From the NCBI GenBank assembly GCA_052139695.1, contig JBKQWF010000309.1, forward strand, positions 7,829-71,828: a stretch of DNA of 64,000 nucleotides, given 5' to 3'. This DNA is from Limisphaerales bacterium. GTDB taxonomy: Bacteria; Verrucomicrobiota; Verrucomicrobiia; Limisphaerales; Palsa-1400. Shown here piece after piece: positions 1 through 64,000 of the stretch; positions within the stretch are counted from its first letter, which is position 1, and each line of letters begins with the position of its first letter. A model generated the notes under the pieces. The model did not search any database and was not told the origin of the DNA. It saw only the letters and a list, made by a program, of their open reading frames with translations. The position numbers and the translations under genes are program-made.

Positions 1-652
1 GCAAGGCATCACGGTAATGGTCAGTCAAATCAATCTCTTTCAGGGTAGAGGTCATGGACTCGACCAAACTGACGGAAAGCTTGAGTTCGTCCTTGTTCGC
101 TTCGCGTTTTTCGAGTTGCGGCACGTCTTCCATTTTCCGCAACTCCCGCGGGTTGCGCAATTTGTAGAGGACGATGCCGCCATCGAGCGGGGCGATCATC
201 ATGATTTCCTCCCGGTCCCGCAACGCGACTTTGCCAACGCCCACTTTGCCGCTGGCCTGCAAGGCCTGGGCCAAAAGCGTGTAGGTTTTTGCCGCGACCA
301 CGCCATCAGGCCCGGCAAAGTAGGGCGAATCATAAAGGGTGGGATGTATCTCCTGGGCGTCAATGAACCCTTCAATGTCGATGACTTTTGTGCTCTTGAC
401 TTTGAATTTCTCCAGGTCTTCCGGCGAGACGATGACGTACTGCTCCGCCTCAAACTCATAGCCTTTGACGATCTCCTCGGCGGTCAACGTCTTGCCGCAC
501 TTCTTGCACTTCTTTTCGTAGCTGACGCCGCCGTTGTCTTCCTTGTGCAATTGGTTGAACCGGATGGTTTCCTCGGTGTCCACCGCGTTGTAAATGCGGA
601 TGGGAATGGTCACCAGGGAAAAACAAATATGGCCTTTCCAGATTGATCTCAT
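1..652 (-). CDS. ku: Ku-type NHEJ DNA end-binding protein (3' end runs off the window; absent from ORF track)
   Basis: Manual reverse translation from ATG 652-650 gives MRSIWKGHICFSLVTIPIRIYNAVDTEETIRFNQLHKEDNGG..., a canonical bacterial Ku N-terminus. The start overlaps the ligD stop as ATGA (649-652). The + strand ORF 17..646 is its shadow. Confidence 0.85.
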   Translation of the reverse strand, partial: MRSIWKGHICFSLVTIPIRIYNAVDTEETIRFNQLHKEDNGGVSYEKKCKKCGKTLTAEEIVKGYEFEAEQYVIVSPEDLEKFKVKSTKVIDIEGFIDAQEIHPTLYDSPYFAGPDGVVAAKTYTLLAQALQASGKVGVGKVALRDREEIMMIAPLDGGIVLYKLRNPRELRKMEDVPQLEKREANKDELKLSVSLVESMTSTLKEIDLTDHYRDAL

Positions 653-3021
653 AATGTTGCTTTTTCTGCAGTCAAATCCGGTCTTAATCGGACAAACACC
701 GGCTCCCGCAACAGGCCGTCCGGAGTCCGTGAAGCAAACCCTGCTTCACAAACCAGCCGCGGCTCAACCCAAACAGAGCGGACGTCGTCAATGGGCTTTT
801 CTTTAACAGGTCTTTTAGTCTTTGTCAAATGTTCTAATTCGGCCCACACGGCCTTGAGCGTCGCTTCGTCAAAGCCGGTGCCGACCTTGCCCAGGTAAGC
901 CAATTCGCCGTCGCGCTCTTGCGCGAGGTGGAGGGCGCCAAAGGTATTTGCCCGGTCGCCATTGCCCCTGGTATAGCCGATGATGAGACATTCGGTGGTT
1001 TGACGCGCCTTGATCTTCAGCCAGAATTCGCTCCGTTTGCCGCGCAGATAAGGGCTATCGCGGCGTTTGGCCACGATTCCTTCCAGGCCAAGCTGTTTGA
1101 CTGCTTGCAAGAAGGCGGAACCGTCTTCCACCGCTTCACTTACGCGATAGGCCGTATCCTTCTTGATGACGTCCGCCAGCCATTCGCGCCGGCGTGCCAG
1201 TGTTTCATTGACGATCGTCCGCCCGTCCAAATAGAGACAGTCAAAAACGTAACAGACGGCCGGGTCCTTGGCTTGCGCCCGGGCAATGGCGCTTTCGCCT
1301 TTTTGTTGCATGCGGTGAATGACGTTGCGGAAACTGGGTTTGCCGTCTGCCTCAAGACAAACGATCTCGCCGTCAAACAAAGCCGAGGTGGCGCGGAACG
1401 CTTCCGCCGGAACGAGCAGTTCGGGAAATTGCGCCGTGAGGTCCGTGCCGTTGCGCCCATGAACGCTCACTTGACCTTCATCCAGGGAAATCAACGCGCG
1501 GATGCCGTCCCATTTCAGCTCGAAGAAATAATCGGACGAATCCGGCGGTTGCTCGGCGGGCCGGGCCAGCATCGGCTCAATCCGCTCGCGCGGCCAATCG
1601 GTCTGCGGCGCATCGACCCGCTCCAGCAGCCATTGATTGTCCTTCGTGTGATGGATGCGGAACTCGGCTGTCAACTCGCGCGCTTGCAGGCGAAAATAAA
1701 ATCCGTCCTTCTTTTCTTTAGTGATTTCGTACCGGCCCTGGGCGAACTTCCACATCATCCCGCCGCCATATTCGCCTTTGGGAATGGCGCCTTCAAAATT
1801 CACATATTCCAGGGGATGGTCCTCCACGCTCAACGCCAGCCGCTTGATGCCCGTCCGTGGCGGCAACCCTTTCGGCACCGCCCACGACTTTAGCACGCCG
1901 TTTTGTTCCAGGCGCAAGTCATAATGCAAGCGCGAGGCGTGGTGGCGATGGACGACAAACGCCGACCCGCTCGTGGCGGCAATGGGCGCCAGCGCCGGCA
2001 ATGGCTCGGCCGTTTTGTTGAAGCTGCGCTTGCTGGAATACTCTTTGAGTTGTGCGGGCGTTTTGCGAGTGCGAACCGGAGCAAGAGTCTTTGCCGGTGG
2101 GGTGGCTGTTTTTCTTTCGGTGTGAAGAGCGGTCGCGTAAGCGGCGATTGCTTCCCATGGGTCTCCGTTTTCTTTAACACGCTGCCAAACCGTCCGCAGA
2201 CTGAACGGCTTGGGACTTTCCAGGGCGCCCAATTCCTCCCACGCCAGCGGAGTCGAAACCGGTGCTCCGGGCAGACCGCGCACGCTATAGGCGGCCACGA
2301 TCGTTTGCGAGGCGCGGTTGCGGTAAATATCCAGGAGAATCTTGCCTTTGCGATGCTCCTTCTTGATTTGCAACGTCATCGCGGCCCCATGCACATCGAC
2401 AAACGGCTGGGCGAGCGCCTTGGCCGCTTCAAAAGCCTGGCCAAACTCCCATTTCGCCTCGATTGGCGTCACCACATGCAACCCTTTGCGGCCCGTGGTT
2501 TTGACAAAGGGGTGGTAACCAAAACTCTCCAGGTGCTCTTTGAATTGCAGCGCCAGTTCGACCACCTCCGCGAATGGGCAGGTCTCCGGTGGATCAAAAT
2601 CATAGACAATGTAATCCGGCTTATCAAAATGCGGCGAGCGCGAGTGCATCTGGTGCAATTCGATGCAAGCCAAATTGGCCAGCCAGACCAGCGATGCCTC
2701 TTCAGTCGCCATCACGTAGTCTTTTTTCTCTTCCCCGAGCGTGACGTGTTCAATCCAACCCGGCGCCCAGCCGGGCCGGTTCTTTTGATAGAACGATTGG
2801 CCGTTGATGCCATCTGGATAACGCACCAGGGACAAAGGACGCCCTTTGGCATGGGCTAAAATAGTCGGCGCCATTTGAAAATAATATTCGATCAGTTGCG
2901 CCTTGAGAATGTTGTCCTCGGGAAAAAGAACTTTGGCCAGGTTGGAGATTTCGATTTGCCGTTTCCCAACCTGAACATTCTGCGAAGTGTGCGGTGGCAT
3001 AGGGTGGCTTAAGCGGAACAA
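649..3021 (-). CDS. ligD: Multidomain ATP-dependent DNA ligase LigD (polymerase/primase - 3'-phosphoesterase - ligase)
   Basis: 790-aa ORF with an N-terminal LigD-polymerase-like region, the central phosphoesterase signature FVVHRHHASRLHYDLRLE, and a C-terminal ligase adenylation motif ELKWDGIR. The first codon at 3021 is TTG; the ATG at 3000 (MPPHTS...) is an alternative start. Confidence 0.9.
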   Translation of the reverse strand: MFRLSHPMPPHTSQNVQVGKRQIEISNLAKVLFPEDNILKAQLIEYYFQMAPTILAHAKGRPLSLVRYPDGINGQSFYQKNRPGWAPGWIEHVTLGEEKKDYVMATEEASLVWLANLACIELHQMHSRSPHFDKPDYIVYDFDPPETCPFAEVVELALQFKEHLESFGYHPFVKTTGRKGLHVVTPIEAKWEFGQAFEAAKALAQPFVDVHGAAMTLQIKKEHRKGKILLDIYRNRASQTIVAAYSVRGLPGAPVSTPLAWEELGALESPKPFSLRTVWQRVKENGDPWEAIAAYATALHTERKTATPPAKTLAPVRTRKTPAQLKEYSSKRSFNKTAEPLPALAPIAATSGSAFVVHRHHASRLHYDLRLEQNGVLKSWAVPKGLPPRTGIKRLALSVEDHPLEYVNFEGAIPKGEYGGGMMWKFAQGRYEITKEKKDGFYFRLQARELTAEFRIHHTKDNQWLLERVDAPQTDWPRERIEPMLARPAEQPPDSSDYFFELKWDGIRALISLDEGQVSVHGRNGTDLTAQFPELLVPAEAFRATSALFDGEIVCLEADGKPSFRNVIHRMQQKGESAIARAQAKDPAVCYVFDCLYLDGRTIVNETLARRREWLADVIKKDTAYRVSEAVEDGSAFLQAVKQLGLEGIVAKRRDSPYLRGKRSEFWLKIKARQTTECLIIGYTRGNGDRANTFGALHLAQERDGELAYLGKVGTGFDEATLKAVWAELEHLTKTKRPVKEKPIDDVRSVWVEPRLVCEAGFASRTPDGLLREPVFVRLRPDLTAEKATL

Positions 3022-3036
3022 TCCAGTCTGTGGTCC

Positions 3037-3311
3037 GGGGAGCGCGACCGTCTCGGTCGCTTCCAGTCGGCGTCCCGCCGACTGGCGTAGGTCTCAAAAA
3101 CGCTGGTTTTCGAGTCATCCATCGCAGGGCGCTGATGCCAGCCTGGTTTCATCAACTCAGATGGATCGGGAAGCGCGGACGTCTCGTCCGCCGCTTTCTG
3201 CGTCGCGCCGAAGGCATCAGGCTCTCGAACGGGTTCATAACAGTAATGCTTCTGATCCTGAGCCAGCCGGCGAGACGCCGGCTGGAAGCGACCGAGACGG
3301 TCGCGCTCCCC
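3037..3311. mobile_element. MITE-like composite repeat with ~49-bp terminal inverted repeats
   Basis: Left arm 3037-3085 (ggggagcgcgaccgtctcggtcgcttccagtcggcgtcccgccgactgg) and the reverse complement of 3263-3311 match at 46/49 positions by hand. The left arm is shared with copies at 32563 and 60755. Internal segment 3160-3238 recurs at 15784-15862. Confidence 0.6.
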
Positions 3312-3333
3312 GAGCCATCTGCATGGACACGGG

Positions 3334-4050
3334 TCAGAGTTTGGCTTCCATGCCACGGGCCAAATCGAGAAATTGCCTGGCCAGGGCCGGTGCCATTCCT
3401 TCGTCCTCATGTTTGAAAAAAATGAATGCTTCCTGCCAATCCTGCTGGCGCACCCGCTGCGCCCACGCCTGCAACTCCGCTTCGCCATAATCCGTCCGCC
3501 GCAACCGCAGATAGCCCCAGGGCGCGGTGGAAATAAACGGAGTCTCCAGATCGTTTTCCGCTTCGGCGATGCACAAAACCGCGTTGTGTTCCCGCAGCAA
3601 GTCGAAAACCTCCGTCTCAAGCCATGATTGATGCCGGAACTCAAAGGCGGCACGGCTTGGCGACGGGAGCAAGTCGAGAAATTGGCGCAAGCGCGGCACG
3701 TCCTTTTTCAGGAAGGGCGGCAATTGAAACAGCAGCGGTCCCAGCCGTTCCTTGAGCGTGCCGGCGGTGTTAAGGAAATACGACACCGAGTCTTCCGCCT
3801 CTTTAAGGCGCTGCCGGTGGGTAATCCGTTGCGGCGCTTTGAGGACAAACTTGAAATCGTCCGGGACCTCCGTGCTCCACGATTCCAACACGGACGCCTT
3901 GGGCATGCGATAGAACGTGTTATTGATTTCGACCGCCCGGAAACGCTCGCTGTAAAATCGGAGCATTTGCTTCTCCGGCAAATCTTCGGGATAAAACTTG
4001 CCCTTCCACTCCTTGTAGCTGAAGCCGCTGGTGCCGACGTAAAGATTCAT
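3334..4050 (-). CDS. DUF72 family protein
   Basis: MNLYVGTSGFSYKEWKGKFYPEDL...VEINNTFYRMP...FKFVLKAPQRITH matches the DUF72 pattern. I prefer the ATG at 4050 over the ORF-track start at 4125. Confidence 0.8.
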   Translation of the reverse strand: MNLYVGTSGFSYKEWKGKFYPEDLPEKQMLRFYSERFRAVEINNTFYRMPKASVLESWSTEVPDDFKFVLKAPQRITHRQRLKEAEDSVSYFLNTAGTLKERLGPLLFQLPPFLKKDVPRLRQFLDLLPSPSRAAFEFRHQSWLETEVFDLLREHNAVLCIAEAENDLETPFISTAPWGYLRLRRTDYGEAELQAWAQRVRQQDWQEAFIFFKHEDEGMAPALARQFLDLARGMEAKL

Positions 4051-4779
4051 GGATACCTTCATATCCACCCGCGCCCTCATTTCGGCGAGCCGAAGACACT
4101 TCCGAACCGGCTCACTTTTTACCAAGGGACGCAGGCGGGACTCAAAGACACTACCGACTATAGTGCCATTGTGGCGCTTTTTCCATCAGCAAGTCTTTCC
4201 CTTGGAACGGTGCGACGTGGCTCACGGCAAATCGCAACATGCTCCCAAATTTCACGCATTTTTCGCAATATTCTCGCACTTTGCCGGGACGGGTCGCGGG
4301 CTGCCGGGAATCGATCAAGGAGACGAATTGCATAAGTATTTCCACCTCAATGCGTTGCGTGATTGCTCCTTTTGCGAAATGTCCATTGGCATATCTAATG
4401 CTGAAATATGGCGATGGTGATAGAAATGAATCAGTTTGAAAGAGCAGTCGCAAAAGCAGAGGAAGATATGGAACCGCAATTACATGTGGTCGCCCGGTCA
4501 AATGAGGCGGCCAGCCAGCCAGTTTTAGCAGCCCCGCTGAGGCTCCCGTCCCGGCGCAAACCGCGTCAGGCGCGGCCTGAATTGGCCGTTTTGGGTTGGA
4601 AATACAGAAACGAACGCCTGGCAGCGTAAAGCAAATGGAATCCTGCCGCGTCTGCGGCACCATTTCCATTCAAGGCACTCCCGTGTTTACCGCTTACTCG
4701 GAATCCTCGTTCGATTCCATCTTGCGCGAAATGGATAATCCCGTCATTCTGGAGGCGGTTGAAAAGCATCGTTTGATCG

Positions 4780-6270
4780 ATGAACCGTTTGCGGAAAGTC
4801 CATCTGGGGCTCATGGCGTGGTTCAGCGTGCTGGCGCTGACCGGCTGCCAGACCTCCCTTCCGGAGCGATTTCTTGCGGATACCCAGATTAACGGCCGGC
4901 CAGTTCGTTTCGTTTATGATACCGGGGCCGGAGCGACCATCCTGTTCGCCCGACCGGCGAAACGTCTGGGTTTAAAGGTTGCCAATCCTCCTTCCTCCGC
5001 GCGAGCCGCGCCGGGAAAAGTTCTGACGGGGCACACTGAATTATGCCATTTCTCGATCAGCGGAGAAAGCTATAATCTAAAGTTGCAAACAGTTCTTTTG
5101 CCCTGGCCGGTGAGCCGGGTGATGGACATGGACGGCGCGATCGGATGGCCGGACATGAGGGATGACTTCATCGCCATTGACGCGGCCACTGATACCATCC
5201 GCGGGGTGGACCATTCGCCCGCGGAGACCAACGGTTGGTTCACTTTGCCCATTTATCCACACACCGACATCCTGGCCTTGCAAACTCCACGCCCAGACGG
5301 GAAGGCCGGGGTTTGGGAAATCGACACAGGCAATGACGGTGGTATCAGCCTCTCTCGCGTGCGCTGGAAGGAATGGCGCGCCACTCATCCTCATGGGCGC
5401 AAAGGTTGGTCCCTTAACTACATGCCAGGTTCCGGGATAGGAATTGAGCGCTCTTTTACACCTGATGAATTTGTTCTTGGCCCGTTGACTTGGAAAAAGG
5501 TCGTGGTCCGCAAAGCCACTCGGACTGAGATAGGCGTCGCGACCCGCGGCGACATTCTCGAAGGGAGCCTTGGGATCAAAGCGCTGCGGCAGTTGGACCT
5601 GATCCTGGACCAAAAGAAAGGGATGGCCTACCTGCGCTCCCGCCCTGAGCCCGCGACGAAACCGAGTAATATGATGGCCTTCACCAATAGCCACTTGCGC
5701 CTGAGTTTCCGGGAGCAGGAGTTCTTCGATCTGGCAATGGACGCCTTTGACCGCGGCGCGTTTGACAAAGCCCTGGCCATCGTCGGTCAGTTTCTGGAGC
5801 AGCAACCGGATAACTGGTCGGCCCTCGAATTCCGCGGGACCGCCCGTTACGTCACCCAACAGTGGGACGGCGCCTTGGCGGACTTCGGCCGAGTTGCCGA
5901 ATTGAACCCTGCCATGGCCACCTACGCCCAATTCAGCCTTTGGGCCATTCGTTCACGCAATGGCCAGCGGGACGCCGCCACGCGGAGCCTCGCCGTGTAT
6001 CTGGGCAAGCCGAAGGGCGATTCCTGGGAAACCAAAGTCGGCAAATTTCTCCTGGACCGTTTGAGCGAAGCGGATTTTCTGCGCGCCTCAGCTCGTGAGC
6101 CCGGGGACAAAGTCGAGCATCAATGCGAAGCGTGGTTCTATGCCGGAATGAAACGACGGCTGACGGGCGACATCGCGGCGGCGCGCGCTTATTTCCGCAA
6201 GTGTCTGGCGACCGAGCGGACGGACGAACAGGAATACAACTTCGCCGCCGCCGAATTGAAAACGTTGTAG
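4780..6270 (+). CDS. Lipoprotein with retropepsin-like aspartyl protease domain and C-terminal TPR-like region
   Basis: Lipobox LALTGC, active-site-like FVYDTGAGATILF (D-T-G-A), and a C-terminal helical-repeat region. Confidence 0.55.
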   Translation: MNRLRKVHLGLMAWFSVLALTGCQTSLPERFLADTQINGRPVRFVYDTGAGATILFARPAKRLGLKVANPPSSARAAPGKVLTGHTELCHFSISGESYNLKLQTVLLPWPVSRVMDMDGAIGWPDMRDDFIAIDAATDTIRGVDHSPAETNGWFTLPIYPHTDILALQTPRPDGKAGVWEIDTGNDGGISLSRVRWKEWRATHPHGRKGWSLNYMPGSGIGIERSFTPDEFVLGPLTWKKVVVRKATRTEIGVATRGDILEGSLGIKALRQLDLILDQKKGMAYLRSRPEPATKPSNMMAFTNSHLRLSFREQEFFDLAMDAFDRGAFDKALAIVGQFLEQQPDNWSALEFRGTARYVTQQWDGALADFGRVAELNPAMATYAQFSLWAIRSRNGQRDAATRSLAVYLGKPKGDSWETKVGKFLLDRLSEADFLRASAREPGDKVEHQCEAWFYAGMKRRLTGDIAAARAYFRKCLATERTDEQEYNFAAAELKTL

Positions 6271-6291
6271 TGAGATGACCTCTTCGCTGCC

Positions 6292-6328
6292 GCCCGGGCG
6301 CTCTTAAGCGCGCGAGGGCATCTTTTTT
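6292..6328 (+). terminator. Candidate intrinsic terminator
   Basis: GC-rich imperfect hairpin gcccgggcgc-tcttaa-gcgcgcgagggc followed by tctttttt, 22 nt after the stop at 6270. Confidence 0.5.
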
Positions 6329-6632
6329 ATATATCCGCACATAAATGACTCGACGTCACAACGCGAATTCTCGGGAGGGGCGAGCGCCGCGAGCCCCATC
6401 ATAACAGGGCGTCGCGGCGCTTCGTCCTCCCGTCGCGGGGGAACATGACATGTCAAAATTGGACAAAAGGGCCGGCCTGTGATATGAGTTACAAAACTCT
6501 CACTCACCAGAGACCCAATGGGGCGGCATAGCAACACCATTGACAGGCGTTCTCAGTCCGCGGCAGCAGGGTTCACTTTGTTTGAACCTCAGGCCGTGAT
6601 CGTGGTGATCGCTATTGCAAGAGTGGAAATTC

Positions 6633-6697
6633 CTAATCTTAATCCTCATCTTGACTCCTCCAAAGCAGAGGGAAGATTAAGATTAAGATTAAGATTT
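6633..6697. repeat. (AAGATT)4 hexanucleotide tandem repeat with upstream inverted partner
   Basis: Four perfect AAGATT units at 6673-6696. AATCTTAATC at 6635-6644 is their reverse complement, giving an imperfect hairpin. Confidence 0.8.
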
Positions 6698-6732
6698 GCG
6701 ACTTTTGCAACGGCCTCACGCCAGGAGGACTT

Positions 6733-6956
6733 GTGAAAACTATCCAAAAACAAATCGCTTTCACGTTGATTGAACTGCTGGTGGTCATCGCCGTCATCGC
6801 GATTCTGGCGGCGATGCTCTTGCCCGCGTTGTCGCGAGCCAAGGAGAACGCCCGGAGCATCAATGCCTGAGCAATTTGCGGCAGATCAACCTCGGCTTCA
6901 CAGCGGCGGTGGGGGACGATGGCGGGCAGTTAGGCTGGGGTCCGGGGCACAGATGA
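6733..6956 (+). pseudogene. Decayed prepilin-leader (type II secretion pseudopilin-like, H-X9-DG family) gene
   Basis: AGGAGG plus GTG then [45 protein letters not shown] stop at 6868-6870. The family-typical continuation (C)[11 protein letters not shown] follows in another frame, consistent with a 1-nt deletion. That frame also stops at 6954-6956, far short of the intact paralogue at 51011. Confidence 0.7.
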
Positions 6957-7011
6957 ACACAGATCAAGGAAGCAAAAGAAAGCATCTGTGAAAATCTGTG
7001 CATATCTGTGG
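6948..7011. repeat. CACAGAT/ATCTGTG hairpin element
   Basis: CACAGAT x2 (6948-6964) faces ATCTGTG x3 (6984-7010). A related element lies at 51993-52036. Confidence 0.7.
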
Positions 7012-7102
7012 CGGGAAGCCCGACTGCCGGAAGGGTCAGGGTTTCCCCCGATTCCATGTCCCCCAGTGGCAAAGCGCGGAAGGTTTGCTACTGGTTTCTG
7101 GG

Positions 7103-8656
7103 ATGAACAGAATATTCTTGATTGCAGCCGTTCTCTGGGTCCTGCGACCCGCCTCCGGGCTGTCGGAGCCGCCAGCCGCGCGGGTGAACCTCGATTATGT
7201 CGCGCAAAAGGCGGAGGCGCGCGCCCGCCTGCCGTTTCATTCGCCGAGGGCCCAGTTGCCCGCCTTCCTCAGTCAGATGACCTACGACCAGTACCGCGAG
7301 ATTGAATTCCGCCACGAGGAAGCGTTGTGGGCTAAGGAGGGGCTGCCGTTTCGGGTCGAATTCTTCCATCCCGGCTATCTTTATCAGGAACCGATCCACG
7401 TCAGCAGCTTCACGCCAAGCACGGTGGAGCCGGTGGAGTTCTCGCCGAAATTCTTCAACTACCGCTCCCTGCGCCTGTCATCGCCGATTCCGCCCAACAC
7501 CGGCTTTGCCGGTTTTCGCCTTTTGACACAGTTGAATGCGCCGGACAAATGGGACGAGCTGGGCGCTTTTCAGGGGGCCAGCTACTTTCGATTGCTTGGC
7601 CAGGGGCAGATCTATGGCATGTCGGCGCGGGGCCTGGCCCTGGATTGCGGCGAAGATGGCCGGCCGGAGGAGTTTCCCATTTTCACCGATTTCTGGCTGG
7701 GCGTTCCGCAGCAGGATGAGCGCCTGCTCCTGCTTTACGCTTTGTTGGACAGCGTCAGTTGCACCGGGGCTTTTGAGTTTCGCATTAAGCCGGGAGCGAC
7801 GACCGAGACCGCGGTGGAAGCGGTTTTGTATTTCCGGGACCGGGACAACGTGCTGGCGGCTGACGCGCAACGCAAGCCGCTGGCGACGATTGGCTTCGCG
7901 CCGCTGACCAGCATGTACTGGTTTGGCGGCGCTTGCGAACGCAGGTTTGACGACTACCGTCCGGAAGTTCACGACAGTGAAGGGCTGTTGTTGCGGTTGC
8001 AAAACGGCAAATGCGTCTGGCGCCCGCTTGTCAACGGCACGGCGTTGCGCCATCAGATTTTTCCCGCCGACGGTATCCGCGGGTTTGGACTCTTGCAGCG
8101 CGACCGCGATTTTAACAATTACCAGGACATCTTCCATTCCTACCAGGACGCGCCCAGCGCCTGGGTGGAGCCGCACGGCAACTGGGGCGACGGCACGATC
8201 CACGTCGTGGAGTTAAGCACGCAGTACGAGGGGTTGGACAACGTGGTGGCCTTCTGGAACCCGGCGGCCAAGCCGGCGCCACTGCAGCCCTTGCGGTTTG
8301 GCTACACCCTTTATTGGACAAAAGAAACCGACCGGACGCTCTCGACCAACGAAGTTGTTTCGACGCGGGTGGGCATCAACCCGCGCGCGCCGGACCAGCG
8401 AGAATTTGTTATTGATTTTTCCCTGCCTCAGGTGGCTCTCGACGGCAAAGCCCCAGCCATCGCCGCCATTTGCGGCACCAATGGCACGGTGGCTCAGGAG
8501 CAGATTTTTCCCAACCCGATGGAGAAAACGTGGCGCGTGATCCTGGATGTCTTGCCCAAGCCGGGCCAGCGAGAGCCGCTGGATGTGAATTGCGCCTTGA
8601 AAAAGGGAAATGAAGAGGTGAGCGAAACCTGGACATACCATTGGACTCCGCCATGA
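7103..8656 (+). CDS. opgG: Periplasmic glucan biosynthesis protein (MdoG/OpgG-OpgD family)
   Basis: Signal peptide MNRIFLIAAVLWVL, then family-typical YDQYREIEFRHEEALW...FRVEFFHPGYLY. ATG at 7103 is preferred over the track start at 6998. Confidence 0.8.
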   Translation: MNRIFLIAAVLWVLRPASGLSEPPAARVNLDYVAQKAEARARLPFHSPRAQLPAFLSQMTYDQYREIEFRHEEALWAKEGLPFRVEFFHPGYLYQEPIHVSSFTPSTVEPVEFSPKFFNYRSLRLSSPIPPNTGFAGFRLLTQLNAPDKWDELGAFQGASYFRLLGQGQIYGMSARGLALDCGEDGRPEEFPIFTDFWLGVPQQDERLLLLYALLDSVSCTGAFEFRIKPGATTETAVEAVLYFRDRDNVLAADAQRKPLATIGFAPLTSMYWFGGACERRFDDYRPEVHDSEGLLLRLQNGKCVWRPLVNGTALRHQIFPADGIRGFGLLQRDRDFNNYQDIFHSYQDAPSAWVEPHGNWGDGTIHVVELSTQYEGLDNVVAFWNPAAKPAPLQPLRFGYTLYWTKETDRTLSTNEVVSTRVGINPRAPDQREFVIDFSLPQVALDGKAPAIAAICGTNGTVAQEQIFPNPMEKTWRVILDVLPKPGQREPLDVNCALKKGNEEVSETWTYHWTPP

Positions 8657-8670
8657 GCGGGAGCCGCGGG

Positions 8671-10266
8671 CTAAAGGCACACCAGGGAAATGGCCTTGGG
8701 CAACCGGACGACGACTGTCCCCGCAATCTTGTCATGCCAGCCTTGCTTCTGCCCATCCCAGCCGATCCAGAAAAAGCCCAGGAAGAAAACGAAAGCCGAA
8801 AACACTGCCGCGATGCTGCGCACGATGGCAGTCAGAAAACTGATAGGCAGCCCGTCTTCGCGCACAACTTGCAAATTGAGCACGATTCCGCCAACGGTTG
8901 TTCCCTTCCAGGCCCACATACCCGCGAAGTAAGCCACTGCCACGAAGATGGCGAACGGCCCAACAATCGGCGTCGTCAAACAAACCAGGACAATGTCCAG
9001 GAAACCCGCGCCCATGCGTTCCCAGAAGCCCGCCCGTGGATAGGCCAGCGCGCGAGGCGGGCTGATCGGAGGACCGGCATTCGCGGTGGCCAAAAGCGGC
9101 ACGGCGTACGTTGGCCCGGCTGGCGCGGGCGATGGACCTGTTGTGGCCGAAGCCGAGGTCGCTGGATCGATGGACCCCGATGCCGCCGGCGCGGGCGCGG
9201 ATGGCGGCTGAGAAAAGCTCGCGCCTGGCCCCGGCGGAACAAATCCCGGCGGCGGGACGTAGGACGGAGCCGAAGGCCCCGGCGGCGGCATGGCTGGTCT
9301 TTCACGGCGCAAGGCCACAAATACCGCGGTCACGGCCGCTCCAAATCCCCAGAGGCTCACTCCCAGCAAGACCAGCAACCCAATGATTGGAATCAAATAA
9401 AGGAAAGTGAGCAAAACGGTGCCAACCAGAAACGCCCAGAGCGGCGTTTGCCAGCGGTCCCCACCAAAGCCGCTCAACAGTTTGCCGCCCAGGTATTCCA
9501 CAATCGCCACCTTTCCCACGAGAAGCGCCAGCAAACCCGCCGCCAGCAGGAAGGGAATGACAAAAACCCCCAGCACCGTGAGTAAGAGCAGCACAACGAT
9601 AAACGGCATGGCCAGCTTCACCAGGATGCCCACTGCCAGCGTAGTGGCGGGGCGCGCTGAAACTTGATTGACGCAGCATTGCACCGGGTGCGGAAACAAA
9701 ACGGCGATCAGGAAATAGACCAGATAAAGCACCCCAACGAGCCACCAGATCCAGCCGACATGAAAGGAAAGCGGACGCAGTTCCATGACGCAATAGCGCA
9801 CCCAATTCCGCAGCCAATGCAGGTGCAAAAAGCCGCCGGGTGCGCTGCCAATGCCGACTTCCTGCGCCTGGCCTTCAACCATGGCGCCGTCAGCCAGGGT
9901 CGTTTTGCCGCCGACGGTGACCAAATCGCCATGCACTTTGGCCTGAGGACCCAAACGAACATCACCCATGACCGCAACGACGTTGTCCCCGACATTACCA
10001 TAGATTTCCGCATCGCCGCCAACGACCACGACAACCTGGTCCACGTTCCCATAGACTTTGGCTCCGCCCCCAACGACGACAATGGCTGTCGCTGTCTCAC
10101 CTTCTTTCAATTCCACATCTCTGCCAATCGAGACCATGGCGTCGCGATGAATAGGCGTATTCACGACCACCGCTGCCGCGGAACTTTGCGCGCGCAGGGG
10201 CGCGGAGCAGAACAGCAGGAAAGCGGAGGCTGCCAGGAGTGGATGGACCCATTTAATAGTTTTCAT
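8671..10266 (-). CDS. Multi-pass membrane protein with N-terminal bactofilin-like repeat region, Pro-rich linker and C-terminal RDD domain
   Basis: Signal peptide MKTIKWVHPLLAASAFLLF. Repetitive V-G-G/N-V motifs (VVVGGGAKVYGNV, VVVGGDAEIYGNV, VAVMGDVRLG), hydrophobic segments, a PPPGPSAPSYVPPPG linker, and an RDD-like end (AGFWERMGAGFLD...GWHDKIAGTVVV). Confidence 0.6.
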   Translation of the reverse strand: MKTIKWVHPLLAASAFLLFCSAPLRAQSSAAAVVVNTPIHRDAMVSIGRDVELKEGETATAIVVVGGGAKVYGNVDQVVVVVGGDAEIYGNVGDNVVAVMGDVRLGPQAKVHGDLVTVGGKTTLADGAMVEGQAQEVGIGSAPGGFLHLHWLRNWVRYCVMELRPLSFHVGWIWWLVGVLYLVYFLIAVLFPHPVQCCVNQVSARPATTLAVGILVKLAMPFIVVLLLLTVLGVFVIPFLLAAGLLALLVGKVAIVEYLGGKLLSGFGGDRWQTPLWAFLVGTVLLTFLYLIPIIGLLVLLGVSLWGFGAAVTAVFVALRRERPAMPPPGPSAPSYVPPPGFVPPGPGASFSQPPSAPAPAASGSIDPATSASATTGPSPAPAGPTYAVPLLATANAGPPISPPRALAYPRAGFWERMGAGFLDIVLVCLTTPIVGPFAIFVAVAYFAGMWAWKGTTVGGIVLNLQVVREDGLPISFLTAIVRSIAAVFSAFVFFLGFFWIGWDGQKQGWHDKIAGTVVVRLPKAISLVCL

Positions 10267-10733
10267 AAGCGATATTCGTTTGTGGAGGCAAAGGCGTAGC
10301 GGAAGAAAAGCGTGCCGAAGCCGATGCAGGCCGCGTAAACCATCGCGCCGAGAAGGCAAACCAGCACCAGCCAATTGCCAAGATGACGCACGACAAGCGC
10401 GACCGCGCTTCCCAAGGTCTTTAAGGTGGCCCAAACGCATCCCGCGTCCGCGGCCCAGCGAGAGAGCGACGGGGACGCCTCAGTCGTTAGAGCGATTCCC
10501 GCGGTGCGCCAAGCGAGGAATACTGCCGCCAGCACGCACAAAGCCGAAAGCAAATAGGCCATGCGCCACGCTGCCGGCCACGAGGACCACGAGCGGGGTT
10601 GCCGCGCTGGCGCCGATTGAGCCAGGGTTTTCATCGTCCGCGCCACCAAGCCGCGCGGCGCAAGGAGCTCTGGCAGTTCTTTCAAACGCCGATCGATTTG
10701 CGCTTCCAGATTTGGGTCAAAGTCAGGGATCAT
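10263..10733 (-). CDS. Membrane-anchored anti-sigma factor (putative)
   Basis: Small protein with a cytoplasmic N-terminus and hydrophobic segments. ATGA overlaps join it to the sigma gene (10730-10733) and to the downstream gene (10263-10266). Confidence 0.5.
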   Translation of the reverse strand: MIPDFDPNLEAQIDRRLKELPELLAPRGLVARTMKTLAQSAPARQPRSWSSWPAAWRMAYLLSALCVLAAVFLAWRTAGIALTTEASPSLSRWAADAGCVWATLKTLGSAVALVVRHLGNWLVLVCLLGAMVYAACIGFGTLFFRYAFASTNEYRL

Positions 10734-11281
10734 TGGGGCCTCCAATCGTCTCGCAAAACCGGACCAAGCTTCTTGCGCAACGCCTCGCGTCCGCGGAAGA
10801 CATCGGTCTTCACCTTGCCGAGCGAAATGCCGAGCCGGGCGGCGATTTCTTCATACTTCAACCCTTCCATGTGGAATAAGACCAGTGGCACGCGTTGGGC
10901 CGCGGGCAGGCGCCTCAAGCCTTGCTCGACCAGGCGGCGTTGTTCCGCCCGCGCCAGGTCGTCTTCGACATTGTCCGGTCCGGCGAACTCCACCTCTGCC
11001 GTTTCGCCGGCTTCATTGGCGGGGAAAAGATCGGAGAAAAAGCTCCAGCGCGAACGGTAGCGGGAAAGATGGTTCAGACTCAGGTTGACCGCGACGGTTT
11101 TCAGCCAGCCCGGGGCGCGCGGGTTTTCGCGCAATTCCTCGAAGTGCTCGAAGGCCCGGAGGAAGACTTCCTGCGAGATGTCCTCGGCTTCGCTCATGTT
11201 GCCGACCAGACGCATGGCGGTGCTAAAAACCATATTTTGGTAATTTCGCATGAATGCTTCGAATTGCTGGGCGTCCGTCAT
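10730..11281 (-). CDS. ECF-type RNA polymerase sigma factor (sigma-70 family group 4)
   Basis: MTDAQQFEAFMRNYQNMVFSTAMRLVGNMSEAEDISQEVFLRAF... (region 2) and a region 4 HTH, YEEIAARLGISLGKVKTDVFRGREAL. Confidence 0.85.
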   Translation of the reverse strand: MTDAQQFEAFMRNYQNMVFSTAMRLVGNMSEAEDISQEVFLRAFEHFEELRENPRAPGWLKTVAVNLSLNHLSRYRSRWSFFSDLFPANEAGETAEVEFAGPDNVEDDLARAEQRRLVEQGLRRLPAAQRVPLVLFHMEGLKYEEIAARLGISLGKVKTDVFRGREALRKKLGPVLRDDWRPQ

Positions 11282-11496
11282 GGCCGGTGATCGACCGTCG
11301 ATAACGGAGATTACGCCCAGCACGGGACCGGAAGCAAAACAGTTTCAATTTCATTAACAATCAGCTTGTTCATTGCTCTGCCTCATTAACCCGCCGGGAA
11401 TGTTGATTGTTTCAGAAATTTTACATTGCCGCTCGACCGGAAAGTTATTCAGGAGTTTTCATGGACTCCGTCCTCGACCAAGGATGAATGCCAAAA

Positions 11497-13776
11497 CTAT
11501 GGTCCAATCACCACCACGTCTTTTGTTCTGGACTCTGGGGTGACTCGCAGGCGGGTGACTTGGCCGTTTTCGATGTGGCCTTGGACGGAGGTTTGATACG
11601 GGGCGTGCAGTTTGAAATCGGCCGTCCAGGCTTTGGGCCAGGCGGAGATCAACTGGATGCGGCGGCCGTCGCATTGCATCACCATGAGTTGAAGCGATTC
11701 CATCCCGGCGCCGCCGTTGTCCATGTCGGGTATCCAATCGCTGTTCTTTGACCAAAACCATTTGAACCGTTGGTTGCCATAAGAGCTGAAGGCCGTCTCG
11801 ACCGCTTTTTGGGCTTCTTCAGTCAAACCTAAAAGTGCCGCTTCCTCCCCGTCCTGGCCCCAGCATTTTTTAAAAGGAAAGAGGCGGGCCGCGTAGGTGT
11901 TGCGGGCCAGTTCGAGATCGGGCTTGCCTACGCCGTAGAAGCGATAGGGAAAAACGCTATACAATTCCGGGTTTTCACTGTTCCGCGTCGGTCCATACTT
12001 CTCGGCGGGAAGAATAGTGGGTTTCCCGCCCCGATCACCGCGGACTTGGCGGGGGAGTTTTCCGTGGCTGGTCGTGCCCAGGGGAATCGGGGGCAGGTCT
12101 CGCAACACCTTCGACCATAAGTCCCGCTGCGGCTGGGTGGCCAATTCCGGCGGCAAGGCGAGCAAGCGCGGCAAAACGCATCTTAATCCCGCGATGTCCG
12201 GCGTGGGATTAACGGCGTCCCTTTGATACGTTTCAATCGATTGGCTGGGCGACATGACCATCTTCCCACCGGGACCGCGCGGCCAGTGCTGGTCGTAATA
12301 GGTGACCACCGCCTCCGCCATCGGCAGGACGGAATGGCGGGCAAAATCCGCGTCCTCGGTATAGTCGTAGCGATCGAGCATTTGCGCCAGGACCTCCAGG
12401 CCGCCTTGGATATGGTAGCGCATCCATTCGCTCTCCAACTCCGGCCCGGGATTATTCCAGCCGAAGTCATTCACGTTCGGCAGGCCCCAGAAATACATGG
12501 TCTCAATAAACGCGGCGCCGTCGTGATGAAAGTATTGACGCGCGCGGTCCCTGGCCAGCGGGATGTCCCGCACATACATATCCAGCCAGGGCGCCAGGAG
12601 GTCGTAATCTCCAGCCGCCAGCATCGGCCAATAAAGTTGCCGCTCGTTTTGATTCCAAAAGGAATTGCCCCACGCCCGGTAATCGGGATCATGGCCGCTT
12701 TCCGAGGAGCTTTCGTTCGGTGGCAGTTTGTGTCCCACCGTAAAAAGCGAGCCGTTGAATTTCATCGGTTGCGCGCCCCGTCCGGCGCAGGCATTCATGA
12801 AACGCTGGATGGCGTAGCTTTGCGAAACCGCATCCGCGCCGGGCGTGCCACTCAGATGGAGCCAGCTTCGGTTCCAAAACGCCGCCCACCACTGCTCATG
12901 GGCCTGGCGCGCGGCTTTAATATTGACGCTGTCAGCAGCTTTGATGAGGCGGTCCAAATCCATGCGCCATGACTGCGGAGTGTCCGTTTGTTCCGTCAAG
13001 GCATATAAATCCAGGCGGTGCGACGGACGGGACGCGGAAGAACGCAAGGTCAAATCATCGGCGCTGGTCAATCCCGGTCCTTTTATCCCGATGCCAAAGC
13101 AGCGGTGCAAAAGCGGGTCCGGATAATTCGGCAACAAGGACTCCAAATGCTCCTTTTGGAAAACCAACGGATAGATGCTCCGCGAGTTGAAGTGGCTCCA
13201 GGACACGACATTGTCCTGGGCCGGCAAAACCGTATCCGCCTCGAAGGTCAAGCCATCCGGGTTGTTGCCCCATTCAAAAAAGCCCGCCTGTGAAACGGCC
13301 TTGGCATCCAGGTGATAGGTCTTTGAGCGCCAAATCTGCGACGTTGCTTCCAGTTGAACAGCCTGTTGGCAGTCCGCTTCGACATGCGCCACGGGATGGT
13401 TCGCATCCACCCAGATACGAACGACGTTTTCGCCTGATCTCAGTTCGATTTCGCCTGTCTCCAATCGCAAGGTTTGGGTGAGCGAAGCCGCCGAGATGAA
13501 TGGGTTCGGCGTCAGTTTGACACGCACTTCTCCCGCTTTCAGCAATTGGCCGTTTTCGCTCCAGGCGTCCGCTTTGGCGATCAGCAAGACGATGTCGCCG
13601 TTTTGTTCCGTCCAGACATTCAACGCGATGTCGCCATTGCCCAGCGGCATGGAATCGTTTTCGTTCGTGCCCAAAGAAGTCCACGACACGTCGTTTGTTT
13701 GGGCGAATTCAATTCCCTGCGCCAGGGCGGCCAAAGGGGAAAGCGCGAGGACCAAAGCCAACAAGGGCGATTTCAT
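11497..13776 (-). CDS. Secreted putative glycoside hydrolase (DUF5703/GH95-like N-terminus)
   Basis: Signal peptide, then SMPLGNGDIALNVWTEQNGDIVLLIAKADAWSENGQLLK, resembling the N-terminal motif of six-hairpin fucosidase-like enzymes. The family assignment is from memory only. Confidence 0.5.
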   Translation of the reverse strand: MKSPLLALVLALSPLAALAQGIEFAQTNDVSWTSLGTNENDSMPLGNGDIALNVWTEQNGDIVLLIAKADAWSENGQLLKAGEVRVKLTPNPFISAASLTQTLRLETGEIELRSGENVVRIWVDANHPVAHVEADCQQAVQLEATSQIWRSKTYHLDAKAVSQAGFFEWGNNPDGLTFEADTVLPAQDNVVSWSHFNSRSIYPLVFQKEHLESLLPNYPDPLLHRCFGIGIKGPGLTSADDLTLRSSASRPSHRLDLYALTEQTDTPQSWRMDLDRLIKAADSVNIKAARQAHEQWWAAFWNRSWLHLSGTPGADAVSQSYAIQRFMNACAGRGAQPMKFNGSLFTVGHKLPPNESSSESGHDPDYRAWGNSFWNQNERQLYWPMLAAGDYDLLAPWLDMYVRDIPLARDRARQYFHHDGAAFIETMYFWGLPNVNDFGWNNPGPELESEWMRYHIQGGLEVLAQMLDRYDYTEDADFARHSVLPMAEAVVTYYDQHWPRGPGGKMVMSPSQSIETYQRDAVNPTPDIAGLRCVLPRLLALPPELATQPQRDLWSKVLRDLPPIPLGTTSHGKLPRQVRGDRGGKPTILPAEKYGPTRNSENPELYSVFPYRFYGVGKPDLELARNTYAARLFPFKKCWGQDGEEAALLGLTEEAQKAVETAFSSYGNQRFKWFWSKNSDWIPDMDNGGAGMESLQLMVMQCDGRRIQLISAWPKAWTADFKLHAPYQTSVQGHIENGQVTRLRVTPESRTKDVVVIGP

Positions 13777-13871
13777 GAAGGAGCACTAGAAGACGGCGCT
13801 TGGATTTACAAGCCATTAAACGTTCTTGCCTGCGAAATGATTTCCGCGCACTTTAAAAATAAACTCCCACT

Positions 13872-15770
13872 ATGCGCCAACCGCGTTCCACGTTCCCACT
13901 TTGGAGTGTCTTTGTTTCCGTCAGCCTCTGTTGTCTTCACGCTGAAGACCAATCCGCTGACACCAACGCGGCTTGGCTGGCCGAGCACTACACCAAGTAT
14001 GAATATCGCATTCCGATGCGAGACGCCGTCCGGCTTTTTACGCGCGTTTTTATTCCAAAGGACGACTCAAAGGCCTGGCCCATCCTGCTCACCCGCACGC
14101 CCTACGCGTTAAAGCCGTACGGCGCGGATAATTACACCGAGGTCAACGGGTCGTTTGCCACTCTGGCGAAAGATCAGTTTATTCTGGTGACACAGGATGT
14201 GCGCGGCCGTTACGGGTCGGAAGGACAATATGAACACGTGCGTCCGTTTAACCCCAACAAAAGCGGGAAGGAGACGGACGAGAGTTCGGATACGTTCGAT
14301 ACCATCGACTGGCTGGTCAAAAACATTCCCAACAACAACGGCAACGTGGGGATATTCGGCCTTTCTTACCCTGGTTTTTATACGTCGATGGGGATGATCG
14401 ATTCGCATCCCGCGTTGAAAGCCGCCTCGCCTCAAGCCCCCATTTCGGATTGGTTCATGGGGGACGATCTCCATCATAACGGCGCCTGGTTTTTGTCGCA
14501 GAACTTCCGCTTTTTCTATTCGTTCGCGCAGCGCCCGGAAGACCCGCTGCGTGACCCGACATTGCCTTTCAACTTCAGGACGCCCGATGGATACGACTTT
14601 TTCCTAAGGATGGGGCCCTTGGGCAATTCGGACACGGTTTTGCTGAAGGGCCGGGCCCCGGAGTGGACGGAGTTCCTGCGCCACCCGGTCTATGACGCCT
14701 TTTGGCAGGCGCGCAACATTCGCCCGCATTTGCGGAATATCCATTGCGCGGTGATGACGGTTGGCGGCTGGTACGATGGCGAGGATTTATTCGGCGCGCT
14801 GGAGACTTATCGTTGGACGCAACGGCAGAATCCGGGCATTACCAACCTGTTGGTCATGGGGCCCTGGGCACACGGGGCCTGGGGCCGAAGTGACGGCGAT
14901 AAGCTGGGGGAGATTTCTTTTCATGCCAAGACCGGCGAGTTTTATCGGGAAAAGATTGAGCTGCCTTTCTTTCGCCATTTTTTGAAAGGTGATACCAATT
15001 ATAGCGCCACAACCGCCCAGGTCTTTGAAACTGGCACCGATCAATGGCGCCGGTTCGATGCCTGGCCGCCGAAACAAGCCGCCCCGCGCACCCTCTTCCT
15101 GCGGGCCGGCGGAGAGCTGAGGTTTGTTCCGCCCGGTGAAGGGGCCGGCGCCTGTGACGAGTTTATCAGCGACCCCGCCAAGCCAGTCCCTTTCACGGCG
15201 GAGATGACTGTCTCCTATCCTGCGTCGTACGCGCTCGAGGACCAGCGCTTTGCCGCCGAGCGGCCGGATGTGCTCGTTTACCAGACGGAGCCGTTGGAGG
15301 AAGATTTGACCTTCGCCGGCCCGATCAAGAGCGACCTCTACGTTTCCACGACCGGCACCGATGCCGATTGGGTGGTGAAGGTGGTGGATATTTATCCCGG
15401 CGACTACCCGGACCCGGAGCCAAATCCGGCCCGCGTGCGGATGGGGGGTTACCAACAATTGGTGCGGGGCGATGTTTTTCGCGGGAGATTCCGCGAGAGT
15501 TTCGAGAAGCCGGAAGCGTTTGAGCCGGGGAAAGTGGCGGCGATTCATTTCACCATGGCGGATGTGTTCCACACTTTCCGGCGTGGCCACCGAGTCATGG
15601 TGCAGGTCCAAAGCTCGTGGTTTCCGCTGGTTGATCGCAATCCGCAGACTTTTGTGGATATTGCCACGGCCAAGCCGGGCGATTTTCATCCAGCCACCCA
15701 TCGGGTCTATCGCGCGGCCGAAGCGGCGTCCTCCATTTCCGTGCAAGTCCTGCCGCCGGGTGGGCTTTAA
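13872..15770 (+). CDS. CocE/NonD family hydrolase (S15 X-Pro dipeptidyl-peptidase-like)
   Basis: WPILLTRTPY, nucleophile elbow FGLSYPGFY, and a long C-terminal jelly-roll-like domain typical of the family. Confidence 0.8.
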   Translation: MRQPRSTFPLWSVFVSVSLCCLHAEDQSADTNAAWLAEHYTKYEYRIPMRDAVRLFTRVFIPKDDSKAWPILLTRTPYALKPYGADNYTEVNGSFATLAKDQFILVTQDVRGRYGSEGQYEHVRPFNPNKSGKETDESSDTFDTIDWLVKNIPNNNGNVGIFGLSYPGFYTSMGMIDSHPALKAASPQAPISDWFMGDDLHHNGAWFLSQNFRFFYSFAQRPEDPLRDPTLPFNFRTPDGYDFFLRMGPLGNSDTVLLKGRAPEWTEFLRHPVYDAFWQARNIRPHLRNIHCAVMTVGGWYDGEDLFGALETYRWTQRQNPGITNLLVMGPWAHGAWGRSDGDKLGEISFHAKTGEFYREKIELPFFRHFLKGDTNYSATTAQVFETGTDQWRRFDAWPPKQAAPRTLFLRAGGELRFVPPGEGAGACDEFISDPAKPVPFTAEMTVSYPASYALEDQRFAAERPDVLVYQTEPLEEDLTFAGPIKSDLYVSTTGTDADWVVKVVDIYPGDYPDPEPNPARVRMGGYQQLVRGDVFRGRFRESFEKPEAFEPGKVAAIHFTMADVFHTFRRGHRVMVQVQSSWFPLVDRNPQTFVDIATAKPGDFHPATHRVYRAAEAASSISVQVLPPGGL

Positions 15771-15783
15771 CCGTATCCATCGA

Positions 15784-15862
15784 GATGGATCGGGAAGCGC
15801 GGGCGTCTCGCCCAGAGCCTTTGGCGTCCCGCCAAAGGCATCCGTATCGCGAGAGGGTTCAC
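15784..15862. repeat. 79-bp GC-rich repeat (second copy of 3160-3238)
   Basis: gatggatcgggaagcgcgg.cgtctcg... About three quarters identical to 3160-3238 by hand alignment. Contains hairpin gcctttggcg-tccc-gccaaaggc. Confidence 0.7.
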
Positions 15863-15868
15863 CAAAAA

Positions 15869-15950
15869 CCCGCTACACCCGCTACGTCGTTGATGGTTAG
15901 GCACTTAACCCGCTACAAAACCCGCTACGGATCCGCCACAGACCCGCTAC
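15869..15950. repeat. Five direct copies of CCCGCTAC in 82 bp
   Basis: Copies at 15869, 15878, 15909, 15921 and 15943, each in the context A-CCCGCTAC-R. Confidence 0.85.
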
Positions 15951-16099
15951 ATTTAGATTCAACTCTTGCAGAGTTGATGATCCAATTGGGGCCATACTAG
16001 GGTAGCTATTTCTTCGGAAGGTAGTGGGTAGGTACATTGCGGTTGTCCAGTTCGATCACCGAGTATCACCAGACACTGGCGTGTCTGGCTAATATCCGA

Positions 16100-16159
16100 G
16101 GTCGCTCCGCGACAGGGGGACGTATCCGGGGTCACGCCGTGACAGGGGGACGTTTCTCG
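16100..16159. repeat. Two tandem 30-bp hairpin units
   Basis: ggtcgctccgcgacagggggacgtatccgg / ggtcacgccgtgacagggggacgtttctcg. Each has a 5-bp stem and the shared ACAGGGGGACGT. Preceded by hairpin ccagacac-tggc-gtgtctgg at 16069-16088. Confidence 0.85.
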
Positions 16160-16338
16160 CAACCTGGGCTAAGTGATTTCAATCCTTGGAAGGATTGTTT
16201 CCGCTCGTCAGCCACAGTCGAAACGAGTTTTACGCAGGTTGGGTTTCCAAAAACGTCCAAACTCAAGAGGCGCGCACGGAGTGCGCGCCCTACCGACCTT
16301 GCCTTGCCCGATAGTTCTAACCGAACGCCAACCGGCCC

Positions 16339-16367
16339 TTGACATTAAGTTAGTGGGCACTAACCTA
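16339..16367 (+). promoter_or_regulatory. Candidate promoter with embedded palindromic TetR-type operator
   Basis: TTGACA at 16339-16344 and taacct at 16361-16366 (16-nt spacer). Perfect dyad GTTAGTG-GG-CACTAAC at 16349-16364, 11 nt upstream of the TetR GTG start. Confidence 0.45.
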
Positions 16368-16374
16368 TGCGCCG

Positions 16375-17076
16375 GTGAAGAAGCAGAGACTCTCGGCAGA
16401 GCAACGCAAGGCCGCCATCGCCCGGGCGGCCCTGCCCCTTTTTGCGCGGCAGGGCTACGCGGAAACCACGACCAAAGATTTGGCGCGGGCGGCGGGCGTT
16501 TCTGAACCGCTTCTTTACAAGCACTTTCCCAGCAAAGAAGCCTTGTACGCGGAAATTCAGAATCTCTGCTGCCAGGACAGTGATCCCACGGTACGCAAAC
16601 TGTCCCGCCTGGTCACTGAACTGGAGCCTTCCACCTCTACCTTGGTTCATCTGGTCTATTATTTAGTCAGAGTGCAAGTGCTGGCCAAGCCTCTCGGCGC
16701 GGTGGAATGGGACACCCGGCAGCGCCTGATGATGAAGAGCTTTCTGGAAGACGGCGCGTTTGCCCGGATGATGTATCAAAGCCGCTTTGACCTCTTTTGC
16801 CAGTGCATTGAGGACTGCCTCAAAGCCGCGGTGGCGGCGGGCGATGCCGTCAAGATACCGCTGACCTCCGGCAACAGCGCCCGTTTTGCCCATCATCTGG
16901 CCGCTTACCTGGCGCTGGTCCACCTGCCTCCCAAACCGGCTGTAAATTATAAGGTGTCGCGGGAAGAGCTGGCCCACCAGGCGGCGTGGTTCATCCTTTT
17001 GGGCATGGGTCTGACGCGCAAAGCTATCGCCGCCAATTATAATCCGAAGGTCCTGGATCTCTATTTTGATTCCTAG
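16375..17076 (+). CDS. TetR/AcrR family transcriptional regulator
   Basis: N-terminal HTH: LPLFARQGYAETTTKDLARAAGVSEPLLYKHFPSKEALY. Confidence 0.9.
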   Translation: MKKQRLSAEQRKAAIARAALPLFARQGYAETTTKDLARAAGVSEPLLYKHFPSKEALYAEIQNLCCQDSDPTVRKLSRLVTELEPSTSTLVHLVYYLVRVQVLAKPLGAVEWDTRQRLMMKSFLEDGAFARMMYQSRFDLFCQCIEDCLKAAVAAGDAVKIPLTSGNSARFAHHLAAYLALVHLPPKPAVNYKVSREELAHQAAWFILLGMGLTRKAIAANYNPKVLDLYFDS

Positions 17077-17102
17077 TTAGCAATTATTCACTTAAAGTCA
17101 GC

Positions 17103-18251
17103 ATGAGAATAGCGTTAAAATCAACGGTGTGCGCCGGCTTCCTGGCCCTTTGGGCCACCGCCTGTCACAGAGCGGACCCGCCGGCCGCCGCGCCGCCGCC
17201 TTCACCCGTGACGGTAAGCCTGCCCATTTCCAAAGATGTCGTCGAATGGGACGAATACCAAGGCTGGGTCGAGTCCGTCGATACCGTCGCCATCCGCGCC
17301 CGGGTTGGGGGGTATCTGGACTCGATCCATTTCAAGGATGGCGCGGAAGTCAAGAAAGGCGATTTGCTCTTTGTCATTGACCCGCGCCCTTACCAAGCGG
17401 ATACGGACCGGGCCGAGGCGGATTTGCTGCAAGCTCAAACCCGCTTCGAGCTGGCAAGCAACGATCTGGCGCGGGCGGAGCGTTTGCTCAAAGCGCGGGC
17501 CATTTCCGTGGAAGAGGCTGACGCTCGTTCCAATGCGGAGCGGACCGCGGCGGCGGCCATTCAATCGGCTCGCGCCGCCGTCGAAATTGCGCGCCTGAAT
17601 TTGGAATACACCCATATCACGGCCCCGATCTCCGGGCGCATTGGCCGCAGAATGGTTACCGAAGGCAATCTCGTCAACGGCGCCATGGGCGAATCGACGG
17701 CCCTGGCGACGATTGTTTCGCTTGATCCGATTTACTGCCGGTTTGACGCAGATGAACGTGCCATTCTCAAGTATCTGACGCTCTCCCGCCAGGGGCATGA
17801 AGAGAATCTGCGCGGCGGAAAATGGCCCTGCGAAATCGAATTGTCCAGCGAGACGAATTTCCCGCACAAGGGCGTGCTGGATTTCGTGGACAACCAGGTT
17901 GATCCCAACACGGGCACGCTGCGGGTGCGCGGCGTCTTCGCCAATCCGGACCGCGTTCTGCAACCGGGATTCTTTACGCGCGTTCGCGTGCCTGGGTCGG
18001 CCCCCTATCCGGCGCTGCTCATTCCCGATCAAGCCATCGGTTCTGACCAGGACCAGAAGTTTGTTTTCACGGTGGACGGGCAGGACATGGTGCAGTACAC
18101 GCCGGTCAAGCTGGGCCCAATAATTGACGGTTTGCGGGTGGTGCGCGAGGGACTTCATGCCAGCGACGCGGTCGTGGTCAATGGCCTCATGACCATCCGG
18201 CCCGGCCTTAAGGTCAGCCCGACGCGCGCGCCTGACGCCCAGCCTCATTAA
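17103..18251 (+). CDS. RND efflux periplasmic adaptor (membrane fusion protein) lipoprotein
   Basis: Lipobox LWATAC, a coiled-coil hairpin region, and the motifs GDLLFVIDPRPY and YTHITAPISGRIG. Confidence 0.9.
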   Translation: MRIALKSTVCAGFLALWATACHRADPPAAAPPPSPVTVSLPISKDVVEWDEYQGWVESVDTVAIRARVGGYLDSIHFKDGAEVKKGDLLFVIDPRPYQADTDRAEADLLQAQTRFELASNDLARAERLLKARAISVEEADARSNAERTAAAAIQSARAAVEIARLNLEYTHITAPISGRIGRRMVTEGNLVNGAMGESTALATIVSLDPIYCRFDADERAILKYLTLSRQGHEENLRGGKWPCEIELSSETNFPHKGVLDFVDNQVDPNTGTLRVRGVFANPDRVLQPGFFTRVRVPGSAPYPALLIPDQAIGSDQDQKFVFTVDGQDMVQYTPVKLGPIIDGLRVVREGLHASDAVVVNGLMTIRPGLKVSPTRAPDAQPH

Positions 18252-18257
18252 ACGCCG

Positions 18258-21200
18258 ATGAAATTCTCCCATTTTTTTATCGGCCGCCCGATTTTTGCCT
18301 CGGTCTTGTCGATTTTGATCGTAATCGCCGGGCTGCTGGCCCTGGTGAAATTGCCGGTGGCCGAGTATCCGCCGGTCGTTCCGCCGACGGTGGTGGTGAG
18401 CGCCGTTTATCCCGGGGCCAATCCGCAAGTCATCGCCGATACCGTGGCCACGCCGATCGAAGAGGAAGTCAACGGGGTGGAAGATATGCTTTACATGTCC
18501 GCGCAGTGCGCCAGCGATGGCAGCATGGCGCTGACCGTCACGTTCAAAATCGGCACGGACCTGGACAAGGCGCAGGTGCTGGTGCAAAACCGCGTCGCGG
18601 TGGCGGAAGCGCGCTTGCCGGAAGAAGTCCGCCGCCTTGGCGTGACCACCGCCAAACGCTCGCCGGATATCACGCTGGTGGTGAATCTGTATTCGCCGGA
18701 CGGGCGCTACGACCAGGTCTATGTGAGCAATTACGCCTTTTTGCAGATCAAAGACGCGCTGGCCCGTTTGCCCGGAGTGGGCAGCATTCTGATTTTCGGC
18801 GCGCGGGATTATTCCATGCGGATTTGGCTGGACCCGCAGAAGATCGCTTCGCGCAATCTCACGGCGGATGACGTCATCAACGCCATTCGCGAACAGAATG
18901 TGCAGGTGGCGGCGGGCCAAATCGGCCAGCCTCCCATCGGCCAGGGCGTCAATTTCCAATACATTGTCAATACTCAGGGCCGGCTGACCGATGAAAACCA
19001 ATTCGCGGACATCGTGATCAAGAACGGGCCGAACGGGCAGGTGACGCGGGTGCGGGACGTGGCGCGGGTGCAATTGGCGGCGCTGGATTACAGCATGAAC
19101 AGCAAGATCGACGGCAAACCGACGGCGGCGGTGGCCGTCTTCCAGTTGCCGGGCTCGAACTCGATTGAAACATCAGACGCGGTCCACGCGGTGATGAAAA
19201 AGCTCAAGGAACGGTTTCCGCCGGGGCTGGATTACAGAATTGCATTTGACACAACCGGCTTCACCCGGGAATCCATTCGCGCCGTTATTCACACATTGAT
19301 CGAGGCGATGCTGCTGGTGGTCTTGGTGGTGGTGATCTTCCTGCAAACCTGGCGGGCTTCGCTCATCCCCCTGCTGGCCGTGCCGGTTTCCCTTATCGGG
19401 ACCTTCGGCGCGATGGCCGCGATGGGCTTCTCCCTCAATAACCTCTCCCTTTTCGGCATCGTGCTGGCGATCGGCATCGTGGTGGACGACGCGATTGTCG
19501 TGGTGGAAAACGTCGAACGAAACATCGCGCTCGGCTTGAACCCGCGCGACGCCACGGCCCAGGCGATGACTGAGGTGAGCAGCGCGGTGGTGGCGGTGGC
19601 GCTGGTATTAAGCGCGGTCTTTGTGCCCACCGCGTTCATTGCCGGGATTTCGGGGCAGTTCTACCGGCAATTCGCCTTGACGATCGCGTTTTCGACGCTG
19701 ATTTCCGCGTTTAATTCGCTCACGTTAAGCCCGGCTTTGTGCGCCATTCTTCTGCAACAGCACGGGCACAGGAACGATCTCTTTAACCGCATCCTGGAGC
19801 ATACCTCCGGGGAGTTTTTCCGGCTTTTTAATACCGTTTTCGGGCGCTTTACGACGGCTTACAGTCACGGGGTGCGGCGGCTGATCGGGGTCAGCGGTCT
19901 CGTCTTGCTGGTCTATGTGGGTCTGATCGGGTTGACCTGGTTTAGCTTTCGCACGGTGCCGGCGGGATTTATCCCCGCGCAGGACAAGGGCTACATGGTC
20001 GTGGCGATACAATTGCCGGATTCTTCGTCGCTCGAGCGGACCGATGCGATTGTCGATCGCATCAGCCAAATTCTGACGAAAACTCCTGGCATCAAAGCGT
20101 CGATCGAGGTGGCCGGGATGTCGGTCATCAGCTTGAGCGCCAGCCCCAACTCCGGGACCATATTTGTCATTCTCGACGATTTCCAGGAACGCACCTCGAA
20201 AGGCCTGACCGGCGACGTGATCATCGCGGATGTGCGCCGGCGGCTGGTGGGGATTCAAGAGGGCTTTGTGGGCGTGTTCGCGCCGCCGCCGGTCAATGGC
20301 ATGGGCGTGGTGGGCGGGTTTAAAATGGAATTGCAGGACCGCGGCGGGATGGGATTGCAGGCCCTGCAAGGCGCGGCCATGCAGTTGATGGCCGAGGCCA
20401 ACAAGGGAGGACAGGTGCTGGTGTCTTATCCGACTTTTCGCGCCAGCACGCCGCAGCTATACCTGGACGTGGACCGAGCCAAGGCGAAATCCATCGGCGT
20501 GCCTTTGACCGACATATTTGACACGCTCCAAATTTACCTCGGCTCCCTCTATGTGAATGATTTGAATCTCTATGGCCGCACGTATCATGTCACGGCGCAG
20601 GCGGATGCGCCCTATCGCCGGCAGCCGGAAGACATTTTGAACTTTAAGGCGCGCAACAACCGGGGAGAAATGGTTCCTTTGGGCACCCTGGTGCAGGAGC
20701 GCAACATTACCGGCCCGGACCATATCGTCCGTTACGACATGTATCCGGCGGCGGAGATAACCGGCAACCCGGGTCCGGGTGTCAGTTCCGGCGACGCCAT
20801 CACCCACATGGAAAAGACCGTGCGCGAGAAACTGCCGGCCAGCATGGGGTTTGAATGGACGGAACTGACCTTGCAGGAAATCCTGGAGGGGAACACTTCA
20901 TTTTACATTTTTCCGCTGTGCGTGCTCTTTGTCTTCCTGACGCTCGCGGCACTTTACGAAAGCTGGTCGCTGCCCCTGGCGATCATCCTGATCGTGCCGA
21001 TGTGCCTGCTCTTTGCCATCCTGGGCGTCTGGGCGCGCGGCATGGACAATAATATTTTCACGCAGATCGGATTTGTCGTGCTGGTCGGCCTCGCCTGCAA
21101 GAACGCCATTCTCATCGTCGAATTCGCCAAACAAAAACAAGACGCCGGCCTGGTCCGCGCCGAAGCCGCCGTCGAAGCCAGCCGGCTGCGGCTGCGTCCG

Positions 21201-21395
21201 ATCTTGATGACCTCCTTCGCCTTTATTTTTGGCGTGGTGCCGCTGGTGCTGGCCAAAGGGGCCGGCGGCGAAATGCGGCGCGCCTTGGGCACGGCGGTGT
21301 TCAGCGGCATGTTGGGAGTGACGTTTTTTGGCATTTTCCTGACGCCTGTGTTTTACGTCGTTATCCGCCGTCTCACGGAGCGAAAGCGAGCATGA
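18258..21395 (+). CDS. RND efflux permease (HAE1, AcrB/MexB-like)
   Basis: 1045 aa. Starts MKFSHFFIGRPIFASVLSILIVIAG, with the typical 12-TM/two-loop layout. Confidence 0.95.
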   Translation: MKFSHFFIGRPIFASVLSILIVIAGLLALVKLPVAEYPPVVPPTVVVSAVYPGANPQVIADTVATPIEEEVNGVEDMLYMSAQCASDGSMALTVTFKIGTDLDKAQVLVQNRVAVAEARLPEEVRRLGVTTAKRSPDITLVVNLYSPDGRYDQVYVSNYAFLQIKDALARLPGVGSILIFGARDYSMRIWLDPQKIASRNLTADDVINAIREQNVQVAAGQIGQPPIGQGVNFQYIVNTQGRLTDENQFADIVIKNGPNGQVTRVRDVARVQLAALDYSMNSKIDGKPTAAVAVFQLPGSNSIETSDAVHAVMKKLKERFPPGLDYRIAFDTTGFTRESIRAVIHTLIEAMLLVVLVVVIFLQTWRASLIPLLAVPVSLIGTFGAMAAMGFSLNNLSLFGIVLAIGIVVDDAIVVVENVERNIALGLNPRDATAQAMTEVSSAVVAVALVLSAVFVPTAFIAGISGQFYRQFALTIAFSTLISAFNSLTLSPALCAILLQQHGHRNDLFNRILEHTSGEFFRLFNTVFGRFTTAYSHGVRRLIGVSGLVLLVYVGLIGLTWFSFRTVPAGFIPAQDKGYMVVAIQLPDSSSLERTDAIVDRISQILTKTPGIKASIEVAGMSVISLSASPNSGTIFVILDDFQERTSKGLTGDVIIADVRRRLVGIQEGFVGVFAPPPVNGMGVVGGFKMELQDRGGMGLQALQGAAMQLMAEANKGGQVLVSYPTFRASTPQLYLDVDRAKAKSIGVPLTDIFDTLQIYLGSLYVNDLNLYGRTYHVTAQADAPYRRQPEDILNFKARNNRGEMVPLGTLVQERNITGPDHIVRYDMYPAAEITGNPGPGVSSGDAITHMEKTVREKLPASMGFEWTELTLQEILEGNTSFYIFPLCVLFVFLTLAALYESWSLPLAIILIVPMCLLFAILGVWARGMDNNIFTQIGFVVLVGLACKNAILIVEFAKQKQDAGLVRAEAAVEASRLRLRPILMTSFAFIFGVVPLVLAKGAGGEMRRALGTAVFSGMLGVTFFGIFLTPVFYVVIRRLTERKRA

Positions 21396-22837
21396 AAAAG
21401 ACGTTCTTCCTCATTGGTCCCTTCATCGCGTGGTTGGCGGGCGGCTGCTCCGTTGGGCCGAATTATCATCCGCCGCGGGTTTCCGCTCCGACGAACTTTA
21501 CCTGGGGCGGCGAGGCTGGGCTAAACACGAACGCGCCCGTCGATCTTTGGTGGCACGGCTTCGGCGACGGCGAATTGGTCCAACTGGTGGACCGGGCGCT
21601 GGCCAGCAATTGGGACCTCCACATCGCCACGGCCAATCTTTTGCAAGCCCGCGCTTTGCGGCTGGGAGCGAAGGCGGACTTTCTCCCCGCGGTCGATGGC
21701 CAGGCCAGCTACGCCAACGTCAAGTATAGCGAAGCCCAGCTTTTTAACACTCCCGGCGCTCCGCGCACCCAGGAGCTTTATGATATTGGTTTTGACGCGG
21801 TTTGGGAGTTGGATATTTTCGGGCGGCTGCGCCGCGCTTATCAGGCCAGCACGGCCTCCATGCAAGCAGCCTCGGCTTCATTGCGTGATGTCCAAATCAG
21901 CCTGGTGAGCGAGGTGGCCCGCAATTATTTCCTCTTGCGCGGCACGCAAAACGAGGTGGCTGTGCTGCATCGCAATGCCGATAACCAGGAGCAAACCCTT
22001 AAGATCACCCAAGCCCGACTGGAAGCTGGCGGCGGGACGGAATTGGACGTGGCTCGCGCTCGCGCGCAGTTGAACAGCACGCTTGCCGCCATCCCGCCCC
22101 TGGAAGCGGCGGTGGCGCATGCCATCCACCGTTTGGGAGTTTTAATTGGACAGAACCCGGAAGCGTTGACGGCGGAGCTGGGCTCTCCGCGGCCGTTGCC
22201 GGGACTGCCGCCGATGGTCGCTATCGGCAACCCCGCGGAATTGCTGCGGCGCCGCCCTGATATTCGCGCCGCGGAAAGAAATTTGGCCGGCGCCACGGCC
22301 AGCATTGGCGTAGCAGTGGCTGACCTTTTCCCGCGCGTTGTCTTCAACGGCACCATTGGCTTGAGCGCGGAATCCTTTGCCGGCCTCTCCAAACCGGGTT
22401 CCGACACGCGGACTTTCGGTCCTTCCATTACCTGGGCGGCGTTGGATTACGGTCATGTGCGGTCGCGGATCAAGGCCGCGGGAGCGGTGGCGGATGCCGC
22501 GTTAGCGCGTTACCAGGAAACCGTGTTGACTAGTTTGGAGGAAACGGAAAACGCGCTGGTCGATTTCGGCCGGGCGCGGGCGCGTTGGGTCTATTTGACG
22601 GAATCCGTCAAGGCGAGCCAGGAGGCGGCCGACCTCGCCCACAACCGTTACGACAACGGCGCGACGGATTTCCTGACCGTGCTCGATGCCGAACGGGTCC
22701 TGCTGGACTCGCAGGACCAGCTTGCCCAAACCGAAACGCAAACAGCCACCGCACTGGTGGCCGTGTACAAAGTCTTGGGCGGCGACTGGGACAATTACGG
22801 TGGCGCGGCCGATTCGTCCCATTCCAGCCGAAGGTAG
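21392..22837 (+). CDS. RND efflux outer-membrane factor lipoprotein (NodT/OprM family)
   Basis: Lipobox LAGGCSVGPNYHPP, ATGA overlap with the permease stop, and the two-repeat OMF pattern. Confidence 0.9.
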   Translation: MKKTFFLIGPFIAWLAGGCSVGPNYHPPRVSAPTNFTWGGEAGLNTNAPVDLWWHGFGDGELVQLVDRALASNWDLHIATANLLQARALRLGAKADFLPAVDGQASYANVKYSEAQLFNTPGAPRTQELYDIGFDAVWELDIFGRLRRAYQASTASMQAASASLRDVQISLVSEVARNYFLLRGTQNEVAVLHRNADNQEQTLKITQARLEAGGGTELDVARARAQLNSTLAAIPPLEAAVAHAIHRLGVLIGQNPEALTAELGSPRPLPGLPPMVAIGNPAELLRRRPDIRAAERNLAGATASIGVAVADLFPRVVFNGTIGLSAESFAGLSKPGSDTRTFGPSITWAALDYGHVRSRIKAAGAVADAALARYQETVLTSLEETENALVDFGRARARWVYLTESVKASQEAADLAHNRYDNGATDFLTVLDAERVLLDSQDQLAQTETQTATALVAVYKVLGGDWDNYGGAADSSHSSRR

Positions 22838-23070
22838 TCGCAAATCACACTGCTCGTGAGGCTGCCGGCGGGATTCGCCAGGGTCATCTTTGTCCGTGGT
22901 GCCGGGATTGCGTCACTTCCATTCGGCGCGAGGTAGAAAGGTAGTCCAGCCGCCAAACCATCCACCGCGCAGAACCAACCAACGGCAAAGAAAGTGGAAA
23001 AAAAGTTCCGATGATTGATTATGAGTTTACATTTTATCGTCTATCAAGGACGTTTGGGAAAGTCACTTTA

Positions 23071-26000
23071 ATGAAATTCAAGCTCTTGGCCCTTGTGTGC
23101 TCATTGCTGGGCGGGATGGTCGTCCACGCCCAGCCATCGATCGTCCCGGACCTTAAACCCGGCGACCATGTCGCCTTCATCGGCAACGGTCTGGCCGACC
23201 GTTTCCAGCATTCCGGCTGGCTCGAAACTTATCTCTACGATAAGTATCCGGACTGCGATTTGGTTTTTCGCAACCTGGCTGTTCCCGCCGATGAAGTGGC
23301 TTTGCGCCATCGGCCCGAAGGTTTTGGCTCGCCCGACGATTGGCTGACCAAGGTGCAGGCGGACGTCATCTTTGCTTTCTTCGGTTTTAACGAATCCTTC
23401 CGCGGAAAAGACGGCCTGGACAAGTTCAAGACGGACCTGGACTCTTTTTTGAAAACCACTCTGGAGAAAAACTATTCCGGCAAAGGCCATCCCCGCATCG
23501 TCCTTTTTTCGCCGATTGCCAATGAACGCCAGCAGGACCCAAATATTCCCGATCCAGCGGCGAACAATGCCAACTTGTTGGAATACACCACGGCCATGGC
23601 CCAGGTGGCCCGCGGTAATAACGTGCCTTTTGTCGATTTATTCGCGCCCTCACAACAGATGTTCGCCGACGCCGCCCAACATGGGCAGTCCCTGACCATC
23701 AACGGGCTGCATTTGACAGAAGATGGTGACAAACTGCTGGCGCGCGCCGCCCTGCAAGCGTTTCCTCAGGGCCGGCTTGTGGCGGCGGCCCCGGAAGTGA
23801 AGGGCCTGGACGACGAAAGGCTCAGGGCGGTTGTTAATGAGAAGAATGCCCAGTGGGAGGACCGTTACCGGACCATCGACGGGAACAACGTCTATGGTGG
23901 GCGGTCATCCCTGGCTTACGCTCCCAAGCAGAGCTACGTTTCCGATCGCAACGCACCCGCGCCCTTCATTTCCAACTATAAAGTCATGCAGGAGGAAATG
24001 GCGCAACGCGATGTTTTGACCGCCAACCGCGACAAGCGCATCTGGGCCTTGTTGCGTGGGCGCGACCTGCCGGTGGATGACTCCAATTTGCCGCCGGTCT
24101 TGTCTGTGCCGACGGACATGCCGGGCCCGAACCCGGATGGCTCCTACGTCTATCTCAAGGGGGAGGAAGCCATTGCCAAGATGACCGTCCACTCGCACAT
24201 GAAGGTCAATCTCTTTGCGAGCGAGGAGCAATTTCCCGAACTGGTCAGCCCGGTGCAGATGGCTTGGGACACTAAAGGGCGGCTGTGGGTGGCGGCTTGG
24301 AAAAACTATCCCGAACGCACGCCCACGAGCAAAACCGGCGACAGCCTGCTCATTCTTGAAGACACGAACGGCGACGGCAAAGCGGACAAAGTGACGCGAT
24401 TTCTCGGTGATTTAAACGCGCCGACCGGTTTTCAATTTTACAAGGATGGCGTTCTGGTGATGGAGGCGCCGGACCTGTGGTACGTGCCAGAGATTCAGGG
24501 CGCGGCGGGGCCGATTGAACGGATTCTCATGGGGATAGACTCGGCGGATTCGCATCACACGGCCAACGCCCTGAGTTATGACCCGGGCGGCGCCATATAT
24601 CTTAGCGACGGCGTCTTCCACCGGACGCATGTCGAAACCGCCATCGGGCCGGTGCGAAACAACGATGCCGCCATTTACCGTTTTGAGCCGCGCACCGGCA
24701 AATTTGAGACCTACATTTCCTATGACTTCGCCAATCCTCATGGGCGCGTTTTCGACTATTGGGGAAATGATCTCGTGACGGATGCCACGGGCAACAACAC
24801 TTACTTCGGTCCGGCTTTCAGCGGGCACATTGATTACCCCGCCAAACACCCTGGGATGGAGCAATTCTGGGACCGTCCGTCCCGTCCTTGCGCGGGCACG
24901 GGACTGATCAGCAGCCGCCAATTTCCGGAAGAATTTCAGGGTGATTTTCTGGACTGCAACGTCATCGGCTTTCAGGGCATTTATCTGGTCAAGGTCGTCC
25001 CGGACGGGTCCGGCGTGAAGGGCGAGTTGCAGGAAAGCCTGGTCAGTTCCTCCGATCCGAATTTCCGCCCCGTCGCGGTCAATATCGGGCCGGACGGCGC
25101 GATTTACTTTTGCGACTGGCACAAGCCGCTTATCGGGCACATGCAACATCATTTGCGCGACCCCAATCGTGAACAAGACCATGGCCGCATTTACCGCGTG
25201 ACCTATGAAGGGCGCCCTTTATTGACCCAGCCGAAAATCGATGGCCAGCCCATCCGGGCGCTGCTGCAGTTGCTCAAGGAACCGGAAAATCGAACCCGCG
25301 AATTGGCCAAAATTGAATTGGCGAAGCGCGACACCTCCAGCGTCCTTCATGCGGTTGACGAATGGACAAAAACACTCGATCCCAAGGACCCCGTTTACGA
25401 ACACAACCTCATGGAAGCCCTCTGGGTTTATCAGTGGCAAAATGTCGTCAATAAGGACCTTCTCCTGCGCATGCTTCATTCTCCGCAACCGGAGGCCCGC
25501 GCCGCGGCGGGACGCGTGCTTTGTTACTGGCGGGATCGCGTCCCGGACGCCATTGGTCTCTTTAAAATGCTGGCGGATGATTCCAATCCGCGCGTCCGCC
25601 TGGAGGGTGTGCGCGGCGCGAGCTTTTTCCGCACTGCCGACGCGGCCGACGCGGCGCTGACAGCGCTGAAACATCCGATGGATTATTACCTGCAATACAC
25701 GCTGGGAGAAACTCTGCGCCAACTGAAACCTTGGGTGCTCAAAGCCCTGGCCGATCACGAACCCATCGCGGTGGACAATCCGCCGGGACTGACTTACCTG
25801 GTGCGGACCCTGGACACAGCGGAAGTGCTGAAATTGCCTGACTCGGTTCCCACGCTGAAGGCTCTCGTCGAGCGCAAAGACGCCACCGATACCGACCGCC
25901 TCAACGCCTTGGGCAAACTGGCCAAGAAGACCAAATCCAGCCGTGTGGAGCAATTGTTCGCCGTTTTCGGACCGCAACTGGACACGGACTCAGCCGCGCA

Positions 26001-27120
26001 GGCGAGTTTCGCCCATTTGCTGTCGTGGCAGGGGCGTGAGCAGTTGAAGGGGGAGCGCGGCCGCCTAGCCAAGCTGGCGTTGACCGCCCAGGCCCCGGAA
26101 GTGCGCCAAGCCGCCTGGGCCGCGCTGGCGGTTATAGATAATTCATTTGACTCCATTTGGAAGGAATCTCTGCAATCGCCCGCAACTTTCGCCGACATGC
26201 TCAACGGCATTCCCTTCCTTAACGATTCGGACCTGCGCGCCAAACCCTATGAGCGTGTGCGTCCTCTTTTAAAAAACCCTCTGCCGACGCCACCACCAGC
26301 GAGCTGGTCACTGTCCGAAGACAAGGAACGCGAAATCCGCCGAGCGGCTATTCGCGCCCTGGCCACGATGAACCGCAACCCGGAAGCTGTTTTCACCGCG
26401 CTGGCCGCGGTCATCGCGCGTGGCGACGAGGTCCCGGCCGCCGCCCAGGCGTTGCGCGTGCTCTCACCGTCGGTCTGGCCGCTGGCCGGCGATGCCGCCG
26501 CCAAAGCATCCTTGGGATTAGTGGCCTGGGCCAAAACGGTTCCGGTCGGCGACCGGACCACTGAGGACTATATTGCGACCGTGCAACTCGCCGCCGACCT
26601 TGCCGCGTCGCTGTCGAGCCCGCCTTCCGCCAGCTTTCAAGAGGATCTGCGCGGCGTACGAGTGCCGATCTTTGTCATCAGAACAGTCCGGGAGCAAATG
26701 CGCTACGACACGTCCCGCCTGGTAGTGGCGGCGGGCCAGCCGTTTGAAATCAGGTTCGAGAACGTCGATTTTATGCCGCACAATCTGGTCATCGTGAAGC
26801 CTGGCACGCGCGAAAGGATCGGCCTGGCCTCAGGAAAAATGAAGCCGGATGATCTGGACGGCGAGGGCCGGGCTTTTATTCCTGAGAGCCCTGATATTCT
26901 TGCTGCCACAAAACTGATTGAACCACGGCAGAAAACGGCGCTGAAGCTCACGGCCCCAACGGAGGAGGGAGACTATGAGTATTTTTGCAGTTATCCCGGC
27001 CACTATCTCATTATGTGGGGGCGGCTCGTCGTGACCAAGGATGTGGACGACTACCTCCATGCTCATCCCCAACCCGGCTTGCCCCTGTCCGCGTCTAAAT
27101 CCAGCAATAAGTATGAGTAG
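23071..27120 (+). CDS. Giant secreted fusion: SGNH/GDSL-like hydrolase + beta-propeller dehydrogenase-like domain + HEAT repeats + C-terminal azurin-like cupredoxin
   Basis: Signal peptide MKFKLLALVCSLLGG. SGNH block I-like HVAFIGNGLADRF, DTKGRLWVAAW...LEDTNGDGKADK, HEAT-like helical repeats, and cupredoxin ligands FMPHN ... CSYPGHYLIM (azurin pattern C-x4-H-x3-M). Confidence 0.7.
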   Translation: MKFKLLALVCSLLGGMVVHAQPSIVPDLKPGDHVAFIGNGLADRFQHSGWLETYLYDKYPDCDLVFRNLAVPADEVALRHRPEGFGSPDDWLTKVQADVIFAFFGFNESFRGKDGLDKFKTDLDSFLKTTLEKNYSGKGHPRIVLFSPIANERQQDPNIPDPAANNANLLEYTTAMAQVARGNNVPFVDLFAPSQQMFADAAQHGQSLTINGLHLTEDGDKLLARAALQAFPQGRLVAAAPEVKGLDDERLRAVVNEKNAQWEDRYRTIDGNNVYGGRSSLAYAPKQSYVSDRNAPAPFISNYKVMQEEMAQRDVLTANRDKRIWALLRGRDLPVDDSNLPPVLSVPTDMPGPNPDGSYVYLKGEEAIAKMTVHSHMKVNLFASEEQFPELVSPVQMAWDTKGRLWVAAWKNYPERTPTSKTGDSLLILEDTNGDGKADKVTRFLGDLNAPTGFQFYKDGVLVMEAPDLWYVPEIQGAAGPIERILMGIDSADSHHTANALSYDPGGAIYLSDGVFHRTHVETAIGPVRNNDAAIYRFEPRTGKFETYISYDFANPHGRVFDYWGNDLVTDATGNNTYFGPAFSGHIDYPAKHPGMEQFWDRPSRPCAGTGLISSRQFPEEFQGDFLDCNVIGFQGIYLVKVVPDGSGVKGELQESLVSSSDPNFRPVAVNIGPDGAIYFCDWHKPLIGHMQHHLRDPNREQDHGRIYRVTYEGRPLLTQPKIDGQPIRALLQLLKEPENRTRELAKIELAKRDTSSVLHAVDEWTKTLDPKDPVYEHNLMEALWVYQWQNVVNKDLLLRMLHSPQPEARAAAGRVLCYWRDRVPDAIGLFKMLADDSNPRVRLEGVRGASFFRTADAADAALTALKHPMDYYLQYTLGETLRQLKPWVLKALADHEPIAVDNPPGLTYLVRTLDTAEVLKLPDSVPTLKALVERKDATDTDRLNALGKLAKKTKSSRVEQLFAVFGPQLDTDSAAQASFAHLLSWQGREQLKGERGRLAKLALTAQAPEVRQAAWAALAVIDNSFDSIWKESLQSPATFADMLNGIPFLNDSDLRAKPYERVRPLLKNPLPTPPPASWSLSEDKEREIRRAAIRALATMNRNPEAVFTALAAVIARGDEVPAAAQALRVLSPSVWPLAGDAAAKASLGLVAWAKTVPVGDRTTEDYIATVQLAADLAASLSSPPSASFQEDLRGVRVPIFVIRTVREQMRYDTSRLVVAAGQPFEIRFENVDFMPHNLVIVKPGTRERIGLASGKMKPDDLDGEGRAFIPESPDILAATKLIEPRQKTALKLTAPTEEGDYEYFCSYPGHYLIMWGRLVVTKDVDDYLHAHPQPGLPLSASKSSNKYE

Positions 27121-27133
27121 CCATGCGCGCAAT

Positions 27134-27209
27134 GGTAGGGACGCCGCGCCGAGGCGTCCAAGGCTGCCGTGTAAACTACCCCCGGACGCCTCGGCGAGGC
27201 GTCCCTACC
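27134..27209. repeat. 76-bp near-palindrome of two GGTAGGGACGCC...GGCGTCCCTACC hairpins
   Basis: ggtagggacgccgcgccgaggcgtcc ... ggacgcctcggcgaggcgtccctacc, 14 nt after the stop at 27120. Member of the CCCTACC hairpin family. Confidence 0.85.
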
Positions 27210-27342
27210 TGAATAATTACCTCAACTCTTTGCCAACGAATTCACTATGAATAATTCGCTGCGATTCGGCAGGGCGGAGCTGCCGCTCCGCCCAAATATT
27301 CCCCTCACCGGCAGACTTCGTGCGCCTTGCTGTAAACATAGA

Positions 27343-28416
27343 ATGGGCGGAGCGGCAGCACCGCCCTACCAATTTTCGTCGATCGCGGGCCTTGCGGTCA
27401 TTCTCGCTCTCCTGCCCTCCATGGCGCGCTCGGCGGATGTGGCCAGCAATGCTCCGCCTCCGCTGCGCGAGCAAGCCAGGCGCAGGGCGCCGAACTCAAA
27501 CGATGTTTTTTACGCGCTCGGCCCCGATTCCAAACCGATGGACGGCGTGCCGAAAGGGAAGTTTGTCGGACCAAAAATCATTCCGAGCAATGTCTTTCCC
27601 GGCACACAGCATACCTACTGGGTTTACGTGCCGGCGCAATACGACCCGGCGCAACCGACCGCGATCATGGTCTTCAATGACGGCCAGGCGATGATGGCCG
27701 AGCCAGGCGACGTGCAGGCGCAAAATGTCTTGGACAACCTGATCTTCCGGAGCGAGATACCGGTCATGCTGGGAGTCTTTATCAATCCGGGCCGCCGGCC
27801 AGATCAACCCGAACCGACCCCGCGCGACTGGGGTGATCGAAATTCCAACCGGCCGGAAGAATATAATCCCCCGACCGACAAATATGCCCGCGTCATCGTG
27901 GAGGAATTGATGCCCGCCTTGAAGAAGGATTACAACATTTCTCCCGATGCGGAACTGCACGGCATTATGGGGGCGAGTTCCGGGGGTTGCGCCGCGTTTT
28001 CGGTAGCGTGGTTTCGGCCCAATGATTTCCGCAAAGTCATTACGTTCGTCGGCAGCTTTACCGATCTGCGCGGCGAATACATTTATCCCGAACTCGTGGC
28101 GCAGAGCGAAAAGAAACCCATCCGCATTTTCATGCAGGACGGGCGGAACGACAACCGCCGTCCGCCGGAGGAACACAACAAAGATTGGTTTTATCAAAAC
28201 GTGCGTCTGATGAAAGCGTTGACTGAAAAAGGCTATGATCTCAACTATACTTGGGGCATCGGCAACCACGGACAAAAACAGGGCGGTGCCATTTTCCCCG
28301 GTATGATGCGCTGGCTCTGGCGCGACCAACCGGTTTCCACCGACTCCACGGATCAGGTCGAGCGCTCTTTTCGCGGCCCGGCGGCACGTCCCGCCGAAGA
28401 ACCGCCCAACAAATAA
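27343..28416 (+). CDS. Secreted esterase family protein (enterochelin-esterase-like alpha/beta hydrolase)
   Basis: [24 protein letters not shown] and nucleophile region [13 protein letters not shown]. The start is uncertain because the 5' region overlaps hairpin repeats. Confidence 0.6.
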
Positions 28417-28421
28417 ACCTC

Positions 28422-29531
28422 ATGAAGAACCGTTTGGTTGTACTTCTCGCTGCCGTTCTCGGCTTATCTCAGTTCGCCATCGCGCAAGCGCCGCCGGGCA
28501 ATTCCACGGGCGCACCCGCTGTTTCCGCCACCGCACCGCTCCCTGCTCCCATGGGGATACCCAAGCCCGGTCCGACGAACGACGCCCCATACGCTCCCCA
28601 GGCCATTTTGCCAGGCGGTGTGGTGCTCACGCTTTATCCGCCCGGTTCGCCGTTCCTCAACATGGCGCGGGTGCGCGAGGCCGAGCAATACAACATGAGC
28701 CGCTCGGTCCCCGGACGGATCAACAGCATTGTCAACATCCACAACCCCTCGATTGAGGTCCATACAGTGGATGGCGGTCTCAACACCGGCGCCGCCATCA
28801 TCCTGGCGGCGGGTGGCGGCCACAGGACGCTCAACGTCGGCACTGAAGCGGCGGATTTTGTCCCCTACTTTTTTAATTATGGAGTCAACACGATCATCCT
28901 ACGCAATCGCCTCCGCAGCGACGGCTACGAACCGCGCACCGACGCAGTGAATGACGCCTTGCAAGCCCTCCGCCTGGTGCGCGCTCACGCCAGGGATTGG
29001 CACATTGACCCGGACAAAATCGGCATCATGGGATTTTCCGCGGGAGCGGAATTGGCCGCTCCAGCGGCGATCTTCTTCGCGGACTTCGACAAAACGAACA
29101 ACGCGCCTGGCGATCCTCTGGCCGGAATTTCTTCACGGCCCGATTTTGTCGGCATCATTTATCCTGGGCCCAGCCCGTTTGCGCGCGGGGGCAAGCCATC
29201 GATTCCCAGCAATACCCCGCCGGCTTTCATCACTTGCGCCGGCGCGGGCGACCGCGTTCATGCCATTTGGGCGGACGAGTATTTCAGCGCGATGTTGCGG
29301 GCGGGCATTCCGAACGTCGAAATGCACATTTACGGCAATGGCCGGCATCCGGGCGATCCGCTGAGCGACGGCAGCCACATGACCGGCGGGTTAACCGATC
29401 GCAATGGCATCCCCTTTGGCACCTGGCAAAACCGCTTCATCGACTGGTTCCGCGATCTCGGTTTCCTGCAAAAACCCGGCGTAGAAACCAAAGCCGCCCG
29501 TGATGTGAAAGTGTTTGCCAACCAGCCGTAA
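28422..29531 (+). CDS. Secreted alpha/beta hydrolase (carbohydrate-esterase/lipase-like)
   Basis: Signal peptide MKNRLVVLLAAVLGL and G-x-S-x-G elbow IGIMGFSAGAEL. ATG at 28422 is preferred over the track start at 28251. Confidence 0.6.
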   Translation: MKNRLVVLLAAVLGLSQFAIAQAPPGNSTGAPAVSATAPLPAPMGIPKPGPTNDAPYAPQAILPGGVVLTLYPPGSPFLNMARVREAEQYNMSRSVPGRINSIVNIHNPSIEVHTVDGGLNTGAAIILAAGGGHRTLNVGTEAADFVPYFFNYGVNTIILRNRLRSDGYEPRTDAVNDALQALRLVRAHARDWHIDPDKIGIMGFSAGAELAAPAAIFFADFDKTNNAPGDPLAGISSRPDFVGIIYPGPSPFARGGKPSIPSNTPPAFITCAGAGDRVHAIWADEYFSAMLRAGIPNVEMHIYGNGRHPGDPLSDGSHMTGGLTDRNGIPFGTWQNRFIDWFRDLGFLQKPGVETKAARDVKVFANQP

Positions 29532-29699
29532 AGGTGAAGAATGGGCCGCCTTGAGTTTTTGGGATGGATTCTAATCATGAGGATTTTCCTGTTTGCCTAT
29601 GGTCTGCAATTTCTCCGCGGTCTCCGCAGTGCCTCTGCGCGAGGAAATCCGTGCTCAAGTCAGAAAAACGGGGTCAGAAAAATGAAAAGAAAATCGCTT

Positions 29700-30896
29700 T
29701 TATCGCTGCGGTTCACCGGGCAGCCCATGGTCGCCTCGGCGAGGCAACCCTACCCATTGCTGAAACTCTTCGTTGCCCAAGGTTTTCTGCGCGAGAAGCG
29801 CGTAGCCTTCGGTGAGCGGATGGCTGGCGTCGGCGTAGAGTTCGCTGGGCAGAACTTCCGGCGCGAGGTGAGGGACTTTGTTTTCTGTTAACCACGCCAG
29901 GACGCCTTCGCGCAGTTTGCGGTACGGCGGCAGGCTTTCCTGGGCAACCATGTGTTCGTTGAACGGGCCAAGAATGACAAAAACGTCATTGCCACGTTCA
30001 CGCAGAGTCTTGACCACACGCCGAAATGCGCCCCACTGCAACGAGGTATCCAAACCGACCCACTCGAAGGGCGTGGCGCCGCCGTTTTGCGTCCACGATT
30101 TATGGCGAGGGCTTTTCGGACCGCGTTGCGAGTCGTCTGCCGGTGGGCCGGGGACGACGAGTGTGATTTGGGCGAGCGGGTCTTTGTAGCTGTTGGGATA
30201 GCGTGGCGGGTCATTGCCGTCATCTTCCAATGTCCAGTCAAGGATGCTTCTTTGTCCGAAATAAGCGCACTGCAAATGCTCCACCCAGGCGCTGAAGTTC
30301 AATTCCCGTTGCACGATAGCTTCCATCCGTTCGTTGGCGTCCGCTTTGTAGCAAGGAATGCGGGGAGAAAACTGCGGGACCAGCCGCGAATGGTTGAACT
30401 TCTCCTCCTTGTCAATTTGCAAATCCGCCTTGGGGCTGCTCAACCAAAGCAGGTTGCAGTGGAGAATGATTTTGCGGTTTTTTAAAGCATGGCCGTAGCT
30501 GTCAACAAGCCCTTCCAGCGCGAGCGGAAAAAGGCCGTTGACCCCGCCGTTGACAAATCTGTTTGTCTGACCGGACTGGGCGTTTAAAAAATGCGGCCAG
30601 GTCCCATCCGGCAGAACATATTCGCCCCAGATGACCGAGTCCCCCAGCATGACAATGCCGCGCGGGTCGATTCGATCATCCAGCCGCCGCTGGTAGAGCC
30701 AGTAATCTTTGCTCAAATCGTAGGGGATGCGGTAATCCGGGCCGGTGTCGAAACGTTCCATGCCTTTCCAAAGCCAGGGCGTGAGCACGATAACGAGCAA
30801 AATAATTCCCAGCGCGAACAGGCACTGCCGGGTGTTGAGCCGCATCTCGTTGACCATTGGCGTTGCGGCGCGCGCCGCGTTGGGCGTTTTGTCCAT
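29700..30896 (-). CDS. Membrane-anchored SGNH-like partner of the MBOAT O-acyltransferase
   Basis: One N-terminal TM segment and GDS block VMLGDSVIWGEY. Lies 2 nt downstream of the MBOAT stop. The C-terminal codons run into a repeat hairpin. Confidence 0.55.
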   Translation of the reverse strand: MDKTPNAARAATPMVNEMRLNTRQCLFALGIILLVIVLTPWLWKGMERFDTGPDYRIPYDLSKDYWLYQRRLDDRIDPRGIVMLGDSVIWGEYVLPDGTWPHFLNAQSGQTNRFVNGGVNGLFPLALEGLVDSYGHALKNRKIILHCNLLWLSSPKADLQIDKEEKFNHSRLVPQFSPRIPCYKADANERMEAIVQRELNFSAWVEHLQCAYFGQRSILDWTLEDDGNDPPRYPNSYKDPLAQITLVVPGPPADDSQRGPKSPRHKSWTQNGGATPFEWVGLDTSLQWGAFRRVVKTLRERGNDVFVILGPFNEHMVAQESLPPYRKLREGVLAWLTENKVPHLAPEVLPSELYADASHPLTEGYALLAQKTLGNEEFQQWVGLPRRGDHGLPGEPQR

Positions 30897-30898
30897 GA

Positions 30899-32500
30899 TC
30901 AGAATTGGAAGTAGATGAACGCCCCGCCCCCCGAGGAAAACAGAAAGAGATAAATGGCCATAAACGCCGCGATGCCCACTCGCACAAAACCGATGCGCAG
31001 CCATTCCCGATAGCGCGATTCGTAGAGGAATTGGTAGAGCCAAATCACCGCAATCAAGGCCAGCATCAGCCACGGAATCTGCGGATCGGACCACACCGAG
31101 TTGAAAATGCGTCCGACGATCAGCCAGGCGTCACTGAGCGATTCAGCGCGGAAGAAAATCCAGGTAAAACAAACGAAGATAAAGACTCCGATCTGCTTGA
31201 GAATCCGCGGGACTTGCTCGCGATAAAAGGCCGAACGTTCCAATTCGCGCGTCGCCATGACTCCGAAAGCGTGCAAAGCCCCCCAAATCGCGAAAGTCCA
31301 GGCCGCTCCATGCCAGATGCCGGAGAGGAGAAAAGTAATGAACAAGTTCCGGTAGGTATTAAAGACACCGTTCCGGTTGCCGCCGAGCGGAATATAAACA
31401 TAGTCCCGGAACCAGGAGGAAAGACTGATGTGCCAGCGCCCCCAAAACTCGCCCAAGCCAGTGGAGAGATACGGATTATTGAAGTTCAGAATGAGATTAA
31501 AGCCCAGCAACCGCGCCACGCCCCGAGCCATGTCCGTGTAGCCGCTGAAATCAAAGAAAATCTGCCAGGCGAAAGCGAACGTCGCCAGCATCAGCGCCGG
31601 CGCGCCAAACGCCTTAGGGTTGTCGTAGACCCGCTCGACGTAGAACGCCAGGTAGTTCGCGAGAGCCAGTTTTTTGAACAGGCCCACCAAAAAGAGGGAC
31701 AAGCCGTCCGTAAAATTCTCCAGCCGGATGGGCGGGAATTCGCGAAATTGGGGAAGCAGATGCCTGGCGCGTTCAATGGGGCCCGCCATCAATTGCGGGA
31801 AAAAGCAAACGAAGGTGGCAAAGCGCAAAAAGTTGCGCTCCCTTTCCACATTGCCAAAATAGAAATCAATTGTGTAGCTCAGTGATTGAAAAGTGAAAAA
31901 GGAAATGCCAACGGGCAGCACGTAGGAAAATCCAAAGGGCATGAAGGTGGAGGGCTCCGGCAATTTCAACGACCAGTGAGACCACGCGAAAAGGGCGTTC
32001 AGGTTTTCCACCACAAAATGGCCGTATTTAAAAAAGAGCAACAGCGCGAGGTTGTTCACCAGGCTGATCAGCAGCCAGATGCGCCGGTTGCTCAAGAGGG
32101 CGCCCAAGGCCATGAGCAGAACGATCACTCCGAATCCGGCCAGCGTTGGCCGAAGATTCGGCGGGCCCAAGACCGCTGCCGCCACCAAAAGCGCGGTGGC
32201 GGCCATCGAGACCAGGAACGCTGTCTTCAGCACCCAATCATCGAATCGCAAGCGGAAAAGGCGGCCGGCAACATCGACCTTTCTTCCGCCGTGCGGACAG
32301 TGGTCCATGAGCGCGACTAGAAAATAATCCAAAACGGTCGAATAAAAGACCAGGAGCAGGTAATAAGGGTTCCACCAGCCGTAAAAGAAATACGAGGCGG
32401 CCATCAGCCAGGGAATCCACAACCGCGTCTTCCGCAACGAGTAGAAGACCGGCAGAACGATCAGCATGAAGACCAGGAACGGCCAGGTGTGGAACAGCAT
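30899..32500 (-). CDS. MBOAT family O-acyltransferase (AlgI/DltB-like)
   Basis: Multi-TM protein with the signature WHISLSSWFRDYVYIPLGGNR and the conserved His in GIWHGAAW. Confidence 0.9.
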   Translation of the reverse strand: MLFHTWPFLVFMLIVLPVFYSLRKTRLWIPWLMAASYFFYGWWNPYYLLLVFYSTVLDYFLVALMDHCPHGGRKVDVAGRLFRLRFDDWVLKTAFLVSMAATALLVAAAVLGPPNLRPTLAGFGVIVLLMALGALLSNRRIWLLISLVNNLALLLFFKYGHFVVENLNALFAWSHWSLKLPEPSTFMPFGFSYVLPVGISFFTFQSLSYTIDFYFGNVERERNFLRFATFVCFFPQLMAGPIERARHLLPQFREFPPIRLENFTDGLSLFLVGLFKKLALANYLAFYVERVYDNPKAFGAPALMLATFAFAWQIFFDFSGYTDMARGVARLLGFNLILNFNNPYLSTGLGEFWGRWHISLSSWFRDYVYIPLGGNRNGVFNTYRNLFITFLLSGIWHGAAWTFAIWGALHAFGVMATRELERSAFYREQVPRILKQIGVFIFVCFTWIFFRAESLSDAWLIVGRIFNSVWSDPQIPWLMLALIAVIWLYQFLYESRYREWLRIGFVRVGIAAFMAIYLFLFSSGGGAFIYFQF

Positions 32501-32562
32501 GACGGGGAGCCAGTTAGGTCATGGTAGTTAGCTCATCTCCCTACAGCGATTGGAACGGGATT

Positions 32563-32718
32563 GGGGAGCGCGACCGTCCCGGTCGCTCCAGCCGGCGTCC
32601 CGCCGGCTGGCGTGGGACTCAAAATCGGTCAAGATTTGCTGAACCATATCAAGCTGATCAACGTGCTGATGCCTTCGGCGGGACGCCGAAGGCTGCGGTC
32701 GGGACGACCGCGATCCCC
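32563..32718. mobile_element. 156-bp MITE-like repeat, copy 2
   Basis: About 91% identical by hand alignment (including conserved flanks 32538-32735) to 60731-60925. The ends are hairpins gcgaccgtcccggtcgc / gcggtcgggacgaccgc forming imperfect TIRs. Confidence 0.7.
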
Positions 32719-32965
32719 GGAACGTATCCGCGACCGTTTCCCGAAAGTGGTGCCGGTTCTTCATTGGCGCATCTTCACCCTCCCCGTTTTGCGGGGAGAA
32801 GGCTTGAAAGGTCCAAACTGCAGGGCGCGCTCGGAGAGCGCGCCCTACCCAAGCTGCCTGTTCGGGGCCCTTTTGGGACAGCTTCCGCCGAGGCGTCCTG
32901 GCGTCCCGGCGGGACGCCCCTACCAGCCGAAGAGTTTCGTTTCCCACCCGGTTGGCAGCGCGGCC

Positions 32966-33892
32966 TCATTTCGAGTTCGATTTCAATTGTTGCAATTCCT
33001 CTGGGGAAATCCGGCGGACACAACGAAACCCGCAATAATCCGTGTAGAAACACGCATCCGTATCGCCGGTGCGCTGGCCTTGCCGAAAGGTGGCCCGGCA
33101 CATGGCAGCGCTCGCCTTCCAAGAACCGCCGCGCATGACGCGTTTGACGTCCTTGCCCGGACTGGGGGGTCCATGCGGATCGACCGGGGCGTTCTCCTGA
33201 TAATAAGTGGGGCTATAGACGTCCTCGCACCATTCGGAGACGTTTCCGTACATGTCATACAATCCCCAAAGGTTGGGCTTCTTCTGTCCAACGGGATGGG
33301 TCTTTTCATCGGAATTATCCGCAAACCAGGCGTATTGCCGGAGCTTGTCCGGCTGCCCAAAATCGTAAGCCCCGTCCGTCCCGGCGCGACAGGCATATTC
33401 CCACTCGGCTTCCGTCGGCAGACGATAGCCGTTGGCAGAGTCATCGCACTCCCAATCCATCGTTTTTTCGTTATAGCACGGTTTCAAACCTTCGAGCATC
33501 GACCGCTCGTTGCAGTACTGCTTCGCGTCCCGCCAGCGTACCCGTTCCACGGGCTTGTTTGGATTATCCTGCCAGTGCGAGGGGTTGGGCAATTGCACCT
33601 TGGTGAACATTTCATGGGTCACCGGATACTTGTCCATCATGAAACTGGTGAGCTTGATCTTGTGGGGCGGACCTTCATCCGCGTTGCCCTGGCTCGTGCC
33701 CATCGTGAACTCGGCGCCTGGCAGATAAACCATTTCCACGCCCGATTTTGTCACCACTTCCACTCGTGCGGTTGGAAGGGAGGCTCCAGGCGGGGGGGCG
33801 CTTTTGGCGGGCCCTTCCGGGGAAGATTTGCCGCAGGAGCAGAGCAGAGCTAATCCCGCCGCCAGGCTGATGAGGCAAGCAGTTTTGACCAC
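32966..33892 (-). CDS. Formylglycine-generating enzyme (SUMF1/FGE-sulfatase) family lipoprotein
   Basis: Lipobox LLCSCG. Motifs MDKYPVT, YRLPTEAEWEYACRAGT, LYDMYGNVSEWCED, RVMRGGSW and GFRCVRR. Confidence 0.85.
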   Translation of the reverse strand: MVKTACLISLAAGLALLCSCGKSSPEGPAKSAPPPGASLPTARVEVVTKSGVEMVYLPGAEFTMGTSQGNADEGPPHKIKLTSFMMDKYPVTHEMFTKVQLPNPSHWQDNPNKPVERVRWRDAKQYCNERSMLEGLKPCYNEKTMDWECDDSANGYRLPTEAEWEYACRAGTDGAYDFGQPDKLRQYAWFADNSDEKTHPVGQKKPNLWGLYDMYGNVSEWCEDVYSPTYYQENAPVDPHGPPSPGKDVKRVMRGGSWKASAAMCRATFRQGQRTGDTDACFYTDYCGFRCVRRISPEELQQLKSNSK

Positions 33893-33903
33893 GGCCCCTC
33901 CCG

Positions 33904-34968
33904 TTAGTTGCTGTGCGGACGAAACCAGACGGACTCCTTATCGCTGAAACCGTTTGTTGTTAACATGGAGAAATCGGCATCGGTCGCGTGGTTGAGATCG
34001 ATGATTCTTGGCTCCGAGGCGGGCACAACTCCAATATTCCAACCTGGCGCATAGACGCCCATGATCTCACAGGCCGCTTGGAATGTCCCCACTTTGCTTA
34101 AATCTCCTTCGCCGTCAGGCCCGCGGCTGAAGCTGATAAATTGGCTGTCGGGCGACCATCTGGCATGATAAATCTTATTGGTGGCGTCTTTGATCTGAAT
34201 CCGCCACTCACCCACTTTTGGATCATCGGAATCGGTATCGATGGGCGCGGCCGCGATTTCATTATCGTTCGCGCCCCAGGCGACCTGTTTGCCATCGGGA
34301 CTAAAGCGCGGCCGGCAACCCGGTATTTTCAGGTCGATGATCTTGTTGCCATGCGCTTCGATCAGCAAGATCGTGTGATCAAAGCCCATCCCGGCATGGA
34401 CGGTGGAAACGATCCATTTGCCATTCGCGCTGAAATTGGGGTTATAAAGATGGTGCAAATTGGTGTAATTGGGGTGCGGCGTGACCTTGCCTGTCGCCAA
34501 ATCGTAAAAATTCATCCCCTTGGTGTAGTAATCAATGACGTTAAACTTGGAATACTCCTGGTCGAGGTACCCGAGGACTTTGCCGTCCGGCGCCCAAAAC
34601 GGTTCGCGGGCGTAGTCGGCGATTTTCTTGCGGTTCCGCCCGTCAATATCCATGACGTAGAGGCTGCGGACGGCTTCGCGCCCTTCGCCTTTGTCCGCCA
34701 CAAAACACATCTTCGTTCCGTCTGGGGAGACCTGGGGGTAATGCTCATTGAGGTCCGGCGTTTTGGTCAGGTTCAGCGCGCCGGAGCCATCCGGGTTCAT
34801 GACGAAGATTTCCCAATTGCCATTCACGTAGCTCTCGTAGGCGATTTTGAATGGCAGCGCCTTCAACCGTTCGCGCAACGGTTCAGTGTCCGAAGCGCGA
34901 GAGAATTGGGCCAGCGAAGCGAAAGCGGCCAGCAACCCAGCCACGCGAAAAAAAATTCCTCTCATCAT
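33904..34968 (-). CDS. Secreted TolB-like WD40/PD40 beta-propeller protein
   Basis: Signal peptide MMRGIFFRVAGLLAAF. Repeated PD40-like motifs (NWEIFVMNPDGSG, PQVSPDGTKMCF, LYVMDIDG, PFWAPDGKVL, PRFSPDGKQV, ARWSPDSQFI). Confidence 0.75.
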   Translation of the reverse strand: MMRGIFFRVAGLLAAFASLAQFSRASDTEPLRERLKALPFKIAYESYVNGNWEIFVMNPDGSGALNLTKTPDLNEHYPQVSPDGTKMCFVADKGEGREAVRSLYVMDIDGRNRKKIADYAREPFWAPDGKVLGYLDQEYSKFNVIDYYTKGMNFYDLATGKVTPHPNYTNLHHLYNPNFSANGKWIVSTVHAGMGFDHTILLIEAHGNKIIDLKIPGCRPRFSPDGKQVAWGANDNEIAAAPIDTDSDDPKVGEWRIQIKDATNKIYHARWSPDSQFISFSRGPDGEGDLSKVGTFQAACEIMGVYAPGWNIGVVPASEPRIIDLNHATDADFSMLTTNGFSDKESVWFRPHSN

Positions 34969-35277
34969 GCGGAGCGAAAGTAAAAGGCGTCTCCCACGAG
35001 GTCGAGAAAAATCGCTGAGATGAAGGAGAAGGAACGAGTCCAACTTTTGTATCGAATTGCAATGGCTTGTAGCGCAACAAGTTGCACCCGAGCCATCGGC
35101 CACCGGCTGGTGAGGAACTGCATGGAGCAAGTAGGCATCGCAAGCGGAATCCTAGCAGGCGTTTGGATGATCTTTATTGACCGGAGCGTTCCGTAGAGGT
35201 CAGATTCTTGTAATCGCCGACTTTCCGGGTAGCATCGATTTCAAAAACAATGGCAGCGGCAAGCGGAAGGTCCTTGT

Positions 35278-36012
35278 ATGCCTGAAACAAAATACATCTT
35301 GATTTTGGCGAATTCGATCCGCCCGGGAGGACATTGCGTGGCAGGAAAAATGGCGACCCCGCTCGCCAATGGGCTTTATGACGTAAGTGAGCGTTGGATT
35401 CGCCTTGTTGATCCGAAGAATTCGAAAGGAGGCGTTCCCTACGAATGCACTCTGTGCCAAGGAACCAAACCAGTTCGACCTCTTGACATTATCAAGGTTG
35501 TATTATTGGAATCATGTGGCAATCCAGATCATCCAGAAGATTGGTATTTTGATCGGTCACAGTCTTGGCAAGTCGAAAGTAATTTTGCGAAAAGATCTCT
35601 TCCAGCGATCATGGACACGCCCGCAACTCTTTGGCATGATGGTATCGCATCTAACGCCGTATCTGCTGGCTTCCTCCGCACCATGAAACCGCATCCATTC
35701 AGCATTTGCCTCATTTCGGCCCCAGCAAAGATGGACTTTTCTTTTTGGAAAAAACCCTTCCGGGACCATAATACCGGTCAGGACAAGACTAAATATGTTC
35801 GTGACTTATCATTTAATCGCGCCGGTATTTATCATGAGTTTTCTGTTACCGACCCAGAATTCATGAAGCGCCATAAAATATGGGACCGAATGACCGAGAT
35901 GCCGCAGATTATGAGAATCACGGATACGTCCAATTATTTTCTCTGTTTGAGCCTTGGGCTGGCATTTAACGAACGCCAATATAAAATTAGCGCAACTATT
36001 TTTGAGCCGTGA
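35278..36012 (+). CDS. Uncharacterised 244-aa protein, first gene of the DUF488 cassette
   Basis: MPETKYILILANSIRPGGHCVAGK..., strand-rich, with cysteines at GGHCVAG and CTLC. I recognise no family by eye. Lower GC than the surroundings. Its stop overlaps the next start (TGATG at 36010-36014). Confidence 0.6.
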   Translation: MPETKYILILANSIRPGGHCVAGKMATPLANGLYDVSERWIRLVDPKNSKGGVPYECTLCQGTKPVRPLDIIKVVLLESCGNPDHPEDWYFDRSQSWQVESNFAKRSLPAIMDTPATLWHDGIASNAVSAGFLRTMKPHPFSICLISAPAKMDFSFWKKPFRDHNTGQDKTKYVRDLSFNRAGIYHEFSVTDPEFMKRHKIWDRMTEMPQIMRITDTSNYFLCLSLGLAFNERQYKISATIFEP

Positions 36013-36608
36013 TGCGCGAGCTTTTTACAATCGGCCATTCGACGCTGCCTTGGGAACAATACTTGGAACTGTTGTTGCAACACCGCATCGAAGCCATCGC
36101 GGACGTGCGGAGCAATCCTTACAGCGCCCGCTTTCCCCAATACAATCGCAGAAGCCTGGATCGTGCATTGCGGGCTGCGAGCATCCGTTACGTCTTTCTG
36201 GGCGACGAACTGGGCGCGCGTCGTAACGAGCGTGATTGCTACGTTGAGGGCGTTGCCCGTTATGATCGGATCGCCCAGACATCGGCGTTTCGCGCAGGAC
36301 TCGAGCGCGTGCGAAACGGCGTTGCACGCTTTCGCTTGGCCCTGATGTGTGCAGAGAAAGATCCACTGGAATGTCATCGAACCATCTTGGTTTGTCGCCA
36401 GTTCCGAAACGATATGGACATTCGCCACATCTTGGGTAACGGCAGCCTTGAATTCCACACTGATTCAGAAACCCGCTTGATGGCCGAGGAAAACGTCCCG
36501 GGTAATGATCTTTTTGCTGCGCGCGAGGAATTGATTGCGAGAGCTTATGAGCGGCGCAGCGACAAGATTGCCTACCACGAGTGCGTTGAACCAGCCATGA
36601 ATACTTGA
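36012..36608 (+). CDS. DUF488 family protein (long form)
   Basis: LFTIGHSTL, ADVRSNPYS, YVFLGDELG and MCAEKDPLECHRTIL (the C-x-E-x5-CHR hallmark). I take the ATG at 36012 rather than the GTG at 36009. Confidence 0.8.
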   Translation: MRELFTIGHSTLPWEQYLELLLQHRIEAIADVRSNPYSARFPQYNRRSLDRALRAASIRYVFLGDELGARRNERDCYVEGVARYDRIAQTSAFRAGLERVRNGVARFRLALMCAEKDPLECHRTILVCRQFRNDMDIRHILGNGSLEFHTDSETRLMAEENVPGNDLFAAREELIARAYERRSDKIAYHECVEPAMNT

Positions 36609-36611
36609 TTT

Positions 36612-37067
36612 ATGCCAGCAGAACCCATCTACGTTTTCACGGTCGGATTCACCAAGAAGACCGCCAGCGTTTTTTTTGAGAAACTGCGCGCTGCCAGCAT
36701 TAAGCGCGTGGTAGATGTCCGGCTAAACAAGGTTTCGCAACTTGCCGGTTTCAGCAAGCGTGACGACTTGAAATATTTTTTGAAGGAGATTCTTGACGTG
36801 GAATACGTTGAAGCTCCGTTGCTCGCCCCCACGCAACCGCTCCTGGACGCCTACAAGAAAAGCAAAGGCCGGTGGGAAGATTATGAGCGGGACTTTCTCC
36901 GATTGATGGAGGAGCGCCACATCGAGGACAAGATTGACCCGTCCTTGTTGGCTGGCGGATGCCTTTTGTGCAGCGAGGACAAGCCTCACCAGTGCCACCG
37001 CCGCTTGGTCTTGGAATATCTGCAAAAAAAATGGGGAGGCAATCTCGCGATTAAGCACATCACCTAA
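36612..37067 (+). CDS. DUF488 family protein (short, YeaO-like form)
   Basis: IYVFTVGFTKK, VVDVRLN and LLCSEDKPHQCHRRLV. Starts 3 nt after the preceding stop. Confidence 0.75.
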   Translation: MPAEPIYVFTVGFTKKTASVFFEKLRAASIKRVVDVRLNKVSQLAGFSKRDDLKYFLKEILDVEYVEAPLLAPTQPLLDAYKKSKGRWEDYERDFLRLMEERHIEDKIDPSLLAGGCLLCSEDKPHQCHRRLVLEYLQKKWGGNLAIKHIT

Positions 37068-37072
37068 ATCAA

Positions 37073-37099
37073 GCATGCATGCATGCATGCATGCATGCA
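37073..37099. repeat. (GCAT)6.75 self-complementary tetranucleotide microsatellite
   Basis: gcatgcatgcatgcatgcatgcatgca, 5 nt after the stop at 37067 and between convergent genes. Confidence 0.95.
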
Positions 37100-37171
37100 C
37101 TCATAATTGTTACCGACCTTAGACGGTTCAGTAACCAAGAAACTGTTTGCGCCGCTACGTCTGCCCTGCCC

Positions 37172-37612
37172 TCAGCGTCCCGCCACGTAAGCTTCCAATT
37201 GGTTAATGGCGGCGGTTTGGGCGGAAATGATCCAATTCACCATGTCGCCGATGGAGACGAACCCGACCATTTTGCCTTCTTCGAGCACCGGCAGATGGCG
37301 GACATGCCGTTCGGACATCAGGCGCATAGCGTCCTCGACAGTATCATTGGGGCTGATTGTGGCCACGTTCGAGGTCAATATGTCCCGGACCTTCGTCTTT
37401 TGCGACGTTTTGCCTTCCAAAGCCACCTTGCGGGTGTAATCGCGCTCGGAAAAGATGCCGATGAGCTTGTCGCCTTCCATCACGGGAAGGGCGCCGATAT
37501 TCTTCTTGGCCAGCACTTGGATGGCCTCGAAGACGGTCGCATCTGGCGGGATAATCCAGACGGACGCGCCTTTATGGTGCAATATGCAACTGATAGTACC
37601 TGTCGTTGTCAT
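37172..37612 (-). CDS. CBS domain pair protein
   Basis: 146 aa with two CBS-like repeats (V.EA...L....IGALPVME and DAMRLMSERHVRHLPVLE). Confidence 0.8.
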   Translation of the reverse strand: MTTTGTISCILHHKGASVWIIPPDATVFEAIQVLAKKNIGALPVMEGDKLIGIFSERDYTRKVALEGKTSQKTKVRDILTSNVATISPNDTVEDAMRLMSERHVRHLPVLEEGKMVGFVSIGDMVNWIISAQTAAINQLEAYVAGR

Positions 37613-37739
37613 GGGTCTTTACCCAAGTCTAACATCGGCGCGACAGTAAGCCAACAAAAAGTTTAGCAAAACCATAACTTATTTTTGGCGCCGCCAATTT
37701 TGGATTGCGCCCGGGTCCTGGGCGGCGTAGTCATCCGGC

Positions 37740-38954
37740 ATGAGCAAAGTTACGAGTTGGGTACTGGCATTAGGGCTGACATCCCTGGCGCTGGAGGCGC
37801 AAGTCCCGCCAGCCGTCATTCCCGCGGGCGTGGGGGTGAACATCCATTTTGTCACTGGCCACGAAACGGACTTGGATATGATCGCGGACGCCGGATTTAG
37901 ATTCATCCGCATGGACTTTCAGTGGGATGGGATCGAACGGACCCAGGGGAATTACGACTGGTCCGCTTATGATCAATTAACCGCCAACCTGGAGAAGCGC
38001 GGTTTGCGGGCGATCTATATCCTGGATTACAAGAACGCCCTCTATGAGGCGCAAGTGCCGGCGCACCGGGCGGTCGGGGAACCAGTGCCGGAGGAGTACA
38101 CCGCTTCCCCACGCCATCCGGAAAGCGTCGCAGCTTTTGCCAAATGGGCGGCGGAGGCGGCCCGCCACTTTCATGGGCGCGGCGTGATCTGGGAGATTTA
38201 TAATGAGCCGAACGGCAATTTTTGGAGGCCCAAGCCGGATGTCGGGGAATATACCACACTGGCGCTGGCCACAGCCAAGGCCATTCGAGAAGCGGAACCC
38301 AGCGCCACGATCATTGCCCCGGCCATGTCCACCTTTGATTGGAAGTTCCTGGAGCCGTTTTTGAAATCCGGCGTGCTGGAATACCTCGACGCGGTGAGCG
38401 TCCATCCTTATCGACCTCCCAACAAATCACCCGAAACCGCCGAACCGGAGTACAAAAGACTCCGGGAGTTGATCGAAAGTTCCGCGCCGGAGTCGAAGCG
38501 TCCGAATAAAATAGCCATTATCAGCGGCGAATGGGGCTACGCTTCCAACCGCAAAGGGGTTACCCTTGACGCCCAGGCCGACTTTGCCGTGCGACAGCAG
38601 CTTTCCAACCTGCTTTATGGCGTGCCACTTTCCATTTGGTACGATTGGAAAAACGACGGCACGGACCCGGACGATGGCGAACAGAACTTCGGCACCGTGA
38701 CTCCCGAATTAAAACCCAAACCAGCCTACACCGCCCTGCGCAACATGACCCAAGAGCTGAACGGCTACAGTTTGCAAGAGCGCCTGGGGGGATTCGATCC
38801 GAACGATTTTGTCTTGGTATTCGCTAGAGACGGCAATCATCAGACAGTCGCCGCCTGGACGATGGCCAAGCCGCATCTGATCACTGTGCATATCGCGGGA
38901 CGAGAACTTTCGTTGGAACTGGGCGCGCTCCCGCAATATGTTCCCGTGAAGTGA
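37740..38954 (+). CDS. Secreted clan GH-A glycoside hydrolase (GH5-like)
   Basis: Signal peptide, acid/base motif VIWEIYNEPNGNFW, and nucleophile-like IISGEWGY. Confidence 0.6.
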   Translation: MSKVTSWVLALGLTSLALEAQVPPAVIPAGVGVNIHFVTGHETDLDMIADAGFRFIRMDFQWDGIERTQGNYDWSAYDQLTANLEKRGLRAIYILDYKNALYEAQVPAHRAVGEPVPEEYTASPRHPESVAAFAKWAAEAARHFHGRGVIWEIYNEPNGNFWRPKPDVGEYTTLALATAKAIREAEPSATIIAPAMSTFDWKFLEPFLKSGVLEYLDAVSVHPYRPPNKSPETAEPEYKRLRELIESSAPESKRPNKIAIISGEWGYASNRKGVTLDAQADFAVRQQLSNLLYGVPLSIWYDWKNDGTDPDDGEQNFGTVTPELKPKPAYTALRNMTQELNGYSLQERLGGFDPNDFVLVFARDGNHQTVAAWTMAKPHLITVHIAGRELSLELGALPQYVPVK

Positions 38955-39367
38955 CCATTGCCCAGAAGCAGCAGCAATTGTCCGCCAAGTTGAGCGGTTT
39001 CAAGTCCGCGCAAGACAGATTGGCTTATATCGTCGGAAGGGGGCGTGCCGCGCCGCCGCTGGAGCCGGCATTCCGCGTGGACGCCAATCGTGTCCAAGGA
39101 TGCCTGGCGGCGGTCTGGTTCGTGGCGCGGTTTGAAGAAGGGAGTTGCGAGTTTCGGGCGGATTCAGATTCGGCGGTGATTAAGGGAATTGCCGTGCTCC
39201 TGTGCGAGTTTTATAGCGGTCAATTGCCGGAAGAAATCGTGCGCGGCAGCCCGGCTTTTCTGGCGGATTTCGGCATCACACAACATCTGACTCCCAATCG
39301 CCGCAACAGCCTCGGCAGGATTTGGGAAAGCATACGCGCTTGCGCCAGCGCTCACCTGGAACCGTGA
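38951..39367 (+). CDS. sufE: SufE-like cysteine desulfuration protein
   Basis: 138 aa with RVQGCLAAVWFVA (conserved Cys loop). Its GTG start overlaps the upstream stop (GTGA). Confidence 0.65.
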   Translation: MTIAQKQQQLSAKLSGFKSAQDRLAYIVGRGRAAPPLEPAFRVDANRVQGCLAAVWFVARFEEGSCEFRADSDSAVIKGIAVLLCEFYSGQLPEEIVRGSPAFLADFGITQHLTPNRRNSLGRIWESIRACASAHLEP

Positions 39368-40158
39368 ACCTCTACGACGCGCACAATCATTTGCAGGATG
39401 AGCGGCTCAAGCCTCATTTGGACGGCATTATGGCTGCGCTGCAAAGCGAGCACATCACCCGCATGGTGGTCAATGGCTCGAGCGAGGCGGATTGGCCGGA
39501 GGTGCTCGGTTTGGCGCGGCGCTTTCCGCAAGTGCTGCCGTCCTTCGGCTGCCATCCGAGGTACGTCAAGGAGTGCAAGGCGCAATGGCGGGAGAATCTG
39601 CTTTGGCATTTGGAGCAGGTCCCGTCAGCCATTGGAGAAATCGGGCTGGACCGATGGATTAAGGATTTCGACGCGGCCAAACAGGAGGAGGTTTTCATCT
39701 GGCAATGGCGCCTGGCGGCGGAGCGGAATTTGCCGGCGAGCATCCATTGCCTGCGCGCCTGGGGAAGATTGCTGGAAATCCTGCGGGCCGGCCCACGTCC
39801 GAGTCGCGGATTTCTGCTTCATTCTTTCGGCGGAGCGCCGGAATTGATTCCGGAACTGACCCGGCTCGGCGCCTATTTTTCGCTGCCCGGTTACTTTGCC
39901 CATGACCGCAAGGCGCGCCAGCGCGAGACTTTTCGGCGCGTGCCCGCGGACCGGTTGCTGATCGAAACGGACGCGCCGGACCAGCCTCTGCCGGAGGAGC
40001 GCAACCATTTTCCTTTGGTTGGCCCAGACGGAAAACCTGTCAATCATCCGGCCAATCTGCGGGCCGTTTATGAATTCGCGGGGGAGTTTCTCGGCCAGCC
40101 CCTGGAAAAGCTGGCGGACCAGGTGGAAGAAAATTTTCTGCGGCTTTTTAGCCGCTAG
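39364..40158 (+). CDS. TatD family metal-dependent hydrolase/DNase
   Basis: NLYDAHNHLQ, IGEIGLD, SIHC, LHSFGG and IETDAPD. GTG at 39364 overlaps the SufE stop (GTGA). Confidence 0.8.
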   Translation: MNLYDAHNHLQDERLKPHLDGIMAALQSEHITRMVVNGSSEADWPEVLGLARRFPQVLPSFGCHPRYVKECKAQWRENLLWHLEQVPSAIGEIGLDRWIKDFDAAKQEEVFIWQWRLAAERNLPASIHCLRAWGRLLEILRAGPRPSRGFLLHSFGGAPELIPELTRLGAYFSLPGYFAHDRKARQRETFRRVPADRLLIETDAPDQPLPEERNHFPLVGPDGKPVNHPANLRAVYEFAGEFLGQPLEKLADQVEENFLRLFSR

Positions 40159-40161
40159 AAT

Positions 40162-40197
40162 GGTAGGGACGGCTCGGCGAGGCGACCCTGCCTTTTT
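40162..40197. terminator. CCCTACC-family hairpin followed by a T-run (candidate bidirectional terminator)
   Basis: ggtagggacggctcggcgaggcgaccctgcc + ttttt, lying between the convergent TatD and DnaJ-like genes. Confidence 0.45.
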
Positions 40198-41221
40198 AGC
40201 CGCGCGGATCAAAGGAGGACGCCCGCGCCAACTGCTCCCACAACTCCTTTTCGCGCTCGGTGATCTTCGGCGGCATTTGAATGCGCGGGACGGCGTAGAG
40301 ATCGCCGCCGTGTTCGTTATCGCGGCCCGGCAAGCCGCGTCCCCGCACCCGGAGGCGCTGGCCGGTCTGGGTGCCGGGCGGGATTTTTATGTTGACAGAT
40401 TCCGTCAAAGTAGGGACGGAGACATTGGTTCCCAAGGCCGCTTCCCACGGGGCCAAATCGAGGTCGTAATAAAGATCGCTGCCCACGACCCGGAAATCAG
40501 GATGGCTGGCCAAACGGACGCGCAAATACAGGTCGCCAGGGGGACCGCCGCCGGGGCCGGGTTCGCCTTGGCCGCTGACCCGCAAACGCTGGCCGTCGCG
40601 CACGCCGGCCGGGATTTTGACTTTATAATTCTGCGTAAGAGCGGTCTGTCCAGTGCCGCCGCAATTGGAACAGGTATGCCGTCCGGTTACGCCCGCGCCG
40701 TGACAAGTCGGGCAAACGGAGTTGCGGCGGACGGAGACGGAGCGAATGGCGCCGCGCATCGCTTCTTCCAACGTCACCATGAGGACGCCTTCGACGTCCC
40801 GGCCTTTTTCGGTTCCCGTTTCTGGTTCCGCAAAACCGCCAAAGTGACCCGCCCGGCCGCCAAAGAATTGTTCGAAAAAGTCGCTAAAGCCAGTGCCCCC
40901 AAATTGGAAATCTTCCGTCCCAGCTCCGCCGCGCCAGGTGTAAGTGTGAGGGCCGCCGGGGTGTCCGCCTGGGGCTTCCCGGCGCATGCCATGTTTCCAA
41001 TCGGCTCCCAGTTCGTCGTATTTTTTGCGTTTCTCCGCGTCGCCCAGCACTTCGTAAGCCTCGTTGATCTCCTTGAATTTTTCTTCCGCCCGCTTTTTGT
41101 CCTTGGCCACGTCAGGATGGTATTGGCGGGCCAGCTTGCGGAAGGCCTTGCGAATGTCGTCGTGGCTGGCAGTGCGCTCGACTCCCAGCGTTTTGTAATA
41201 GTCTTTGAACTCTACCGGCAT
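40196..41221 (-). CDS. DnaJ/CbpA-class J-domain co-chaperone
   Basis: J domain DYYKTLGVERTASHDDIRKAFRKLARQYHPDV, a G/F-rich region, and one zinc-finger pair CPTCHGAG...CSNCGGTG. Confidence 0.85.
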   Translation of the reverse strand: MPVEFKDYYKTLGVERTASHDDIRKAFRKLARQYHPDVAKDKKRAEEKFKEINEAYEVLGDAEKRKKYDELGADWKHGMRREAPGGHPGGPHTYTWRGGAGTEDFQFGGTGFSDFFEQFFGGRAGHFGGFAEPETGTEKGRDVEGVLMVTLEEAMRGAIRSVSVRRNSVCPTCHGAGVTGRHTCSNCGGTGQTALTQNYKVKIPAGVRDGQRLRVSGQGEPGPGGGPPGDLYLRVRLASHPDFRVVGSDLYYDLDLAPWEAALGTNVSVPTLTESVNIKIPPGTQTGQRLRVRGRGLPGRDNEHGGDLYAVPRIQMPPKITEREKELWEQLARASSFDPRG

Positions 41222-41237
41222 AACAAGTCAGGATGGT

Positions 41238-43946
41238 TTAACCAGCCGCGCCCCCGCCGGCCAATTGGCGCAGAACGTAGGGCAGAATCCCGCCATGCCG
41301 ATAGTAATCGATTTCCACCGGGGTGTCGATCCGGCAAGCGACGACCACGTCGGCGGTTTGGCCATTGGCCCGAGTGATGCCCAAGGTCAGGTCTTGCTGC
41401 GGTTTGAGCTGATCGTTCAGCCCTAAAAAATCGTAGGTCTCCGTGCCGTCCAACTGGAGCGTCTGGGCGGAAACGCCGTCCTTGAATTGCAGGGGCAGCA
41501 CCCCCATGCCGACGAGATTCGAGCGGTGAATGCGCTCGAAGCTTTGGGCCAGCACCATTTTGACTCCGAGCAAACAGGTGCCCTTGGCCGCCCAGTCCCG
41601 CGAACTGCCGGTGCCATATTCCTGCCCCGCCAGCACGATGAGCGGCGTCTTGTTTAGCGCGTATTTCATGGCCGCATCGAAAATGCTCATCTGCTCTCCG
41701 CCGGGCTGGAATTTGGTCACGCCGCCTTCCACGCCGGGCGTCATGAGGTTCTTGATGCGGACGTTGGCGAACGTTCCGCGGGTCATGACGCGGTCGTTGC
41801 CGCGGCGCGAGCCGTAACTATTGAAATCGATGTAATTGACGCCGTGCTCGACCAAATACTGGCCGGCCGGCGAACTTTTCTTGATGCTGCCGGCGGGCGA
41901 AATATGGTCGGTCGTCACGCTGTCGCCAAATATTCCCAGCGCGCGGGCCCCTTTGATCTCTGCAATGCGGCCCGGCCGCAAATCGAAATTCTGGAAAAAC
42001 GGCGGCTCTTGAATGTAAGTACTGGAAGCCTGCCACTCATACAGTTGCCCGGTGCTGGCCGGGATTTCGTTCCACTTGGGGTTCTGCGCGGCGAAGTCCT
42101 GGTAAAGCCGCCGGAAGACCTCCGGTTTGAGGGCCAATTGCATGGCGCGGCGCACTTCGTCGAGCGTGGGCCAGAGATCTTTCAAATAAACGTCGCCGCT
42201 TTCGACGCGGGCGATTGGTTCTCTGGTCAAATCGATGGTGACCCGCCCGGCCAGCGCGAACGCCACGACCAGCGGAGGCGACATGAGGAAGTTGGCCTTG
42301 ATGTTTTGATGCACCCGCGCCTCAAAATTGCGGTTGCCCGAAAGGACGGACGCGGCAATGACATCGTTCTTCGTCACGGCCTCCTCCACCGGCGCGGCCA
42401 GCGGGCCGGAGTTGCCGATGCACGTCGTGCAGCCGTAACCGACGAGGTTGAACCCCAATTGATCCAGATACGGTTGCAGGCCGGTTTTGTTCAGGTAATC
42501 GCTCACCACGCGCGAACCAGGCGCCAGCGACGCCTTGACGAGCGGATGCGGCTTGAGCCCGGCCTCGACCGCTTTCCTGGCCAGCAAACCGGCCGCCAGC
42601 ATGACCGAGGGATTGCTCGTGTTCGTGCAACTGGTAATGGCGGCAATGAGGACGTCGCCGTGATGGAGTGTGCCGTCGTTGGCTACGGCAAACTCGCGAT
42701 TGAGATCCTCCGGCGTGTGGCCAAATCCGTTTTCCGTGAGCGGCTTGGCAAAGGCTTTGGCGAACTCGCTTTTGAGCTGGCTCAATTCGATCCGGTCCTG
42801 CGGACGTTTTGGGCCAGCCACGCTCGGCTCGACCGTGGCCAGATCCAGGTCGAGGTCCGTCGAATAGCGGATTTGGCCTTTGTCGGGGATGCCGAAAAGG
42901 TCTTGGGCGCGGAAATAGTTTTCGTAAAGGCGGCAATGTTCCTCGCTCCGGCCCGTTTGGCGCAGATACTCCACGCATTGTTCATCGACGGGGAAAAAGC
43001 CCATGGTCGCGCCGTATTCCGGGGCCATATTGGCAATGGTGGCCCGATCAACCACCGCCAGCGCGCGCGCGCCCGGCCCGTAGAATTCGACAAATTTCCC
43101 CACCACTTTGGCGGCGCGCAGTTTTTGCGTGACGGTCAAGGCGAGGTCCGTCGCGGTCACGCCCGGACGCAACGAACCCGTCAAATATACCCCCACCACG
43201 TCGGGCGTAAGAAAGTAAACCGGCTGGCCCAGCATGCCCGCTTCCGCCTCGATCCCGCCTACGCCCCAGCCAACGATGCCCAAGCCGTTGATCATCGTCG
43301 TGTGCGAATCGGTCCCGACCAGTGTGTCCGGATAATAAACCGGCGGCTGCCCGCCGCTGAGAACGCCCTTGGCCAAGTACTCCAGGTTGACTTGGTGGAC
43401 GATGCCGATGCCGGGCGGCACGACTTTGAACGTTTCAAAGGCTTGCATGCCCCATTTGAGAAATTGATAGCGCTCGCGATTACGGTGGAATTCCATGTCC
43501 AGGTTGCGCGTCAGGGCGTCGGCGGCCCCGGCGAAATCGACCTGGACGGAATGGTCCACCACCAAATCCACCGGCACCAGCGGTTCAATGATCCCGGGGT
43601 TCTTGCCCAACTTCGCCGCCGCCGAGCGCATGGCCGCCAGATCGACCAGCAGCGGAACGCCGGTAAAGTCCTGCAAAACAATTCGGGCGACAACAAAAGG
43701 GATTTCAGCGGTCCGCTCCGCTTTTGGCTGCCATTGGGCCAATTGCCGCACGTTGGTTTCCGAAATTCTTTTTCCGTCGTAATTGCGCAGGATCGATTCG
43801 AGGACAAGGCGAATGGAAACCGGCAGTTTGGAGATCGCGCCCACCCCCGCCTTTTCCAAAGCGGGCAAAGAATAAAAGGCGCCTTTTTTCCCGTTCGCCG
43901 AGTCAAAATCCTTAAGTGTGTCGAATAAATTATGTGTCTGGCTCAT
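41238..43946 (-). CDS. acnA: Aconitate hydratase A
   Basis: About 900 aa starting [14 protein letters not shown]. Motifs [34 protein letters not shown] and [13 protein letters not shown] at 43946 is preferred over the track start at 44087. Confidence 0.95.
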
Positions 43947-44073
43947 ATTATTTTTGGGCCGGCCGGTCACGCCTAACGCCAGAGAAAAATGCGGCCTACT
44001 GCCATCGGAGTCAAGACGCACCCGGAACGGGTAGTGTCCTAATTTGAAGTTGGCTGCAAGAGTTTCAGGCAAG

Positions 44074-45201
44074 TTAGGGCGCGTCACTCCGTGCGCGCCT
44101 CTCCGGCGTGCAGAGGACTGCCCGCCCTACCGCCGCCGATTCCAGGCAGGCGTCCATGACGCGCTGGGTCTTGAGGGCCATCTCCGGCCATTCCTTGTTC
44201 AACTTGCCCGATTGGATTTGCGTGGCGAAGTGGCGGAACATGTTGCTTTCCTGAGCGCGGGAATGGCTGTTGCTGTATTCGCGGATCGTCCAGCGCCGCA
44301 ATCCCGGCTCCAGGTTGAAAACGCAACCGTCCTTGGTGTAGGAGGAGTTGCAGGTTTCAAACGCCAGCTCGCTGCCAAAATGCGGCAGAACGAAGTCGGT
44401 GAGGCGCAAATAGCCGCGGTCGCCGCTGATTTGCGCCAATTGTTGAAGCTCGGTGATAAAGGAGACATAGAATCCCGCGGAAACGCCTCCGTCAAATAGA
44501 AGTTCTCCCGAGAACTCAATAGGCACCGGCGCCGCGCCGCGCCGCGGTTTGCTTTGTGCCAGCAATCGGCCCGTAGCCTGCCGCGGCATTTTCCAGCCAG
44601 CCGCCCAGAGGGCAAACCGAATGCAATACCATCCCAGGTCGCCAACACAGCCATGCGGCTCCAAAGCACTGTTCCCGCGAATGTTCGAGGTGAAGAACGA
44701 TTTATCCGCGCCGAAACTAAAGACCAGTGTGATCCGCCGCATCCGGCCAACAGTCTCGGTCATGGCCTCCCGCATGGCCGGCAAGCGGTCGCTGTGCATG
44801 AACATGACCCCATCCATGAATTGGACATGGTGCCGCCGGCAAGCCGCCACCATTTCTTCGAGATCGGCAGCCTTGGGCGCGCAAGGTTTTTCACAGACAA
44901 CATGTTTGCCCGCCTTGGCCGCTGCCAGGACCCATTGTTTGCGCAATGCCGTCGGCAACGGAATATAGACGGCGTCAACGTCCGCCGCGGCAATCAGTTC
45001 GGCATAACTGCCGAGCGGGCGCGGCTTGGCGGAAAACGGGACCTGCGATTGGCAGGCCTCAATAAATCCCGCCGCCGAATCCAATTTCCGGCTGGCGACG
45101 GCGGCGACAACACCATTGCCGCTGTTGCGAATGGAAAGCCAGTTTTTGCGGGCGATGTCCGCCGCGCCCAGAATGCCCCAGCGAGTAAGTGTCTTTTGCA
45201 T
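44074..45201 (-). CDS. Gfo/Idh/MocA family oxidoreductase
   Basis: Rossmann N-terminus [15 protein letters not shown] and EKP motif HVVCEKPCA. The last ~17 codons lie in a repeat hairpin. Confidence 0.8.
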
Positions 45202-45446
45202 AAGCAGCGGGAGCTTTGAGCAAAGCAAAGATACTGTCAAACATTTAAAATCAGCGCTCCGCCGCCAGTGCGCATCTCACTGTCGGCACCCGCTGCGCCA
45301 GGCTACAGCGCTCCTGGCTTGGTGCGGCTTTGTCACAGCGCTCCTCTTTTGGACCGCCGCTGGCGTGTTCTCTATTAGGCTGGGCTAAGAGCGCGGATCT
45401 GTCCGCCCGCCGGAGCGGTCGCCTTGGCGAGGCGATCCTACCTTTC

Positions 45447-47240
45447 CTAGCCGGCTGCCACCACTTCCGGCTCAACCCACTTGCCGTGCTCGCGAATCAG
45501 ATCGACCAGCCGGTCCACTGCTTCGTTTTCCGGGATGTTGAATTTTACCGGGGTCTTGCCGACGTAGAGATTGATCTTGTTGGGCGCGCCGCCCACGTAA
45601 CCGAAGTCCGCATCGGCCATCTCTCCGGGCCCATTGACGATGCAGCCCATGACGGCGATTTTCACGCCTTTCAAATGTTGGGTCCGATCTTTGATGCGGG
45701 CGGTGACGGTTTGAAGATTAAAAAGGGTGCGCCCGCAGGAAGGACAGGCCACATAATCTGTCTTGAAGGCGCGGCATCCCGCCGCCTGCAAAATGTTATA
45801 AGCCAGCCGCAGGCTTTGCCCTCCGCCGCTTTCGCCTCGAACCAAAATCGCGTCGCCCATGCCGTCGGCCAAAAGAGACCCGATGACCACCGCCGCACGC
45901 AAGAGCGCGATCCTTGGCTCCAACGAAACTGGTTCAAAACGCAGGCAGTCTTTGAGCAGGATGGGATTGTTCCGGCCAAGCCGCTTCAACTTCGCGGCCA
46001 ATAAGCGAAATGCCACGATGGCCGGAAGGTCCACGCCGTCCTTGACCGTGACCAATTGGGTTTCGCAATTGATCGAGAAATCCTGCGACGGGTCGATCTC
46101 GCGGACGTTGAGGTCTTCATAAACCGCCTCGGGTTTGACATCGTCCCTGGGACGGATTTTCGGCGCGACTTTTTCCCAGGCGGCGCGAGTCACGACCACG
46201 CGGACGGTTTGCCCGCCCCCGCACTTGATCTCATCACTCAATGGGATTTCAGGAGTCGCTCGCCGTTCAAAAGAAAAGGGGTCAAAAGGCCAGCCTGCGC
46301 TAAACGCGGCGGATTTGGCCGAGACATCGGCAGGCCGCGTCAAAACGGGAATCTGTTCCAGCAAATCGGTGCAGACAGCGATTTCATTGGGCGAATCTTC
46401 GGTCAACGAAACGCGAATCGTATCACCCAGGCCGTCGCACAAGAGCGATCCAATGCCGATGGCGCTTTTGATGCGGCCATCCTCGCCCTCGCCCGCTTCG
46501 GTCACTCCCAAGTGGATGGGATAATTCCAGTCCGGACCCAAGTCTTCGAGGCGGGCCACCAGCAGGCGGTAGCACTCGATCATCACCTTGGGATTGCTGG
46601 ATTTCATCGAGAACTTGAAATTATGGAAATCGTGCTGGCGGGCGATGCGGGCAAATTCCAGGGCGCTCTCCACCATGCCCAGGGGCGTGTCGCCGTAGCG
46701 ATTCATGATGCGGTCGCTGAGCGACCCGTGATTGGTGCCGATGCGCAGCGCGCGCCCCAATTCTTTACAAAGCTTGACCAGCGGAGTGAACTGCTCTTCC
46801 AGCCGGGCCAACTCAGCGTCATACTCGCTTCCGCTGTATTCGCGCACGGCAAATTTCTTCTTGTCGATGTAATTGCCAGGGTTGACCCGCACCATTTCCA
46901 CCCATTTGGCGGCTTCCATCGCGGCATCAGGCTTGAAATGGATATCGGCCACAATCGGCACCCGGCAGTCGCGGGCGCGCAATTCGGCAACAATGTTTTT
47001 CAAATTGGCGGCGTCTTTAACCGTGGGGGCGGTGATGCGGACGATCTGGCAGCCGACGGCCACTAGGTCAAGCGTCTGTTGGACGCAAAGCGCGGTGTCC
47101 ATCGTGTCACAAGTGATCATGGACTGTTTGACGACAGGATGGCCGCCGCCAATGATCACTCCGCCGCGGGCAGGATCGCCCACGACGACCTCGCGGGTCT
47201 CGCGCCGGGAACGAAAATAAGGCGAAAAACAAAAACGCAT
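45447..47240 (-). CDS. ispG: 4-hydroxy-3-methylbut-2-enyl diphosphate synthase, long (insert-containing) form
   Basis: RRETREVVVGD...IGGGHPVVKQSMITCDT, an inserted middle domain, and the C-terminal cluster motif ACPSCGRT...CIVNGPGE. Confidence 0.9.
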   Translation of the reverse strand: MRFCFSPYFRSRRETREVVVGDPARGGVIIGGGHPVVKQSMITCDTMDTALCVQQTLDLVAVGCQIVRITAPTVKDAANLKNIVAELRARDCRVPIVADIHFKPDAAMEAAKWVEMVRVNPGNYIDKKKFAVREYSGSEYDAELARLEEQFTPLVKLCKELGRALRIGTNHGSLSDRIMNRYGDTPLGMVESALEFARIARQHDFHNFKFSMKSSNPKVMIECYRLLVARLEDLGPDWNYPIHLGVTEAGEGEDGRIKSAIGIGSLLCDGLGDTIRVSLTEDSPNEIAVCTDLLEQIPVLTRPADVSAKSAAFSAGWPFDPFSFERRATPEIPLSDEIKCGGGQTVRVVVTRAAWEKVAPKIRPRDDVKPEAVYEDLNVREIDPSQDFSINCETQLVTVKDGVDLPAIVAFRLLAAKLKRLGRNNPILLKDCLRFEPVSLEPRIALLRAAVVIGSLLADGMGDAILVRGESGGGQSLRLAYNILQAAGCRAFKTDYVACPSCGRTLFNLQTVTARIKDRTQHLKGVKIAVMGCIVNGPGEMADADFGYVGGAPNKINLYVGKTPVKFNIPENEAVDRLVDLIREHGKWVEPEVVAAG

Positions 47241-47243
47241 GGC

Positions 47244-48644
47244 TTAGTGGGCCGGGGCGGTCGCCGGAGGCGCATCGGCGGGTTTTGCGGACTGCTCGAT
47301 TTGCGTTTCGCGATTGAACATCAGGTGAAAAAGCGGCAGGCGGACCTTAATGTCAAAGAAAGTCACATAGACCATGAAGAGAATCAGCAGGGCGGCAAAG
47401 GCGGTGGTTGTGTATTCCACGAAGCGCACCTCCAGGGGGCGGCGGCGGATCCGTTCGAGGACGGCCATCAGAATATGGCCGCCGTCCAGCACGGGCATGG
47501 GGAGCATGTTGAGGATGGCGAGGTTGACGTTCAACATGACGAGGAAACTCAGCGCCAGGCGGAAGTCCGTGTTGGCCTGGAGGGCGAGCATGCCGATGAT
47601 GCCAACCGGGCCGCTTAAATCGCTGGCACGCACTCCACTCTCATGCGTGTGGACCAAAGCGCTGATCGTGCTATAGACCTGTTCGCACACATTGGCCACC
47701 TGCGACCACGGGGACGGGTGCTCAATTTCATAGACGTCTTTGGCCATCTTAAACTCCACCCCAATGAGGCATTTCTTGGTGGAGGGGTCCATGTCCGGCG
47801 TGACCGTGAGGGCAACCCGTTTGTCGCCGCGTTTGACCACGATGGGAGTGGCTTGATTGCCGCGCTTCTGAATCAAGCTGATGAATTGTTGACGGCTGCT
47901 GATGGGAACTCCGGCAAATCCGACCACTTCATCATCCGCCTTCAAATGGGCAAGGTCAGCCGGCTTGCCCTCTTGCACGGCTTTGACCACGAGATGGTCC
48001 TTCGGGTCCAGATCAAAGGTTTTCAGGCCGAGCAGGTTGCTGACCTCGGCTTTAAGCAGGTAAGTGTTGGTGGCGCCGTCATGCACAACCGTTACGGGCA
48101 AGACGTTGGTCAGGGCGAGAATGGTGGAATTGTAAACTTCTTCCCAGGATTTAACCGGCTTATTATTGACGGCAATGATGCGGTCGCCCTCATGGATGCC
48201 CAGTTTGGCCTCGGCCGAATCGGGATTGACGTAGCCGATGATGGAAGGGTTGACCGGCACCGGCAGGCCGACAAAGTAAATGACCGCGGCAATGGCGAAG
48301 GCAAAGACCACATTCATAAACGGGCCGGCGGCGGCCACCAGGATTTTGGAAAAAGGCGGCGCGGGCGGGATCTGCTGCTCCTTGCTTTCGCCCTCGATGG
48401 CGGCAGAAGTGATCATTTGCGGCAGCTTGACGAAACCGCCGAAGGGCAGCCAGCGCACCGAGTATTCGATGCCATCGCGCGTCCAGGAGAAAATCTTGGG
48501 CCCAAAGCCGATGGCAAAGGCCTCGACTTTGAGGCCGCGCTTGCGGGCCACCCAGTAGTGGCCAAATTCATGGACGAAAATGGCCGCGCCAAACAGGAAG
48601 ACGACACCAACGGCCACGTATAAATTGTTCAACAAATGAATCAT
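47244..48644 (-). CDS. rseP: Site-2 (RIP) zinc metalloprotease RseP with PDZ domains
   Basis: HEFGHYWVARKRG (HExxH), two PDZ-like regions, and NLAILNMLPMPVLDGGH. Confidence 0.9.
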   Translation of the reverse strand: MIHLLNNLYVAVGVVFLFGAAIFVHEFGHYWVARKRGLKVEAFAIGFGPKIFSWTRDGIEYSVRWLPFGGFVKLPQMITSAAIEGESKEQQIPPAPPFSKILVAAAGPFMNVVFAFAIAAVIYFVGLPVPVNPSIIGYVNPDSAEAKLGIHEGDRIIAVNNKPVKSWEEVYNSTILALTNVLPVTVVHDGATNTYLLKAEVSNLLGLKTFDLDPKDHLVVKAVQEGKPADLAHLKADDEVVGFAGVPISSRQQFISLIQKRGNQATPIVVKRGDKRVALTVTPDMDPSTKKCLIGVEFKMAKDVYEIEHPSPWSQVANVCEQVYSTISALVHTHESGVRASDLSGPVGIIGMLALQANTDFRLALSFLVMLNVNLAILNMLPMPVLDGGHILMAVLERIRRRPLEVRFVEYTTTAFAALLILFMVYVTFFDIKVRLPLFHLMFNRETQIEQSAKPADAPPATAPAH

Positions 48645-48790
48645 GCAAAAACCCGCCCTGTCAGGCGGCACTGCAATCTAGCGGCAGTAGGTCCTTCTGG
48701 CAACCATGGATGTGAGCTAGTGAGACAAAATGGCGCGGAGAATGGCTGGGTTGATGTTTGGCGCTTCCTGCGCCATTATGGGTGCGAGGA

Positions 48791-49573
48791 ATGAACATCC
48801 GATTCCCAAAAATCACCAGGCGACGGTTTCTGCTCTTAACCGCGCTGGCATCGCCCGGGCTGATCGCGGCCGACGCCAATTGGCTTGAACCTGATTGGGT
48901 TAAGGTGCGAAGTGTCAAATTAACCGAGGGCAAACCGTCGCATCGCATTGTTCATATCACCGATATTCACCATAAAGGAGACCGGCCCTACCTGGAATCG
49001 GTCGTGCGCAAAGTCAACCGCCTTTCCCCCGACGCGGTCTGCTTCACCGGCGATCTCATCGAGGAAAAGAAATTCGTGCCGGAAGCACTTCACATCCTCG
49101 AGGGAATCCAATCCCCGCTTTATGGAATTCCGGGCAATCACGATTACTGGAGCCACGCCGTTTTTGGCAAATTCAGGGAATCCTTCGCCCGCACTGGCGG
49201 CGTCTGGCTGATGGACGCCCAGACGTTCACTGCCGACGGAAAAATCCTCATCAGCGGGGCCACTTGTTTGCACGGCCGGCCCGCGCCCCTCAAGCCCCAG
49301 CCTGGAGTCAAGAATATCTTCCTCCTGCATTATCCCCTGCTCAACGAGCGTCTGACCGCCCAATATGATTTGCTGCTGGCCGGCCACTCTCATGGCGGCC
49401 AGGTGCGCCTGCCGTTTTTCGGCGCGCTGATTGTGCCGTACTGGGTGGGCCGGTATCAGATGGGGCTGTATCACGTCCCGGCGGGGCCGCTCTATGTCAA
49501 CCCTGGTATCGGCTGGATTGGAACTCCGGTGCGTTTCAATTGCCGCCCGGAAATCACCGTGTTTGAGATTTGA
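48791..49573 (+). CDS. Metallophosphoesterase (YaeI-like) with twin-arginine-like leader
   Basis: RRRFLLLTALASPG, then HITDIHH, TGDLI, GNHDYW and GHSHGGQ. Confidence 0.8.
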   Translation: MNIRFPKITRRRFLLLTALASPGLIAADANWLEPDWVKVRSVKLTEGKPSHRIVHITDIHHKGDRPYLESVVRKVNRLSPDAVCFTGDLIEEKKFVPEALHILEGIQSPLYGIPGNHDYWSHAVFGKFRESFARTGGVWLMDAQTFTADGKILISGATCLHGRPAPLKPQPGVKNIFLLHYPLLNERLTAQYDLLLAGHSHGGQVRLPFFGALIVPYWVGRYQMGLYHVPAGPLYVNPGIGWIGTPVRFNCRPEITVFEI

Positions 49574-49585
49574 GCGGCTTTCGCA

Positions 49586-50830
49586 ATGGCGTCCGCTTGG
49601 CTCATTTGGATTACATCGCTCACGGCCATCGCCGGCGTCTTGCTCCGGCCGCGGGATATTGCTGAAGCCTGGTGGGCTTGCGGTGGCGCGGCCATTCTGA
49701 TTGTTTTTTCGCTCATTTCTCTGCCCCAGGCGGGCGCGGCAGTCCTGCAGGGAGTCGATGTTTATTTATTCCTGACGGGCATGATGATCCTCTCGGAATT
49801 GGCCCGCGAGGAAGGCGTCTTTGACTGGATAGCGGAAATCGCAGCCGTCCATGCCCGCAATTCGACCGGCCGATTGTTTTCCCTCGTTTATCTTGCCGGC
49901 ATAGTCGTGACGATTTTTCTGTCCAACGACGCCACCGCGGTTGTCTTGACTCCCGCCGTCCTGACCATCGTCAAGCGGCTCAGGGTGGACCCGGTCCCCC
50001 ACTTGCTCGGTTGCGCCTTCATCGCCAACGCGGCCAGTTTTGTTTTGCCCATTTCCAACCCGGCCAATCTCGTCATCTTCGATCAACATCTGCCGCGCCT
50101 GTGGCAGTGGATGGGGACTTTTGCCCTGCCTTCAGTCGCGGCAATTGCTCTCACTTATCTCGGATTGCGCGCTTTGTTGAAAGGCCGGCTGGGCGGCAGA
50201 ATTGAAGAAACCCTGGCGAAAAAGCGATTGTCTTTTGAAGGCCGTCTCGCCCTGGGCGGACTGGCGATAGCGGCGGTGGTCCTCCTGGCCTCCTCCGCCA
50301 GCGGCTGGCCGCTGGGCGCGCCCACCTGCGCGGCCGCGGTCTTGGCGACCGCCCTGGTCGCCGCTCGCGATCGTCACGTTCCATTGACAGTGATCAAAGG
50401 GGTTTCCTGGTCCGTCATTCCGTTGGTGGCGGGCCTCTTCGTCATTGTCGAAGCGCTGCAGGGAGCGGGGATGTTGCGGCTGGCCAACGGCGGTTTGCTG
50501 TTTTTGCAGAAGCAAAGCTTTCTCGCGGGAAAGCTGGTCGCGGCTTTTGCCGTCGGCCTTCTCTCCAACGTCATGAATAATCTGCCGGTGGGGCTGATCT
50601 CGGGCCATGTGATTCACGCCGCCGGCGCCAAACCCTGGACGATCAACGCGACGCTCCTCGGAGTCGATCTTGGCCCCAACCTCTCCGTAACTGGTTCCTT
50701 GGCCACGATTCTCTGGTTAATGGCGTTGCGCCGGGAAGGCGTAAAAATATCCGGGAGGCAATTCTTCAAAATCGGCCTGGTCGTCATGCCGGCTTCCCTG
50801 CTCGCCTGTGTCCTGGCGTTGCAAAGATGA
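49586..50830 (+). CDS. ArsB/NhaD-superfamily anion permease
   Basis: 414-aa multi-TM protein with LSNDATAVVLTP and a repeated half with LLSNVMNNLP. Confidence 0.65.
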   Translation: MASAWLIWITSLTAIAGVLLRPRDIAEAWWACGGAAILIVFSLISLPQAGAAVLQGVDVYLFLTGMMILSELAREEGVFDWIAEIAAVHARNSTGRLFSLVYLAGIVVTIFLSNDATAVVLTPAVLTIVKRLRVDPVPHLLGCAFIANAASFVLPISNPANLVIFDQHLPRLWQWMGTFALPSVAAIALTYLGLRALLKGRLGGRIEETLAKKRLSFEGRLALGGLAIAAVVLLASSASGWPLGAPTCAAAVLATALVAARDRHVPLTVIKGVSWSVIPLVAGLFVIVEALQGAGMLRLANGGLLFLQKQSFLAGKLVAAFAVGLLSNVMNNLPVGLISGHVIHAAGAKPWTINATLLGVDLGPNLSVTGSLATILWLMALRREGVKISGRQFFKIGLVVMPASLLACVLALQR

Positions 50831-51010
50831 CAAAAAAAGGCACCCTTGCGCAAAGCGTGCTCATGGTCAAATCACCGCCGTCGGGCATGGCTTCGCAACT
50901 GTTGCGGACAAGGTTTAGGACAGCCTGAGTCCGGAAAGTCCGGAACTTTCCCTTTTCAGAATTGACTTTTGCTGCTACTATTTGTCGCGGACAAGTCCAA
51001 ATTCCGGATT

Positions 51011-51982
51011 ATGACACCAAACGAAAACCAAAATGAAGCCGCCTTTGTGGCGATAAGGCCAGGTTTGCCTCTGCTGAAAAAGAGGGAGGCGGCTTTCCCG
51101 GAAGGCGGCGCCAGAAAACCGGCGGCGTGCGCCCGTTGCGGAAGCGATGGCTTCACGCTGATCGAGCTGCTGGTGGTCATTGCGATCATCGCCATCCTCG
51201 CCTCCATGCTCCTGCCGGCGCTGGCCCGGTCCAAGAGCCAGGCCCAAGGCATTGGCTGCATGAACAATTCCAAGCAATTGACCCTCGCTTGGCTGCAATA
51301 TGACGAAGATAACCGGCAAGTGTTGCCGTACGGCTTTTCCGACGATTTTCCCGCCTATGTTTGGGCCGGCTCAAATGGTTACGACGAAAGCGATGTCCCA
51401 ACCGATGCGGGTAATTGGGATGCCGCGGATGGCATCGAAAAATGCTGCATTTTTCCGTATTGCGGAAAGTCCGATGGAATCTGGCATTGCCCGGCGGACA
51501 ATTCTTACGGCATTAACAAGCAAAACCAGCGAGTGCCGCGCCCGCGGAGTTACTCGATGAGCAACTGGGTGGGCGGCAATGGAGACCATCCGGAAAATGG
51601 TTACAAAGGATACTGGGGCTTGAATGTTCCTTTTATCGTGGTGCGCAAGCTGTCGGACTTTCGGACGCCATCCAGTACTTTCGTTCTGCTCGACGAAAAC
51701 GAAAACACGATCAATGACGGTTATTTTGTCGTGGAGGATGACGGCTGGACTGGCCAGCCTAATGGGTCCGAACAACTCATCGATTATCCCTCGTCGCGGC
51801 ACAACAATGCGGCCGGTTTTTCCTTTGGCGACGGCCATTCCGAAATCCATCAATGGAGGGATCGCCATATCTACGGTGTTCCATCCGCCTATCCCAGTCC
51901 CGCGTCCCTCTTTCCGGAGCCGACTCTGCCTGAGAGTCCGGATGTGTTCTGGCTGCAGTCGCACACCACAAATCCGCCGTAA
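51011..51982 (+). CDS. Prepilin-leader (N-terminal cleavage/methylation) H-X9-DG family protein
   Basis: [37 protein letters not shown], and C-terminal [17 protein letters not shown]. Confidence 0.85.
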
Positions 51983-51992
51983 GCGGTCCAAT

Positions 51993-52036
51993 ATGAACAC
52001 AGAAAGGAGCATGCCTGAATCTGTGTGCATCTGTGG
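51993..52036. repeat. CACAGA/TCTGTG hairpin element (relative of 6948-7011)
   Basis: ACACAGA (51997-52003) pairs with TCTGTGT (52020-52026), followed by gcatctgtgg. Lies 11 nt after the prepilin-like gene stop. Confidence 0.7.
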
Positions 52037-52182
52037 CCGGTCTTTTATCCGTGCAGCGCGGTGAGCGCGATCTTTCTGCAGATCGCCGCTTCCTTTAAGG
52101 ATGAGACTCCGTCGAACCCTGACTGTGTCCCAGAAAAGCCAGCCAGGGATCGACAGAGTCTCGCCCTACCAAAAACCCCTTG

Positions 52183-54228
52183 CTAGCGCGTGATAAGAGG
52201 TGGGGCTTCCGCGTCCGCCGGCGGGGCGGAACCACCGCCCGTGCTCTGAGCCGCGGCAGCCGCCGCAGCTTTGGCCAGCGCAGCCCTGCGGCTCTTAATG
52301 GCCGCCTCCTGATCTCTGATAATCTGCAGATTAGCAGCATCTGTCTCGACTCGAACCTTGATGCCATTGATCATGCTCTGGATCTTTGCGTCGTAGTCTT
52401 GTTGAGCCTTGGTGTACACTTCGGACGCGGTCTTGAATGCTGGCAGATTCGTGTCCAACTCGTTTTGGGCGGCCAGCCATTTATCTTTTGCTTGATCGAA
52501 GCGGGTATGTAACTCAGCCAGTTCCGGGTCCGAATTCCCGGGATAGGCCGTGAGAAGCTCGCTACCCCGTTCGTCTTTGGGAATGGAAAGCAATTTAGCG
52601 AACGTGTTGCTAAAAATAGCGTAATCAGCCGCCGCCATAACTTCGTCGTGCGTCCACTCGCGCGGGGATTCGCTTTGCCTCTTCTCTTCCGCCTTTAGGA
52701 ACGGGTCAGTGTTAACTGAGGCAGCTCCAGCAGTTTTAGCGCGTTCCCATTCTCTCTTGAGAGCCGCCTCACGGCTCTTGATCGTCACTAGGTTGGACGC
52801 ATCCTCTTTGACACGATCTTTGAGGCCGTCGATGATGCTGTTGATTTTCGCATCGTAGTCGCGTTGGGCGTTGGTGTACGATTCCGAGGCTGTCTTGTAG
52901 GCCGGGCTGTCGGTTGCCCCGTCATTTTGGGCAGCTATCCATTTGTCCTTGGCGTGCAGAAGGCGCAGGCGCAATTCAGCCAGCTCAGGATCCAAATGCC
53001 CGGGATAGGCAGTGGCGAGTTCGCTGCCGAGCTGATCTCTCGGAACGAACAGCAATTTGGCGAGAACGTTGCTGCAAAACTGGTAGTCAGCCGCCGCAAC
53101 GACCTCATCATGCGACCACTTGCGCAATGATTCGGAAATGACCCGCTCGTCAGTTCCGCGCGGAAGTGCTCCAGCGAGGTTGTCGGATGTTTCAACTGGC
53201 GGCTGAGCATCTGTCAATGTGACAATGCCCAGGCCGAGCAGAAGGAGGAAAGCCGGCAGCGGCCACAATGGGCGCTTTTTGAAACCGGAGATCATCAAAA
53301 TGCGGCGGCGCATCTGCGCGCCATCTTCCAGAATCCCCACCAGGGCCGGCGGCGTAGCGCAGGCGAAAAGTTCCAATAACTTCAAGATCGTTTGCCCGTA
53401 GGGCGTTTTCTCTTCCTCGCCCGCGTGGAAGAGGGCCAGTTCATCGCAAGCCATTTCCCGGTCCGCCGCCATTCTCCGAACCGCCAGCCAGATTACGGGA
53501 TTGAACCAGTGCAGGGCCTGCAAACTGGCCGCCAGCCAAAGAACAAATGCGTCACCCCTTCTCACGTGCGCCATTTCATGGAGAAAAACATGCCGCAACT
53601 CAGCCGCGCTGAATTGCCCGGTGAGCCCGGCCGGGAGCAGGAGCATGGGGCGCCACAATCCGCAAAGCGCCGGGCTTTTGACGGCGGACGTTTCCGCCAA
53701 TCTGACCTTGGTCCTCACCCCCAGCTCCTTCCGGCAATTCGCAAGCAAGGCCAGCGCGTCCTGGTCCACCACCGGCCTCGGCGTCCCAAGCCGGCGCAAA
53801 AAGAGCCAGTTCTGCCCAAAAGTTCGCGCCGCAAAAATCACCGCGCCGCCCAGCCAAAGAGAGAAGAGGAACTCCCAGGAGCGCCTTCGCCACCAAGCGT
53901 GTTTTATGACAGGGCGCGCAGGCGCAGCTTGCGGCGGCGGCCCATTTTCGATCGCGTCGTTACCGCTCGACGGCCACGGCGCGCTGATGATTGATGGCGA
54001 CAGGGATGCGCCCCACCCGCGCCCGTAATTAAAGAGGCTGATTTTGCTGGGAATGGCAACGGGAAGGGCCAGGCGGAGCACGACAAGCAGCCAGAGCGCA
54101 TATCTCCATTGCGCGGTCCATCTGCTTGGAAAGACCTTCTGCGCGGCCATGACAAGAAGCGCGATCACCGAGGCCTGCCAGGAGACCCGGCCTAACCAGA
54201 GAAGAAATGGGCCGGCAAACGTGTTCAT
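52183..54228 (-). CDS. BlaR1/MecR1-type M56 peptidase signal transducer with duplicated C-terminal extracytoplasmic module
   Basis: M56 motif FLHEMAHVRRGD and an N-terminal TM region. Two tandem ~130-150-aa modules (aa 365-518 and 519-~650) are about 65% identical by eye. Confidence 0.8.
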   Translation of the reverse strand: MNTFAGPFLLWLGRVSWQASVIALLVMAAQKVFPSRWTAQWRYALWLLVVLRLALPVAIPSKISLFNYGRGWGASLSPSIISAPWPSSGNDAIENGPPPQAAPARPVIKHAWWRRRSWEFLFSLWLGGAVIFAARTFGQNWLFLRRLGTPRPVVDQDALALLANCRKELGVRTKVRLAETSAVKSPALCGLWRPMLLLPAGLTGQFSAAELRHVFLHEMAHVRRGDAFVLWLAASLQALHWFNPVIWLAVRRMAADREMACDELALFHAGEEEKTPYGQTILKLLELFACATPPALVGILEDGAQMRRRILMISGFKKRPLWPLPAFLLLLGLGIVTLTDAQPPVETSDNLAGALPRGTDERVISESLRKWSHDEVVAAADYQFCSNVLAKLLFVPRDQLGSELATAYPGHLDPELAELRLRLLHAKDKWIAAQNDGATDSPAYKTASESYTNAQRDYDAKINSIIDGLKDRVKEDASNLVTIKSREAALKREWERAKTAGAASVNTDPFLKAEEKRQSESPREWTHDEVMAAADYAIFSNTFAKLLSIPKDERGSELLTAYPGNSDPELAELHTRFDQAKDKWLAAQNELDTNLPAFKTASEVYTKAQQDYDAKIQSMINGIKVRVETDAANLQIIRDQEAAIKSRRAALAKAAAAAAAQSTGGGSAPPADAEAPPLITR

Positions 54229-54611
54229 TTTTCCTTTTCCGCCAGCAGGCGTTTCAATTGTTTGATATCTTCCTTCGAGAGATTGGATTCCTTGACCAGA
54301 TGCAGCAGCAAAGGCGCTGGGTCCCCGCCAAAAACGCGCCGCAAGAACGACCGGCTTTCCTGGCGGACGCAGGTCTCCTGGCTGACCAGCGGCTCATAGA
54401 GATAGCGTTTGCCCTCCCGCGTGGCCTTTAAGGCGCGCTTCTTGACGAGGCGGTCGAGGAGGGTGCGGATGGTGCGGGTGTGCCAGCCCGTTCCCGGCGC
54501 TAATTGGCTGACAATGTCGCCGGCGGGAACTGGGTGGCGCGCCCAGACCAGGCCCATGACTTGCCACTCGGATTCAGAAATGCGGACGGAATGCTTTGAA
54601 TTGCTACTCAT
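54225..54611 (-). CDS. BlaI/MecI/CopY family transcriptional repressor
   Basis: Winged helix ISESEWQVMGLVW...TIRTLLDRLVKKRAL. ATGA overlap with the downstream sensor gene. Confidence 0.9.
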   Translation of the reverse strand: MSSNSKHSVRISESEWQVMGLVWARHPVPAGDIVSQLAPGTGWHTRTIRTLLDRLVKKRALKATREGKRYLYEPLVSQETCVRQESRSFLRRVFGGDPAPLLLHLVKESNLSKEDIKQLKRLLAEKEK

Positions 54612-54706
54612 GTAGCAGCATATTGATACACGTGTAGCAGTTGATCCAGAATTAAATTTGAGTTTTTTTTAGAGCGCGGCTCGGGTCTGGCCGCAAAACT
54701 GCTACA
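54611..54706 (-). promoter_or_regulatory. Candidate BlaI/CopY-type operator region
   Basis: TACAcgTGTA at 54627-54636 (the TACAnnTGTA box). TGTAGCAG at 54611 and 54633, and its inverse CTGCTACA at 54699. Confidence 0.5.
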
Positions 54707-55015
54707 TCAGCCGCCCATTTCACGGCCCAACGGTTCTCACAGCCGAGAAAAAGCGAGGCTTTGGCACTGCGAAATGGCTTGCAAATCGGGGCGGTGGAAA
54801 GGTAATGACGAGAGCACGAGAGACGGCAATAAACAGCTTGCTGACGCCGTGAACGTAATGCGTCAGTCACCGGCGGCAGGGACGCCTCGCCGAGGCGTCC
54901 GGGGGTATTCTTGCCGGAGCGGTCGCCTCGGCGAGGCGACCCTGCCCTTCTTAGGCCCGCCGTCGCTGATGACGCGTTACCCGTGAACAACAAATCAGAT
55001 GGGAAATCCCGGTTG

Positions 55016-56872
55016 ATGTGGTTCCTATTAGTCCTGGGTATTGTCGTTGCCTATCAGCGCGTCTGGCATGCGGGGTTTCTTTGGGAAGATGACATTTACA
55101 TTACCCACAACCCATTGCTCACCGCGCCTGACGGATTGCGCCGGATTTGGTTTTCACGGGATTCGCCTTCGCAATATTTTCCGCTGACCTACACCTCATT
55201 TTACGCCGAACGCTTTCTTTGGGGTTTCCGGCCCTATGGCTATCACTGCGTGAATATTCTCATCCACGCCGGCAACGCGCTCCTGGCCTGGACGCTTTTG
55301 CGCCGGTTGCGGGTGCCGGGCGCAGGGCTGGGGGCGGCACTTTTTGCGCTGCACCCGGTGCAGGTCGAAACGGTGGCGTTGATAACGGAGCGGAAGAATT
55401 TGTTGATGGCGTTCTTCTTCCTGCTCGCGCTGCTGGCGTGGATCAGCTTTATCGATGATTCCTCCAAGCGGCGCTGGCGGCACTACGCGCTGGCGCTGGT
55501 TTATTACATGCTCTCGCTCGCTGGCAAGACGACGGCCTGCACCCTTCCGGCAGCGTTGCTCCTGGTTGTCTGGTTTAAAAGAGAGCCGATCAATCGGCGG
55601 CGCCTTGCTGAGATTTCGCCGTTCGTCGTTTTGGGAATCGCGATGGGCGTTGTGACGATGTGGTGGGAACGCTTCCACCAGCAAGCGGTTGGCGGAGTTT
55701 TCCAGATGGGCCTGGTGGAGCGCCTTCTCATCGCGAGCCGGGCGCTCTGGTTTTACGCGGGCAAGCTGCTGTGGCCGGCAAACCTGATTTTTTGTTATCC
55801 CAGGTGGAACATCTCAAGCGCGGACGCGCGGGCCTATGTTTGGGTTTTGGCAACGGCGGCGGCCGGAGTTGCGATTTTCCGCTGGAGGGAGAATTTCAGG
55901 CGCGGCCCGGCGGTGGCGTCGCTCTTTTACGCGGCCACCTTAGCGCCGACGCTTGGCTTCATCATGTATTACACCTTTCGTTACACTTTTGTGGCGGATC
56001 ATTACCAATACCTGGCGTGCCTCGGTCCGCTGGCGTTGCTGGCCGCGGGCCTGGAAAGACTTCCAATTGGCAAACCAATTGGTTACGTGGTTCTGCCTGT
56101 GGTCCTCGGCGTCCTAACCTGGTCCCAATGCGGGGAATATGCCAATGCTGAAACTCTCTGGCGCGCGACCATCGCCAAGAATCCAAGCTCATGGATGGCC
56201 CGCGAAAATCTTGGCGTGGCGCTGGCGGATAAAGGAAGGATCGACGACGCGATTGAGCAATATCGCCGGGCACTGGAACTTCACCCGGATTTTGCCCAGG
56301 CCCATAATGACCTTGGCGCGGCCCTTTTTCGGAAGGGAATGGCCGCCGAAGCCGTCGCGCAATATCGCGAAGCGATTCGCGATGACCCAAATGACGCAAA
56401 TGCCCACTACAATCTCGGCAACGCGCTGGCAAAGCAGGGGGAGGATCAGGAGGCGCTGGAGCAATTGCGGATCGCCGCGCGACTTCGACCGATGGATTTG
56501 AACACCAGCATAAACCTGGCTAATGCCTTATTCGACGCGGGCAGACTGGACGACGCCATTACCGAGGAGCGCCATGCGCTGGGGATGGCGCCGAGTGATG
56601 TTCGGGTCATGGAGAATCTTGGCAAGATGCTGGTGCTAAAAGGCGACCTCGAGGAGGCCATGCCGTTGCTGGATAAGGCGTATTCGGGAAGTTCAGATCC
56701 GGCTGAGAAATGGCATCGCTTCGCCAGGGAGTTAGTGGATGCGGGAAGTTTCAAGCCGGCGATGGCTTGTTATCGGGTTGCCATGGCTGAGGCGAAGGCG
56801 GAGAACAAGCCAGCGCTGGTCGAGGCCCTGCAAACGGAAATGACCCGTCTTGGACCCGATCCGCAAAAGTAA
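55016..56872 (+). CDS. TMTC-like membrane protein: N-terminal GT-C/PMT-like multi-TM domain + C-terminal TPR repeats
   Basis: FLWEDDIYITHNPLL...YFPLTYTSF...YHCVNILIHAGNALLAW, then repeated TPR motifs (AHNDLGAALFRKG, AHYNLGNALAKQG). The start may instead be GTG near 54983. Confidence 0.7.
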   Translation: MWFLLVLGIVVAYQRVWHAGFLWEDDIYITHNPLLTAPDGLRRIWFSRDSPSQYFPLTYTSFYAERFLWGFRPYGYHCVNILIHAGNALLAWTLLRRLRVPGAGLGAALFALHPVQVETVALITERKNLLMAFFFLLALLAWISFIDDSSKRRWRHYALALVYYMLSLAGKTTACTLPAALLLVVWFKREPINRRRLAEISPFVVLGIAMGVVTMWWERFHQQAVGGVFQMGLVERLLIASRALWFYAGKLLWPANLIFCYPRWNISSADARAYVWVLATAAAGVAIFRWRENFRRGPAVASLFYAATLAPTLGFIMYYTFRYTFVADHYQYLACLGPLALLAAGLERLPIGKPIGYVVLPVVLGVLTWSQCGEYANAETLWRATIAKNPSSWMARENLGVALADKGRIDDAIEQYRRALELHPDFAQAHNDLGAALFRKGMAAEAVAQYREAIRDDPNDANAHYNLGNALAKQGEDQEALEQLRIAARLRPMDLNTSINLANALFDAGRLDDAITEERHALGMAPSDVRVMENLGKMLVLKGDLEEAMPLLDKAYSGSSDPAEKWHRFARELVDAGSFKPAMACYRVAMAEAKAENKPALVEALQTEMTRLGPDPQK

Positions 56873-57046
56873 TACTGATGTGGCCGGGTAATTCCAAACG
56901 GCATTCATAAGAAGCAGGGGGCTTGTTCGAACCAAGCTTGGCCAAAACTTGTCATTTTTCTAAAGCGACCCCCAAGCCTTTTTGGCTTCTGTAAGGGCGG
57001 AAGAATTCCGTTTTCTTCCATCGGCATTCCGGTATATTCAAAAACT

Positions 57047-58504
57047 ATGTGGGTTGAAGAATTGAATATCGAGAATATCAAGTGCTTTGAAAAGCTGACG
57101 CTCCGTTGCGGAGACAAGGATGGGGCATTTAAATGGATCACTCTTTTGGGAGAAAATGGGGTCGGAAAGAGCACTGTTCTTCAAGCGTTAGGTTTGTTGC
57201 TTGCCGGCCCAGATGGCGCAAACCAACTGCTCACCAAGCCACTTGGCTGGCTTCGCGACGAGCGTCGCCAAGGAAAACTTTCCGCAAGAATTCACAAAGG
57301 AGAGAGGGACCCAGGCGAATATGGCGCGACAAAGAAAAGAGCAGTATTCAATTTCACTTACTTCATTACAGGACCAGAAAAGATACAGATTCGCAGCAAG
57401 ACATATACAGAGCCTGCTATTGTTCCCAACTCAGATAGAACCCTCTCATGGCTCCGGCAGAATGCATTTCAAGCGAAAGGAAAAGGATGGTTTGCTTCTG
57501 GTTACGGCGCATTTCGCCGCCTGACAAAGCGTAATCAGGTTATTGTGCCCTCGTTACAAACCCCGGAGCGATTCACGGGCTTTCTTGCACAGTTTAATGA
57601 AGACGAGCCTTTGGCCGCTTTTGAACAATGGTTTGTTCATCTCGACTATCGTATGGCTAAAACGGACGACTTGGCGAAGAGGCAACAGGCACTTGGAGTT
57701 GCGGCGATCAATCGAGTTTTACCCGAAGGCGCTAGGTTCGACTCTGTCCGCACCGACGGGAAAATCCTTTTCGACGTCAATGGGCAAAAGGTGGCTACGC
57801 TCAACTTAAGTGATGGTTATCGGAGTGTGCTGGCGCTTGCTGGGGATTTGATTTGGAGACTCTTCATGGCTTTCCCGGATAGCGACGACCCGATGCAGGA
57901 ATTAGGCACTGTCCTGATAGATGAGCTGGATATTCATCTCCATCCAGTCTGGCAGCGGCAAATTCCGGGGATGCTAAGAAAGCTCTTCCCGAATTTACAG
58001 TTCATTGTTTCCACCCACAGCCCCTTTATTGCGTCTGGTGCCGGAGAGGATGCCGTTACTTACCGGCTGAACTGGGCTGGAGATAAGATTGAACATACAA
58101 AAATAATCAATATGGCTTTTATGAGCGTCGAGAAGGTGCTCCAAAGCGAGGCTTTTGAGGTTGTATCACTTTTCTCGAAGGAAACTCAAATGAGAATTGA
58201 TCGCTACTACACGCTCAGGAAAAAATCGAAGAGGACCCCTCAAGAAGAAAATCAGCTAGAGATGGATATGCCGATCGTGCGACAGGCAATCGGGCCTGAT
58301 GCGCCAAAGAGTGCCTTGGAAAATAAAATGGATCAGTATTTGAGCAAAATGCTAAAACGATCCGAGTTACTCGAACAAGGAAGCCCAGTGTGTTGGCGGA
58401 TAATGAAACGAAGTGGAAAAGGGACATCCGTTCGGCACTCAGCGATGCCACACGAAAAAATGCACAGGAAAAATACAAACACAAAGATATCAAAGAAGCG
58501 CTGA
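57047..58504 (+). CDS. ptuA: ABC/AAA_15-21-type ATPase, Septu PtuA-like
   Basis: N-terminal LNIENIKCFEKL, Walker A LLGENGVGKST, Walker B/D-loop VLIDELDIHLHP, and H-loop VSTHSPFI. Low GC (~42% in a sampled line). Confidence 0.7.
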   Translation: MWVEELNIENIKCFEKLTLRCGDKDGAFKWITLLGENGVGKSTVLQALGLLLAGPDGANQLLTKPLGWLRDERRQGKLSARIHKGERDPGEYGATKKRAVFNFTYFITGPEKIQIRSKTYTEPAIVPNSDRTLSWLRQNAFQAKGKGWFASGYGAFRRLTKRNQVIVPSLQTPERFTGFLAQFNEDEPLAAFEQWFVHLDYRMAKTDDLAKRQQALGVAAINRVLPEGARFDSVRTDGKILFDVNGQKVATLNLSDGYRSVLALAGDLIWRLFMAFPDSDDPMQELGTVLIDELDIHLHPVWQRQIPGMLRKLFPNLQFIVSTHSPFIASGAGEDAVTYRLNWAGDKIEHTKIINMAFMSVEKVLQSEAFEVVSLFSKETQMRIDRYYTLRKKSKRTPQEENQLEMDMPIVRQAIGPDAPKSALENKMDQYLSKMLKRSELLEQGSPVCWRIMKRSGKGTSVRHSAMPHEKMHRKNTNTKISKKR

Positions 58505-59001
58505 TAGGCATGTTCCACGGAAAATGTGCGTATTGTGAAAGTTACATCACTCATATTGATTTCGGTCACATCGAGCATTTTAAGCCAAAATGCACGCCTA
58601 CCTATTATGAACTGGCTGTTGACTGGGGAAATCTGCTTCTGGCTTGTGGTCGCTGCAATGGAGCGGAAAACAAAGGGACTAAGTTCCCACTTGCTAACAA
58701 AGGTGGGCCGCTAGTGAACCCCGTCACGGAGGACCCCTCCAAACATCTGGGTTTTGATTTTGATCCGAAGTTGAAATTAGCAAATGTCCTTGGGATATCC
58801 AAACGCGGTGAGACCACTCGGAAGACTCTCGGTCTCAACAGGCGGGAGTTGTTACAGCATCGGTCAAGATTTGTCACAAAACTTTGGGTGATTGCTCGCC
58901 ATTACAACAACGATAACGAAGCTCGTGAAATTATTGATTCGGCAATCTGCCCCCAAGAGGAATACTCCGCGTTTGCCATCGCGCTTAAGAAATCGCTGTA
59001 A
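58390..59001 (+). CDS. ptuB: HNH endonuclease, Septu PtuB-like (TIGR02646-like pattern)
   Basis: GKCAYCES...GHIEHFKPK...WGNLLLACGRCNGAENKG. The GTG start at 58390 overlaps ptuA by 115 nt in another frame. Confidence 0.7.
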   Translation: MLADNETKWKRDIRSALSDATRKNAQEKYKHKDIKEALIGMFHGKCAYCESYITHIDFGHIEHFKPKCTPTYYELAVDWGNLLLACGRCNGAENKGTKFPLANKGGPLVNPVTEDPSKHLGFDFDPKLKLANVLGISKRGETTRKTLGLNRRELLQHRSRFVTKLWVIARHYNNDNEAREIIDSAICPQEEYSAFAIALKKSL

Positions 59002-59040
59002 TATTAGCATGCCACCAGAGCGCCTCTCTTGCGATGTGTT

Positions 59041-59244
59041 TCACACGGCTACTGGATACTTGATCGGCGGGTGCGGGTCGTAGCCGGCGATTTAAAAATC
59101 GACGAAGTGATACTCGAAGATGGAGGCGGGTTTGCGTTTGAGGATCAGCTTGGGGAGTGGGCGCGGCTCGCGCGTAAGTTGTTCCCGGACGCTTTCGATC
59201 TGGTTCAAATAAATGTGGCAGTCACCGCCGGTCCAGACGAAGGT
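59041..59244 (-). pseudogene. thyA: thyA (thymidylate synthase) C-terminal relic with in-frame stop
   Basis: Manual translation gives [66 protein letters not shown], which closely parallels the ThyA C-terminus. TAA lies at 59094-59092, a TGA lies immediately upstream, and the N-terminal ~200 codons are absent. Confidence 0.85.
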
Positions 59245-59283
59245 TCAGATCTGCCTTTATCCTGCTGAGCCTTTCACGCGGCC

Positions 59284-60675
59284 TTACTCCGGTTCCGCGC
59301 TGCCCTCTAATACCAATCCCTTGGTGGCTGGAAAGCGCTCGTACCACAATGTCAACGCATCTTTCAGATGCTTCGCGTAACGATAGTGCGCGCCCAAACC
59401 CGTCCGCAGTTCCGCCTCGTAGAGGAATTTGTCCGCCGTTGTCGTGTGCTCAAAAGGAAATTCGGCGCCGAGGAGGGTCCAATATGGATAGGTGAGATCG
59501 CCATTTGCCAACAGCCCACGCGCTTTCGCCAAAGCCTTTCGGCCAACCTCTGCCTGACTCTCCATTGTGCTCCTCTGCTTGGCTGCGTCCGCCGGCAATT
59601 GGTCCGCCGCGAAATAGAATCCGCTGGGAATCTGTTGGCAGTATTTCGTACCCGTGCGGTGCCTGTTTAAATCGCGAATTTCCGCGAAGGCAATCCGAGA
59701 CCAAGCGAAACGGACACTGGTCCTCTGCAAACTGCTCCCGACCGGCGCGTAGCGGTTGGTATGGAATTTGAGGTCGTCGGCCAATTCCTGAGCACCTACG
59801 CCCTGAGGAAGATCAACCGATACGTGGGCGATGGCCGCTTCCTCTGTTTGTGGAGACTCGGTTCGGGCACCCTGAACCGATTTCTGGAATTCCGCGTTCA
59901 GCGCCGCCTTGTGGGATTCTGTGGCCCTGGCATGTTTGATCATGCGCGGGGCGGAAATCTCCAATTCGCCTCGAATCATCTCACCCAGCCTCTGAAATTC
60001 CGGCAACGGATGTGAAAGCAAATGCTGGCAAAGGTTCACCCAACCGCGCGCGGACATGACCAGCATGACATTGGTCGCGGCAGCGACGGGGAGGAAATAG
60101 CGGGCCCTGTCAAAGGCGTAGTTTCGCCTCATGCGCGCCACTTTTTTTTGCGCCGACTCTGATGGGTCCAGCAAAAGAGCCTTGGGAATGCCCATCAAAG
60201 CGGGCTTTCCCGCCGCCAGATCTTCCCAGACCTTCACCGAGGCCTGATATGCCTGGAAGCACTCACCCATCAAATTGTGCCACTCCGACACCTCTTCTGA
60301 TCGAATCCCAAGACGTTCTGGTTCGATCAGGCCATCGACCGAAAGCCTAATGTAGCGAGTGGAGGATTCCTGACCACCCGCGGTTGGACAAAGCGTCCAA
60401 ATGTAATAGGCGAGCCAGATGGAAATCTCATCCATAAACATGGCCACAGGGACCATGTCCGCGATGGACTGGTGACCATAGTCCACCATGCGGAAAATCG
60501 AATCGACGGACTTTTCGAGATTATCAGGGTCAATTTTTGACAAAATCGAATCGAGGCCTTCGTTGTTCCGTGAATAACGAGCGCCGCTCGCCGCCAGGAG
60601 TTCTGGCGTCAGGGCGGGACGTCCGGCCCTTTTTGAGGCTTCACTCGGGCAAATGGCCACTTGGGTGACTTTCAT
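59284..60675 (-). CDS. thyX: Long (about 460 aa) ThyX-like FAD-dependent thymidylate synthase
   Basis: ThyX-like elements AASGARYSRN, GGQESSTRYIRL (S-x-RY-like) and EIRDLNRHRTGT (RHR). About twice the canonical length. Context next to the thyA relic supports the role. Confidence 0.55.
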   Translation of the reverse strand: MKVTQVAICPSEASKRAGRPALTPELLAASGARYSRNNEGLDSILSKIDPDNLEKSVDSIFRMVDYGHQSIADMVPVAMFMDEISIWLAYYIWTLCPTAGGQESSTRYIRLSVDGLIEPERLGIRSEEVSEWHNLMGECFQAYQASVKVWEDLAAGKPALMGIPKALLLDPSESAQKKVARMRRNYAFDRARYFLPVAAATNVMLVMSARGWVNLCQHLLSHPLPEFQRLGEMIRGELEISAPRMIKHARATESHKAALNAEFQKSVQGARTESPQTEEAAIAHVSVDLPQGVGAQELADDLKFHTNRYAPVGSSLQRTSVRFAWSRIAFAEIRDLNRHRTGTKYCQQIPSGFYFAADQLPADAAKQRSTMESQAEVGRKALAKARGLLANGDLTYPYWTLLGAEFPFEHTTTADKFLYEAELRTGLGAHYRYAKHLKDALTLWYERFPATKGLVLEGSAEPE

Positions 60676-60754
60676 CGTCACGATTATGAGGAGGTTTGAG
60701 GAATTTAAAAGCATTACCCCGCAAGCTGGTTCCCTACAGTGATTGCAATGGATT

Positions 60755-60910
60755 GGGGAGCGCGACCGTCCCGGTCGCTCCAGCCGGCGTCCCGCCGACT
60801 GGCGTGGGGCCCAAAACCGGTCAAATCCTGCTGAACCCTATCAAGCTGATCAACGCGCTGATGCCTTAGGCGGGACGCCGAAGGCTGCGGTCGGGACGGC
60901 CGCGATCCCC
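60755..60910. mobile_element. 156-bp MITE-like repeat, copy 3
   Basis: See copy 2. Same orientation, and sits 80 nt upstream of the thyX-like ATG. Confidence 0.7.
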
Positions 60911-60992
60911 GGAACGTGTCGGCACCCGCTTCCCAATGGGTTTGAGTCCTGCGCTCCCCTCCTTCAACTGCATCGTTCCGTATAATGCCAGT

Positions 60993-63611
60993 TCATTGGT
61001 TTGGCGGCGGCTGCTCAGAAAAGGAGGTGGAAGGCGTTTGCGGCGCGGGCGGGAGTTCGGGCGCGGGGTCGGGCGGCGCGGATCGCTCTTTCGCCCCGGC
61101 CCGCAGCTTGACCAGGCCGTTCTTGCGCGCGATGTCGTCGAGCATCACGGCGATCAAGCGTTGCAAGCAGTGCCGGTCCCGTTGCACATACCAAATGAAG
61201 GCCGGAACAGTCAGGAGCAGAAACCATATCTGCCAGAAAGGATGCCAAACGAAGCCGATGACGACGAGTTCAAAACCGAGCATGGAGCAAAGCGTGACCT
61301 TGGCCAGGAGCGACCAACCAGCGCGCAAACGGCAACGGATCAATTGTTTGCCCCCGGCATGAGGCTCGGCCACGGTGGCCAATTGCAAATGACTCCAGCG
61401 GCTGCCGAAGATTTCCACATCAAAATCGCTCCAGCCCGCGTCTTCCTTGATTTCCCAGCCTTCGCGCGCGAGGCGGTCCAAAACGCGGCGGACAAACTGC
61501 AGCCGTTCCATTCGCGCGTCGGACCAGTATTCGACCTGGTCCAGTTCTTCCGGGCGATCTTCCAGGGCGAGGGATTCCAGGGTTTCCACGGCTTTGGGCG
61601 GGGTCGGCTCGAAGTTGAGGCGGCCCTGGTAGCGCGCCCAACCGCGGACGATCGGTTGCAGGAAAAAGAGCAGCATGATCAGCGGCCGGGACCAAAAGCG
61701 GGTCTTGCCCGGCGGCAAAGTAGCCTGCACCCCTGCCACGACGCAGACGCCGAGAGAAAAAAGCACGCTGGTTAAGGCCAGCGGAGCCAGCGAACGAAAC
61801 GGCACGGAGAGCGCCAGCAGCGGCAAATTGACCAGGGCGTGATATTCAAGGCTCGTGCAGAACATCAAGACGGTGGCCGGTTCCGCCTGGTAAATGCTCT
61901 GGAAGAATCCCGTGCCGAAAAGCCCGCGGTAAATCATCGGCCGCCGCAGTGTCAATCCAAATTTCGAGCTGGTGTAAATGCGGCCTTGCCAGACGCTGCC
62001 GCCGAAGGAATTGAAGTATTCCGGGTGCCGCCGCACCAGGATGGCTTCCGCCTCGCCGTAGCCGCTTTGCTGGCGCAGATAGGCCTGCACCGTCGGGCGG
62101 CGGTAATGCCAGACAAACCCCGCCGGGCAGAATCCGATGCGATAGCCGCGCTGCTGCAAACGCCAGCACACATCCACATCGTCGCCCGCGCGGTGAAAGA
62201 TCGGATCAAAGCCGCCGATTTCAACCAGCGCCCATTTGTAAAACGCCATGTTGCAACCCGGAATGTGTTCCGCCTGCCGGTCGGTAAGCATGACATGCGC
62301 CGGCCCGCCGGGTGAGACCATGACCGCCGCCGCCACCGCCGAGTCTTCCGGCGGCAAAAAATTGTGACCGCCCATCGCCACAAAAGTGCCTTTCAACAAG
62401 TCCCCGGCCAGATAGTAGAGCCAATCCTCGTCCGCCCGGCAGTCGGCGTCGGTAAATGCCACCACTTCGCCGGTGGCGGCGAAAATCCCGGCATTGCGCG
62501 CCACGGACAACCCCTGATGCGCCTGGGTAATGGTGCGAAAGCCTTTGTAGAGCGAGGCCACCTGCGGGGTGATGTCATTGGAGCCATCGTCCACGACGAT
62601 GACTTCGTAGGCGGGATAATTGAGACGGGTGAGGGAATCCAGACAGGGCTGCAAGGTGCGTCCGCCGTTGTAGCAGGCGACGACCACCGTAATTTTGGGA
62701 TAGCGCTGCAGGGGGAAATACGGGGCCTGGGCGAATTGGCGCCGCACCGCCTCGAAGGAAGGCTTGGTCAGGCGCTCCTTTGTTGTCAAACCAAAGAACC
62801 AATCGGGCACGTCCCGCTCGTCCTTGTGCCACTCATCGGTAAAGCTGTACACAATGGCCCCGGCCAGGCCGGAGCGGAAGACCGCTTCGATCTGCCATTC
62901 AAGCATCGCGCATTTTTCGGATTCGCCTTCGCGCAGGCTGTCAATCCCCATTTCTCCCAGGACCAGCGGCTTGGTGTCCGCGATCATTTGCAGCCGCGCC
63001 AGGTAATTCTCAAAGGGCCGCTGCTGGTGCAGATAGACATTGAAACAAACGAAATCGACATTGCGCGGATTGAGAAACTCCGTCGGGGGGTAATTGCCGA
63101 ACGTGCAAAGGCATTCCGGGTCCACCCATTTGGCCACCTGCACCAATTCGTCGATGAAGTCCTCCATTTCTTCGGCCCCGCTCCAGCGGACGATGTCGGG
63201 CGGCAGTTCGTTGACGACGCTGTAGGCGAAAACGGCGGGATGGCGGGCGCAACTTTGCACGGCCTCGCGCACGGCCTGGCAGGCCGCCTCCTGGGCGTCC
63301 GCTGAATCCAGAAAACAGACGTGTTTGCTCCAGGGAATATCGATGAGGAGCTTCAACCGATGATAATCGGCCATGTCCAGGAGCCAGCGCGGCGGGACGT
63401 GATAAACGCGCAGGACATTGGCGCCGAGCGTGCGGACCAACTCGAAGTCGCGCGCCGCGTCGGCTTTCTCGGGAAACGGCTCGCCCGCGCTGTTGGGCCG
63501 AAAGGGTCCGTAGGTGACCCCTTTGACCGGAAACTTTGATTGGCCCAAGCTAAAAGACTTTCCGCTCACGATGGGTCGTGACGGGGCAACGGGCGCCGGT
63601 GTCGTTTTCAT
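60993..63611 (-). CDS. Fusion protein: N-terminal TIM-barrel glycosidase-like domain + GT2 glycosyltransferase + C-terminal multi-TM region
   Basis: GVTYGPF...LRVYHVPP...SVVNELPPD (GH-A-like). GT2 motifs ITVVVACYNGG, VIVVDDGSND and AFTDADCRADEDWL, then hydrophobic helices to the C-terminus. Confidence 0.7.
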   Translation of the reverse strand: MKTTPAPVAPSRPIVSGKSFSLGQSKFPVKGVTYGPFRPNSAGEPFPEKADAARDFELVRTLGANVLRVYHVPPRWLLDMADYHRLKLLIDIPWSKHVCFLDSADAQEAACQAVREAVQSCARHPAVFAYSVVNELPPDIVRWSGAEEMEDFIDELVQVAKWVDPECLCTFGNYPPTEFLNPRNVDFVCFNVYLHQQRPFENYLARLQMIADTKPLVLGEMGIDSLREGESEKCAMLEWQIEAVFRSGLAGAIVYSFTDEWHKDERDVPDWFFGLTTKERLTKPSFEAVRRQFAQAPYFPLQRYPKITVVVACYNGGRTLQPCLDSLTRLNYPAYEVIVVDDGSNDITPQVASLYKGFRTITQAHQGLSVARNAGIFAATGEVVAFTDADCRADEDWLYYLAGDLLKGTFVAMGGHNFLPPEDSAVAAAVMVSPGGPAHVMLTDRQAEHIPGCNMAFYKWALVEIGGFDPIFHRAGDDVDVCWRLQQRGYRIGFCPAGFVWHYRRPTVQAYLRQQSGYGEAEAILVRRHPEYFNSFGGSVWQGRIYTSSKFGLTLRRPMIYRGLFGTGFFQSIYQAEPATVLMFCTSLEYHALVNLPLLALSVPFRSLAPLALTSVLFSLGVCVVAGVQATLPPGKTRFWSRPLIMLLFFLQPIVRGWARYQGRLNFEPTPPKAVETLESLALEDRPEELDQVEYWSDARMERLQFVRRVLDRLAREGWEIKEDAGWSDFDVEIFGSRWSHLQLATVAEPHAGGKQLIRCRLRAGWSLLAKVTLCSMLGFELVVIGFVWHPFWQIWFLLLTVPAFIWYVQRDRHCLQRLIAVMLDDIARKNGLVKLRAGAKERSAPPDPAPELPPAPQTPSTSFSEQPPPNQ

Positions 63612-63669
63612 TGGCACTTGATTCTGCTCGCTTCCGGGGTATTTTCGCTGGTCAATGCCGCAACGCAAT

Positions 63670-64000
63670 ATGAAAGCAATCTACTTCCTGACCCGTTGCG
63701 CGGTCTGCTGGCTCACTTTGGGGACGCTGGCGTGCTGGGCCGCCAACTGGCCGCAGTGGCGCGGCCCTTTCCTCAACGGCTCCACTTCTGAAACCAATCT
63801 GCCGGATTCCTGGAGCAAAACGGAAAATGTCCTCTGGAGCACCCCTCTACCAGGACCCAGCCATGCCACCCCGATTATCTGGGACGACACGGTGTTTGTC
63901 AGCAGCCCCGACGCTGATGCCAATTTGAACTTGTTCTGTCTGGACCGAAAAACGGGCCAAGTGCGCTGGCAAAAGACGGTCGGCGTGGGCAATCGCGTGC
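63670..64000 (+). CDS. PQQ-like beta-propeller repeat protein (5' part; runs off the window; absent from ORF track)
   Basis: Manual translation gives MKAIYFLTRCAVCWLTLGTLACWAANWPQWRGPFLNGSTSETNLPDSWSKTENVLWSTPLPGPSHATPIIWDDTVFV... (NWPQWRG start typical of this family). Confidence 0.6.
   Translation, partial: MKAIYFLTRCAVCWLTLGTLACWAANWPQWRGPFLNGSTSETNLPDSWSKTENVLWSTPLPGPSHATPIIWDDTVFVSSPDADANLNLFCLDRKTGQVRWQKTVGVGNRV

Follow-up and report, generated by a model that had tools for sequence, protein, structure and literature searches.

A solo copy of the predicted defence cassette PDC-M45 in a Limisphaerales genome: a DuOB protein with two DUF488 partners and a possible role in nucleic-acid end processing

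The 64,000-nucleotide stretch of DNA analysed here (referred to below as the window) carries a compact cassette of three genes on the plus strand, flanked by a 5' intergenic region and a 3' microsatellite. The features of the locus are as follows.

35131-35277, plus strand: 5' intergenic region, divergent from a PD40 gene and containing a Shine-Dalgarno-like site
35278-36012, plus strand: gene 1 (PDC-M45A), 244 aa, DuOB protein, two OB folds
36012-36608, plus strand: gene 2 (PDC-M45B), 198 aa, DUF488 protein with a helical C-terminal extension of about 60 aa
36612-37067, plus strand: gene 3 (PDC-M45C), 151 aa, DUF488 protein of the 'active N3' subclade
37073-37098, no strand: (GCAT)6 self-complementary microsatellite, possibly a bidirectional terminator hairpin

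The three genes are packed as the original prediction described them. Genes 1 and 2 meet in the sequence TGATG (36010-36014), with an overlap of 1 nt, and genes 2 and 3 are separated by 3 nt (36609-36611), an arrangement through which the three proteins would be made together by translational coupling. The start of gene 2 is placed at ATG 36012, in preference to GTG 36009, because its homologues also start with M-x-ELFTIGHS. A Shine-Dalgarno-like GGAAGG is present at 35265-35270, 7 nt 5' of the gene 1 ATG, and scanning for the sigma-70 consensus gave no match upstream of this gene. Both flanking genes lie on the opposite strand and are unrelated to the cassette, again as predicted; the upstream gene encodes a PD40 beta-propeller protein and the downstream gene a CBS-domain protein. 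The eight genes around the cassette yielded no integrase, and the 64-kb window no tRNA gene.

Gene 1, previously considered unassignable, is a full-length match to the Pfam family DuOB (PF22557; E 4e-29, 102.5 bits versus a gathering score of 27), with residues 5-241 aligned to positions 1-210 of the 210-position profile. Genes 2 and 3, which had been recognized by their DUF488 hallmarks, both match Pfam DUF488 (PF04343, cut-off 22.2 bits), with E 4e-24 and 86 bits for gene 2, and E 3e-20 and 73.6 bits for gene 3. Against the narrower profile DUF488-N3a (PF22751, cut-off 27 bits), gene 3 passes with 35.2 bits and gene 2 remains below with 13.1 bits. The trio also matches, gene by gene, the PADLOC models PDC-M45A (PDLC04653; E 1.7e-27, residues 1-243 versus profile positions 1-224 of 230), PDC-M45B (PDLC04657; E 9e-76, 252 bits) and PDC-M45C (PDLC04658; E 7.9e-67, 221.5 bits), the genes being adjacent, on one strand and in the order A>>B>>C. 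PDC-M45 is listed as CAS_00153 in Table S8 of Payne, Hughes, Fineran & Jackson (2024, bioRxiv 10.1101/2024.01.29.577857), where the cassette is defined as FAM_01974>>FAM_00888>>FAM_01897; it is a prediction, one of 145 candidates, proposed from its embedding in BREX, DISARM and RM loci. Since its three genes and their order agree with the candidate and each gene has its own profile match, the cassette almost certainly belongs to PDC-M45. By contrast with the loci of the defining screen, the copy in the window is solo and surrounded by ordinary metabolic and housekeeping genes, rather than embedded in another system. No paper mentioning PDC-M45 by name was found in the literature searched.

The original prediction gave gene 1 two strand-rich halves, and its AlphaFold2 model (pLDDT 93.7) is indeed all-beta and built in two halves. 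The top Foldseek matches of this model are all tandem-OB single-stranded DNA binders (RPA70, Deinococcus SSB, POT1, TEBP and HIN-200), though the matches are weak (TM 0.2-0.3, identity 6-12%), as are the structural matches obtained for the cassette overall, comprising OB proteins and phosphatases (E about 1e-3 to 5e-3, TM 0.2-0.5). Like RPA70, Deinococcus/Thermus SSB, POT1, TEBP-alpha and HIN-200, gene 1 is modelled with two OB folds per chain, and it possesses conserved aromatic and basic residues, including Trp40, Trp97, Trp119, Arg42 and Lys236, which are conserved in the wide DuOB family; its pI is 8.7. Unlike DuOB, which always travels with DUF488 enzymes, none of these binders does. The most likely, putative function of gene 1 is binding of single-stranded nucleic acid or exposed DNA ends, through which it would supply the specificity of the cassette. 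The only invariant residues in the wider DuOB family are S13, E87, W119 and D192, with C20 nearly so. Of the two cysteine motifs previously singled out, GGHCVAG is borne out by the conservation of its Cys (C20), while CTLC is not: its first Cys is not kept even in close homologues, and neither of its Cys residues falls in a conserved column of the wider family. A zinc site formed by C20, H85, H186 and C223, which are invariant in close homologues, was considered and rejected, as the wider family does not keep H85, H186 or C223.

Genes 2 and 3 share a common set of motifs, consisting of TIGHS, DVR and C113-x-E115-xx-P-xx-C121-H122-R123 in gene 2, and TVGFT, DVR and C120-x-E122-xx-P-xx-C128-H129-R130 in gene 3. 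The CxExxPxxCHR motif is kept in 87 of 87 gene-2 ORFs and 97 of 98 gene-3 ORFs (184/185 together). The two proteins are old paralogues, because they are only 24% identical to each other, which, together with the retention of the motif in both, agrees with the earlier view of an old functional pair. Gene 3 is the most conserved component of the cassette, with 69-97% identity among its 120 best database clusters. In the AlphaFold2 model of gene 2 (pLDDT 88.9), a strand (109-113) ends in the invariant C113 and is followed by a loop (114-121) and a helix (122-131) that begins with H122-R123. Cysteine phosphatases and rhodaneses are laid out in this way, with their Cys at a strand end and a loop and helix after it, and DUF488 has reportedly been placed in the rhodanese-phosphatase superfamily, in one clade with RapZ-C. 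The strand-end Cys, the loop and the Arg-bearing helix of the superfamily are all present in the gene 2 model. However, the canonical CX5R of the superfamily is absent from genes 2 and 3, which have instead C-x7-CHR, where nine residues separate the Arg from the first Cys. The top PDB matches of the gene 2 model in Foldseek are Cys-dependent tyrosine phosphatases, although weak ones (8dhj, E 4.7e-3, TM 0.30; 3ro1, TMt 0.50). Foldseek against viral structures gave nothing significant; such fold searches are insensitive for this model, because even a bona fide phage DUF488 scored just E 0.43. An hhalign comparison of the DUF488 profile with E. coli RapZ gave no signal (probability 0.2%). The DUF488 domain occurs in proteins as different as E. 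coli YeaO and archaeal ParB fusions. The original prediction described them as lacking an established biochemical role, in line with the literature searched, which yielded no biochemical or phage-plating results for PDC-M45 or any DUF488 protein.

The three genes are inherited together. In a DuOB-centred scan of species genomes (19 loci), each intact DuOB gene is followed by genes 2 and 3. A gene-3-centred scan of species genomes gave at least 586 matches, and among the best 80 of these the full trio is present in at least 58, as DuOB-gene 2-gene 3 (45 loci), as gene 2-gene 3-DuOB (12 loci, all cyanobacterial) or with a distant DuOB (1 locus); four further loci have a very divergent DuOB neighbour detected by Pfam only. 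The trio is thus the self-contained unit that had been proposed. Its distribution is patchy and spans the Verrucomicrobiota, Proteobacteria, Cyanobacteria, Acidobacteriota, Planctomycetota, Spirochaetota and Nitrospirota, among others. Across 55 matched loci, the median identity to the window copy rises steeply from 27% (gene 1) through 49% (gene 2) to 62% (gene 3), with gene 1 the least conserved of the three in 51 of the 55.

Some homologues occur as fusions or in variant contexts. DuOB is fused to a gene-2-type DUF488 domain in P0384 and P0405 (52% identity to gene 2 over its full length), and to DEAD/ResIII and UvrD helicases in P0410 and P0413. In a plasmid variant, a DUF4326 gene takes the place of gene 2, adjoining DuOB and gene 3. 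Solo gene-3-type copies are also found: one sits in a formaldehyde-detoxification context on the IncC plasmid pEc78, immediately downstream of a UvrA paralogue, others of about 50% identity are present on many large enterobacterial plasmids, and one (L011) abuts a glyoxalase/Ble-like gene. A further candidate, P0248, which by its Pfam labels appeared to be a fusion of gene 2 with gene 3, proved to consist of gene 2 sequence duplicated internally, which is probably an assembly artefact.

The cassette appears to have been acquired horizontally, in keeping with the accessory-looking islet of the original prediction. The lower GC content that the prediction ascribed to the whole cassette is real but uneven, and is mainly a property of gene 1, its lowest-GC part (GC 0.459, GC3 0.457, versus a window mean GC of 0.578 and a mean gene GC3 of 0.684, sd 0.064), whose GC is matched or undercut by just 0.5% of 735-nt windows. 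The values for gene 2 (GC 0.551, GC3 0.598) and gene 3 (GC 0.522, GC3 0.671) are near those of the host. Apart from the cassette, the window has a single low-GC islet, a Septu system. Remnant or decayed copies of the cassette are found at three related loci (L001, L030 and L031); L001, in the closest genome, retains just a 459-nt 5' remnant of gene 1, and no flank synteny was found between it and the window.

Several relatives of the cassette are neighbours of defence systems, and in an examined set of 24 loci that includes the window, at least 7 adjoin Hma, type III RM, GmrSD, Gabija or Hachiman systems, the pooled PADLOC scan of 135 flanking proteins reporting top families only. Type III RM, GmrSD and Gabija-like genes adjoin the cassette at L008; an integrase and RM-like genes at L004; Hma/DISARM-like genes at L013, L021, L023 and L024, the last of which also contains Hachiman HamB; a HEC-05-like gene at L029; and HORMA/AAA, ImmA and integrase genes on an Agrobacterium conjugative plasmid. 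Three of the loci next to Hma genes do not count as independent cases, because their Hma genes belong to one closely related lineage. These RM, Hma and DISARM neighbours recall the loci of the defining screen. The association is partial, because the window and several other loci (L005 and L012) have ordinary metabolic neighbours. A conflict or nucleic-acid-processing role, as originally guessed, is the best reading of the trio, and we consider a part in conflict or defence slightly better supported than not.

The mechanism that we favour is as follows. Gene 1 would recognize single-stranded nucleic acid or exposed DNA ends. The far faster evolution of gene 1 than of its two partners is a trait that it shares with immune sensor subunits. 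Genes 2 and 3 would be two non-redundant DUF488 enzymes with the same putative active site. The three proteins probably form one complex, because DuOB-gene 2 fusion proteins exist elsewhere. On foreign DNA that is invading or replicating, DuOB would recruit both enzymes to termini or single-stranded stretches, where they would remove or transfer terminal phosphate or sugar-phosphate groups, leaving the processed ends no longer ligatable, extendable or packageable; we infer an anti-phage outcome. Taken as a whole, the statement that this is a solo PDC-M45 copy, gained horizontally and acting by this mechanism, is given a probability of about 0.45. Its chemical core, nucleic-acid end processing by Cys catalysis, is tentative and, taken by itself, somewhat unlikely. 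A functional analogy is offered by T4 Pnk/PNKP-type 3'-phosphatases and cysteine phosphatases, in which editing of a terminal phosphate decides whether an end is ligated, as proposed for the trio, and the Cys-based active-site geometry of end-processing cysteine phosphatases is also seen in the gene 2 model. The trio has no kinase or ligase partner and shares no sequence or significant structural homology with these enzymes, and its activity is put forward by inference. More speculatively, and with rather low odds, the cassette may represent a new kind of immunity, in which a hypervariable tandem-OB sensor for phage single-stranded DNA or genome ends is combined with two Cys-dependent DUF488 enzymes that block ligation or packaging; such a system could act in concert with the adjoining DNA-cutting Hma and RM systems.

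The same parts could instead constitute a module for DNA repair or damage tolerance rather than immunity, in which DuOB would bind single strands or ends at breaks in the cell's own DNA and the DUF488 enzymes would clean blocked termini (e.g. 3'-phosphate, 3'-phosphoglycolate or 5' adducts). The extreme conservation of genes 2 and 3 across phyla is expected of enzymes with a universal chemical substrate, and this conservation and the solo gene-3 relatives, including those beside the UvrA paralogue and the glyoxalase/Ble-like gene and on the enterobacterial plasmids, fit a DNA-repair role at least as well as an effector role; many loci, the window included, are moreover free of defence neighbours. 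This alternative is nevertheless judged unlikely, given that DuOB diverges very fast, sometimes so far that Pfam barely detects it, an unusual pattern for a repair factor with a housekeeping role, and that the cassette shows patchy distribution, remnants, low GC and recurrent placement in or beside RM, Hma, Gabija, Hachiman and CBASS-like loci, and was itself recovered by a guilt-by-embedding screen.

A second alternative is an RNA- or nucleotide-directed module, in which the OB protein would bind tRNA or mRNA ends and the DUF488 enzymes would act on RNA termini (2',3'-cyclic phosphate or 2'-phosphate) or on sugar phosphates derived from ADP-ribose or NAD, as part of an abortive-infection, RNA-repair or signal-degrading system. 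OB folds bind RNA as readily as DNA, RapZ-C and other clade relatives of DUF488 are said to act on RNA and sugar phosphates, and the DUF4326 protein that replaces gene 2 in the plasmid variant is predicted to process the ribose-linked phosphates of ADP-ribose. On the other hand, the structural neighbours of DuOB are all single-stranded DNA binders, its helicase fusions are to DNA-type SF1/SF2 enzymes, the adjoining systems (RM, Hma, GmrSD and Gabija) target DNA, and RNA ligase, kinase or cyclase partners are seen in no examined locus, so that this reading is held to be quite improbable. Finally, the proposal that the cassette is a previously undescribed system, with gene 1 in no known family, could draw on the lack of NCBIfam models for gene 1 or gene 2, on PDB sequence searches that gave no relatives for any of the three proteins or for a gene-3 profile, and on the label 'hypothetical protein' given to gene 1 homologues in source databases, but it is refuted by the full-length DuOB match, the ordered PDC-M45A/B/C matches, the entry in Table S8 and the size of the DuOB family (1888 clusters at 50% identity), and has next to no probability left; the window instance is not the discovery of a new system.

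What the window adds is a clean, compact, solo copy of PDC-M45. The more speculative immunity reading given above, if true, would also provide the first biochemical function for DUF488, a very widespread domain, close relatives of gene 3 alone being present in at least 586 species genomes. The pairing of a fast-evolving putative binder with two slowly evolving enzymes that are both predicted to be active, the DuOB-DUF488 fusion, the permuted cyanobacterial gene order, the DUF4326 plasmid variant and the solo UvrA-adjacent relatives on clinical IncC-type plasmids jointly focus the hypothesis on nucleic-acid end processing, for which the enterobacterial and Agrobacterium plasmid homologues, among them those of Citrobacter pLNU-11 and Agrobacterium pAt1D1108a, are convenient experimental material.

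The GCAT-repeat palindrome noticed earlier at the end of the cassette is a (GCAT)6 tract that starts 6 nt past the gene 3 stop codon, in the gap between gene 3 and the CBS gene, which converge. It was found in none of the 112 related loci, is local to this genome and lies outside the conserved module. An Rfam twister-P3 match over the hairpin is sub-threshold (25.3 versus 39.9 bits) and was judged a chance effect of the long stem. The tract occurs once in the window, folds as an 11-bp hairpin (-18.9 kcal/mol, z -3.4) and is terminator-like on the minus strand.

The original prediction presented the cassette as an undescribed three-gene system with an unassignable first gene, a novelty claim that is wrong, since Pfam and PADLOC already list the domain families as well as the three-gene cassette. 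Gene 1 matches Pfam PF22557 ("DuOB, dual OB-containing domain", E 4e-29) at full length, genes 2 and 3 both belong to PF04343 (DUF488), and gene 3 is additionally above the cut-off for PF22751 ("active DUF488-N3 subclade"). In PADLOC-DB the genes match, in order, PDC-M45A (1.7e-27), PDC-M45B (9e-76) and PDC-M45C (7.9e-67), and the trio almost certainly belongs to PDC-M45. The PDC systems are 145 predicted "phage defence candidates", drawn from genes lying inside BREX, DISARM and type I RM loci, and the three-family cassette CAS_00153 is entered in Table S8 as "Assign as candidate PDC-M45" (Payne et al. 2024, bioRxiv 10.1101/2024.01.29.577857). A literature search found no paper that mentions PDC-M45 and none that gives a biochemical function for DUF488; one preprint remarks that the E. 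coli DUF488 protein YeaO lacks any literature, and it places DUF488 near prophages and defence islands. The cassette consists of the following genes.

35278-36012, + strand: gene 1 (DuOB), ORF of 244 aa
36012-36608, + strand: gene 2 (DUF488), ORF of 198 aa
36612-37067, + strand: gene 3 (DUF488), ORF of 151 aa

The predicted tight packing was reproduced in full, with one base common to the gene 1 stop and gene 2 start (TGATG at 36010-36014) and 3 bases between genes 2 and 3. The start codons match the N-termini of homologues, and a GGAAGG site lies 7 nt 5' of the gene 1 ATG. Both flanks carry unrelated genes on the opposite strand, as had been described, encoding a PD40 beta-propeller protein, an FGE-sulfatase-domain protein and MBOAT upstream, and a CBS protein, GH5, SufE, TatD and DnaJ downstream.

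The three proteins are co-translated and jointly inherited, one being sometimes fused to another, and their co-occurrence as a self-contained trio holds in scans started from DuOB and from gene 3. In the DuOB-centred scan (one genome per species, 19 loci), genes 2 and 3 follow immediately, in unchanged order, wherever DuOB is intact. The loci that depart from this are decayed copies: L001 (3548-4003) has no more than the 5' 459 nt of gene 1, at 82% nucleotide identity to the window, and lacks genes 2 and 3; L030 (8001-8147) and L031 (8001-9226) keep only the final ~50 codons of gene 1, followed by genes 2 and 3, with gene 3 of L031 broken into two ORFs. An apparent loss of genes 2 and 3 after DuOB in L003 (8723-9779, on a 1.29-Mb ENA contig) was rejected, since intact ORFs are present with scores identical to those of locus L004, and their absence from the gene calls is an annotation gap. 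The gene-3-centred scan matched at least 586 species genomes, and the best 80 loci were classified: 45 have the order DuOB-g2-g3, 12 the permuted order g2-g3-DuOB, 1 a distant DuOB, 15 g2-g3 without a profile-detected DuOB (4 of them at contig edges), and 7 gene 3 alone. Four apparent "no DuOB" loci have a ~230-aa neighbour with a weak Pfam DuOB match, above the cut-off in three and below it in one. The permuted loci are all cyanobacterial (L057, L060, L063, L071, L079, L082, L085, L090-L092, L109 and L110), and their DuOB is far more divergent, scoring about 63-89 bits with the DuOB profile. The loci of the two scans are spread over Verrucomicrobiota, Alpha-, Beta-, Gamma- and Deltaproteobacteria, Cyanobacteria, Acidobacteriota, Planctomycetota, Spirochaetota, Nitrospirota, Armatimonadota, Eremiobacterota and others.

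An exhaustive profile search gave 1888 DuOB clusters at 50% identity, mostly stand-alone proteins of ~235 aa. Two database proteins (P0384 and P0405) are fusions of DuOB with a gene-2-type DUF488, the former being 52% identical to gene 2 over its full length, including the C-terminal extension. DuOB is also found at the C-terminus of a DEAD/ResIII helicase (P0410) and of a UvrD helicase (P0413). A candidate g2-g3 fusion, P0248 (308 aa, labelled DUF488 and DUF488-N3a), was discarded: it consists of gene-2-type sequence duplicated internally in tandem, probably through an artefact of assembly.

The cassette combines a tandem-OB protein with two enzymes carrying a conserved Cys motif. The confident AF2 model of DuOB (pLDDT 93.7, pTM 0.90) has two beta-rich halves, and its only PDB neighbours are tandem-OB ssDNA binders (RPA70, Deinococcus/Thermus SSB, POT1, TEBP, HIN-200 and LEF-3), to which the likeness is weak (best E 1e-3, TM 0.2-0.3). 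Among 75 diverse family members S13, E87, W119 and D192 are invariant, and C20, W40, R42, W97, S225 and K236 nearly so; the conserved aromatic and basic residues would be suited to stacking on bases and contacting phosphates. Close homologues hinted at a Zn site, which was unsupported across the wider family. DuOB is also the most diverged component in 51 of 55 matched loci, with a median identity to the window of 27%; the corresponding medians for genes 2 and 3 are 49% and 62%. This gradient is reversed in four Verrucomicrobial loci (L016-L018 and L027), where identity to the window is higher for DuOB (55-57%) than for gene 2 (53-54%), which suggests that DuOB has been exchanged between cassettes, recombining relative to the enzyme pair.

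The gene 2 model (pLDDT 88.9) has an alpha/beta fold, in which the residues invariant between the two paralogues gather at strand ends: G8, D31-V-R33, C113-x-E115 at the end of strand 109-113, P118 in the next loop, C121-H122-R123 opening helix 122-131, and H139. This arrangement is the one known from cysteine phosphatases and rhodaneses. The model's top Foldseek matches are the Cys-dependent tyrosine phosphatases 8dhj and 3ro1, with weak scores and P-loop kinases close behind; comparison with a viral structure library gave nothing significant, and a profile comparison of RapZ with DUF488 gave no signal. The two DUF488 proteins are distantly similar paralogues, as predicted, with 24% identity. 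All 87 gene-2 ORFs and 97 of the 98 gene-3 ORFs keep the motif CxExxPxxCHR, and strand 1 is followed by G-H-S in gene 2 (82/87) and G-F-T in gene 3 (81/98). Since both retain the motif, they are two different enzymes, probably both active, rather than an active/inactive couple.

The trio behaves as accessory genes and is placed recurrently in defence islands. When 8-kb flanks of 24 loci (23 distinct related loci and the window) were surveyed, known or candidate defence genes were immediate neighbours in at least 7. Of these, L013, L023 and L024 have a single close Hma lineage in common and so represent one event.

Defence-associated neighbours of related loci
L008: type III RM with Abi_2, then GmrSD and a Gabija-like pair
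L004: integrase and ResIII, AlbA_2, methylase
L013, L021, L023, L024: HmaA/HmaB-type SNF2 helicase and DUF1156-type methylase (E down to 1e-149)
L024: Hachiman HamB (1143 bits) besides the Hma-type genes
L029: HEC-05-like gene

In pAt1D1108a, a conjugative plasmid of Agrobacterium, the trio lies between HORMA/AAA genes, an HTH-ImmA pair, TcmP/DUF5131 and an integrase; other loci, the window included, have ordinary neighbours. In L013/L014 (8456-13260), the trio is followed 3' by a same-strand DUF3644 gene and a cluster containing QueC, a PfkB-nucleoside-deoxyribosyltransferase fusion and an Ogg-HhH glycosylase, possibly serving DNA modification of the 7-deazaguanine type or defence.

The conflict-type module originally proposed stands in spirit, the trio being conserved and self-contained, and fails on novelty; we put the probability of a conflict or defence role at roughly 0.55. 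Burroughs and Aravind reportedly predicted, in 2023, DNA-end processing roles in conflict systems. The likeliest mechanism, held at low confidence, is Cys-dependent nucleic-acid end processing by the trio. In such a mechanism, DuOB would bind single-stranded nucleic acid or DNA ends and supply specificity, its fast change being what might be expected of a component that touches variable foreign molecules or serves as a target for inhibitors. The strand-end cysteine of the DUF488 pair would remove or transfer a terminal phosphate or sugar-phosphate on the bound nucleic acid, and invader ligation, extension or packaging would be blocked. The PDC-M45 trio is a good experimental target for assigning DUF488 a function.

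An alternative role as a DNA-repair end-cleaning module is favoured by the very high conservation of the gene 2 and gene 3 enzymes and by the neighbours of solo gene-3-type relatives. On the E. coli IncC plasmid pEc78 (L115, 3152-6426) such a copy (~50% identity) lies directly 3' of a UvrA paralogue, within a frmR/fghA formaldehyde-detoxification region, and in L011 (7624-8456) another, 69% identical, adjoins a glyoxalase/Ble-like gene. Gene-3-type DUF488 is matched by 131 plasmids in all, and copies at the pEc78 identity level are carried by many large enterobacterial conjugative plasmids, context having been examined for pEc78 only. RNA or ADP-ribose-phosphate processing, the other alternative, draws on the role proposed for the sister family DUF4326 and on a variant cassette without the gene-2-type DUF488 on the Citrobacter freundii IncP plasmid pLNU-11 (L113, 5373-7040), where DuOB (28% identical to gene 1), DUF488-N3a and a DUF4326 protein follow in that order, with a group II intron and recombinases in the vicinity. 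The comparative points made here may already be in the literature, namely the strict two-way co-inheritance, cyanobacterial permuted order, DuOB-enzyme fusion, motif in both paralogues, 27/49/62% gradient, DUF4326 variant and solo copies by UvrA.

The lower GC ascribed to the cassette is real, and belongs mostly to gene 1 (GC 0.459, GC3 0.457), against a mean gene GC3 of 0.684 (sd 0.064, 41 genes called); just 0.5% of the window's 735-nt windows are as AT-rich. Genes 2 (GC 0.551, GC3 0.598) and 3 (0.522, 0.671) are near host values. The palindrome described as ending the cassette is present, six bases past the gene 3 stop.

37073-37098: perfect (GCAT)6, between the convergent gene 3 and CBS gene

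No second copy of the repeat exists in the window. It forms an 11-bp hairpin (-18.9 kcal/mol, z -3.4) that resembles a terminator when read along the CBS gene's strand. The repeat is absent from all 112 related loci, and is thus a local feature outside the conserved module. A type-P3 twister ribozyme match spanning this hairpin (37060-37134, - strand) was rejected, its Rfam score of 25.3 bits being below the gathering score of 39.9 and several conserved positions and outer-stem pairs failing to fit; the long stem probably produced the match by chance. The only other stretch of similarly low GC in the window (57047-58998, + strand; GC 0.46-0.49, GC3 about 0.50) is a Septu system, which is consistent with this genome's AT-rich islets having been imported as defence cargo. 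It encodes PtuA, an AAA_15/21 ATPase (PADLOC E 3e-170), and PtuB, an HNH nuclease (E 2e-41) whose match begins at profile position 54, so that its true start may be further upstream.
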